From positions 1 through 64,000 of the forward strand of contig UYFQ01000093.1 of NCBI GenBank assembly GCA_900617105.1: a stretch of 64,000 bases of DNA. Direction: 5' to 3'. Made by a program: the position numbers and the translations under genes. Below are positions 1-64,000 of the stretch, one piece after another. This DNA is from Hydrurus foetidus. Taxonomy: Eukaryota. A model generated the notes under the pieces. The model had not been told where the DNA came from, made no database searches, and saw only the letters and a program-made list of their open reading frames with translations. Every line of letters begins with the position of its first letter. The stretch's first letter is position 1.

Positions 1-172
1 GAATAGAATAGAACAGACAGAACAGAATAGACAGAACAGAACAGAACAGACAGAACAGAACAGAACAGAACAGAACAGAACAAAACAGAACAAAACAGAA
101 CAAAACAAAACAAAACAAAACAAAACAAAACAAAACAAAACAAAACAAAACAAAACAAAACAAAACGAGACA
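1..172. repeat. Compound pentanucleotide microsatellite (GAATA/GAACA/CAAAA)
   Basis: Directly visible 5-bp periodicity with unit drift. Confidence 0.95.
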
Positions 173-370
173 AGATGAAATACAAAAATAAAGAGAAATG
201 AAATGAAAAATGGGAAAAATTGGGTGCGATGATAAAAGTATCGCAGGCAAAATAAGAATAACTAACTTTACATGTAAGAAATACGGACAATAAATGCATC
301 ACAATAATGATCATGATGGTAGTAATAGTAATTACGATAAGAACGAAAATGATGGGTATGGTGACGTACA

Positions 371-2754
371 GCAGGATTATCGCAGTAGAGTGAATGTGCT
401 TCTCCTTGAGTGTTGTCCATCTGTCTGTCCCCCTCCCTCTCTCCCAGACCTAATCCTGGAACTTGGACCGAGATTCCGAGATTTTTATTTTCTATACTGG
501 CTGTTTGCATTGATTGGACAGGTGATATGATTTTCCTGATAAAAATAAAAATAGAAAGAATAATGCAAGAAATGAAAGAAAAAGTGGATAAGAAAAAGCT
601 ATCAAGAAAAAATGCAAGAAGGGAAAAAATAATTGAGGAGTTGATGATGATGACGTCAGCAAGTTACGGCCAGGAAAGTGAAAGATAAAGTGAGGAAGAA
701 AGGACAGTTTAGAGTACAGAACTACCTCTTGAAGCATTGGAGGGAAGAGTTGTGTCAAAAAGTCAAGAAAAACAAGGAATCAGACAAATGTGCAAAATAC
801 AAACTAGGGAAACCCTCACTGCAAACAAAAAGTTGCTCGTCAGTGACTTTCAGTATGAGATTGGTTGAAGACTTACTTTGTCTTTCTCACACCTCCCGTG
901 TCAGCCTCAAAAATCGTTTTGAAAAAAAGTTGAAATTTCACATCAACATCACTGACATTTTCTAAAAATATTTCTCTCACATCTAGGGTAATAAAACGGT
1001 GAAATGTTTAACGGGAATATTAAGCCGCAAAATTGAGTGGCGCAAAAACGAACGAAGTGACAAAAATGAAAAGAAATAAATGTTTTTTAGAAAAGAGTAA
1101 ACGCAGTGAAAGGAAACTATCTTGAAGGACGCATTCGGCAAAATACTCCATTTATTGAATAGAATTACACTGAAATGTGAAATACAGTGAAATATCACGG
1201 AATAAAATTAAATAAAACAGAATTGAACCATATTTGAACCAATAAAATTGAAATAAGATCAGTGTAATTCCATTTCATCCAATCTAATAGAAATACCTTT
1301 TGTGTCAACGAGTTGGACATCTATGTTTGTTTCTTCCGGATGAAATGTCATCGCCCCAATATTGCCCTGACCCCACACGAAAATCTGAAAAAACATAATT
1401 TGAACAAAGTAGATTTAAGAGAGACAGTAAACAGTCACAATAATACACATATGTGTACACAATCGAAAAAACAACTTTATTTCATTATTTTTTTTCCCTT
1501 CCTTTCCCCTCACTCTCTGTAAACTTGACTGGTGCTTAGGTTTTTTACTTACAGCTGATTCAACCTTTCTCTTTCCTTCAGCTAACTCTATCTCTGGTTC
1601 ATACCAATTCTTTTCTCTTCTACTCTCCGATACTTTTCTCTTTTTTCTTTTCTTCTCTTTTCTTCTCTTTTCTTCTCTTTTCTTCTCTTTTCTTCTCTTT
1701 TCTTCTCTTTTCTTTTCTTTTCTTCTCTTTTCTTCTCTTCTCTTCTCTTCTCTTCTCTTCTCTTCTCTTCTCTTCTTTTCTTTTCTTTTCTTTTCTTTTC
1801 TTTTCTTTTCTTTTCTTTTCTTTTCTTTTCTCTTTTTCTTTCTTTTCTTTTCTCTACTCTACTCTACTTATTCTACTCAACTCTACTCTACTCTATTCTA
1901 CTCAACTCAACTCTACTCCACTCCACTTTTCTTTTCTTTCTATTTTCATTCTCTCTCACTTACCGATAGTGACTGCAGTTGTTCAGGCGCTTCGGTATTA
2001 CCCGGCTGTCTCGCATCCGTTATCTTGAGAGATCTCCCGCCAACTGGATAGCATACGATTTTGAGCTTAAATCGGTAGTTCTCAATTTCCTGTGATATTA
2101 AAATGGAAGAATGTTATTAGAAATCAATAGTCAGGAACATTCATTTTAGAGAGGAGTGGAGTGAAGAGGAGAGGAGTGGAAGGGTTAGGGCTATAGAAAT
2201 CAAAATATAGAACAGTACTATTGAATTGAATTCAAGCAAATTCAAATGCAGCTAAAATTTTCCTAGCTCCAGCGATGCCACGAACTATGAGTCTGATACA
2301 TAGCGTAAGTAAACACACAAAATAAAAATGAAACATAATTAAATGTGATAAAATAAAACAAAAAATAAAACACAGTAGATTAAAGCACCTTAGGGGAGAA
2401 TATGATTGTGAGTTTTGTTTCTTCGTTTCCGCGCAACAATCCCTTTAGGGGGTGCACCGTCATTATTCCCATGCAATCTGGATCCAAGATCACTCGGTAT
2501 CGCAACGGAAGTCTGAGGGAAATAAGAAAAAGAGAGAAGAATGAAATAATTAAAATGTAAATAAGAACAGAAGAGTGGAAGAATGACAGTAGAAGTAAAG
2601 ATAGGAAAGGAAGAAAAATGGAAATAGAAGATAAAATAGAAAAGAGTGGGAATTTGAAGGAACTTATAAGGGAAAAAGAATACTGTTGGTCAGATAATTG
2701 ATCGAAGATGTAAATTAAGTAGTGAGTAAGTAAGTGATTAAGTGATTAAATGAT

Positions 2755-2811
<57 letters not shown>

Positions 2812-5800
2812 GTAAGTAAGTAAACAATTAAGTTAACAAGTAAGTAAACAATAAAATGAATGAGCTGGTAGGCGCATAGTAGAGTAAGTCAGCAGCAGCA
2901 ACAACAATCGTGAATTTAAATTCTCTTTACCGGGATCCGTTAAGCACAGTCAAGGGACGGGAAGATGACAGCCCCACACAAGTTGGCTTCAAATAGAAAT
3001 CCCCCAAAGGTCCGTGTGGGGCGGGTCCAGGATCCGCCTTGATTCCTCTTAGAACCGGATAGCGATGAGAGCGAGAAACTGTGTGTGTGTATATGTTAGT
3101 GTTGAGTGCGCTGCTAGTGATGAGAGAAAGGGAGGAGGAATAGGGGGGAGGGAGGGAGATAAAATAGAAGAGGCCATGTGATGGGAGAGGGAGGGAGTGT
3201 AAGAAGGAGGGAGAGAGGATAGCGATGAGAGCGAGAAACTGGGAGGGGTGAGTGTGTGTGGGGTGGGAAATGGTGGGGTGAAGGAAAAAGGGGAGGAGGA
3301 AGGAGAGTAAAGTGAAACAGGGATCAGAGGGAGGACGATGTTAGCGTAGTGGGCGATATAGACAGGATGAGGAGGGACAGTCAAAGAGAGAGAGAGAGAA
3401 GACAAGAGGGCGAGAAGACAAAGAGAGCGAGAGAAAACAAAAGAGAAGACAAGAGAGAAGACAAGAGGGGATGTTGGAAGGAGGGGGATGATTGGCGCAG
3501 TAACATTCAGCGAAAAAAACTAGGAATTTCGATAAAATATGTATGTCTCTATCTATCTATCTGTGTGAGTCTGTTAGAGTGTGTACAGGTATGTTTGTGA
3601 ATGCATGTGTGTGTATGAAAGCATGTGTGTGTGCGTCTGTTCATCTGTCTGTCTGTCTGTGTGTCTGACCTGATTGTGTGCGTACTTCTGCATGATCGTG
3701 TACTGGATAGCCCTCTCCCCCTCCCCCACCCTCTCCCTCATTTTCAGAGTTCAGATGAAGGTTGGAGAGAGATAGAAGGGGAGAAGGAGAAGGAGAAGGA
3801 GAAAGAGAGGAAGATAGTAAAGAGATGTCGGGAAGCGTCAAGAAAGGAGTGGACCCTGAACCTGATTCCAGAAATGTCAGTGAAATGTATTAGTTGAGAA
3901 TAGATGTTCTCTACATGTGGACAATGTTGTGTGCTCTTTACGAGATAAGAGTGATGATGAAAATGGGGGCATCAAAAATGTTGCACAAATTTGACGGAGT
4001 AAATCGAAGGAATTATCAGAACAAAATAAATATCAATTTCAAGAGCGTGAATTCGGTGTTTTTCAGGGAACAAAATCTCCAATTCATACTACATTCTATT
4101 CATTACTGATTTTTGGTGATATATTTGCACGAAATTAAATGTAGACGCGAACTTGTGTTCTCACATAGACGGAGACGTACGTACGTACCTTCTAATATCA
4201 ATTTATCTCCCAGTTCTTCATTCACTGTGCATTTCAATAATGACTGAAACTGAAAATTAAGATGTGAAATACAGATATTGAATAAAGGTAGTGAACAAAA
4301 GAAGAGAAAACAAAGAAAATTCACAAAAGATGACATAGATGGATAAATTCATGATTATTCTGGTGAAGATAATACCAAGACTCCGACATCAACAGAAGAC
4401 ACGATAAAAACACAAAATGCATCGGACAAAATACAATTGGGGTATTTTACTGAGATAAGATGTTTGTCTGACTAACCTTTTTGTTCCCCAGTAGGCCGGG
4501 TGAGAACCGCACACAGACGAGAGCGAAGCTGTCAGCAGGTACCTCCCCTAAAGAAGGAACAGCGGAAAAGGGAGGCAACTCCGCGTCTGGGGTAGGGGAG
4601 GAGGGAGGGAGGGAGGGAAGGAGAAAGAGGGGGAGGGAGGGTAAGAGGGAGGGAGGAAGAAAGAAGGGAAGAAGATAGATGGAAATAGAAAGGGGGTCAG
4701 TGAGGTAGTTTACAAGAGAGGGAGGAGAAGGTGAAAGGTAGGGAAAATTGAGACAGGAAGGGATGGGGAAGGTGGGAAAAGAGCGGTGGGGATGTATAGA
4801 GAAGGTTCAGACACGAGGGATGAAAGAGGGGAAGAAAGAAGGAAGAGATAAGGAAGAAAGAAGGGATTACAAAGAAAGGAAAAACATTGAGAGACAAAAA
4901 TGCAAAAGGAATTTTTGTCATTGGGTGTTACCCTGATCGGTTGCAGACCCAGAACCAGATGTGGAATCAACACCGGATAAAAATTGATCAATTTCAATTT
5001 TAAATGCCGCCGGAAAATTGGAAGTGTTCCTGATCATGATTGTTTGGTAAGTTGATTCTCCTGTATAACAGCACGGAAATACTAATTTCCCCCTTCTTAT
5101 GTTTCCTCCGACTAATTTTGCTTTAGCGAGGAGTTGCCCTGTAGATATTTAAGAATTTTTTGACATCTAATTTGATTCAATTCAATTTGACATTTTATAA
5201 TTCAATGCAATTCGATTCATTTCAATTAAACTAAATTCTGATTTATTTAATTTATTAAACGTACTGACGGCTGATTCTTGTTTAGCACAGTTGACAAGTT
5301 GCGTCAACTCATGATGCATCGTGTTACACTACATCTCAATCTAGTGTATCTTGTCATGACACGTTATTCGTGCTACACTCTGAGACACAATGTCAATTTG
5401 ATAAAAATTTAATCTTGCCGGTAACATTTTATGCAGACTATTTCGTATCATGTAAGAAACAGCAATTTTTACAATGTCTCATCTTGACTTGCTAAATGTC
5501 GGATATAGAGTTCGCTTACCTTGTTGGAATGTGTGACCCAGGGTTCGCACTGCAACACACCAAGGAGGCGTCAAGGTAGAGTCATTCACCAATCTAAAAA
5601 AAGAAAAAAAGATGAGCAAGTAAAAGAAGAAAGGAGACAAGTTGAGATAAGAAATATGGAAAAAGGGGATGAAGAATAGAAAAAGGGGATGAAGAATAGA
5701 AAAAGGGCACATAGATAGAGAAAAATAGAATGGAATGAAGTCAAGTACAGTATAGTGCGCAAGTACGTACCTGAACGTTCTCTGACTTTTAAAACTAATT

Positions 5801-8800
5801 GTTGCTTCCAATTCGCTGACGAAATTTCGGTTACTTTGAGTGGGAGCAAAAATTACACGGAAAACAAATGATTTTCCGGAAATGATTTCAGCCGTCATTG
5901 GAGACACTAAAAAAGTATGTAAAGAAAAGTTACAAAATTAAGCAAAATAAGAAACAAATGAAAAAAATTAAAAGTCATACAAAACAAAGAATCAAGTTTG
6001 TTAGTGAAAGAGTAGTTTATATAATTAATAATAAACATGTCAAAATTTTAAAGAGATCATAATTCATATCACTAGTGAGGAAGTTAGAAGCAACAGAGAA
6101 ATTCCTTCCTACACTTAATCGTTTAGAAATGTAATAAGAAACAAAAATAAGAATAGATCAATCAATCAGTCGATGATTGATCAAGAAATCAGCATCGATT
6201 GATTGATTGATCTAATCAACAAGTGATTTAATAAATAGCAATTAGAAAAACTACTGAACAGATTATTTTACCTTCAAAATCTCGAGTTACAACATTTTCA
6301 TTTTCGTCATCATTATTATTTCCAATTCGTCTCCTCCCATCTAACGAAATCCGTTCACTACCTCTTTCACTACCACTTTCTTCGTTTTTCCTCTCATATG
6401 AACTATTGGGTATGTGCCAATTTACGATGACTTTTCCGTTTGTGTTATTATTCATAATTATCATTTGAGCCTCTGAGAATAACGAATTTTAAATTTTAAA
6501 TAAGAAAAATGAGTTTATATGTGACAATCATATCTATTAGTTTGACAAACAGTGATGTAATGTAATGTAATGTAATTGTAGAAGACAAAAAAGTCTTGAC
6601 GGTGATAGTATCAGAATAAAATTGATTCTTTCTTGTTTTACCGGATTTAATCGTGTGTGGCGTGAATCCGAAATCCAGCGATGTCGTGCTTACGGTTATT
6701 TCCCTGCAAAATAATCGCAGCAAAAAGAGGGAAATTGCAGCAAATGAAAATATATCTCGGGAAAAGAAACGATAGAATAGACGAGAGATATAGTTGTAAA
6801 AACTGTTTAGAAAATAGAAAAAAAAAATAGATGCATTGATGAATAAATTCGTTTGTAGAAACACGGAAAATTGAAGAAAAAACATTCATAAACAAAATCA
6901 CAAAAATACAAATACATACTGTCAAAATATTAGGAACCAATTGCTGTTTGAGAGAGAATTAGTATAAATGTCTTGAGGAGGGATCGTGGACCTGGATGTG
7001 GAATCTGTGTCGGACACGAACATTTCGTGAGCAGGGGCGATGCACACTCTATTAGTCTCCCCTGTGGTTAGGGAGAGAAAGAAAGAGAGGAAAAGGAGGG
7101 ATAAAGAGGAAGGAAAGAGAGGATTAGGAGGGAAAAAGAGGAAGGAGAAGAGATGGAAAGGTAGGAAGGAGAGGAAAGGGAAAGGGAGGAAAAGGGAAGA
7201 AAAGAGTGGTAGTGAGTGGTAAAATATGAGGTAACATCTCTCACGGTGTTCCAACAAAGACATCTCTTAAAATTTCTATTCGGTTTGAAACACAATTTCT
7301 CTTTCAGATATTTATCAAATTTAGATGTTCTATCGATCAGAAAATTTAAATATCCAATTTTAAATATCGAGTCACTTTCGTACATCAATTCAACTTTAGA
7401 TAACTATTCAGTTCAAATAATAATTCTGACTTCAATTGGTTTTTTTACCTGTTCTTGTCATAGGATTCTGTATGGCAGTTACGGAAATTGCTCTAGTTCC
7501 GTTTAAACCGATTTGAGCAAAGAAATTAGTCTGGGAAAAAAAACATAAAATGAGACAAAATTAGGGAGTTGCAAAATTCGATATCTGGAAAAAACAAAAA
7601 ATAGGAAAAGAAACTGGAATTCAGGAGGTATATACTTAAGTTTGATGTTTTTCGATATTTGTCGATATGCTACGATTTGATATTTGTACCACATGAAATG
7701 GAAATTATTTAGTACCACATTACGCTGTATTATCGCAGGACATTATATAACACAATACTGCAGAATATTATGTAACGCAATACTGCAGAATATTATGTAA
7801 CGCAAAACGAGATAATACAAAATGGAGTGAGAAAGCATGATATAACACAATACAATACAATACAATACAATACAATACAATACAATACAATACAATACAA
7901 TACAATACAATACAATACAATACAATACAATGCACAATACAATACAATACAATACAATACAATACAATACAATACAATACAATACAATACAATACAATAC
8001 AATACAATACAATGCAATACAATACAATGCAATACAATACAATGCAATGCAATACAGTACAGTTACAATACAACACAATGCAATACAATACAATACAACA
8101 TAATACAATACAATACAATACAATACAATACAATACAATACAATACAATACAATATAATGCGGTGCAACGCAACACAACACAATACAATACAACACAACA
8201 CAACACAACACAACACAATGCAATACAGTGCAATACAATACAAAACAAAACAAAACAACACAACACAACACAACACAATACAATACAATACAACACAACA
8301 CAACACAACACAATACAATACAATACAACACAATGCGGTGCAATGCAACACAAAACGATTTGAAATCTTCTTACGCAGCAGAACACAATGTAACATAAGT
8401 CAATTTCAAATTTTAGTAAAGTTCCACAGCCACAGTCACAAAAGGTAATCCTTACAAAAAAGGAAAATACGAAAAATCGATGTTAAATCCATACGTTGTG
8501 ATTTCTCTGTTCCAAGAGTACGTCTAATTCGTCTGGATTCAGAGATCCAAGATTTCTGAGAGATCGATTACGATACGCCTGAAGGTAGTGAAAAGAGGTA
8601 GAGGGAAAGGGAGTTGACGACACAGCTGGATGCAGAATAAGAATTACGATAAACAGAAATTTGTTAAAGATGAATATCTTACTATTCCTTACCATTCCCA
8701 TCATTGCATAGTTACGATTCAGTAGAGGCCAGCATGGGAATTAAAACACGATGAAATTAAAATCAATTGGGAGTCATTACACAAAACAAAAGGAGAAACT

Positions 8801-11800
8801 CGATATAGCCTTCTACAATTTCAAATTGAAACAATTAAATCAATTCTAAAAAGCTTTCTTCAAATATGACAGGATCGTGGATCTGTATTCCAGACCTGAC
8901 CTAACCTGGATGTGTGCGTGTCTGAGTGGCGCTGGTCGCTGTTCCTTTATCTCCCCCTGGGGAGATAAATAAAATAGATGACTTGAGTGATGCACATTGT
9001 AGTATGTACATACGAGGAGGGGAGGAAAGAAAACAGAAAAGAAGAGAGTCGAAGGAAAGAAGAGAGACATACAGAGAGAGATTGTAGAGAAAGGAAGAGA
9101 AGAGAAGAGAAGAGAAGAGAAGGGAAGAGAAGAGACAAGAAGAGAAGGGAAGGGAAGAGAAGAAACAAGAAGGGAAGAGAAGGGAACGGAAGAAAAGAAG
9201 AGGGATAAGAGGATATAAAATAAGGTGAGAGGTGATGAGTTGCCATGAGGAGTCCTTTCCAGATGAACCATAAAAACCAGGAACAATGCTGTACAATTTC
9301 GAAAATAAAAAGCAGTGCAACTCAAACAAATTATGATATATTGTTAATGCACGTACACGCAGTAGGTCTGTACAAAAAAGTACACGATTTTTCAACATAT
9401 AAATACAAAATCATACGCAGTTTTTTTACAAGATAGGGTATTTTCTCTGCTGCATTAAGCAAAGCATAATAGAGTATAAAATCATTCAACCCTTCAAGCA
9501 CTGATAGGCAGTACATCTAAATGTATAATGAAGTACTGTCAACAAATAATTTAGACACATGTACATACATAACACAAGTAACGGACCTTGGGTCGAATGA
9601 ATCCGCTACCCAATGCATCGTAGAAAATCGGTAGAGCATTATCCAATAAAATGAAAACTCGTCGATAATAATTAATTGGCCGAAGTGGAGAAAAAACGAT
9701 CCTACAAGGAAAGTAGAAAAAAGAAGAAAAAGAAGAAAAAGAAGAAGAAAGTGAAATAAAGAAGGACAAAAAAGGACAGAAAAGAAAAGTACAAGTTAAG
9801 CAATGGATGATGATAACAATACTGATTTAGGAAGTATTCTCATAGGTGGAATTTCTCAATGTGAGATAGTGGAATAATTAGGACAAACATTAGTACGCCA
9901 TAAATGAAATAGTTGAGTACACACACGAATGACGAATTCTGATCACAATAAATTAACATTGCAACTAGTGATACGTCAAGATTAAAAAAGATCACGAAGT
10001 ACTAACGGAAGATTGAAGGCAATAGCATAAAATGGACAGAATACCACATGAATTATAGTCCATCATTGACACACCTGATAGGCAACCCATCACACATAGG
10101 CGGTATGATTCCTTGTTTCGATGCGATCTGAAAAACCCCTCCCTCCTCCGCTACGACACAATAGTAACTTTCTTTCAACGAATTATTCTTTAGATAAATT
10201 ACTCTAGTCTCCGATTTACCGATTTCCAAATCTCGGAAATTTATGGAGTTTGAGGGGGAGCCTTCGAAAAATCCGTTATTTTGAGTGACTGACGGATCCG
10301 ACACTATCACGGAAATAAGAAAATTTCGGTGATTTGAATACAAAGTAGATGAAGAGAGTTCGAGACTCGCAGCAATGAAGAATATTTGGAATTTGAAAAG
10401 TACAGCATTGACAGTCTTGAGGAAGAGACGCGAAGAGGGACACGCAACAAATAGCGCCAATCGAGACAGACAGACGGACAGATATGCGATACTGTCGTCT
10501 TGAATTGATTTCCATTTCCAGTTATGTCCCACCTATCTAATCTCTGTCACAACTCTTTCTTTTCTGCTTCAATTTCTCCTTTCCTTCACTCCCACTTTTC
10601 CCCCCTCCTTCTCTCATCATCACAATGATCATCACAATAGCTACTGATCATAATCATCGTCATCAACGTGATCATCACCTCTACAAACCATCAAAACCTT
10701 CCACTATCATCTCACCATCCCTATCCGTACCCCCATCTGCCCACGATCCCAGTCACCATTCACTTCTTTTCCCTTCACTTCCTAACTACCCACTTCTTAA
10801 CTCTTCACTCCTCCATTCTTACCAGTGCTTGAGAATTCAATCGGAACGGACGAAGAATGTTCCTTGTACAGCTCCACCTTACACGGAGTGCTCAGAGCCG
10901 TTAGAGTGAGAGTGGTGACGCACAGATCCACGGTCTGGAAAGAATAACGCTCCAGCGAAAACGTTCCTGTGGGGAAAGTGATAAAAAAATAATAAATGAA
11001 TGAACAAAATAAAGTAGGAAAATAAAACAAGATAGAAAAAATAAAATAAAATGGAACAAAGAATTGAAGTTCAATATAATGAATGTAGGGAATATAATTA
11101 AGAGATATAAAGAGGTAGAAATTGAACAGATACGGCGATTGTGGAGGGATGCAGTAAGCGCTAGTAGGCATCTAAAGGGGTCGAGCGAAGAGGAGGAATA
11201 GGGTGGATCCAAGTTCACTTTTTAAGTATGGAATGAAACGTGCGATAATCGATTGAAAAAGAGGGAAAGAATGAAGATATAGACACGTGCGCACTTGAAA
11301 ATGTTTATAATAGAAGGCTTGAGGAGAGGAAGATAGAAAATGAATTTACAAATAAACAAAGAAAAACGAAAGATAGGGAAAAAGGAATAAATAGATAAAC
11401 TGGGAATTAGAAATGAAAAGAGAAATATAGGAGAAAATGATATCGCTAAATTAAATATACTGGAAGTCTGATTTTCTTACGGACGGACCTGGCGCAAGTG
11501 AAGCGTACGTTACGGTGACTGTAACAAATCCCTTCGGGGGAATTGTGCCTTCAATGAAAGAAAAATGAAAAATGAAAAAAAGAAAGAGAAAAAAGGTTAA
11601 CAACATGTGTTGACAATTATTGACAAATAACAAATAATAAATTCTTAAAATGCCTTATGTAATATTTCCTACGTACTTACCCTGTTTTGGATTAACTTCA
11701 AATACTTCGTCTCTGTCATTTTCATGCCGCAACAATTGAAAATCCGCTGGAACAACACTGGGGAACGGAAGAAAAAAAGCAGGGAACGAATGGGGTGAAA

Positions 11801-14800
11801 AAGGTACGAGAAGAAAGAGCAGTAAAGAATGAAGGAAAAGAAGCAGAGAGAAATAAAAGGAGGAAGGAGAGGACAGAAAAAGGACGGGAATGACGAGTGT
11901 GAAAGTAGAAGACTTGAGAAGGGAGGGAATGGGAACGACAAGAAAATTAGAAACCGAGTGGATGGACGAGATGAGAGTTCAATGAGTGGTAATATCACTA
12001 CCGAGCAGGGGGCATATTTCATATCGCTTCACTCAATGATCAGAGTGCACAACTGAAATAGTTCACGGAAATTGAATCCGTGATTTTCACCTGTCATTTC
12101 TAAGCAGAACTTCTTTCACGGTTTTAGAAGCGGGTGTACCGCTTAAAATTTCACCGAATTTTATTTCAGATTCGGATAAAGCTAAGAAAAATACAGAACA
12201 CAGAATACAGAATACAGATCATCATGTGCTTGATAGGAAATAGGAAGAAGAACAATTTTCACATGAAGGATTTAGTGATATAAATTTGAAATTGCTACGA
12301 AAAGAAAAATCAATCTGTTCATGTTTTTATATGAGTGAAATTTCGCTGAGAAAGATATCTCCATTTTCATGAAAAAATCAATCCTTACTGTCAAAAAAAG
12401 GAACGTTTCTATTGTAACGTGTCAGAAACGACATTAAGATTAAATAATGTGAATGGCGTACTTATAAAAGAGTACTTCCCAATAGCGCTGAACTTCGTAC
12501 TAATTATCGGATCCTTAATAATCGCATTTACGCCTAAAACAACGAAATTTAAAATTGTTAAAATAGAGAGAAAATTCGTAGGAAATTACGACTTAAGTGT
12601 AACACTGAAATATTTCCGTCACAGATGTCGGACATGGGGAGTGAATAAGTCGATTTATGCAGAAATAGATAAATACTTTTAATTGCATGGAAATAGTACG
12701 TATTTGTACACACAAGGACGCAAACATACACGCACCCACATACACACACACATGCACACACACACACATACACATACACACACAAACGCACCACACACTT
12801 TCATGCACACACACTCACACACACACACACACACATACATACACACACTTTCATGCACACACAAACACACACACACACACACATGTACATACATACGAAC
12901 TGCACACTAACCTTCCCCCACACGGCATGTTGCTTCGGAAACAAAAACCGATGCGTCTGTCGGGCAGATGCTAACTCTCACTTCCTGACTTCCTTTGCCA
13001 GGTATAATTCCTGCGCACCAAATATGTCGATTTAGTAGTCATACATATCCACTAAGAATAGATTACAGTATCTTGCACCACAGTGCTTCAATTGTGTGAA
13101 TTTAAAGGCACCAATTCACAGTGTTGCTCTCCTCTATTTCCGTTGTTATTACCATAACAATCAAACAAACATGATCACTTAATCCATATATTAAAATAAA
13201 GTACACTTAAAATGCTAATATTTTCATATTCATTATTATTTTCGTATTCTCCACTGCATTCCTTTCCACTTTCACATTTATTTTGATTTCAACTTACCTT
13301 TCGAAGGTTCGAGTGAGAAAGGGTGGGGAACGGACCAGCAGTACGGCGCATCCACCTCACCCGTGTTCAACATCGTGAATGTCGCACTAAATTGTAAAAT
13401 GAAGATAACTAAATTTACGTGTAATGACATTTAATGTTATTATACTGATGAAGAATTACAGCATCGACAAAAATAAAGATTTGGAGAAAAAAATCTATGG
13501 GAAAATTAACAATAAAAACGGTTTCGCATTAATAATAAAAAAGTTCAAATCATAGAAACGGCAAATTGATAAGTAAGAGACTCAGATTGTATAATGTGAG
13601 GTCTTTTAATAAGATAATAAGCTGAATACGATGAAATGTGTATTCAGTCGTGCCTACTAGTACTCTACATAATCGGATAATTGACTTATTGGTCACGACT
13701 AAAAAAGAAACTTCATGCACATAATCAAATAAACAAGGATTATGCTAACAAAGAACAGAACTGCGATGAAAGCTATCAAACAGAAGTCATGCCACACCAC
13801 ACCACACCACACCACGCCACACCACACCACATCACAGCACACCACACCACACCACACCACACCACATCACACCACACCACATCACATCACAGCACAGCAC
13901 ACCACACCACACCACACCACATCACCCGAACAGCACAGCACAGCACAGCACACCACGCCACACCACACCACATGCACACCACACACGCCATCACCACAGC
14001 ACACCACATTAACTTGGCCACACCACACCACCCACATCACCACACCACACCACCACATCACCACACACACCGCACACACACACACTTACTGCCACACCAC
14101 GCCTACACACCACGCACCACCTGCCAGCACAGCATCACAGCACAGCACAGCACAGCACAGCCACACTCACACCACACCACACCATTCCACCCTCCATTCC
14201 ATTCCATTCACATCCACACCACACTCCATTCCATTCCATTCCATTCCATTCCATTCCCACATTCCATTCCATTCACATCCCTTCCACTTCCTCCATCACA
14301 CCACACACATCGCACCACACCACACCACATCCGTCCATCCATCACACCACAACTCCACCCATCCACCACACATCCATTCCTTTTTCTTTCCATCGCACCA
14401 CATCACATCACATTACATGGCACGATGCTATATCTTTCGATATGATGTCATCTAATCTACACGACTTAATTCTCAGAGGCAGAAAATTTCAGAATGCACG
14501 GCATGTTGTGTGTCGTATGATCTCCCCTTCAAAATGACGCACGAATAGTACAAGATTTCTGAGACAGGAAACATGCACTGTCGAGGTCACTACTAAAGAG
14601 GAATACAATATTTTCTCACTCAAAAATGACTGCTGAGAACAATTTTATCGCTCTACTTCTTAAATATGCTTTAAGAAAATCCTCAAGACTACTGTTTTGT
14701 TTTGACTTGAACAATATCAGAACAGAACAGATCAGATCAGATGAAACAGAATCAGTCAAACAAATAAATTGACAGACACGCGCATCACCATCATTGATAA

Positions 14801-15391
14801 GCAGTACACTAAATTCAATTTGTAATGTACATAACAATATGATTGTCTCACGTAGGTCAGATCTGAAAGACTGTTCTCATCCAAAAATTCAATCATTTCA
14901 TTCTGGCCTAGTCGTTTAGCGACTGACCTGGTTGTCTGACGCGCTGTGCAGAATCCTAGATCCACACCAAAAGGAGTGGTGACAACAAGCTTCGAGATCA
15001 TTGCTCTCACTGGCACGTGAAATCCTCCACTATTCAATCCTTCTTGCATTCTTACGAGGATAAAGTCATCGTAAGGACTCAACTCTAGCGGTCGGAATAT
15101 CACATCTACTTCCTGGAACATTCCAGGCGACAATACAATGACTTCTGGATAAGCCATCGAGAAAAACCTCGATGTTGGGAGTTTATACTTAAACTTCTTC
15201 ACAACCGAGCTGACATTACGGAATATCAGTTTCTGAACATATTCACCCCCAGGTTGCCATTGACCAGCCCTGAAAGCTATGCCATCACCTGATGGTCCAA
15301 CACATTCTAGCCCATATCGTTTTATTCTTTCAATTGGATTGAGGATTTCAACTTTGATAGTTGCAGAACCCAAAGTAGCAGTAGACATCAT
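371..15391 (-). CDS. CFAP65: Cilia- and flagella-associated protein 65 (CCDC108) homolog; many exons, 3' end probably beyond the left edge of the window
   Basis: Exon 1 (15391-14928) encodes [46 protein letters not shown]...[13 protein letters not shown], matching the CFAP65 N-terminal pattern. Exon 2 (~13388-13298) continues [29 protein letters not shown]. Further GT-AG-bounded exons give ASH/PapD-like repeats ([22 protein letters not shown] ~10250-10180; [18 protein letters not shown] ~982-893). The last exon I can see is ~448-371. Confidence 0.85.
1633..1945. repeat. Compound pentanucleotide microsatellite (CTTTT/CTCTT/CTACT), intronic
   Basis: Directly visible; lies in a CFAP65 intron. 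Confidence 0.95.
2717..2850. repeat. (TAAG)n tetranucleotide microsatellite
   Basis: Directly visible; intronic. Confidence 0.95.
7846..8352. repeat. Compound pentanucleotide microsatellite (CAATA/CAACA/CAATG/CAAAA)
   Basis: Directly visible; explains the YCIVL/QYNTI repeat ORFs in the ORF track. Confidence 0.97.
12720..12892. repeat. Imperfect (CA)n microsatellite
   Basis: Directly visible, next to a CFAP65 splice donor. Confidence 0.9.
13791..14412. repeat. Degenerate pentanucleotide satellite (CACAC/CACAG/CACAT/CATTC)
   Basis: Directly visible in CFAP65 intron 1; explains the His/Thr/Pro-rich ORFs. Confidence 0.92.
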
Positions 15392-15819
15392 GCTGTAGAA
15401 GACGATCGCTGAGAATAGTCACAGCAGCTATCCAAATAAAATTTCTAATCACCCCTTCGACAAAAATAACAACTGCAAACACACAAATCGCCACGATACC
15501 CTCTGCCTTTAACTAACATGAATCGCCGAATGAAATAACTGAAATCACCTGATAAGTAAGCTTCCAGCAAAGCCAAAGATGGAGATGAGACTAACTGTGT
15601 AACGGCAATAGTCCAGGGATCGATTTGTGGATCTGGAAACCTCTCCAAGATTCCTGATTCCTGATCCCCCGTCTGACCAGACTGTGACACAGCTTGAGAC
15701 AACTATATTGAGTACAATCTGAAAATCTGACCTTCTGCTCTCAGAAAACGTCCCATCAGTTGAACATCGAGTGTCCTGCAATCAGTTGCACGAGAGATTT
15801 GGAAAGATGGAGGACAGTC

Positions 15820-16691
15820 TCGAGATATTAACTTATTCTTGAACTTATTCCCCAGATTTCCGAATAAAAGACGTCTCACAGTAGCTCTTACATCAGAATA
15901 ATCATCGGCTGGCAGCTTAGTATAGGTTGTAGACGAAATTCCTGCCGATATTATCTTCTTGAGATGGTATTTGTTATCGCATGATGTATTCGTGACATTG
16001 TAATTTATTCGGGATTATTGTTAATTGAGCAGAGAGATATTTGAATCGTACGCTCGACATATCGGTGAGGAAGCAATCTCCACTAGTATCGCTCGAATGT
16101 TTTATGTTGAAAAATACTCACAAATTTGTGCGTTCTCTTTACGGTACGAATAAATTGGACATTGCATCTCTCCCGTTTTTACCGCAGACCAATCAGGGTC
16201 AATCAATATTAACTAAATCTAACGATTTTTGGTGAATTCAGGTGAGAAAAGGCGTCCGTATCGGCGGGCCCTCAGCAGCAGTGCTCCACAATCGGCAAAC
16301 AGCATTTTGTTAGCTCAGTGACACTTCGTAACAATTTCAAATGCTTCGAGCGCAAACCCCACATTAACAAATTCTCGAGTTCAGAGTCCAGATTTTTTTT
16401 CTCTTTTTTTACTGTGTAGTCTAGAGAAAAAAATGAGTGACATACCGACGGGGGGTCACACACACTACGTGGTGCGTATACGGTTCCAACTGCACGGACG
16501 CACGAACATGTTCCGATGTACGTACTTGATGATCTCATGGAACCCCCTTGATGATCGAATCTTTTTTGAATCTGAATTTGAATTTGAAACTTCAGTCGAC
16601 CCGACCCCCAGAACAACACAGTTCCGTTTAGATCGATCGCACGAGTTGTTGGCCAACGATTTGTGTTACCCGCTTTGATTGAAGACGTGGA
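15820..16691. repeat. Host-DNA direct duplication, copy 1 (partner 22850-23749)
   Basis: Starts tcgagatattaacttattctt and ends gaagacgtgga, directly against the LTR. Matches copy 2 except for 2 clear SNPs and a net 28-bp indel. Confidence 0.95.
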
Positions 16692-17017
16692 TGTTGACGA
16701 TTCTGAGATCCGAGGCGAAGTACGAACCGGATAGTACAGCGGCGTAGTGGATCAAAGTCAAGACTCGTGGAATAAGACACCTTAGTCAGTAAACACTTGT
16801 TAATTGACTGTGCTTCATCCCTGCTGAAGTCCCCGAGTCCCTTTCAACGCAACAACAATTACATTCTATCTCTACTGTTGAAGTATAAAAACAAAGCACG
16901 GGTCCACACATCTTTCATCACACACACACACACACACACACAGACAAATCCGTACGTCCGTACGAATGCATAAGTACACAGATTGTGTTCGTGTCATAAA
17001 CTAAGATATATCCAACA
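16692..17017 (-). repeat. 3' LTR of copia A (326 bp)
   Basis: tgttgac...tccaaca on the + strand; internal (CA)n tract. Confidence 0.95.
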
Positions 17018-17084
17018 CACCCCTATGCCACATCACAATTGCTTCTATTCACGCATCAAACATAAGTCTCGATATTAAAATAAA

Positions 17085-20000
17085 CTAAGCTAAAATATCA
17101 TCTATCCATCCGGTGATCCCGTATCTCTCTGATTTGAACTGTGCTCCCTGCAGCGGCTTCGTCAGGAGGTTCGCGTACATATCTTTAGTCCCAAGGTGCA
17201 CCACTCGCGCCTCTCCCATGTCCACTCTTTCCTTCAGCCAAAAGTATTTGATCGAGATGTGTCTTGTGCGCTCTCCCGCTGACCGTCCTCGCTCGATGAG
17301 GGACATGCACGACATATTGTCCTGGTACACCGTCACTGGCCCTGGAGTGTGTCCTTGCCCTATAATGAAGTTTCTAAGGTATAGTGCTTGGTTAGTCGAG
17401 TCAGATAGCGCTACCAGTTCCGCTTCCGTGCTCGACTTCGTCACTATCTGCTGCTTCGCTGACTTGCAGTGCACCGCACCCCTCATTCCCACTACTACAC
17501 AGCTTCCCGTGTGCGACTTCCCGTCTGGGTGCACCCCGTACGCCGCATCGATGAGTACACTCACAACGATCCCCTTGCTCCCAGCCTCGAACACTAGTCC
17601 CCTGTCTCTTGTGGCGCATACGTACTTAAGTACCCTCTCTAGTTTCACCAAGTCATCTACGCTGCACTTGGTCACCCGCGTCGTAAGGAATGCTACTGCC
17701 GTCAGACAGTCTGGTCTCGCGCGCTTCGCGAGGTACAGTAGCTTTGCGACATGGCGGTGGAATCGCATTCGCTCCGCCTCAGTCGCCATCGCCGCATCCT
17801 CTCTCACATCGAACAGCCCCTCCGTGGCCGGCGTCCTTGCACCTCCCACAGTGCCGCTCTCCTTCAGCATATCCTCCACATATCCCCGCATCGACACTCG
17901 CGCCACACCTGTTGTTGACATGTCGAAAACCATGCCTAGGTAGTTTACAATGGGTCCATTCTTGCGAGTGATGTCACCGTACCTTGCGATCAGTCCATTC
18001 GACAGAGACTCGATCATTCCTCCGTCAATACTAGTGATCATCAGGTCGTCCACGTGTACTGCGATGCTACACTGGACTCCGTACTCGTTGTGCTTGTTGA
18101 ACACACACATATCATGTGCATTTGGCAAGTACCCCAGTGCTGCCAGCCCATCTCTCAAGTTCTCATACCATAGCGCCGCCGATTCCACACACCCGTATAA
18201 GGCCTTATCAAGTCGTACCACCACACACCCCTTATTATCCACATATTCTGAATATCCTGGTGCGAGCTTTATCATCATGTTGGTCATGTTTCTGTCTAGT
18301 CTCATGTGGACAGTCAGTCCGGTGTTCATATCTGCATTCAAAAATGCCCCGCTAATATCTATCACTGTAACTGCTCGACCCTCATGCGCAGCGATGCTGA
18401 GTAGTACGAACACCGAGCTCGTCCCTACTGTTGGTGCAGACAGATCCTCATAAAGACTCTTGTCCTGCTGGTCTCCCCCTGCGACCAGTCTCGCCTTCAG
18501 TTTCTCGAACTCGCCGCTCGCCAGAAACTTTTCCTTTAAGAACATACTCGAGCGGATGATCCTGTGCTTCTCATCATTAGTCAGCCCCTTCATGTTCACC
18601 GGTGACCACACATTCTTAGCGATCATCTGCCCCAACTCCTTCTCAATAACACTTACCGCTGCATCACCCCTGGTCCTCAGCGCTTCGTTCACTGATATGT
18701 TAAAAATGTATTCCCCCCAGTGTTCTCCGTCTCCGCTGTAGTCTCTCGTCAGCAGTGCTACTTCACCGTCACCTCCTCTGAAGTAACTCATAAAGTCACC
18801 ACGTCTCATACGCGCAACTGGACCCGGTTCTGCTCTCATGCGTGCCTCGAGCACATCCATGTGTGTCTGCCCGGTTCCCTCTTCGGCGATCCCTGCGCCG
18901 CCACCCGCTGTATAGTCAACCGGGACTCCCTGCGCATCTATCCCGTCTATCGGCTCGTCGATATACTGATACGGACCTACTTCCATACTGCTCAAACTTC
19001 CTATCAGTTCGTCCATCTCAACTGGCTTCGGTTTCGCATTAGCTACAAACGGTGTGTAGGTGGGTTCGCTCAGATCCAATGCATCACATGTCATGTCCCC
19101 AATCTCCTCTTGCCACTCGTCTACGGGGTCGTTCACTGGTTCACTCACTTCATCTTCCCCTATAGAAATGACAGATGGGTCCACTCCGTCGTTCACACTT
19201 ACCTCGATAGTGTCGGGCAATCCCTCTCGTATACCGTCATCTTGTGTGTATGACGATGCACGCTCCGTAATCACCCCCTTCCCTTTCTTCCTTCCATCGG
19301 CTAGTGCAAGTTCATTCATACGATTGATTACTGACTCCGGCATCGGCATCACTCGAAAGTGATCGCGATTCACCATTCTCCCTGTAGACAGTGACAGCAT
19401 CCGTACGGTTCCCGTTCTGTTCCCTAACGGTAACATGACCACGCAGTCTTCTGTACGCGGTTTGAGTGATGAATCTGTGTTCGGCACCGTGCATTGTACG
19501 TAGTCGCCGAACGAGCATCTGAAGTCCCTCTTCCCGTCTGGCTTCCTGCCGATGAAGGCCTCCCGTGGGCTGGGGCCTGATTCTCGTATTCCGCCTGTTT
19601 CGTAGTTTAGCCTGGATACGACGTACAAAACACACATGGTGATACCCACAGTCGATAATGTAAAAGGCAAATGGTACGCAACGTGTGATCGTACTCTTTC
19701 CTTTGTAAGTCGAATTTTTCTCTCTATTCGTGCGACGTGCCCTCCAGCTCCGCTGATGTCGACTTCGACTCCGAGTAGTCCTAGCTCGTCGATGAGACTG
19801 ACGACCGCTCCTTCCCCATCACTCATGATTGTGGAGACTCGAAAGTTCTGCGACGCGAGAACCGATCGAAAGTGGGTAATTCCGTTCGTACCTCTACCAC
19901 GCCTCTTGAGGACTTCTTTGACGCTACGTCGGTTTAAATGTATGCAATAGTTAGTCCCAGTGGAGTAGCCACACCGATTAGCACAGCTACTTTATCAATA

Positions 20001-21889
20001 AACATAATATCGATCGATACCACCTGATCTCTTTGTTCGATTTTTGAGCTAACAACGATATCAGCCGATGGACTCGCTCTTTTAGTGGTCTTTCCTTTCA
20101 GTGAGGCCATGTCCTTCCCCCATATAGCGTCAGCTATCTGAAAGTCCCGTGTAGTGATGTCAAAATTACTCCCGCTGTTGACTATCGACATCGCCTGCTC
20201 AACTGTAGGGAACCCCATTCTCGCCATTAGCTCGCGAGCCTGCCTGGCTCGCTCGATCTCCCTCTTAGTAAACAGCTGCGAGTTCTGCGCTACTGTGGTC
20301 ACCATCGCGATTTCGGCTTCGACCTCGCGCCAGTCGCACGAGTAAAACCGTCCTTCGCTGCCTTTCACTTGCTTCCTGCCGAAGCGGTAAGTTCTGTCGC
20401 TCCCCTTCGGTTGCAAGGTGAAAACATCCATTTCGTAGTCGTAGCGTATGATAGCTCCTGCATCAACTTGTGATGCGAATGAAAGTATGTTAGCAGCTGC
20501 CGATCCGCTGTAGAAGACGGTCCCCAGCTCTCCGAACTCGCCTTCCCTATCGACGTTCACTTCGCTTCCGAGATGGATCCCGCTGACTTTGACTGACCGT
20601 GTCGCCTTGCGTATATCTGTAAGTAGACTTGGATTGCTGAATATGTTGAGGGATGCCTCATTGTCTAATAGCACATCGTATCTGGTAAAGCAGCATTTCT
20701 CCTCAGATGCAACTAGAGCCACGCCCCACTCGCTCTCATCGCTATCACCCTCGTCTGTCGGTTCGCTGATCGATACGTGGACTTTTCCCGATGACGATTT
20801 TCGTTGTGGGCAGTCTCTAGCGTAGTGACCATTCTGTTCACAGAGGTAGCATTCTACCTCGGTCAGGGGTTTCTTCTTGGCCCCACCGGTCTTCACGGCC
20901 TTCTTGTCCGTATCCTTCGGCGCACCGGTGTGTGCGCTCCCCGTAACGTATGCCGCGTTGGGTGCACCAGGTGTGGGTGTGAGTGAGTCATCCTCATGCC
21001 AGCCGTTGGCGATGTGGAATGCGTTGGCCAGTATGGGAGGGAATGCACCCGGTTTCCGCCTCAGTGCGTCGTTCTTCATCGAGTCGTGCATCTTGCGGTA
21101 CCGTTTGGGATCGAGTTTCCCGAGGAAGTCGAGAGCCCTCTTCGACTGCGACACCTCCGCAATTCTCACGGCTCGATTCGATTCCACCTGTTCATCGAAT
21201 CTTGATTTGAAAGTCACGAGGAGCTCTCTCTCACCTTGCCTCATGGACCCGTACTTACTCTCTTGTCTGTGTTGGTTGATCTCCATCAGATCGTCATCGT
21301 CACCAAACATGTGGGTGAGGTGAGTCCGTCTGATCATCGTCCATAGCATGATGCAGTCTAGTGTCATGTACGCCTCGTGGAAATCTTCTTCCTCTCGCAC
21401 TCTCGTCTGCGATGCCAGCGACATACGTCTCCACATCATAGGGTAGAGCGTACGTTCGTGCTCTTTTTGGGCCTTGAGGTCGCGTTTTCTCTGGATATAC
21501 TCGTCTTCTTTGAGCTTCGCTCTCGAGCGTTCTGACGCTTTCCTCCTTCGCTCGTTTCGAACATCTCGCGCCGCTTTGCGTGCCACCTTCTCGCGGACCG
21601 CGGCAGCGGCTAATATGGGGTCTTCTGCGGGTAGTTCTGAGTCGATTACCTCATCGTCCGACTCTGAACTCGAGCTTTCCTCTGACGAATCCATAGGTTG
21701 GTCCCTATAGGAGTGTTTCGGGAGCTCATACCGCATGTTTGTGGTAAAGAACATCCCCACTATGCCGTATAGCTCGGTGGCTATAACCTGCATGTGTTCT
21801 CTCCATTTGATAACATTGGTTGTTTTGCCGAACTGTAGTATACAATCCTCTGTAGTTTTTACAGCTTCGACAGCACGTTTTGGAGGCAT
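17085..21889 (-). pseudogene. Copia A gag-pol polyprotein, interrupted by a TAA (19934-19936) and a 1-nt frameshift near 19885
   Basis: ATG at 21889 (MPPKRAVE). Motifs: CYLCEQNGHYARDC; LLDNEAS protease; IDIMF/SDGE/RIE integrase; KARLVAGG, DISGAFLNA, LYG, HVDDL RT; IDAAY, EAEL, QDN RNase H. The lesions may be assembly errors. Confidence 0.85.
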
Positions 21890-21902
21890 GATAATGCCGA
21901 CG

Positions 21903-21913
21903 ACAGTCAATTA
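21903..21913 (-). promoter_or_regulatory. Non-tRNA primer-binding site of copia A (taattgactgt), complementary to LTR 22023-22033
   Basis: Directly abuts the LTR end; 11-nt exact complement of acagtcaatta. Confidence 0.75.
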
Positions 21914-22241
21914 TGTTGACGATTCTGAGATCCGAGGCGAAGTACGAACCGGATAGTACAGCGGCGTAGTGGATCAAAGTCAAGACTCGTGGAATAAGAC
22001 ACCTTAGTCAGTAAACACTTGTTAATTGACTGTGCTTCATCCCTGCTGAAGTCCCCGAGTCCCTTTCAACGCAACAACAATTACATTCTATCTCTACTGT
22101 TGAAGTATAAAAACAAAGCACGGGTCCACACATCTTTCATCACACACACACACACACACACACACAGACAAATCCGTACGTCCGTACGAATGCATAAGTA
22201 CACAGATTGTGTTCGTGTCATAAACTAAGATATATCCAACA
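21914..22241 (-). repeat. 5' LTR of copia A (328 bp), also serving as the 3' LTR of the truncated tandem copy
   Basis: Same sequence as 16692-17017 plus one CA unit. Flanked by the PBS position on one side and a second PPT on the other. Confidence 0.95.
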
Positions 22242-22845
22242 CACCCCTATGCCACATCACAATTGCTTCTATTCACGCATCAAACATAAGTCTCGATATT
22301 AAAATAAACTAAGCTAAAATATCATCTATCCATCCGGTGATCCCGTATCTCTCTGATTTGAACTGTGCTCCCTGCAGCGGCTTCGTCAGGAGGTTCGCGT
22401 ACATATCTTTAGTGCCAAGGTGCATCACTCGCGCCTCTCCCATGTCCACTCTTTCCTTCAGCTAAAAGTATTTGATCGAGATGTGTCTTGTGCGCTCTCC
22501 CGCTGACCGTCCTCGTTCGATGAGGGACATGCACGACATATTGTCCTGGTACACCGTCACTGGCCCTGGAGTGTGTCCTTGCCCTATAATGAAGTTTCTA
22601 AGGTATAGTGCTTGGTTAGTCGAGTCAGATAGCGCTACCAGTTCCGCCTCCGTGCTCGACTTTGTCACTATCTGCTGCTTCGCTGACTTGCAGTGCACCG
22701 CACCCCTCATTCCCACTACTACACAGCTTCCCGTGTGCGACTTCCCGTCTGGGTGCACCCCGTACGCCGCATCGATGAGTACACTCACAACGATCCCCTT
22801 GCTCCCAGCCTCGAACACTAATCCCCTGTCTCTTGTGGCGCATAC
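22242..22845 (-). mobile_element. Truncated tandem copy of copia A (3' UTR, PPT and RNase H end)
   Basis: 604-bp copy of 17018-17621 with 7 substitutions, including a TGG-to-TAG stop at 22462-22464. It ends abruptly, with 4 unmatched nt (agat) before the host duplication. Confidence 0.93.
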
Positions 22846-22849
22846 AGAT

Positions 22850-23749
22850 TCGAGATATTAACTTATTCTTGAACTTATTCCCCAGATTTCCGAATAAAAG
22901 ACGTCTCACAGTAGCTCTTACATCAAAATAATCATCGGCTGGCAGCTTAGTATAGGTTGCAGACGAAATTCCTGCCGATATTATCTTCTTGAGATGGTAT
23001 TTGTTATCGCATGATGTATTCGTGACATTGTAATTTATTCGGGATTATTGTTAATTGAGCAGAGAGATATTTGAATCGTACGCTCGACATATCGGTGAGG
23101 AAGCAATCTCCACTAGTATCGCTCGAATGTTTTATGTTGAAAAATACTCACAAATTTGTGCGTTCTTTATCATGCCCCAGTACTTTTCGCATTTAATTAC
23201 GGTACGAATAAATTGGACATTGCATCTCTCCCGTTTTTACCGCAGACCAATCAGGGTCAATCAATATTAACTAAATCTAACGATTTTTGGTGAATTCAGG
23301 TGAGAAAAGGCGTCCGTATCGGCGGGCCCTCAGCAGCAGTGCTCCACAATCGGCAAACAGCATTTTGTTAGCTCAGTGACACTTCGTAACAATTTCAAAT
23401 GCTTCGAGCGCAAACCCCACATTAACAAATTCTCGAGTTCAGAGTCCAGATTTTTTTTCTCTTTTTTTACTGTGTAGTCTAGAGAAAAAAATGAGTGACA
23501 TACCGACGGGGGGTCACACACACTACGTGGTGCGTATACGGTTCCAACTGCACGGACGCACGAACATGTTCCGATGTACGTACTTGATGATCTCATGGAA
23601 CCCCCTTGATGATCGAATCTTTTTTGAATCTGAATTTGAATTTGAAACTTCAGTCGACCCGACCCCCAGAACAACACAGTTCCGTTTAGATCGATCGCAC
23701 GAGTTGTTGGCCAACGATTTGTGTTACCCGCTTTGATTGAAGACGTGGA
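22850..23749. repeat. Host-DNA direct duplication, copy 2 (continues into the empty insertion site)
   Basis: Copy of 15820-16691 with an extra ~28 bp near 23167-23197; continues gtgga|gaggaaaacg with no LTR. Confidence 0.95.
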
Positions 23750-23873
23750 GAGGAAAACGAATGTAATAGTATGTAACGTGTGTGTGACATTTGCATTTCG
23801 TTGCACATTTCTGGGAAGTGAAGTCTGTGACGTCGGTCACATAGAGATTCATTATCATCCTCAATAGCCTATC

Positions 23874-24995
23874 ATGTCATACGAGCTTCTGCTCTCATCC
23901 CTCGCTACTCTGGAGCAAGTCCAGCCTTTCTATGAGTCTGAAGGCGGACATGGAATTCATGTGTTCATCATCAGATTGGGAAGTAAGATGGTCGCAACAA
24001 TTAGGAGATTCGTCAGTATTGCCGAAACCTTTCAGGGATATCTCCAGGGGAAATTCTTCGCCCAAATAGTGGACTTGATTGAAGACTATCGGAATCTTGT
24101 CCACAGCAGCAAGAGTCCCTTCTCCAAATTCTTCGCATGCTTTTTCCCTTCTCGTGGCGGACCAAAATACACCGCCCTGTGTCTTGCTATCGAAAAGAGG
24201 ATGCTGTCAACGACATATACTTGCGAATTGCTGCTCATTGAGCACTCTGCTTCTCATCTCTCCGAGGATTTAAAGCACTACACGAACTATTCTGATGCTG
24301 TATTTAAGATACAGGGATCAATTCAGTCTGGGCTACGAGCGGGGACAGAACAAGAACTGCTCAACTGCCGGTCTTCTTTACTTCTTACCGTTGACGCGAT
24401 AAAATTATTCATGAGATTTTTCGAAAAGGAAACGGATCCCTTCTGGATGGAGAGCAAGAACAGACTGTCGAAAATCACAGCTCTCCTAACCCCCCGTGAA
24501 TCTGTGGACTGGGATTGCGTAATTGATGCACAAGAGGGACTGTTCAAGATAATCAGCATGGCGTCAATTGTGTCGATGAACAAATCTCTCCAGACGCTAT
24601 CTGATCTTAAGAGTCTTCAGAACGATCTTAGACAGGCGTATCACGCGAAGGCTCTTTCCTTCGCGTCTGGTGAAGCGAACATGCATTCCATTCTGTATCA
24701 ACTTCAAAGTGACGAGCCTGATGACGTGTACATCATTCCGCAGAGGAATTTAAAGAAGTCCATCGAGCAGTGGCAGAATGTTTCTGATGCATCTTTTGTG
24801 GGTGAGTCACCCAGTGTTAGACACGCTAACAACGAGTCACGAGCATCTTCTCGCCCTGAGGTGGGTTCTGTTCGGTTTCAAGCGTCTAACGGCTCTAAGG
24901 GCAGTGCTAGGAGACTGAGCATTACTTCTGTTCCTATGAAGAGATCCATGAAAGACCTAGGAGCAGCCTTCGAGTTGTACAACAAAGGACCCTAA
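23874..24995 (+). CDS. Hypothetical 373-aa protein, intronless, probably mostly alpha-helical
   Basis: Long, complex-sequence ATG-TAA ORF with coding-like composition, followed by AT-rich sequence. No recognised family. Confidence 0.75.
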   Translation: MSYELLLSSLATLEQVQPFYESEGGHGIHVFIIRLGSKMVATIRRFVSIAETFQGYLQGKFFAQIVDLIEDYRNLVHSSKSPFSKFFACFFPSRGGPKYTALCLAIEKRMLSTTYTCELLLIEHSASHLSEDLKHYTNYSDAVFKIQGSIQSGLRAGTEQELLNCRSSLLLTVDAIKLFMRFFEKETDPFWMESKNRLSKITALLTPRESVDWDCVIDAQEGLFKIISMASIVSMNKSLQTLSDLKSLQNDLRQAYHAKALSFASGEANMHSILYQLQSDEPDDVYIIPQRNLKKSIEQWQNVSDASFVGESPSVRHANNESRASSRPEVGSVRFQASNGSKGSARRLSITSVPMKRSMKDLGAAFELYNKGP

Positions 24996-27900
24996 TTATA
25001 TCGTACGTGCGTGACTGCTCAAGATGCAAAAGATCGAGGAGTAACATAACTTGAGGTGATCACACTCTATACATAGAAACACAACACGGTTCTGCGTAAA
25101 GGGTGCTGTTCTGTTGTTCTCTCGTATGCAAAAATAAGCATGACAATGAATGTGAAAATGAAAAAAAAAACTGAAATTGAAATAGAAAAGAAAAAGAAAA
25201 AGGAAGTTAATACGGAAAATAGTGCGGGACCTGTGAAGTCAGTTAGTAAGCTTCCATTTCAAAATACGGAATTTGTCTGATTTCCGTGCACATCTGGAAC
25301 GAAACATAGCAATCTGCAGCACATAACTCGTGTTACCAGGAAACCGAAAATCGTTAATAGCAATATCTGTTCTCATGGCACGTACAGTAGATTCAGTAGG
25401 ATATCGTAGTACTTACGTTTTTTAATTGCCTATATATACTGCAAGTGAAGTAGAATCAAATTAATAAATTCAAACATATAATGAAGTAAAATGAGATGAA
25501 ATAAAATGAGAGCTTATTAAATAAAAAGAAATTCAAGAACATAAAGAAAAATAAAATGCGTATGTAGATTATTTAAAAGTAGTCACATTTCCGTATAAGT
25601 CTATTCAATCAATCAACAAAACATTTAAATTCAAAACAGAAGACATCTAAACAATACATAATAAAAAGAAAATAATTCAAGATAATTCAAGATAATTCAA
25701 GATTATTTAAGATTATTTAGGATTCTACTGCTACGCACAGTTGGCAACGAAAAATAAACGGTTTATTAAAATGAGGACTTTTATCGTAGAAAACAAAATG
25801 TTACGGAGGAAAGCCTGTTGTCGAATTTTAACTTTCAAATAGTTGGAATTCTTCGATACGTAAAAAACGCGGTACAAAGTGCCATTTAAAATAGAATAAA
25901 AGTAGTGCTGTTGATAATAGAGCGAAATCAAGAAGCATTAATTGAGAAGAAGAGAAATCATAGATCATAAGAATCACTATAGAATTATCGTCAGCTATTC
26001 TCCTTTAGTTTCTCTCGCTTCATCGTGACATAGTGTGACGCACGTGATGAAGTGAAATTGTAAAAAAATTAGTCAAAGTATTCATCGACTAAATGGCCTA
26101 ATGATAGTGTAAAAAAGTTTGACAAAATTATTTTTCCGCGTGACACTAATCAATTCGATAATATTCAATTTAAATATATAAAATACTGATATTCGAAATA
26201 AAATAACATGAAATAAATATCCGAAGAGCAATCATCAAAAAATCAAAAGGCGAACTCAGGAGGAGACGAAATGGCAAATAATCTGATGTAACATCTAATA
26301 AGGGGAGACGCTGATCAAAAGATCATGACAAAAAATAGCACAACATATCTCAGTACTGAAAAATAAATCAACTATCACTACTTTAAACAATTTCGATTAT
26401 CTGAAACTCAATATTTCATGCCAATATTCCATTTCACATCAACTTAATTTGACACCTAATGCAGAGCACTTCCCGCAATAATAACAGAATAACAACGTGT
26501 AAAAAAAAGTCAAATGAAAAATTAAAAACGAAAAATCAAACATCAGAAAAAAAGTAAAAAAAGTAAAAAATGCTACTGCAGACATACATTGGAAATGCTA
26601 AAAATATAAAAATAGAAAGTAGCCCAGCAAGATCGCGTTTAGATTAGTGAAGTCAAGTCAAGCGATTTATCAATACATTCGACATCGGATTCCGACTTGA
26701 CGTAACGTTTTCATACAATTTACTTTATAATATCATTCTCTATTTTATTTCTATTTCCGCTTTTTTATTACCCTTTTTTTTTATTGACTTCCATTTTTTC
26801 ATTGTGCAAGTATGTTTGAGTAGTTTTCTGAAGTCAAATTTAATTTCTAGTACGTATACCAAATCACACTGTATTCATAAGGTCTGAATAGCATGTCCAC
26901 TTATTCGTCCGACAAATTTATGTACTTTATGTTTAGTTAATAGTGCGCCATTCAGTGCTGCACAACCACACGCACGAAACACGAAAAATACGAAATATTC
27001 GTTAAGTCGAAACTGTAAAAATACGCGAAACGCAGTTCAATACAATACAACACATACCTACCAGCAGCCACCACTCTCTCTACTTCATTCTATCTTCTAC
27101 AACTTTTCAATTCACCAAATGCTATCTTTTATTCTATTTCGCCCTGTTTCCCACTACTCACCACTACCCTATTTCATCCTCTCTATCTCCCATCATCAGT
27201 TACACTCGTTTCCTCTTTTTCCTTCTTAACAATTCTTCCCCCTCCAACAATTGAATCAGATGTCTTCGAAATATTTTTCAATTTTTCTTCTCAGCGCCGT
27301 GTGTCTGTCTAGTTCTGTCAGTCTCTTTTCTTTGCCCCTCCATCTTTACCTTTCTTTCTCTTCACGCAATTGTAAGTGTAAACAGATGACCATGGGTCGA
27401 GACATACGAGAAGTTTTATCTCTACTTTGACATTGCCCGACAGACGAAATCGTCTTTTACACGGATATAGTGAGACAATCGTTCCGAAAGAACGTAACGT
27501 ACTGTAAGGAAAACGAAATGTACGTCAATGAAATCGATGATGATTGTCAGAGAGAATATCGACTAAAGAGCTTCTAAAATCTTGTGCATCATAGGATTGA
27601 TGGAAGTGGAAATTTCACTGTGCTGTGAAATTGTTAAATATCGGATTGCTCCAGATTTTTTTAACCGTTTCCTACCAGATGATACGATCACTCTATCACG
27701 AGTAAAACAAAAAATAAATTCGCTAATAAACTCTGAAAATGGCCACAAATTCACGCCAGTTCTAGTGATAAACGTCTGGAGAATAATACACATCTATTTC
27801 CCACAATTCTGCCAAATGAAAACAGCCAGAATTTTTTAGAAGAAATATTGTTTCTATTTCTTTAGCAGTGAGAAAATACCGCAAAATTCTTCTCTCGATC

Positions 27901-28321
27901 TCGATCTTGATAGTCGATATTTTTAGAAATGCTGATTACACAACTTCCGCTCTTCATTATTTCGTGCCCCTCAAAACAGAAGAGGTCTGACTTCACATAA
28001 AGAAAAGAAAAGTGAAAAGTGGATTCTTCGTATTTCTTGCGGTAACAACATACAAAGCAGAGGAAAATCCGCATTCCGTATCTTAAAAAATACGGTATCT
28101 TCCAATAAATTCAAATTTATTTGAATTCTATTGATTCAGGATTCAACTGGCGCTTTAAACAATGCAATCCTTAACCACTTTGACAAGGGCACTTTCGTTA
28201 TTGGCTGTCGCATCTCTGACGATTAGGCTGTATTGCTTGATCGATTATACTACCTGTTCAGAAAAATAACTGAGAAACAGGACATGAGTAGTAATAGCGC
28301 TTGACTGATTCTCAATCTGAC

Positions 28322-31300
28322 ATGATAACTTCATTGGACAATGATTTCATTGATTCAATAATCGAGAAATATGGGAAAGGCATCGTGAAGATCAATTTGT
28401 CGAACAATGGTGAGTTATTTCGATTGACAAGGAATCCTACGTCATTCGATACTGCCGATAGACGAATAGAACACACGGATCAGACCACTGAGAAATGCAC
28501 TCTTCTTCAGACACGAAGCGTTATCCAGAGCTGTCCAATGTGAATCAAATCTCATTTTCTGTCGAGAGAGGCACCAGATTGATGAGCTTTCGAGCCTTCG
28601 GAATCATGTTTCTGAACTTCTTTTCTATACATCAAATATTTCGCTGCTACGAAATGGGATCGAATCTATTGGATAAAAGCCATGTACAGCTTCGACAGAA
28701 ATCAAATCGAGCAGTAGATATTATCTGAACGAGAATGTTGTGTGGATATTATCTGAACGAGAAAGTCTATTTCTCAGTGGGAGATCGGTGTGTTCTGTTC
28801 GACTACACTGGCCGAGTTATAAGCTGCTACATATTTCCACTTGCAATGTTCTTCTCATGCTTCTACAGAGGGATTATAGTATATTCCGATCATGCGGGGA
28901 TTCAGTGGATGAGAACCCTTCAATCATACGAAGCGAATGATGTTTCATACATCATTGAATTCCTACTGATGATGTTCAATCGTACCAGATGTTTGCTTGT
29001 ATCAAATTTTCGATAGTTCTATATAGTCTTAAAGCAGAACAATTCATACAGTTACAAGTCCGCATAACCGTATTGAACTCACCTGTACTGAAAAATTAAT
29101 TTCTTGTTTGCTGGAAAATGAAGGATAATGAAGAATCAAATAATTGACGACAAACTCACGAATCATCTTTACTTTACTCCTTTTTGGCAGGTTTAAGATG
29201 TTTGAAGAATATCGAGAGGATTGGAAGTGAATTAAAACATCTTAATTTGTCTTGTAACGATTTGTCTGATCTCTCTCCTCTTTCTTCTCTCACTTTTCTG
29301 CAAGAATTGAATCTTGCCGAAAATAAAATGTAAGTACATATTGTGTATTTAAAATTTGTCTTCTGTTTTTCTACTGAAAACTTCTTTATTTTTAGTGGAA
29401 GTCAAACTTCACAAATTTATCCCTAAATTAGACCTTAATTTTAAGCATATCATTCTTCAAATAAATGAAAACCAAAAATTTTAAATCAAAAATAAACCTT
29501 GAAACTCTGTTACATCATTTTCGATGAGGTTTAATTTCTTTTTTCGATGCCCACATTTCTTCTCTTTTTCTTTATTTTTAATTCCTCTCTGCCATTTCTT
29601 TTAGAGCGGACAGATGCTTAGCTCCACTCGCTCACCTCTCGAACCTCCGCACTCTGAACCTCACGGGCAATAATTTGAAAAACATCGAATCCGTCTTTTG
29701 CATACGCAATTTAACGGATCTGAAAATTCTTTTACTGGAGGGAAATCCGTTAAGCTTTGATTCGAAATTTCCGTCATTAGTTTTTCGTGTTTTGCCAAAC
29801 GTTGAGAAAATCGATATTTGGTACGACATTACATATTTTGACATTCTACATTATCAATTTGATTTCTGTTGTGATTTCTGTTTTGTTTCACGTGATTTAA
29901 TCTGTTTTATTTTTTTTTTTTTTTTTTCTTTTTCTTTTTTCTTTTTTCTTTTTCTTTTTTTCTTTTTTTCTTTTTTCTTATCTCCTCACTTCATTCTCTA
30001 CCGAATATCATCTTCATTTTTTCTTTTTCAATTTTTTTCAGGGAAAAGAAAGATTTTTCTCTCGTCGAACACGAAGACAAAATCCCTCTACCTCTCTCCA
30101 CCTCTTTTTCTCCAAATTTCCCGATTAAAACAGCAGAAAAAAAAGGCATCGCTGAAGAAAATAAAATATCGCAAAGAATTGAAGACAAAAAAGATGGCAG
30201 TGCTAGAGAAATGCAGGAGAAAGAATGTAAGTACGTCATCTAAATGTCTGTCTTCTCATACAAGTTTGACGTATGAAGTCATGTATTCTCAACTGTGATA
30301 TTTGAATTGCATTGAGCGGTATTCATCGTCATCACTGATCCATACATATATTTGCTTACATAGGTCTACAGGATTACGTCCACATTTACTTGTATGTTCT
30401 CATGTATGTTTACATTTACATTTACTTTTACATTTACATTTACATTTACATTTATTTAGTGTTACATGTGCGTGCTTCTATATCCATATACACGGATTCA
30501 AATGACCTCCCGTTGACATTAAGATAACATACCTGACTTTCTATTTCACACTACATCAATGAAATAAAAAATCACTAAAACACTAATTCAATTTCTTATT
30601 CATACACGATACTGTTTATTTTATCTCAGCTTTAGTTCATTCGAATTCGGAGGGGTTTTCCTCACTACAAAATGAAGAAAAAACAAATTTATTACAAATG
30701 AAATTAGATGCAATGGAAAAATTATTTTCAATTCAAGAAAAAATATTTGCCGAAAATGGTTTAAATGCAGCACTTGAAGCTAACTTTCACCGAAATCAGA
30801 TCAAATCCGTCAAAATTTTCCTCACAGAATAGTTCTACAACAGCCGATCATAATTTGCAAAATTCGGAAAATAGAATTCCGTCAATGGCTAGCACTGCAA
30901 CAACGGATTTCGAAACATTCAAATCCGTTAATTTAGAGATATTTCCGTATGTGAAATTACTTACATTGTGGCGGAATAATTGTTTTACGAATATCATGAA
31001 AAAATTACAAACAGAAAAGGTGACTCACGTACCAAAAAATTATGCAAAGTATTTCCCTGATCATTTTTTTCTTTTTGTTTTCACACGTTCCCGCTCCTTA
31101 CTTGCCATTTTTCTGTTTTCCCCTATTTCCATCTCCATTTTCGTCTCCATATCTACTTACCTTTCTACTTATATTTCTGCTGCACCTCTATTTCTGTTCC
31201 TCTGTATCTTCCTATTTCATCTTTTTTTCTCATCTGCCTTTTTTTTCTTTGCCCAACCATTTTTACATTCTATCATCTCCGGAAGTCTTATTCTTCTTTC

Positions 31301-34300
31301 CTTCCAATACATCGTTATGATTGATTTCATCTTCATGTTTCAGTACATTCAGTCTACGCTATCCCAGCTCAAGGAATCTCGATCCAGGGTCCGCGTCTTA
31401 TCCGCACAACACAGTGCGGAGATTATCGGATGGAAGGTAATAAAGCCGGAAGAAATTCTTGGTCGTATTCACGAAGTCTTGCAGTTCTTCGGAAGATTCG
31501 GAAGATTCGGAAGATTCACTGATATTTAGTACTCCTAGACATGATTTTTTCTTCTTTTCATAGCTTCCGGAATTCTTCGTGTATTTAATTGTTTACTGTT
31601 CTGTAGAATTTCAATTTTTCTTCCGACTTTTTGATTCCCATTTACAATTTTTCTCTTCATTAAGTATCGCAATATTACACCATACTGTCCAACGAAGTAA
31701 TCATCTTTCACTTGCACACCATGCAAATCATCTGTATCTGTTCTTGCAAACGAACATCTCAAATTTCGACAACGAAAATTTGCAGGAACGATTTCACGTT
31801 CTAACGGAAACGGTTGACGCCTTAACTCGACAATTTGAAAATACAAAAATTGAGTATGAAGAAGAAAAAAAGAAAAGAACAGAGGCCGATAAAAATATTT
31901 TGTCTAATTGCAGCGCGATAAACTCTGTGAGGTGGGAAACTTTTCTTTTATTATTTGTGATTCCTGATTTGAAATTTGATTCAACAGATTATGAATAAGA
32001 TGTGGCGTATTGTTTAGTTTAAAAAACAAAATAAAATCAAACTTATTATTTTGTTTCGATACAGATGTGCAGTCGAAAAATTTAAAATAAATTCTGATTG
32101 TGACTTATTGAGGGCGAACGTACTCATCGCTCAGGTACGTACAGTACAGTACAGTACAGTACGTGCGTTGTAGCCCCTTTCAAATACTGCCTACTTCTTC
32201 TTTTTCTTTTTTGTTTATTCTTCGTTTTCATTTCTTTTTCTGTTCATGCCATCATCCTCACCACTACCTCACCACTACCTCTTTCTCATCTCTACATCTT
32301 TTCTCACCACTACCTCTTTCTCATCTCTACATCTTTTCTCACCACTACCTCTTTCTCTTCTCTACATCTTTTCCAAGTCTCTTAAGCGTCTCTCCGATTT
32401 TGAGGATCGGATACTCAGCGCTTCTGACAGAATTTCTTTCGCTGCTTCTGTAGTGGCTCAGAAGGAGGTGCACCTCTTCTTACTTTCTTTTATCTTACAA
32501 TTTTACCCTCCTTTTTTTCCTTCTTTATTTTATTTTTCCTTTTCCTTTTCCTTTTCTTTTTCTTTTTCTTTTTCTCACTCTCTACCCCCACATAGTCGTT
32601 CTCGCCCATCTTATCCTCTTATTATTTCCATGTTTAATCAGGTGAATCTTCGGAACAACACAGCGGTGCTAGAGGCGGAGAGGAGAATACTAAATCAATC
32701 AAACAGAAGGTAAATAGAGACACACATGTGCATACTTATTCTATACATCACGTACTTCAATTTTATCATTTCTCAATTCATGATCTACAGATACCTCACA
32801 AGGCGAAATATTTATTTAATTTTAATTGCTATTATTTGATTTCAATTTCTTTTCATAAAATTAAACAGACCGAGTAAAGTTAAAGGTGGAGAAAAAGAAG
32901 AAGAATTCGACACAGATGTCGATGAAAATAGTACGGCACTCCTCGTCAGTGACGTATGCCTATCAGCGGAGGTAAACACATGTCATTATTTGGTATCCAT
33001 GTACATCGGATTGTTGTTGGAGATGATATAATTGCACTTTATTTACTGTTTACTGTTCACGTAATTGATTCATGAAATGCCGATCCAACTTTGCAATAAA
33101 AAGTATGATCTGATATTCATATTTTACTAAAATTATTTCATAATGCGTGTACGTTCTTATTGTGATGTTTTGAGAGGTGTCACTGGCTGCTAATCAGTAA
33201 TGAAAAATAAAACATCACACGAAATTTGGAATAAACTGATGATTTTCAAGTTGAAAAAACATTTAAATATCACACAGTAATCACCAAAATGAACTAATTG
33301 CTCGATGTCTAATATTATTACTTACTTTTTTTCTTTCTTTCTTAATAACTGCATTCGTTCGTGTTTCTATTCATCCATCCATCCATCCATTTATCTGTCG
33401 ATTATCTAATAAAGATCGATACCTCCGTTTTTACGCGATTCTGTCTGCTCGTCTAATTATGCACACGCATGCCTGCATCTGTACTTACTCGTGCGTCTGT
33501 CACCCACCAACCGTTTCACAATTGTCTAAATCTACGGACAAGCATTATTTGCCTATCTGTCGTGAATTTGAAACATATCTAAATCTCGATCTCGATCTAT
33601 ATCATCAGTCTTACTGTCTGTCTGTGTATCTGTCTGTCTGTGTATCTGCGTATCTCTCTATCTATCTTTCTGTAGAGTGAGTCTTTGCTTCGATCGGTGT
33701 TCCGCGCGTTGGATGAAACCGACACAGGGACCGTGGGTGCGAAGATTCTACTCGAATGCCTAGGCGGAAATATCGATGATGATGACGATGATGATGATGA
33801 TGACGATGATGATGATGATGATGATGACGATGATGTAAAGGGGAATAGAAGGGAAGTGGGTAGGGGAGAGGAGGAAAGGAATGAGAAGTGGGATTGAATA
33901 AAGGGAGAGGAGAATGAATAATGAATGTCACTCACAAGAATATTGGCAAAGATATCCATACAATAGATAACAGTGACTACAATAATCACAGAAATGGTTG
34001 CGGTGAGAATGTCACAAAAAAGAGAGTTGACAAAATGCATGATAAACGTAATAACAAAAACCATTACAACAACAAGACAGATATCACCAAACACCAAAAC
34101 AAAATCAAAAAGAATGAAAATGAAGAAGACTCGTTGGACAAAATTGTGTACCGATCACTAGGTCCATATTTGTTTTTAAGATTATTTCATGGCTTGAAAA
34201 ACATCTTAAAAACTGCGAATGAATCGGAGCAATATTTATACGGTGTTAGTGGAGGACAGATAAATAGTAATTCAGTCAGAAAATTAGATGATATTTCCAT

Positions 34301-37300
34301 TACTTGGGGAGAGGTGCGTCAAATCACGTCAAATTCTTTTTTTCTTTCTATTTCTCTTTTTCTACATTCACTTTTTCTTTGTCTCACTTTCCTCCCTTTT
34401 ATTCTCTTCCTTTTTCTCTTTTTCTCTTTTTCTCTTCCTCTTTGTCCACTTTTTATCTTACTCTATCTTTTTCTTCCACTTTATTTTTCTCTCTTGCTCT
34501 TTTGCTTTCTTCCTCTCTTCTTCCTCTTCTTATTTTCTTGTTCATATTCTATTTCTCTTTATCTTTACCTTCTTCTATCTTTTTCTATCTTTCTCTTCTT
34601 TCTGATTTTTGTTCTTTCTGATTTTTGTTCCTCCATCTCATGCTACTTATGGCTCTATCGCATTTCTGTAATTTCAGTTTTTATTGCTTTTTGTTCCTGA
34701 TAACACGGATTCGGCAAATTCACGGAATTCTCGTGTTCCACTTAATCGATGCGCCCTGACAGCTAACGGTAAGATTTGATGCGCAATAATCATATTTGAT
34801 GCTGAATAAGACTATTTGATGAACTCACATCTATTTGGTATCATGAGTTCCTCACCAATTTATTTTACGTTTTCGGCTTTTACACACGCAGAAATGCAAA
34901 ATTTACGAAAATTAAATTTACTGGGTGATCAAAATTGGGGTGTACCATTTTATGATATAAAAATACCAAAAAGCAAGGACACCCAGAAACACATCTGTGC
35001 CGCCACTACCTCTTTCTCTACATCTCCGGAAATAAAAAAATTAAGAAGCGAGAGACTGTACTTACAACAAAGGTACAAACGCGAGTCAAGCGTCAAATCG
35101 GTGAATTTGAAATCTCCGTTTCTTACCATATTATATCATGCCATCTCTTTCTTGTTCCTCCTTTTCCCCCTTTTTGAAACTCTCTCTGCTTTGCTTTCTT
35201 TCCCTCTTCTATTCTCTTCTTTAATCTTTCCTTTTTAATTTCCCCTGCCCCTTTTCCTTGCCCAATCCTCATCTTCCCATCACTCTCCTTTACCTTCACC
35301 TTAATTGACCCTTGTCTTCTCTCCCTTTCATCCTCTCCTTTTTCTTCCTCTTCACTCAGACTGCAGGACATGACACGCACTTTCGAGAGGAGAGCTGAGG
35401 CCATTAAAGCCTATTTCCAAAACGATCTGAGAAAGGTGACTAACTTTTTCAGTCTTTTTCTTACTTCTTTATCTTATTCTTTTCCTTATTTTGTTTTTTC
35501 AACACTTTCTTCTTCTCCTTCTTCTTCTCATCTTTATTCTTATTTACTATATATATTTTTTCTTGTATTTACTTTTTCTTTTCAATCTTTTTGATGATTT
35601 TTCTTACGAGTATATTAGTTCTTAAATTCATGAACCAGTATTTTCATGTTTTACTTCGTTATTGCCACTAACTTTTGGTTTGCTATTTATAGTGCCATTA
35701 CAGGGAAATGAATTACAAGAAAGAAAACTCTTCTCTTTCCCTAAATTTCTCTAACGCTGAAGAGAGGATGAGAGAAAATGACAAAATCAATAAAATACAA
35801 ATTGAAAAATTGAAATTGAAAATTTCTCAGCTTGAGGAGGTAAGAGATTATTATGTGCATATTTATGTCCAACAAATGGATGCGTAGAAAATACATATTT
35901 TTTTTGTGTCGTCAAAGTGTAGTTATTATTTATTGATATTAATGACGCGCACTTTTTTGATCTTACAGCCAAGGCAAAATTTTATTTTGGAATCTTACAT
36001 TCCAGTTGATTTTAATTATGATTCTTGTTGTCATGATTATTATTTTCGTTCCATTATTGTAATTATTATATAGTTTTCATTATGTTCTTATATTAAAATC
36101 ATTATTATTGTTTTGATTATTTTCAGGAAAACAATGCTCTGCACCAAAAAGTTGAATTAAATAAATCAGAAGAAAACCGTTTATACGAAAATCAAATTAA
36201 AGACAATCTGAAAAGGTAACAAAAAGAAATTCTGAAAATCAATGTGAAATCTTTGAGTGAAATTAAATTGTCAAATATGAACTTATTTTTTCATTTTATT
36301 CTTACGAAGTCAATTAGAATATTTTTAGATCTGTAAATCTTTATAATGTTCCTTTTATGTTACATTAATTGTCAGAGGGATTAGGCTACATTAAATAGCA
36401 GCGCTATTGAAATTGTTTATTGAAGAATTTCATGATTATCGAGATGAAATACTCCATTAAAAATGATGGTGTGTAAGTGTTTTTTTATCATATTTAAACA
36501 TGATCTGGAAATGATTGCTTTTATTGCAACAATATTTTGTATAAATCCATGGCCATGTGCGACAGTATAGGACATGAGATAATAGCGTGATTTTAAATCG
36601 GTTATAAAGTTGTTCTGTAATTGGAGACAGCATTGAACGACATACTAAAAATGACCAACACCTCTTGCACGCACACTATTAGATTTCACTCGTTGGAATG
36701 TGAGCATAATTTGCTCAAGCGGTTCAGTGCGAAAAATGAAGTGAGAGTGAGAGGGTTGGAAAGGGACGTCATCAGACTTCAGGTGGGAATGTAAATAGCC
36801 AATCGCATCATTGTGTGTTCATCAGCTAACTCGTGACTAAGTCAACGCATCGACTATTCATATATTAACCAGTTGGCAGATCGATTTGTTTATTTGTTGG
36901 TACATTAACTCATGATTCACCGAACACATATACTACTCGAAGTAGAAATCTACCCTTTATGTGATTATCAGAATGAATTACAATGATTTTATCTCTATTT
37001 TTGGTCATGATAAGTTAGGGATTACTGTCACAATAATTGCCATTATTTTCATAAATATTGCTATTATGGTCATCATCAATACTTCTCTTCTTTTTCTTCT
37101 TGTTATATCATCATTTTCATCATTATCATTACATCATCATTTTTCTGCGATCATTATAATTGTCATCTCAATTTTATTTTCATGCTTATCTACTCGTTTC
37201 GTTCAATTAATGTTACAGGCTGCTTTGTCCGCAAGCCTGACACAAGCTACTCCAAACAATAAAAACAGAGAAAATGACGAAGGTGAAAGAAAAAATAATG

Positions 37301-38145
37301 TTGGAAAAAGTCAGAATAGTGAAGATAAAGAGGTAGCAAAGATAATAGTAGAGAAAAAGGACAAACTTGAAGAAATGACTGAAAACGAAATAAAAGCAGA
37401 GATTGAGAGGAACATTTTATTGTCCAGAATAAAAGTTCTCGAGACTGCACAGAAAAATCAAAAAATTCTAAAAATCCAAAATACGGGAAATGTTAAAAAT
37501 GATTCACAGCTAGTAATTGATAGTGATAACAGTGATACCGAAAACGAGGAAGGAGAAGGAGAAGATAGAGGAGAAGAAGAAGAAGAAGGAGAAGATGAGA
37601 GTGGAGAAAGTGATGATGAAGACAAAGGGATGGATATTAAAAACAAAGTCGAGAAGAGCGATAGAAATAAAGATTACGAAAAAGAGGAAGAAGGAGAGGA
37701 TGAAGAAGAAGATAAAGTCAATCGAGTTAGAGAGCAATTGCGCTTAACTCGACAATTATGGAAACAATCCAGTACACAGACACATCTTGGGGCAAACAGT
37801 GAAACAGGTGCAATCGGTATTCCTACAAAATTTAAATCCGTGAAAAAGATATCTGGGATTGATAAAAAGAAAAAAATAAACGGAAATGAAAAAAGCAAAA
37901 AAATCGGAAGAAAGGGAGGGGAGAATGACATAGAGAGTAGTAGAGGAGAAGAAGAGAAAGGTAGCGACGGAGGTAGAGAAAGAGAGGGGGAGGCGAGAAG
38001 GGCTCGAAGAGATATACTGAAGGATGCGGGTGACAGCAGTAGAGTGGGAGTGGGTCTAGGCAAGGTGTCTGGTCTGCAGGATTTGTACAGCGCACAGTTG
38101 GACAGATTAATGTCCATGGCGGAAGAAGTCATTTCTAGAAAATGA
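28322..38145 (+). CDS. Multi-exon protein: N-terminal SDS22/U2A'-type leucine-rich repeats, CCHCR1-like coiled coil and an EF-hand-like region
   Basis: Phase-consistent exons 28322-28409, 29191-29329, 29605-29820, then from 30042 onward. LRRs: LKHLNLSCNDLSDLSPL, LQELNLAENKI, LRTLNLTGNNL, LLLEGNPL plus a cap. Later LQMKLDAMEKLFSIQE and KLLTLWRNNCF, SVFRALDETDTGTV, and C-terminal QLDRLMSMAEEVISRK*. The frame is unresolved near 30785 and 33835-33920. Confidence 0.75.
32268..32373. repeat. ~35-bp minisatellite, about 3 copies, at an intron 3' end
   Basis: caccactacctctttctcatctctacatcttttct repeated in tandem. Confidence 0.85.
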
Positions 38146-39948
38146 AAATGAAAATCGAAACAAAAATGAAAATATGAGTCAAGCTGAGAATATTTATTTG
38201 CGTCCAAGTGTGTTGTTCTTGTATTTTTTGTTATTCTACACTGCATGTATGACAAATAGACTGCCAGCAAATTATGTATTTATTACGTCATTTACATCAC
38301 GTTTCGTTACCGTACTGAGTAAGTGACAATGTTAATTCCGGTTACTCGCGTTTTCATCTTCTGCCTACGTGAGAAAGAAAAGAAAAGAAAAAAGAAAAAA
38401 GAAAAAGAAAAAAGAAGAAGGAAGATGAAAATGCAGAATGAGTGATGAAAGAAGAAAGAAGATAGGAAAGAGTTGATATGATATGATGTGAGGCGCAGTG
38501 ACGCACTCCGCTGATTACCGAAATCACATCAAAGCAGGAAGATCGCGTTTTCAAACTCTAGAAGGACCGCTGAGGATGTTCCGTTTATAGCTGTGCACTC
38601 GACACTTTCGCTCCAAGAAAATCCTGAGCTCTGAAGCTTCACTGCGACTCCATAGCATGAAAGTCATTTCAACTTTAACCCTATCCGACTTTCCAGCAGC
38701 TCCTTTATTCTCTATCTTTCTCATCCCGTCAGGACGTCAGCTCGTCCGAGTGAATCACGAGCAGTCATGACATGGTGTAGGGGCCAAAAGAAGTATGTTT
38801 TCACTGCTTTCTCAACTTACAGTGACCTACATATGTGCTCAGTGGTGTTTGGTATTTTCCTATAGTAACGGACTTTCATTTCGTTGTCATGGCTTGGTTG
38901 ATTTCCTCTTCACAGTTTTCATTCAGGACACTCTGTGACTCCATGTCACAGATTTGTCATGTTGATCTTTGGAAGACAGTCTCGCAACGATGCGGTCAAC
39001 TTTCTTAATTATGAACTTGGACCTGATTGATTCCACAATTAAAATGTGTGAAACACAGCAAGGAAAACTGAAAAACGAAAGTGCAGAATACTAACACAAA
39101 TAAAAAAGGAAATAAATTCACATGTTGAAATAAATAAGAGCCGAGCGTAGAAAAAAGAAAAAGAGAGTTTTTCGGATGGGATAAAGGGGAATGATTAAAA
39201 AGTAAGAATTGTTGAAAAATCAAATAAATGAAAAAAGTAAATGTGCGCCTCCACAGCAAGAAATTTTAGACAAAAAGTAACAAAATAAAATTTCTACAAA
39301 AAAATAAATTTCTATTTGTGTGATATGACAGGTAGTTGGAGTAAAGCCAAAAAGTTAGGAAATAAAAAGTACGAATACGAGTATCATTTTGAAATTTTCA
39401 TCTTCCAATATCTTTATTTCAAATTCATTTTGATACTTTGTCTGTGAATGGACTACTTTAATTCGGTATTAATGTCTCATCTCCATATGACAAAAATACT
39501 ATTCGTATTTTCTTACTGCAATATTGTTAAATTATGTTAAGTTATCTTATTACATTGTATTGCACTTATTACAAATTGCCAGGTCCTGTGTTTTGGATTG
39601 TTTAGTATTCCACATCGCGCACTACATACTTTAGTACTAGTACTTATACGAAATAAAACACTAGTTCTACTACCGAGTTAAATTTACCATTAATAAATGC
39701 ACATCTAATTACACTTTTACAAATAACCCAAGTATTAAGCGTCGAATTGAATTTTTGTGATGCTCTTGTTTGTTTTGTTCGCAATACCAAAATAGATTTT
39801 ATCTCATTTTACTGACACTCCTCTTTTTTTATTCCACATTATTTTCTCAGTTTAACTGTCCGTGTTGTTGTATTGATCTAAAATCGAAATATAGTGACAT
39901 TAAGTAATCGGCACTAGTATGAACTATTCATTATTTGGTACAAATATC

Positions 39949-41094
39949 TCACACTGCAGATTCAATGTAATCCTTTCCAAGATAGCTACGATCCCTCCCC
40001 ACAGTCCCATCATTTCTGACGCTATTCTGTGCACTATTTTTGGCTTCATTTTGAAGACCGTTTTGAGATCCAGTATTTATCCGGTTTTCTTCGTGGAACT
40101 TGGACCCGTTGATTCCGTCCAAAAAGGGGTCTAAATGCTGATGTTTTTCGAGCAAATCTACTAGAGAGTGAAGGAGGGAATGGCTGGGATGTGATGATAG
40201 AGGAGGGGAGAGAGGAGGTGAGAGGGAGGGGGTGTATTGGGGAGGGTGAGAGGAGAGAGGGGACGAAAGAGAAATGGATTTTGGTGATGTTGATGATGAG
40301 GAGGGGTGAAGTAATCCTGAGCTGTTCTGTCGATTAAAAGAAGAAGAAGAGGAGGAAGGAGGGTCGGGAGGTGACGTGTGGTCATCGGACAGAGAAGAAG
40401 AGGAGTTCGAAGCGGGATAAGAATGCTTTCTTTTTCGAGGAGCGCACGTACTCAAATGAAGATGTTCGTACGCATTATCGTATATACTTTTATTTCCGTC
40501 TTTTATTTTATTTCGGTTTATCTTGCATTTTTCGTATTCTGTAAGGGTGATTTCTTTTTCTTTTCGATTGCGTGCGTTCGTATGTGTACGTGCGTGTGTG
40601 TGGGGGGTGTCTGAGCGACAGTAATCATTATTGGAAACATTGGTGAAATTGTTTCTTTCATTCGCGTAAAAATTGCTGTTGTTACGGATATTTCCGTTGT
40701 TACTTTCGTAGTAAGTGTTGTCCTTTCCATTGGTCGTATCACGATTATTATTATGATAATTATTACTATTATCATTATCAGTAGGTCTCTTATTTTCAAT
40801 TAAACTAGATGCGGTCTTACCAGTCACACTATCGTAATCATCGTTGTTATTATTATCAACACACCCGTCTTTCCTCCCTATCCACCCACCATCTCCACAA
40901 ATAATTCCCGTCTCACCAATTCCGTATTTGTCAATTTCACCGATTTGGTTTTTTATTTCGTATTTTGTATTACTTTTTTTATTCTTTTTATAGAAATCTT
41001 CTTCTAATCCCCAAAGGGAATATTCTGCGCTATTGTCCATATTATTTCCACGTTTTTTAAATTGATTATTTTTTGACACATTTTCACCACTAAA

Positions 41095-41132
<38 letters not shown>

Positions 41133-44100
41133 CATTAGAATTTTTGTTTTTTTCGGTACTTTCATTTTCATCATCATTGGTGCTGTCATTTCCGTTATTT
41201 TCACTGCTCTCCATACATATGGAATCGTACGAAAAACCGTGATTTTTATGATTTCTGTGAGACTTAATATTGCTGTCCATATTATCATCAGAATTAGGGT
41301 CAAAGTTTGACAGAACTTCATTTTTACCGTTTTCCATCTTTTCTCGTATATTCGCAGTTATCATCGATTTCACTTTTAGTCTCGATATGTCCGAGACGGT
41401 ACTTACACCTTTGATGTAGTACGTGTCATCGTAACTACTCACCTTGATCTTCTCATTTCTGTTCTCGTCATTAATTTTATTGTTATTTTCATTGTTATTC
41501 TTTTTTCGATTCTCAGTATTATTTTTTGTTTCCCCCTCCCCTACATTTTGGTCTCCAGTGTCATAAAACTGGCAAAATTTCGGATTTAATCCCGTACTAT
41601 TTCCTTCTTTCCGTGTAACTTCGCCATGTCCGTACAAAGAGTAACGTACGTTCTCATTGAATACTCCTGTTACTTTGTATTTTTTTTCTGTTTCTGATTC
41701 CAACGTGCCAGCTCGCTCTCTTTCGCCCTCCCCTTCTATTTTCACTATTGCCATTCCACTTTCTGTCTCGTTTGTTGAAGGTTTCAAAATGTATTTTCGA
41801 TTATTTTCCTCTGACCAATTTTCATTTTCATTTATGCATCCCGCTTTTCTTTTATTATAACTTGAATAAAAACCCTGTGATCTGTCCGTACGAGATCCAA
41901 CTACGTGCGTTACAGAACTGTACTTATCGTACGTTCTACTTGTGAAGTGTTGCGCAGAATCGAAATAGCTGTTACCGTTGTTCATATCGTAAAATATGTT
42001 ACTATTATTATTGTAATCATTTTGTCTGTCGTGTGTCCCACTTATGTTGCTTACATTCGTAACACTTGAGCTTAAAATGATTGTATTATTGGTGTTAGAT
42101 TCGTTGTAATTATCTGAATATTTTTTAATATTGTTTTTGCTGCTGCTATTTAAATCTTTCGAACTGTCACTATTCGTCTCATTTTTATTTTTACTACTAT
42201 AATAAGGATTTTTGTTTTTATAATCATTAACAACAATATCATCTTTCTTAGTGTCATTATAATTGCCATCGTTTTTGTAATTTCTATAAGCCTCGCAATG
42301 ACTATAATCGACAATTCTGCTATCTTTCAAATTGCCGTTTAATGTGTTACACATTTCTGTCGCTAATGAATATTTGGAATCATTTTTTTCGTCATTGTGA
42401 TTCCTGTTAAAATTATCATTCTCAGCTTGATTAGAATTGGTATTTTTATCACCGAAATTAGCATTTTGATTATCAGTAGAATCCGTCAAAAAATTTCCGT
42501 CATATATTCCCGAATCCGTAATATGATTATGAACACGGTTTACCAGCGTTTCACCGAATCTAGCTAAATGATCTAATTCCGTGTAAGAGGATTGCAATGT
42601 AATTGCTTTATTTGATTTTTTCAACCAGAACATTAGATCATTAACTTCATCGTCTTTCGTCAGAAATGTGCTCAATGCTATACGGATTCTGTCGTCGCTC
42701 AAACCGGATAAATCATCCGCTGAATTTATACTAATTTTTTTGGAGATGACAGAGAACAAGGATAGAAAAATGAGAGATAACAGTGAGAGAGAGTAGGATG
42801 AAAATTCAATTAACGAATGCTTGATAGGGTTAAGGCGAGACGGGTAGAGATGAGAAGTAGCTATGCGTTACTTAATCCGTGATCTAGCGATGGATAGATG
42901 AACACGGAAATAAGGTTCGTAAGAGGGGTGGTAATTAACAACACAATTCTATATTTCTAAAATTCTCACCTGTCTGTAAGTGCGTACATGTCGTTGATTC
43001 CGAGGGATCGTGGATCTGGAGATTCCGAATCTTCACCACTCGGTCCTCTGAAGTTGAAGAAAAAGAAAAAATTAATTGAATTGCGTACAAATAAAATCTA
43101 AATCAAACATAGTTCTGTTGACAATATCAGGACAATAGCAGGAGTACACAGTCAGTAAAGAAGAGATGTCAAGATGGACTCGAAAACACTTACACTCCGA
43201 TCAAGTTCACCCTGGTAGAGGCATCTTCGTACCTTTCAAGCTTAGAACACCCACTGTTGTTACATCCATCTAACGTGATAAAAATACAGATAATAGAGCA
43301 AATGATAAGTTGATTACAATATGATGCATATTAACTGAAAATAAATGATTGAAAAGTACAAGATGACGAAGTAAAGGCATGCGACAGATATGAGAACAGT
43401 CGAATCCTAGTGCAGAAAGTAATGACGATAAACATAAAAAGAAAATAGTCGAGGAGAAACAGTAGAAAAGAACAAGATGAAAATATGTGGAAATAATTCA
43501 TCATTGAATAGAAAACAGAAACAAGAGACACAATCAGTACGTACGTACGTACCTGTCGCATCATCTGTAAGTGTGCCCGGTAAGAAAGATCCCTCTAACG
43601 CCATCGTGAGAGCCTACAGAAAAACAATGTTACGAGAGACTGTAAGAAATAATGTGACCATTAAAATGTACACATCGCAAACAGAAATGCACACACACTG
43701 CTTCTTCCTCGCTTGTCCAAGGTGAATTCCTTCGAAACAAAAATGTCTAATAGTTGATGTTATCTGCTGTGTTATGGTATGAGCCCAGCAGTAAAGCAAA
43801 TCAAATATCATGTTACATCATTGCATCACATTGTATCTCATGACATGAAATCAGTCAATCAACTCGAAATGACATTTCCATGTAGAAACTAAAAATGCCA
43901 ATCACAAATAGATACCAAAATTCAGCATCTATTTGATCCGGTCAAGAATAATGTAAACAAGAGTGTAATCGCATCATAAAATATCACACGAACAATAATA
44001 TTTGCAAAAATACTAACGACAATAGAAAAACAAGTACAAAGAATAAGAGAAAAATGAATAAACAATGAGTACAATTAAAAAATAGAGGTAAAATATACCT

Positions 44101-45025
44101 TGTTTCTGCCGGAGTTTTGCCTTACTGTACTAGTAGTTTTTACATTTTTTCTCGCCATTTCTCTTTCAGATGATAACATTTTTTCCAACCAAATTCTGCG
44201 CAATATTTTCAATTCTTTTCTAGAACTATCGATTAAAGCACAATTAATGTGATTTATATTTAATTGTAATGTCGAGTCATTGGAAGGGATTTTATTTTTG
44301 TTATTCAACTTGTTACTGTTCGTGTTTTCGTTATTTTGATTATCATTATCATTTTTGTTGTTATTATTACTATGATTGTTATTATCATCATTATTATTAT
44401 TAACATTATTATTATTATTGTGACAAATAGTAATGTTATTACTTCGGATGTTTTTGTCATTGTTACTACTCGCGCTTGAAGACGAGTGCCGATCCACAAC
44501 TTGTTTCGATTCCAGATCATAACTATTTCTTGACGTGTCGTCTTCTTCGTTATCGTTGTGTTTCACTCGATTTTCATTGCTACCTTCGGTCAGAATTTCA
44601 CCATCGGACTTTGAGGCTATACTGTCTGGATTACTGCTAGCATTTGAATTCTCAGGTTGATAGTCATATCTAGACAGCGGTTGAAATATTCTTTTTCCTA
44701 TGCAACTATCTCCAGTAAACTTCTTCGTTATTCTCATCGGGTCGCAATTTAAGATACTGGAGAGATGTGTTCTCAGCGTAGTTCCGTCTGGAACATCCAA
44801 AGTTCCTAAAGATTAGTTGAAGTTTCTTAAGGATCCTGTCGAGCTGTAGGAACTTTCATTTGCAATTATAAATCACACAGACTCACCATTCTCGAAATCT
44901 TTGATAATGCGACTTGTGTAATTCTCCTCCTCGATTGTCCACTTTCCTCTTCTAAAGTTGATTTGAGTAAGTTCTTTCGGAAGAACTTCATCATTAGAAG
45001 TGGTGTATGATGTGTTGCCCGTCAT
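39949..45025 (-). CDS. Stramenopile-type RGKWT/CDPMRI-domain protein (Myb/SANT-like start) with a long Asn-rich low-complexity C-terminus
   Basis: FRRGKWTIEEENYTSRIIKDFENG, 81-bp intron (44806-44886), then TLDVPDGTTLRTHLSSILNCDPMRITKKFTGDSCIGKRIF. Small phase-consistent exons lead to a ~2.8-kb terminal exon ending at 39949. Alternative ATG at 45067. Confidence 0.8.
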
Positions 45026-46109
45026 GATGTTATACTCGATCTTATTTCGCAGTAGACTTGTGAACATTTAGTCCTTCTAGAGTGTGGTACGCAGCTACAG
45101 AATTTGCAAAGCAAATTGTTGGAGTTCCCAGAGTTGGTTGAAAAAGTGTATTTGAGTGATCACATGAAGTATACTAGATCGATGAGGATGGACGGCGGTG
45201 AGGCTGCTGAAAATGATAGATCTTGAGTTTATCTCCTGCAATGAAACTTTGTCGAAGTTTTCAGTCGATTATCTGGAGAGTCGTGCTCCATACAGCACCA
45301 GTTGAACTGCAACTAAACCAGAAGTGATTGATGACCACTGTAATGGAAATACGTTACGATAGTGCGGTGTAAAATTAGAGCAGCAAAGAGGTGAGTTTAT
45401 CATGAGGTGTTTATTTTTTAAAATCCTCTTTATTATTTCCACCTCATCAAACGCTGCCAGCTCAACTTCAATCAAATGGTTCTCAGTTCTGAAGGTAGGG
45501 AAAAGAACCACCGGTTTCCATTTTCAACCTATCGAAAATACAACAAATAATTTACACGACACGTACGGAGACTCAACTTCAAGTTGTGGGTTTTCGGTCC
45601 AAGGTCTTTTTTTTTTCAAAAGTAGCTCTCTTTTCATTTTTGAGGGCATGAAAAGTGAGAAGCCTGCTGGTCAGTGCTTTCTTACCTTAATTTCACCCAT
45701 GCGAGTTACGAACAACATTGCGCACTGTACAGCGCAAAGTGATAGTAGCAAAGGTGACCATTTTATGACGCCAGGAAAATAGACCGTTCAGTTTTCAAAA
45801 ATGTCGATTTTAGTTAAAAATTGAACTGAATAATTACATGATGAAATTGAATTGATGATAGATCGATATCAAGTGACTCAATGGAATCTATTAAATTCAA
45901 CCTGATGCAATCAGTGTACAATCTTCGCATCAATCTAATGTCTATAGAATAGTTCAATTGCCAAAGTCACAACTAAACAACAATGTCATATGATCACCCT
46001 AGAAGATAGCCGCTGCAAACAATTTGTATCACTCTACACTCATCAAATGCACTTCAAAAAATCCGGTAGACTGCTTTTTGTGGTCCCTTCGGCAATAGAC
46101 TTTTTATCT

Positions 46110-49100
46110 TTATATTAGTGAGACAGTAGCAGAGAGTAAGAGGTGATCGGATGGCTCAGTGGCGACTGGTAGGGGACCGACCAATTCCGTTTTTGACGGA
46201 AGTGAAACTACGGATTCTACTTTCCAGTCTTTGGACATAAATATGTAATCCAGAGTATCCACAAAAGGCTCCTACATTTTATACAAAATAACAAGTCACG
46301 ATACAAGAGATAAAAGCCACAGAGAAGTAGATAAGATTTATCCATCAAAATAAACGTCAGCAAAAAGGGATAAAAAACAGAGACAGGACAAGAGAGATAA
46401 TAAGAAATGTGATCAATGTGATCAATGAGATAATCGCGGTGCGTGTTTCATTCCAGTACTTACGTCATCTTTAACCTTTGCCCAGTTCGTGAATTCGGGC
46501 TCCACTCCTTGACACTCTTTGTACGCGCTTTGTAACGGTTGCACCTGTATGGACGTACGTACGTATGATGTGTAAACACGCACGTACAGTAGTAAGTACA
46601 TGACACTACACAATGCGATCAATTATCAACAACAGAGCAATAAAAACATGTACTGCAATTTTGCTTGACTCCCTTGACATTCAGAATTCCAATTTTTTTG
46701 CTACAAACGAAATCTCCCACAGAGAAATTATCATCAAATGCAGTAAATTGGATTTCACTCTGTCAGTTTGCAGTGTAAGTACCGAGTTACGCACTACTTC
46801 ACGTCACGTACGACTGTACGTACGTACCTTCACTTCCCAGTCATCTCCCTCTACTGCGGGCGGTAACTCGACATTCTACGATAGAGTAAATAAATAAGTG
46901 AATAAACGAATAAATAAACAATGTCAGTAAATGACGGATGAAGAAAAAATGAGGAATGGATAAATAAATAATAATAAAAACAAAAGTAAGTAAACGTATT
47001 CATGAGGAAGTAAGTACTTCAGTTCACGTTTTGTATTTTGTATTTGTTGAGTTGTTCGAAGGTGTAAATGAGTCGCGTAGCCGCTTCGTTCAAAGCGGCT
47101 GAGGACTCTCAAACTAATCGCAAATAAGAAATTAAATCTTATACCAAGAATAAAGCAGGAAATGCCCTTGCAGAAAAAGCGAATCGTACAGAAATATACA
47201 ACTAATTTGTAAGTTGACTGAAAAAAGTCAATTGAAGTTGATAGATTGAGAGACAGCTTCAATAACAGAGAATGCGTGCAATAAGATACAATACAATGTA
47301 ATGTACCGTGCGGTATATTATGCAGTACGTACATCTGCCTCTACCGATCCTTCCGTTAACATCCGGTACATTGAAGATCCTACGTTATGATAGAGACGTT
47401 ATGATCGGTGCATTACCAAGTAGCATGTGGCGGAAGTAGAAAGGAATGTTATTGTCCATGGAGTAAACGTTGTAATAAAGTGTAATGATGAAGTGTTGCG
47501 ACTGAGAGTTCGTAACACTATTCACAGACGATAACAACGTGCTGTTTCAATAAAAAGTTAACAAGTGCCAGTTCGATTGACACTGCTTCAGACCTGCTGC
47601 ACAACATCGCTGACATACAAAACGACTCAACATCACACAAAACGATGAGGCTCTTCATGTACTCCCACGCACTATGTAGCGCTACGAATGGCGAGACAAA
47701 TGCAACATAGTAGGTAGTAATAGAAATCCAATGCGATAAAACTACAGAATATGATCAAGCAGAAAAAACAAAAACCGGATATACTGTTAAAGATAAAGAT
47801 GAATACAAAGACAAAAAAAGCATAAGAAAATTAATTCAATATATCTTACCTGGTTTTATATTGAAATCCCCAACCAGAAGATAAGGATCTTCATTTGAGT
47901 ATTTTTGAATGTGCTGTGCGGCCAGGGCACAGTGAATCATCATCACAGAAGGAAGTTTGAACATACATGGCATGTGGTACGTTCCCACTACGAACGGTCT
48001 ACTCGCAGCACTGTAAAAAGTAGAACAAGAAAAAAGAAGAAAAGGAGGGAGTAGAGGCAGGAAGGGTATAAGAAGTAAGAGAGAGAAAAAGAACAAATAG
48101 GTAGGAGTACGAATTGACATGTAGTAGTGAGGGGAGAAAAAGAACAAGGACAAAAGAAGAAAGAGGAGAGAGTAAGAGTAGGTGGGGTGGAAGCAGGGAG
48201 TAGCGGTAAAGGAAGAAACAAGTAGCAGTAAATGAATTGGTTGGGACAGGGGCAGAGGAAAAAGGAAAAAAGAGATAACAGAAAAGAACTAGGAATATGA
48301 GCAGTGCAGAGGAGAATAGCATGTACGTACGTTGATTTGGATTTGAGGCGAATGGAGACCATTTGATTGAACTTACGGGTGGCTTCGTTCCAAGGATCGA
48401 GAGGCTGATGTAACGTACGTACAGTATGTACATGGTGTACGGGAAGTGCGTCAGTGTTTAGAATGGTTGAATGCAGGACTCAATGTATACAATGAAGTAC
48501 AATGCAACACAACGTGATCCGATAATATGCTATTCAATGCGGTAAGATTAAGTTCATTGCAATGGAGCAAAGTGCTATTTGATACATTTTTAAGTGCGCA
48601 ACACACAATAGAATACAGTGCAGCACCATGTTACACAGTTTGAAGACGTTGACAACAGTATGGCACATTCTAATATAATTCTGCTTTATAAAATGTCACA
48701 GAACAAGTCAGTGGATGACAGTACAGATGTACGAATCTCATGACAAAAAGTTCAAAAAATAGTAGAGGTGTCGAATAAAGTACAAAATAAATTAGAAGTT
48801 CAATTGATTCGTAATAAATTCTGTCTGTACCTTTTCTTGAGTAAAATCGATGCCGAATAGTTTGAGCAACTTAAGCAGTGAAAAATACGGTTCCTTGATG
48901 ATTTCTATAAAAAGAAAATGGAAGGCGATACGATATAAATATATTGGGAGATTTGCAGTAATGGAATTTTAGTAGTGTAAGATAAGATTTCAGGTACGGA
49001 ATTTCCATGGCAGAAAACGCTTCATTGGAGAACAGATTACAGTACAGTAAAAAATGTAAAGCAAGCTTTATCTTTACAATGAAATAAATAAAAGTTGAGT

Positions 49101-50032
49101 GGAAATGAGCTCAGACAAATAAGTTCATGACAAATCATTTCAGAAAATAATTTCATTTGCATAAATGTCATTATACTTACCTAAAGCTTTTTCTGTCGTT
49201 GTTGGTTTTGGTCCTCTTTTTGGCCCTTTTTTCGTGTCCCCTATTTTCGTGATATCCACCGACATAATTTCATATTCTGAAATTGGCACAGCCGTCACTA
49301 CACCCATATATCTACAATTACATATGTGCGTACGTCAGCGCGTGATGCAATTTATTGAAGAAGTGATAGATAGCAAGTGATAGATAGTCTAGGAAATAAA
49401 TGAGGTACGATGTGTTCACATGTCTTCAAATCTATCAATCAATATTAAATTCCAACGCTATTGCTCATGACTGATGAAATATTTAGATGGCGATAAGTGG
49501 CTAAACCATTTCAAGTGGCTGAGGGTTGTGTTGACAAAATATTCGAAAAATTGGGTGACACTGCTTAGTCTGCAATGGCATCAATCAGAATATCCTTGAT
49601 CAAATCTAGTTGTGTCGGTGATGATGAACAAAGTCGATCTCACCCGTTGAACTTGTTGCCGTACAATCCTGTGACCATATGATATCCTCTATTTGCAAAA
49701 TAAGTGTGAAGGACACCAGCCCAAACTGTTGAAACTTCTTGTAGACAAATGATCGCCTTCGAATCTGTTTCAATATCTAGCTTCTGTTTCAGAACTCCTA
49801 GTCTGTAACTTGCCTTCAGATCCTCTGGTCTGCATGATGTAAAGTAGTCAGCACCTCCCAAATCGCTTGATAAGACGTTGTAAGTAGTGACTCTGACTGC
49901 TGATGCCATACTCAAGTTTCTGGTATTAACTCTTCTGTTTAAATTGTTTCTCAAACTGGACCCTGGTAAAAAAGCGATTGTTCGGCTACAGAAGGAAGAG
50001 ACAGAAAGCATCAAGACTATTGCAGAAATCAT
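46110..50032 (-). CDS. Endonuclease/exonuclease/phosphatase (EEP) family protein, CCR4/nocturnin/Angel-like, with bipartite plastid-type leader
   Basis: Motifs VTTYNVLS, ICLQEV, GTYHMP, LVGDFN, FTNW, TLDYIF and PSDH in the expected order across GT-AG exons. N-terminus MISAIVLMLSVSSFCSRTIA/FLP followed by an S/R/N-rich transit-like stretch. Confidence 0.9.
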
Positions 50033-50206
50033 GGGGATTTCTAACCGAAGCAGCTGAGTCGCCGCTGCTGGTCGGTATGATTCCAGAGAGACTACAATGT
50101 CATGGTGATTTTGTCGCCACAGAAATCGAACAATAATTCGGAGGTGTAATTTTGATAGGAGAAGTCGTTGAATGCTCTACCAAAAGCATCGAATACCAAG
50201 TCTGTG

Positions 50207-50536
50207 TGTTGGAGATATCTTAGTTTATGACACGAACACAATCTGTGTACTTATGCATTCGTACGGACGTACGGATTAGTGTGTGTGTGTGTGTGCGTGC
50301 ATGCGTGACGACGATGTGTGGACCCGTGCTTCGGCTCGGTACTTCAAGAAGTAGTGTAGGATGTCTTTTGTTGTTGCGTTGAAAGGGACTCGGGGACTTC
50401 AGCAGGGATGAAGCACAGTCAATTAACAAGTGATTACTGACAACCCAAAGCTTATTTCACGAGCCTTGACCGAGCGTTCTTCAACCGCTGTACACTCACC
50501 CACGTACGTGTCGGCTGAACCGAAGATCCGTCAACA
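50207..50536 (+). repeat. 5' LTR of copia B
   Basis: tgttggaga...cgtcaaca; same sequence as 55492-55821. Confidence 0.97.
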
Positions 50537-50546
50537 TAATTGACTG
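50537..50546 (+). promoter_or_regulatory. Non-tRNA primer-binding site of copia B (taattgactg), complementary to LTR 50416-50425
   Basis: Directly abuts the LTR end, has no TGG start, and is the exact reverse complement of cagtcaatta. Confidence 0.75.
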
Positions 50547-50560
50547 GAGCAGGCATTCCA

Positions 50561-53500
50561 ATGCCTCCCAAACGCGCCGCAGAAGCTTTCAAAAGTACAG
50601 AGGAGTGTACGCTTCAATACGGCAAACACAACAACATCATAAGATGGAGAGAACACATGCAGACGGTAGTAACCGAGCTATACGGGATAGTGGGCATGTT
50701 CTTCTCCACCAACGTGAGATATGAGCTCCCGAGAATTTCATACAGGGATTACCCTGCGGATTCGTCGTCGGAGAGCTCCAGCTCGGATGAGGACGACGAC
50801 GACGGGGGCGACGATCAACCACAGCCAGCACCTGACCCAGAGGCCGTAGCGTACGCTGCTGCGAAACCTGCTCGTGTCGCCGCCAGACTGGCGAGAAACG
50901 AGAGAAGACGAAAAGCGTCGGAACGTTCGAGAGCGAAGTTTAAGGAGGATGATTATATTCAGAGGAAGAGAGATGTCAAAACGCAACGTGAGAACGAACG
51001 TACAATGTACCCCATGATGTGGAAGCGTATGTCGCTACTATCGCAGAGTAGGGTGAGGGAGGAGGAAGAGTTCAAGACCGCGTATGACACCCTGGATTGT
51101 GTTCTGCTGTGGACACTCATCAGAAGAACCCACCTCACACACATGTACGGTGGAGACGAGTCACTGCAAGAGTACAACCAACACGAACAGGAGAGTAAGT
51201 ACGGGTCAATGAGGCAAGGTGAGAGGGAACATATCGTCACCTTCAAGAACAGATTTGATGAACAGGTAACAGCGAACGCAGCCGTGGGGATCGCCGCAGT
51301 GTCGGAGTCAAAGCGAGCATTGGACTTCCTAGGGAAACTCGACACCCGTCGGTACAAGGTCATGTTGGACGATATGAAGCACGACGCGCTACGGCGCAAA
51401 CCGGGTGCGTTCCCCACCACGCTCGCCCTAGCATTCCACATCTCGTCAGAGTGGAATGACCGAGTGCCCGTCCATACACCCACTCCGACACCTGCGGGTG
51501 CGAACGCGGCGTACGTTGCCGAAGGTGCACATGTCACTATGACCAAGGACCCGGCCGAGAAGAAAGCGGGGAAAGCCGGAGGGGGCAGTAAGAAATCAAT
51601 AGCGGATGTGGAGTGTTACAAGTGTGAAACTAAAGGGCACTACGCAAGGGATTGCCCACAAAAGAAATCGTCATCGGAAAAAGTCCACGTCACGACGGGG
51701 AGTCGGACGAGGAGTACGAAGGTGAATCGAGCGAGTGGGGAGTAGCACTTGTGGCTGCAGACGAAGTGTGCTGCTTCTCGCGATTTGACGTGCTACTAGA
51801 CAACGAGGCGTCACTAAATATATTCAGCAATCCTGATTTGCTTACCGACGTTAGAAAGTCCGAGAGAACAATAAAAGTGAGCGGAATTCAACAGGGAGCG
51901 GGAGTGTCAGTCGATCGGGAAGGAGAGTTCGGCGAATTTGGGACGGTGTACTACAGCGGTTCAGCCTCAGCAAATATTCTGTCATTTGCTTCCCAAGTCG
52001 ACTCAGGGGCGTCGATTCGGTACGACCACCTGAGCGACTGCTTCACTCTCCAGCCGAAGGGAAGCACGAGGATCTATCGCTTCGGAAGAAAGCGTGTCGT
52101 TGGGAGCGAGGGAAGATTCTATTCCTGTGATTGGAGAGAGATGGAGTGCGGGAGCGCACTTGTCACGACAGTAGTCGAGAATTTAAAGGCATTTACGAAA
52201 CGCGAAATAGAGCAGGGCAGGCGTGCCCGCGAGCTACTGGCCAGAATGGGATTCCCGACGGTAGAACAGGCGATGTCAATCGTCAATAGCGGGAGCAATT
52301 TTGACGTGACAGCAAGAGACTTCCAGATCGCAGACGCGATATGGGGGAAGGACATCGCATCGCTGAAGGGTAAAACAACGAAGAGAGCTACAGCCGTCGC
52401 CGATATAACCGTGAGCACAAAAATCTTACAACGGGATCAGGTGTTATCGATTGACATTATGTTTATAGAGAAATTAGCTATTCTAGTTGGGGTGGCTACT
52501 CCGTTAGGACTAACTATCGCATACAGTCTTAACACAGCTGATCTAAAGAAGCCGGCGAGGACAGCAGGGCAAGTCAAGATCGGCATCAACCATTTCCTCG
52601 GTGTCCTCGCGTCTCAAAACTTTCGGACGTCCATCATCATGAGCGACGGAGAGGGGGCGGTCACCAGCCTTGTCGACGAGTTGGGAAAACTCGGAGTTGA
52701 AGTCGACGTGAGCGGAGCTGGGGGTCACGTGGCTAGAATCGAGAGAAGAATAAGAGTTATTAAAGAAAGGGTACGGGCTCACGTAGCGTACCACCTGCCG
52801 TTCACCCTGTCGACCGTGGGTATAGCCATGTGTGTACTGTACTGTATATCTAGGCTGAACTACGAACCGGCCGGTTTACGGGGATACGGCCCAAGTCCCC
52901 GCGAGGCGTTTATAGGAAGGAAGCCAGATGGTAAGCGAGATTTTCGTTGTTCGTTTGGCGACTACGCGCAGTGTACCGTACCAAACACAGATGCAGGACT
53001 AGGGAGTCGCACAGAAGACTGCGTGGTGATGCTCCCGCTTGGCAACCGTACAGGGTCCGTGAGAATGCTCTCTCTGAGTACTGGACGACTGGTGAATAGA
53101 GACCAATTTAGAATATTACCGATGCCAGAATCGGTAATCAAGAGGCTTAACGAACTTGCGCTAGCAGACGGGCGTGTGAAAGGTAAAGGTGAGCTGTACG
53201 AGCGACCGTTGTCGTACAAACAGGACGGAGACTCTAGGGGGAATCTACCAGACACGATCGAGCCTACGGTGAACGACGGTGTAGACCCATCCATATTACC
53301 GCTAGACGGAGATGAGCATGGGGAAGCGATAGACGAGAGACCGGACAGTGGGGGTGAACCGGTTGAAAACGGGGGTGACTACCGGGATCAGCAGTACGAT
53401 AGCGGTGAGACACTGTACGAGCCGAATCAGCTAGACGTAAGCGAGCATCATAGTGAACCAACACATCATGCACACGATACTGAGTCCGACCACGCAATGG

Positions 53501-55425
53501 ACGACCTGATAGCCAGCATGAACGGCATGCGAGCGGGACCGCATGACGACCACACAAATGAATCTGGAATTGTCGATGAGAGAGGAGTACCGGTAGACTA
53601 TGCAGCGGCAAGCGGCGAGTGGGACGACCACACTGATTCGAGGGATGCACTGAGTGGTGCGAATGAGTCACAACCGGCGTATGCGAGTCCTCAACGGTAC
53701 GGACTGAACAAGCATGCAGTGATAGATTTCTTCAGGAACGGAAAAGGGACAGCGCTGCTGACGCGCAACTACGACGGAGACGGTACGGACTGGGGCGACT
53801 ACGTGCTCAATATCTCGGTGAACGAAGCGCTGCGCACAAGGGGTGATGCTGCAGTGAGTGTGATAGAGAAAGAGTTACGACAAATGGTTGACAAAAAGGT
53901 GTGGGAACCGGTCGACGTGAAAGAGCTATCGTCGGACGAGAAGCGGCGTATCATCAGGTCGAGTATGTTCCTTAAGGAGAAGTTCCTCGCGAGTGGTGAG
54001 TTCGAGAAGCTGAAGGCACGCCTCGTCGCGGGAGGCGATCAGCAGGATCGTGACCTGTATGATGACCTATCCGCGCCTACTGTTGCGACGTGTTCAGTGT
54101 TCACTCTGCTAAGCATAGCAGCACACGAGACGAGAAGCATCACTGTGATTGATATCAGCGGTGCTTTCCTGAACGCAGATATGACAACAGGACTACCTGT
54201 ACATATGAGGTTGGACAGAAACATGTCGAACATCATGATCAGACTGTCACCGGGATACTCGCGGTTCACAGACCACAAAGGATGCGTGGTGGTGCGACTA
54301 GATAAAGCGCTGTACGGGTGTGTGGAGTCGGCGGCGCTATGGTACGAGAATCTGAGGGTAAGCCTATCGGAACTAGGGTATGTGCCGAATGCGCACGACA
54401 TATGCGTGTTTAACAAGCATGACGAATACGGGGTGCAGTGCACCATCGCCGTACATGTGGATGACCTACTGGTGACTAGCAAGAATGGTGCGATGATTGA
54501 GTCAGTGGCTAGTGGGCTGAAAAGAAGGTACGGCGATATCACTAGGAAGGATGGACCTGTAGTAAACTACCTAGGCATGGTGTTCGACCTTACCACCACA
54601 GGTGTTGCACGCGTGTCGATGACCGGCTACGTGGAGGACATGCTCAAGGAAAGCGAGGCGAAGGGGGGTGCGAGGACGCCGGCGACAGAGGGACTGTTCG
54701 AAGTGAGAGAGGATGCAGAGATGGCCACCGAGGAGCAGCGTATCAAGTTCCATCGCCTAGTGGCGAAGATGCTGTACCTCGCGAAGCGTGCAAGACCGGA
54801 CTGTCTGACGGCGGTGGCATATTTGGCGACTCGGGTAACTCGGTGCACATCAGACGACCTCGTGAAGCTGGACAGACTGCTCAAGTATGTGAGCGCGACG
54901 AGGGACAGGGGGCTAGTGTTCGCAGCTGGGAGTAAGGGGATCGTAGTGAGTGTACTTATCGATGCAGCGTATGGGGTGCATGCAGACGGGAAGTCGCACA
55001 CCGGGAGCTGTGTGGTAATCGGAGAGCGTGGTGCGGTGCATAGCAAGTCAGCCAAGCAGCAGATCGTGACCAAGTCGAGCACGGAGGCGGAGCTGGTGGC
55101 ACTATCTGACTCCACTAACCAAGCATTACACGTCAGACATTTTATCATAGGGCAAGGACACGCGTGCGGACCGGTCACCGTGTACCAAGATAACATGTCA
55201 TGCATGTCGCTTATCGAAAGAGGACGGTCAGCGGCGGAGCGCACCCGCCACATAGCCATCAAGTACTTCTGGCTTAAGGAGAGAGTGGATCAAGGGGAAG
55301 CGAGAGTGAGACACCTTGGGACCAAGGAAATGTACGCGAATCTTCTGACGAAGCCGCTGCAGGGGACACAATTCAAGTGCGAGAGACAGGGGCTCACGGG
55401 CTGGGACGATGAGGCAGTAGTTTAG
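50561..55425 (+). CDS. Copia B gag-pol polyprotein, with one frame break in the G-run near 51697-51700
   Basis: ATG at 50561 (MPPKRAAE); CYKCETKGHYARDC knuckle; pol frame open to 55425 with all PR/IN/RT/RH motifs. Confidence 0.9.
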
Positions 55426-55491
55426 ACATTATCTTGTGAAGAATTATGCGTGATGCGTGAACAGTGATGATTGTGATGTGGCATAGGGGTG

Positions 55492-55821
55492 TGTTGGAGA
55501 TATCTTAGTTTATGACACGAACACAATCTGTGTACTTATGCATTCGTACGGACGTACGGATTAGTGTGTGTGTGTGTGTGCGTGCATGCGTGACGACGAT
55601 GTGTGGACCCGTGCTTCGGCTCGGTACTTCAAGAAGTAGTGTAGGATGTCTTTTGTTGTTGCGTTGAAAGGGACTCGGGGACTTCAGCAGGGATGAAGCA
55701 CAGTCAATTAACAAGTGATTACTGACAACCCAAAGCTTATTTCACGAGCCTTGACCGAGCGTTCTTCAACCGCTGTACACTCACCCACGTACGTGTCGGC
55801 TGAACCGAAGATCCGTCAACA
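55492..55821 (+). repeat. 3' LTR of copia B
   Basis: Same sequence as the 5' LTR; followed by the TSD. Confidence 0.97.
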
Positions 55822-55955
55822 CTGTGCAGTACTGAAATCAAATCAGTCACCAACTTTAACTTGAATTGAATTGCAAATAGCCGCTTGCGAAGCTCAATCC
55901 TCCTCAGAATACTGAGTATCTCGCCGCAGGAGGAGCATCACCAAGCGCTGTCATC

Positions 55956-58900
55956 ATGGTATTATTTGGTCAAATTATTGTAGGGCCTCCAGGATGTGGC
56001 AAAACAACATACTGTATGGGAATGCAGATGTTCATCGAAGCCGTTGGTAGGAATTGCAAAGTTGTCAATCTAGATTTCGCCAACGACAATCTGCCATACA
56101 CTCCAGCCATCGATGTCCGCGAACTCGTATCGTTGGAGGTTCGTCATAAATTAGGAAGACCATAAAGCAATTAGTCACAGTCACAACAAGTTGAAAGTAC
56201 TGCTACATATGTTAGCAGTATTCTCTGACAGCTGCTGATGAAACATCTTGTGGAGACTGCTGATCAGAATCGTTAATTCAATGATGCGATGCAACTGCTT
56301 ACCCCGAATCTAAAAGAAAATCTGACAAATCATGCAAATTGCAATCCGAAATCTGATGGTAAAGAACGTCGCTGTGCATCATTAATACACAGAGAGTAAT
56401 GGAGGAATTCGAACTGGGTCCTAATGGCGGTCTAGTTTACTGTATGGAGTATCTTCTGGCGAATTTCTCATGGCTGGAGGATCGTCTAAGGGCACTGGGA
56501 GCACAGTATATTTTATTTGACTGCCCAGGACAAGTAAGTGACGTTTAGATACTAGAGTACTGCAGCTTCAAATACTTCTACGTGAAAGTCTATTAATTTT
56601 CTGTGCTAGAGGATGCGCTGAATTCGATACAGCATTTTTTGTTTTGATTGATGGTTTCAATCGAAGACCTTTCTGGCTGCAGGGCTGGCTATGTTCGACG
56701 AACTGAGACATTCACTGACTTACTGATTGACATACTGACGACTAGAAATAATCTGACTCACCCACTAAATGCATGGCTATGTTCCTCTCTGATTGGCGCA
56801 TTGACTGTCTGTCTATCTGTCTATCTATCTGTCTGATGGATAGATAGATAAACACAATGATTAGCTATAGCACGCTGTCTGTTACTGATCACACTACATA
56901 CCTCCCTCACCTCTCTTCCTTTTCAATGTTCCAGGATTATTTATATTTTTATAAGTTAAAACAAGATTTCTAAAGTTAGGTTTCAATCCCAACAGAATTG
57001 CACACTATTTCTATTTCATTCCATGCTATTTCAATTCAATAAAGTTCTTCAATCAATTGATCCATTTCGTTTTATTTTCCATTATTCTATTCCTAGGTAG
57101 AACTGTACACGCACCATACGGTTGTGAAAGATATATTGGATAGATTAAATATTCTCGATTGCCGACTGTGCAGCATACACCTAGTTGACTCATTCTACTG
57201 CTGGTACGTACGTACTTATTGTCCTGACGCACTGTCTTTACTATTTGCTCGTTGATCTGGCTTACGGACATGTTGTTGTGCCGTGCGCTTGCACGTACTG
57301 ATCGACTTAATGATAGCGATAACGCATTTATGGTATGGATGCGATCGATATCAATTGTTCTCAACACTTTCAAAACTCTTGTCCTTCAATGTCCTGGCAG
57401 CAGCACATATTGTCATTTTCTCCTTGATTCCGTTTAACTTTTTAAACACACATTATCAGCACTTGCTATTTTTATCATATTTCCTTTTTCCCGTCAAATT
57501 TCATGTCCCCTCCACAAATGCATTACTGTTCTACTATATCCAGCGAGCCTTCCACTTTCGTCTCTGCCGTTTTGTTGGTGACGTCATCAATGCTTCGACT
57601 CGGACTGCCTCACGTTAACGTTCTTTCGAAAGTACGTATCCGTAACACAATTCTTACGTACCTAACTGATGAAGATAAATGATGGATGAGAAGCAGCGAG
57701 ATGACAGCCTGTAGTATCCACAGTCAGTGGTCCAATGACCGTAACTAACCCGTATTGGACAATAAAATGCACATCAAGGTGTTGTTTTTTGGCATCAGCA
57801 TGCACGCTAGCTACTTTCTAGCTGAAGGACTCGTTCTAATGTTTTCAGTTCTCCATTCTCACTCTTTTTTCCTCTGTTTACTGCTGTTATAATTTACGTA
57901 TTTCCCACCACTTATCTTTACCGTTTTTTAGATCGATTTACTACCATTATATGGTCCATTACCGTTTAAACTTGATTTTTTTACGGAAATGGTGGATTTA
58001 ACAAGATTGGTCAGGTGATTGAATGCACGACTATATTCTCCTAGTACAATGTAACTTCGTAGTTACTTCATCTGTCTTACATTTGATGGAATAGGATGAT
58101 TTTTTTATTTACAAATCTGAAGTCGCTATTTTCGAGTTATTTCGTCTTTTTTTCTGTATGTCGCCTATATCGCAAAGCTGTAATTACTGTTTCTTCATTT
58201 ACAGAATACAGAACACTTGTCTTTTAAAAGTTATAACATACTTTTAGTGAATTAATGTAATTCAACTTAATACTATGATTGATGTATGTACTGTACATGC
58301 ATGTATCGTTTACGTTACAGGTATATGGATGGCGATATAGGTGCTGAATCTTTGATAGGGGAAGATGATATGTACGATAATAATCACGATGTCGGTGACG
58401 ATGATGATAATGAGAATTATTACACCTCAGATAAATACTGTGGTGAAAATGATGATAGTGATAATGATGTGCGTAAGAGTGACAGTGGTAAAGACAAAAA
58501 TATTCATAGCAGCAATACTGACATTTCTAAAAATGGTGATAATGATGACAATAGTGGAAGTGCAGATGTTGGCGACACTGAAATGAAAAATAAAATTGAT
58601 GATACAAGTACCAAAATCGAAAATATAACCCTCAACAAAGATGTGGATCAGAGCATCAAAAACACTGAATTAGCATCTAATATAAAAAAACAAGCAGTAG
58701 TAAAGAGCGCTCAAGAAAGAAGAAAAAAAATGACAGCCGGATTATGCGATGTGCTGAGTGACTATGGGCTCGTTTCTTTTCTTCCCTTGAACATCCAGGA
58801 TGGAGAGGTGATTGATTGATTGAACACGATTTTTGACTTTATCAAATGGACTGTAATCGAGTTAATTGTGTGTGTGTGTGAGGGAGGCAAGTTTGAGTCA

Positions 58901-59545
58901 GACACTGAATTAAAATTCTTCAAATTTGTCTTTATCATTTTCATTTCTCATCCTACCCCCTATTTTTTTGAAACGGTGTCCTATTTATTTTTTCTTAATT
59001 TATCAGACCGTGGGTAGAGTGCTATCAGCTGTCGACAGGGCAAATGGATTCAGGTGCGTACGTGTACACGTACATGCAATATTGACATATTTACGCAACA
59101 GTTGTTTTCTACTACGCCTTGTATCTTTTTATTTTTTCGCTCGTTTCGGTTCTCCCAACCTGATACGCTCCGATCGCGGACCACATTTTGCCAACGAACT
59201 CATAGAGAAATTTCGACAATTGAGTTTTTTGCTGTCGATTATTTCGTATTTTGATGTATAACTGGACAGCTTTAGACCGAGCACGTCATTTTAAAAACGA
59301 CCCAAACATCTTATTTTTCTCATTTCAGTTTTGCATCAGCTGAGGCACAAGAAATTTTGAAAATCAAAAATCCAACAACTGGATCTCGGAACTCAAATCA
59401 CGAATCTAACACTAATTCCGTAAGTCATTTATTTAAGATAGCTTCTCAACAACTCGAAACAACGTATTCAAGAAGTTTGGAAATTTCCGAGAAATACGAA
59501 TCTCTTCCTAAGTATCAGATTTTAACTTCTAAAAAATTTGTTTGA
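55956..59545 (+). CDS. GPN2: GPN-loop GTPase 2
   Basis: Eight phase-consistent exons: 55956-56138, 56393-56533, 57097-57203, 57544-57631, 57932-58014, 58321-58807, 59007-59053, 59329-59545. Motifs [55 protein letters not shown]. Confidence 0.93.
59133..59213 (+). mobile_element. Ty3/gypsy-type integrase core remnant inside the last GPN2 intron
   Basis: Translates [27 protein letters not shown], the RFGxPxxIxSDxGxxF integrase signature. Confidence 0.75.
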
Positions 59546-60714
59546 AGAGTCATATAAGTTTTACAGATAACTTCGGATATGAAATAAATATCGGTATGAC
59601 AAATACTATTGCACTCCACCACATCTTGATTTTACCGAGCGTTGTCAGGAGCTGTTATCTACGGTACTACCTATTATGGATGACTTCGGTTGAAATTATT
59701 TTCATCGGAAATATCAGCATTTTATCAGAGGAATCAAATTGAATTCAGGGGCAGGGGGGTACATCGATATGTTTGTGTTCTCATTAAGGACGTACCAACT
59801 TACAGTAAGTATCATTCGGTCGTTTTGATGTTAGATCAACCTGAAACTCCTCGAAGATAACTCTGCGATTGTATAGGCGCGCTTTCCTATACGCTCAAAA
59901 GTCTCTAGTGGGAGGAGTTTGCGAAACTAGTTTGGACTTACAATTACTTGATAAAGAAATATGAGAGTTGCAGTGGAATACTCTATCTATTTCTTATGGA
60001 ATGAAGATGTGCGTTGCACTCATCGTCTAAATCGCACCTGATCGTTTGGATATCCTTCATCCACGTCACGATACATTCAACTGTCCTACGATAGCCACAA
60101 TTTGTGGATAGTTGAGATCATCACTTCAACAGGATTCCGTATCCTCCATCCGGTACACTTGTACGTGGGGATACCGTGAATTCGGCGGCGGAGTATTATC
60201 TAACATAATCGCGTAGCCTCCTCCGGGAAAGTCATCCAGCATCGGAACCCAGCCTCGCGAACCAACATTTTTTTCAAAATCATCTTTCTTCCTTTGTTTG
60301 CCGATTCGATTCGGGATTCGAATCTCTACCAGCTCATAATTAATTGGGTCACAGAAAAAGAAGCACATAACATCATGAAGTCATCTGAGAACTGTGACGC
60401 CGTGATGTTATCGGGAGTTCTGTGGTCGTCTGGGGGACCTTGGTCCCAGTTCCGACCTAGACTACCCAGATTTCGTAGACCTCTGGGTAGGACTCTGGGT
60501 AGGCTTCTAGGTTAGCCACATACACTTATCCTACACCTTCTCCACTCAGTTTCGTAGTAAGCTAACCAGCATTCTCCCTCGCACCATCTTTAGCCCAGAT
60601 TCCTTCTAGGCCACAGTGACGTCACTCAACCGTTTCAATTCCCTCTTTTCGTCTTCTATAACCCTACCCCCTTTGTCATTTTCATCTCCTTGAGATAACT
60701 GCTCGAATCCCGAC

Positions 60715-62103
60715 GTGGAGGACTTCCAGAAAGTTCCTCTCCTCAGAGATCGTCTTTATCTTGAAGAGCTTCGTCTTATCAACGAAGAACTACAGTTACG
60801 GAGAGATAAAACTCCCGTAGAAGGAGAGGCAGCAGTCGTTTCGACTGGCCAAAATCTCCCAACTTTCGTTGAAACTTCGATTCCTCAACCGAGAAGTCGT
60901 TCCAGAGTCGTAAGACCTGTGCTCCTTCGGGAAGACACGAGTTCATCGCGATTTGCCACCTCTAATCTCCATCCTACTCCTTCCACACGCCAAACACAAC
61001 CCCGATTCAATTCGGCGACTTCAGCTTTTAAGCCTAGGAGACCGACTTCCAAGTCGAGAACACCCTTTCCAGGGCCTCATGCGACTTTAGTCAGCAGTGA
61101 AACAGGGTTTGCAACTCAAACCTTGCGAAATTTGTTGCTGGACAACGATTTCCTGACAGAATTCCCAGTTTCAGTTTGAGAAACTGCGCCGAGAAAAAAC
61201 TCGCACTTTCGTTCGGAGTTAAACTCCAACTTCAGCCTAGGCTCCGCGGGGATTATAAATACATCCGGGGATTATATCCTGTTGAAGCACCTCCCGCTTC
61301 TAACGAGGTGCCGAAAAAGCTCCGAAAATAAATCCTACATTACGAGTAGGAAATCTCGATAGAATTGCTCCTTTGACAAGGAGAAAGTCGAAGATAGCCC
61401 TCCTCCGTGCTGCAGCGACTCCACTCTCAGCAGTGAGAACACCCTTGACCGGGCCAAAAGTCTTGAAACCCATTTTGAAATTGGTGACAAAATCACCCTC
61501 CATCATGGAAGACATAGTTGACCAGTTTGGCTCCAGTCCTGGTGACTTTGGCGAAGAGTTAGGTGAGATAGTTGATTCTAACTATGCCGAACTCTCTGAC
61601 AACGAACTCGTTGACGAATTTCTCTCCGAGCCCGGTGCTTTACAGCAATCATCGGAGACAAATCCATCGCAAATAGCACTTTTAAGTGCTATAACTGATG
61701 TGACAATCCAAGTTTTACCTGTGCCTACTATTACTAGAGCACAACAACTCGAGAACCTTTTTTATACACGCATGTCTGGTGGTATTAACTTGTATAGTGC
61801 ACTTGTTGTACTCGATTCATTCTAAATTTCGGGTGAATTAGCCTTGAAATTTCAAACTCAAGCGAATGCTTTTGCAAATAACTTTACTTTAAGTCAAGTA
61901 ATAGTTTATCCTGCAACTGAGATCATTCAATTTGCTTTTGCAAGTGATCCCAAATTTACTATTCTTACGAAAGATAAATTTGCGATGTGGCTTGAACACG
62001 TTACAGTCGCTCAGGCTGCCCAAATTGTCACAAAGTTCTTTGGTGCTAAATCCGACATTGGTAGAACACTAGTAGAGAGTTTTTCTCAAATTCCTATTAG
62101 ATT
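60715..62103 (+). pseudogene. Degenerate intronless ORF, probably the gag-like region of a retroelement, cut by a nested insertion
   Basis: Three consecutive ORF pieces; 61373-61825 and 61844 onward share a frame across one TAA. No introns or microsatellites. The sequence is cut at 62104 by an LTR-like segment. No diagnostic motif recognised. Confidence 0.45.
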
Positions 62104-64000
62104 TGTGACCCGCACAGCTGTACAGCTGTACGGGTACAGGCGTACGTTCGGTTCGGATCGGGGACGATCCGAGCCATCCGATTCATGACTTGCCTATCGC
62201 TGTGTTTATCTGTAAGCTAACCACATCTCTTTAGCAATAGCACCAGCACACCAGCTGCCTTCCCCTTGCCCACGCGCCCCGTTCCATCAGACCCACCGCT
62301 GAGCCCAGAGTTAGGCCATAATACTAGTATTTGGACCAACTTGGTGCTCTTTTTAGAGACCAGTTCCAAAACGCTTCCCAAAAACATCGCCACGACCCGT
62401 AAAACGGCGTGCAAACAAGCTAGTAACTTGGCAACAAGTGAAAACAACGTCGAAAGACACTACAAAGGCTACGTCTAACCGACAGCCTCTGAAACGCTTT
62501 AGTTAAAAAGCTCGAGTCGTCGATATTTTCGCGACAAAATCGTGACGGCTTCAAAACTCGAAGCCTAACGAAGCAAGTAGCTCTGAGTCGAGCAAAAGCA
62601 AGTCCCATCGTTAGAGAAACGAAAGCTGGCCAAAACGCCCGCAGTTTAGCTCCTTGAGAGGTTCAAAACGCCAGGCAACTTTTCGAGCGATTTCCGACGA
62701 AATCGCGCGAAAGTAAACCACCAACAGCTCCGTCAGTTAAAGGATCCTACGATCCCACGACATCATAGCTGCGGGATCACATCCTCAGCTCCATAGAGAG
62801 CCGCGTCCGAGTTCCGTCGCTGTCCAAGACCCCAAGATCAAGACGTTTCCAACTCAAGACAAAAGTCCCATGACAAGGGCCCAAATAAAGAAGAAAGCGG
62901 CTGCTAACGCAGCCGCCTCTGCTTCTTCAGCTCCAAGCGCTTCGCGCAGTGCTCCTCTCACTGAGAAGGAGAAGCACAAAGCGGAGCAGGCCCTTGTAAA
63001 GCAAAACATCGAGAAATCGATACAGGCTCTGGCCAAAGAAGCAATACATGTTTCGGCTACCCCAACTCGTCTTGAGGACGAACAAATTTTCTTCCAAAGC
63101 GTCTTAGCAGCAACAAAAGAAATGCAAGCAGCTCACAAGCTAGAGCAAGCACAAATAGCTGCTGCACAAGCTGCTGCCGACGCTTTAGAACCCTCAAACG
63201 ACGAGCTCCTCGGGTTGGCACCCGAGGAAGCCGAGGGCGAGACAGACTCCCCCTCGATACCCGCGGGTACCTAAAAAGAGGGGGAGAAACCTCGATACTC
63301 CCTCCGCGACTGCAACAGATCGGTGCAGAGGACGATCTGTTCGAACCATCAGTCGACGCCAAAGTCACAACAAAAAAGGCATCCGACACCGGCAAGGCCG
63401 AGGCCGACGCCGAGTCAGATCCGGAGGCTGACGCCGACGGTGACGACAATGCCAACAACAACGACGACGACAAACCCCCGACGAGTCCGACGACGACAAC
63501 GACAGTAACGTCGACGACGTTAACGACACGGGAGGCGATGGTGGCAACCCCGACAGCTCCTCCGACGAGTCCGACGCAAGTAGTGGCGACGGGGACGACG
63601 GAGAGGGTGACGGGGACGACGACGGGAACGACAACAGCGACGACGATGAGGCGAAAGCTGAAGTCGAAGTCGAAGACGACGAGGAGGTCGAACCCGAAAA
63701 GTCTAAGCCCAAGGACAAGAAGTCCCTTAAGATAAAACCCCTCGCCAAGAAAAAGTCCCCAAAGGCGGGTCCCAAACCCGCCCCAAAGGACAAAAAGGTG
63801 AAAACCAAAGCCGATGCCAAATCCGGTAAAACACACCGCGCGCAAAAGGCGGAAAACTCGGAAGAGGATTCCCCTCCACAACGCAAAGCGGGTTTGCAAA
63901 CCTCCATCATCAACATGAAGGAGGCGTACTACCTCACTCGAGAAAAACTTCTCGACGACGCTGATAAAGCAGCAAGAGCGTTTTACGAACAAGCATACCG
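62104..64000. mobile_element. Nested LTR retrotransposon, partial: candidate LTR 62104-62781 plus internal region
   Basis: Segment starts tgtgacccgca and ends tgcgggatcaca (imperfect terminal inverted repeat, TG...CA). A GC-richer ORF begins 89 bp later. The second LTR is not in the window and orientation is unresolved. Confidence 0.65.
62870..64000 (+). CDS. Element-encoded Ala-rich/acidic/Lys-rich protein (gag-like or accessory ORF), frameshifted, runs off the right edge
   Basis: MTRAQIKKKAAANAAAS... can be joined through two frame changes near C-runs (~63250, ~63477) to a D/E-rich tract, a K/P-rich tract and INMKEAYYLTREKLLDDADKAARAFYEQAY. Confidence 0.55.

Follow-up and report, generated by a model that had tools for sequence, protein, structure and literature searches.

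Family-specific complementarity between LTR and primer-binding site suggests Tf1-like self-priming in a protist Ty1/copia clade

Introduction

The stretch of DNA analysed here (64,000 nucleotides, hereafter the window) carries two Ty1/copia elements, designated A and B, whose PBS do not begin with TGG as that of a tRNA-primed copia element would. The locus raises the question of which RNA primes their reverse transcription. The original prediction, which had noted the lack of a TGG-type PBS in both elements correctly, was that they prime with the beginning of their own transcript. To our knowledge, experimental proof of self-priming is confined to gypsy elements of fission yeast. The process is described as established for Tf1, and as predicted for Tcn1 and for copia elements of the TAR lineage (PMC6317226). 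In Tf1, the RNA's initial 11 bases anneal to the PBS, and RNase H cleavage falls between bases 11 and 12 (PMC7175516). The TAR proposal (TAR/Houba/Osr-1, a lineage of plant copia), which the original prediction had mentioned correctly, covers 89% of 203 elements and uses as its criterion a match of at least 10 bp that starts 0-5 bp after the 5' LTR (PMC6317226).

Results

The two elements and their surroundings

Element B is a complete copia element with identical LTRs, a TSD, a CCHC-bearing Gag and an RVT_2 pol frame (Table 1). Its TG...CA LTRs with TSD, its RVT_2 domain and the position of integrase before RT are those of Ty1/copia; protease, integrase and RNase H were called by eye from motifs in the translation. 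The ending of the polypurine tract of B, GGGGTG, also occurs in four of the related loci described below (L001, L006, L010 and L013). The pol frame of B is broken relative to gag, where relatives have one ORF. Elements A and B each contain one such frame break, at different places (about 51634-51745 in B; 19934-19991 in A), in a region that is part of a single ORF of about 1600 aa in many relatives; we ascribe the breaks to recent mutation or assembly error, despite the identical LTRs of B.

The upstream LTR of A is no ordinary 5' end: it comes after a polypurine tract and approximately 600 bp of RNase H sequence, and a TSD looked for at this LTR was not found. Positions 21913-22845 repeat 16691-17621 at 99% identity, and a stretch of host DNA of about 900 bp (15814-16691) has a second copy at 22844-23749. 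The region (15814-23749) looks like a 5'-truncated tandem dimer within a duplication, or like a merge of two alleles in the assembly. In RT-RNase H, A and B are 83% identical.

The opposite strand next to element B (region 49640-50206) carries a host gene for a CCR4-like endonuclease/exonuclease/phosphatase, and the insertion lies no more than about 300 bp upstream of this gene; the best organism-named match of this neighbour was an Ochromonadaceae protein (59%, 8th of 78 matches). A host exon at 44075-44812 (minus strand) contains the motif LSSILNCDPMRITKKFTGDSCIGKR, which we take to be typical of a stramenopile protein family. No tRNA genes were found in the window.

Table 1. Features of elements A and B, in window coordinates
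Feature	Position	Strand	Remarks
B TSD	50202-50206 and 55822-55826		CTGTG, 5 bp
B 5' LTR	50207..50536	+	330 bp, TGTTG...CAACA, identical to 55492-55821
Block identical in A and B around predicted start site	50370..50432	+	63/63 identical
Predicted self-primer of B (first 10 nt of RNA)	50416..50425	+	exact complement of 50537-50546
Predicted local hairpin competing for the self-primer	50416..50439	+	ViennaRNA, -3.9 kcal/mol
Predicted 5-bp hairpin of LTR end with PBS, competing with the primer duplex	50530..50544	+	same letters in A
PBS of B	50537..50546	+	directly 3' of terminal CA; not TGG tRNA-end type
B gag	50561..51745	+	CCHC zinc knuckle
B protease-integrase-RT-RNase H frame	51634..55425	+	copia order; RVT_2 E 2.7e-24
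B polypurine tract	55481..55491	+	GGGGTG end before 3' LTR; from sequence
B 3' LTR	55492..55821	+	motif copy at 55701-55710
A 3' LTR	16692..17017	-	motif copy at 16801-16810
A gag-pol	17085..21889	-	two overlapping frames, 19934-21910 and 17085-19991
PBS of A	21903..21913	-	
A upstream LTR	21914..22241	-	328 bp; polypurine tract and RNase H fragment precede LTR
Predicted self-primer of A	22023..22033	-	11 nt

Self-complementarity at the LTR boundary

Shuffles lead one to expect 0.20 copies of the 10-mer CAGTCAATTA in the window, which in fact contains 6: once in each of the four LTRs and, inverted, directly after both upstream LTRs (50537-50546; 21904-21913). The matches that had been claimed for the two elements were both recovered, exact over 10 nt in B, with the partner (50416-50425) 120 nt upstream in its own LTR, and over 11 nt in A (21903-21913 against 22023-22033), and in both the pairing begins at the LTR boundary with zero spacer. 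With each LTR tested, an equally long match was obtained in 0 of 2000 dinucleotide shuffles, and none of the other start positions in the next 250 nt reached the match length (0/240 in B, 0/239 in A). Both elements have the geometry of self-priming, namely an LTR-adjacent PBS with a complement of at least 10 nt in the LTR.

Elements A and B are to be counted as one test, as the original prediction had itself cautioned, because the LTR motif lies inside a 63-nt block without differences and the RT-RNase H regions are 83% identical. The further claim that both motifs were kept amid divergence stands for the PBS, where 17/17 positions are identical at 50530-50546 as against 54/97 upstream and 7/14 downstream, but not for the LTR motif, the retention of which is unspecific since the whole block (50370-50432) is identical. 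The PBS side of the comparison is the more informative. The block itself is likely to comprise the core promoter, the self-primer and the start of R.

The three runs compared with the element consist of contigs with the behaviour of DNA, and contigs from DNA runs of one study contain many related copies of it. Among the 40 of 54 substitutions listed for two host DNA runs, positions 50547, 50548, 50549, 50550 and 50551 are each affected, and none falls in 50537-50546 or in 50385-50432; within this set, conservation ends where pairing ends, at 50546/50547. Host LTR variants that carry an additional G, A or T at 50420, inside the predicted self-primer, were found in 3-6 contigs each in both runs, at 1-2% of depth each, and no PBS insertion matching them was present among the 12 of 13 insertions listed. 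The copies with LTR insertions may be too divergent to align on the PBS, and are possibly sister families with 11-nt primers. A hint in this direction comes from the protein P0023 (84% identical to the RT of A), in which the upstream in-frame residues H-N-L-T-G are, at the protein level, compatible with a PBS one base longer that matches one of the inserted LTR variants.

Relatives match their own LTRs with different letters

The RT-RNase H region matched 2177 proteins, and DNA of relatives was available from 5 metagenome loci, 18 loci on eukaryotic-looking contigs in prokaryote bins and 9 further regions. The metagenome loci (L001-L005) form a single distant family, with L003 lacking the LTR stretch; 6 of the 18 contig loci, in 5 families, were testable and 12 were without a 5' junction or enough LTR; the further regions gave 2 testable members and 2 outgroups, and 5 were set aside. 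Viral contigs searched for relatives yielded nothing. The testable relatives are 36-52% identical to B in RT-RNase H.

Strict self-matches measured 15 nt in L001/L002, 16 nt in L013/L014, 15 nt in L022, 14 nt in both L018 and L082, 10 nt in L083 and 9 nt in each of L006 and L010. The letters of the self-matches in these eight families are all different, the 3' arm starts at the first base after the CA of the LTR in every case, the LTR partners start 62-221 nt before the LTR end, and only 0-6 of 2000 shuffles gave matches as long. With the window family included, a match of at least 9 nt to the own LTR is found in 9/9 families (shuffled mean 0.025 families, maximum 1, in 400 rounds), and a PBS starting with TGG in 0/9. 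Compensatory change between PBS and LTR motif had been proposed as a test of the original prediction, and complementarity is indeed kept with changed sequence in all eight other testable families, the closest of which is about 50% identical in RT. Loci L004/L005, a decayed variant within the L001 family, fail this test, with a strict match of 4 nt (12 pairs with two G-U, by eye). The two outgroup copia elements have self-matches of only 2-4 nt, and their PBS resemble half-tRNA-Met sites.

The LTR ends of the relatives were set by eye from the polypurine tract, TG start and CA end, with repeats already seen and with a TSD in none. Those of L001, L006, L010, L018 and L083 read (C/T)AACA as in the window; those of L013 (atypical), L022 and L082 are less certain, and an alternative LTR end in L082 would place the match 67 nt downstream. 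Between families, 2 of 72 pairs match over at least 9 nt (shuffled mean 0.18, P about 0.01): the LTR of L010 contains an 11-nt complement of the PBS of B (L010:4890-4900), with a different PBS of its own, and the 9-nt motif of L010 is present in the LTR of L006. These cross-family motifs are due to chance or are relic primers, and are more than chance comfortably allows.

Several observations were made on these loci in passing. Prokaryote bins hold eukaryotic copia contigs (L006-L023, G001, G002, G009), with up to dozens of matches per bin, which is probably binning contamination. In L022, where the 3' LTR is absent, the sequence after the element (L022:8700-8900) resembles large-subunit rDNA by eye; this contig is a chimera or reflects insertion near rDNA. 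A stretch TGTTGCG(C)TTGAA is present in the LTRs of the window family (50373-50386) and of L001 (3172-3185), where it precedes the predicted start by 43 and 62 nt; it was not seen in the other families and is a possible shared promoter element.

Predicted transcription start

In 7/9 families the match has its 5' edge at a CA or immediately behind one (per-position background 7-15%), and in 5/9 this edge falls at TCA (background 2-5%). Element B reads CACA at 50414-50417, so that +1 would be 50416. In the diatom Phaeodactylum, an initiator-like motif TCAH(+1)W is described, and around one mapped start the positions -2 to +2 read CACA (PMC4686930). The predicted start at 50415-50417 fits a CA initiator-like context, judged by a short motif from another group.

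RNA folding

The duplexes of A and B have modest energies (-10.5 and -12.2 kcal/mol). In predicted equilibrium folds they dominate the first 146 nt, with a probability of 0.90-0.92 when 15 nt of downstream RNA are included, and with 150 nt of downstream RNA the probability falls to 0.03 in B and 0.00 in A, the duplex losing to a primer hairpin and a PBS hairpin. The primer hairpin of B dominates once folds extend at least 60 nt past the PBS, and forcing the A/B duplex costs 2-6 kcal/mol, a predicted gap that could be bridged by co-transcriptional folding or a nucleocapsid chaperone. The cis duplex of the eight distant families is, in contrast, the dominant fold with 150 nt of downstream RNA (0.64-0.99). 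The loss of the duplex in modelled longer folds is the weakest point of self-priming for A and B.

Flanking duplexes of the Tf1 type ('pretzel' arms) were not above chance in any of 4 arms in A and B, nor among 20 arms across families, where the best were reached by 6, 16 and 20 of 300 shuffles; the test was a simple duplex test, which short arms may escape. Folding z-scores of the whole region were unremarkable (-0.67 and -0.08), and an Rfam search of the LTR of B gave 3 matches, all with E 1.5 or worse and none to a ribozyme. In all families the gag start codon lies 17-57 nt past the LTR end.

Placement

In two quick RT-RNase H trees, both with SH-aLRT only and with long outgroup branches, all self-matching families fall on one side and the two outgroups are excluded (support 92; SH-aLRT 100). 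Within this clade, L018 and a Fragilaria crotonensis protein form a diatom branch; A and B are 37% identical to the Fragilaria protein in RT-RNase H and belong to a separate branch of the same clade. Among the atlas clusters nearest to RT and Gag, most carry an assignment to diatoms that is based on 1-3 members each. The idea that A and B form a separate group has to be given up: they nest in one clade with diatom copia, and L018, the testable member of the diatom branch, has the same geometry. The proposal of self-priming in a stramenopile fares better, in that complementarity is family-specific and such a host is plausible, a chrysophyte-like one being likely from the Ochromonadaceae match of one gene, but a separate lineage is not part of what survives. 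New here is a probable chrysophyte branch, represented by A and B, within a clade of protist copia for which self-priming is most likely; the trait appears to be ancestral to this large clade, including diatom copia and the probable chrysophyte branch.

Discussion

Comparison with known systems

The geometry of A and B has a close counterpart in Tf1/Tf2 of Schizosaccharomyces pombe, Tj1 and Tf1/sushi, which likewise have the PBS directly after the 5' LTR and an LTR complement of approximately 11 nt (PMC7175516, PMC4600332). Tf1/sushi elements are Ty3/gypsy chromoviruses, however, whereas A and B are copia elements with RVT_2 and with integrase before RT; moreover, flanking 'pretzel' duplexes are reported as required in Tf1 (bioRxiv 10.1101/2022.12.06.519325) and none were detected in A and B. 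The TAR elements (Houba, Osr-1) are copia too, and the matches of A and B lie within the TAR definition of self-priming given above; in contrast to TAR, the host is a protist and not a plant, and among annotated proteins the nearest relatives come from diatoms. An origin independent of TAR may be inferred, since CoDi-like elements have been placed in the literature on a main branch of copia of their own (PMC2774666). With the CoDi elements of diatoms (CoDiI, CoDiII), the comparison goes through the Fragilaria protein, which lies in the same large clade as A and B but on another branch, and the host of A and B is probably not a diatom. Fungal GalEa elements, which have a conserved hairpin site, are likewise copia without a tRNA PBS, but their site pairs 12-41 bp downstream and its authors found no complement in the LTR (PMC5445492), whereas the partner here lies 60-220 nt upstream, inside the LTR. 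A literature search that covered few subscription journals turned up no description of self-priming for copia of the CoDi group or of other stramenopiles; the main text of the CoDi paper contains neither 'priming' nor 'tRNA', and its supplementary table of structural features may bear on the point (PMC2806351).

How the elements are probably primed

Self-priming is well supported because the complementarity is family-specific across distant relatives, and we consider it very probable that A, B and these relatives prime as Tf1 does, with their own RNA in place of a tRNA; the start site, the cleavage and the part played by RNase H are modelled on Tf1 (PMC7175516, PMC5341516). In this model, the RNA of B would start at 50415-50417 and its first 10-11 nt would fold onto the PBS, probably assisted by the zinc knuckle of Gag, given that the isolated duplex is marginal. 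If the element's RNase H is Tf1-like, it would cleave behind nucleotide 10 or 11 and free a 3' end, from which RT would copy about 111 nt, from 50536 back to 50426, and the resulting strong-stop DNA would jump to the 3' LTR via a short R beginning at 50426.

The missing pretzel arms and the disfavoured cis duplex in the longer folds of A and B would both suit a different source for the primer. In this view the pairing is genuine and under selection, yet RNase H does not cut the primer from the same RNA; the primer would come instead from an LTR transcript acting in trans (short or prematurely ended, and possibly from a solo LTR), or a host nuclease would set it free, and the hairpins would serve as a switch. 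In the host DNA runs the summed depth over the LTR motif block far exceeds that over the PBS, which would agree with many LTR copies, depth being no measure of copy number. Against this stand the dominant cis duplex in all eight distant families and the cis route established for Tf1 (PMC7175516), and a release by other means finds no significant ribozyme family over the LTR of B; we therefore regard a primer of this kind as improbable. It is also conceivable that the duplex does another job, such as closure of the 5' leader in the service of packaging, dimer formation or the control of translation, and that something else primes, since the duplex adjoins the gag start codon in all families. 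A leader structure, however, would need no particular register, and in 9/9 families the first base past the LTR, as its ends were set, is also the first of the 3' arm, the point where copying must start, with a TGG site absent, so that there is very little to recommend this reading.

Self-priming has finally to be set against priming of A and B by a host tRNA fragment or small RNA, the LTR match being an A+T-rich protein-binding motif that the elements share and that occurs in both orientations. The window offers only 10-11 nt and one independent case, its motif is found again in the LTR of L010, and half-tRNA priming exists in other copia elements (PMC6317226). Such a primer would have to be a different one in each of 9 families, and the matches to the own LTR would be left unexplained. 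The outgroups with half-tRNA-like sites, moreover, show no self-match. A host-derived primer is, in our view, highly unlikely.

Implications

Extended to the whole clade, Tf1-like self-priming would mean that a deep and abundant branch of Ty1/copia, with members in diatoms, chrysophytes and further protists of aquatic habitats, was independent of tRNA from its origin on. Self-priming would then have been invented a third time, in addition to Tf1/sushi and TAR, in a pretzel-free form with primers of 9-16 nt, in which, in the subclade of A and B, hairpins hide primer and PBS until Gag refolds the RNA; we give this wider picture an even chance of being right. The model of priming makes exact predictions, with a start defined within 3 nt, a primer of 10-11 nt and a strong-stop DNA of 111 nt, in a multi-copy family with a recent insertion. 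If a large clade of protist copia does self-prime, dropping the tRNA primer would be a repeated solution, the RT-RNase H of copia would be able to cut an RNA duplex, and it would be explained why PBS finders based on tRNA miss such elements.
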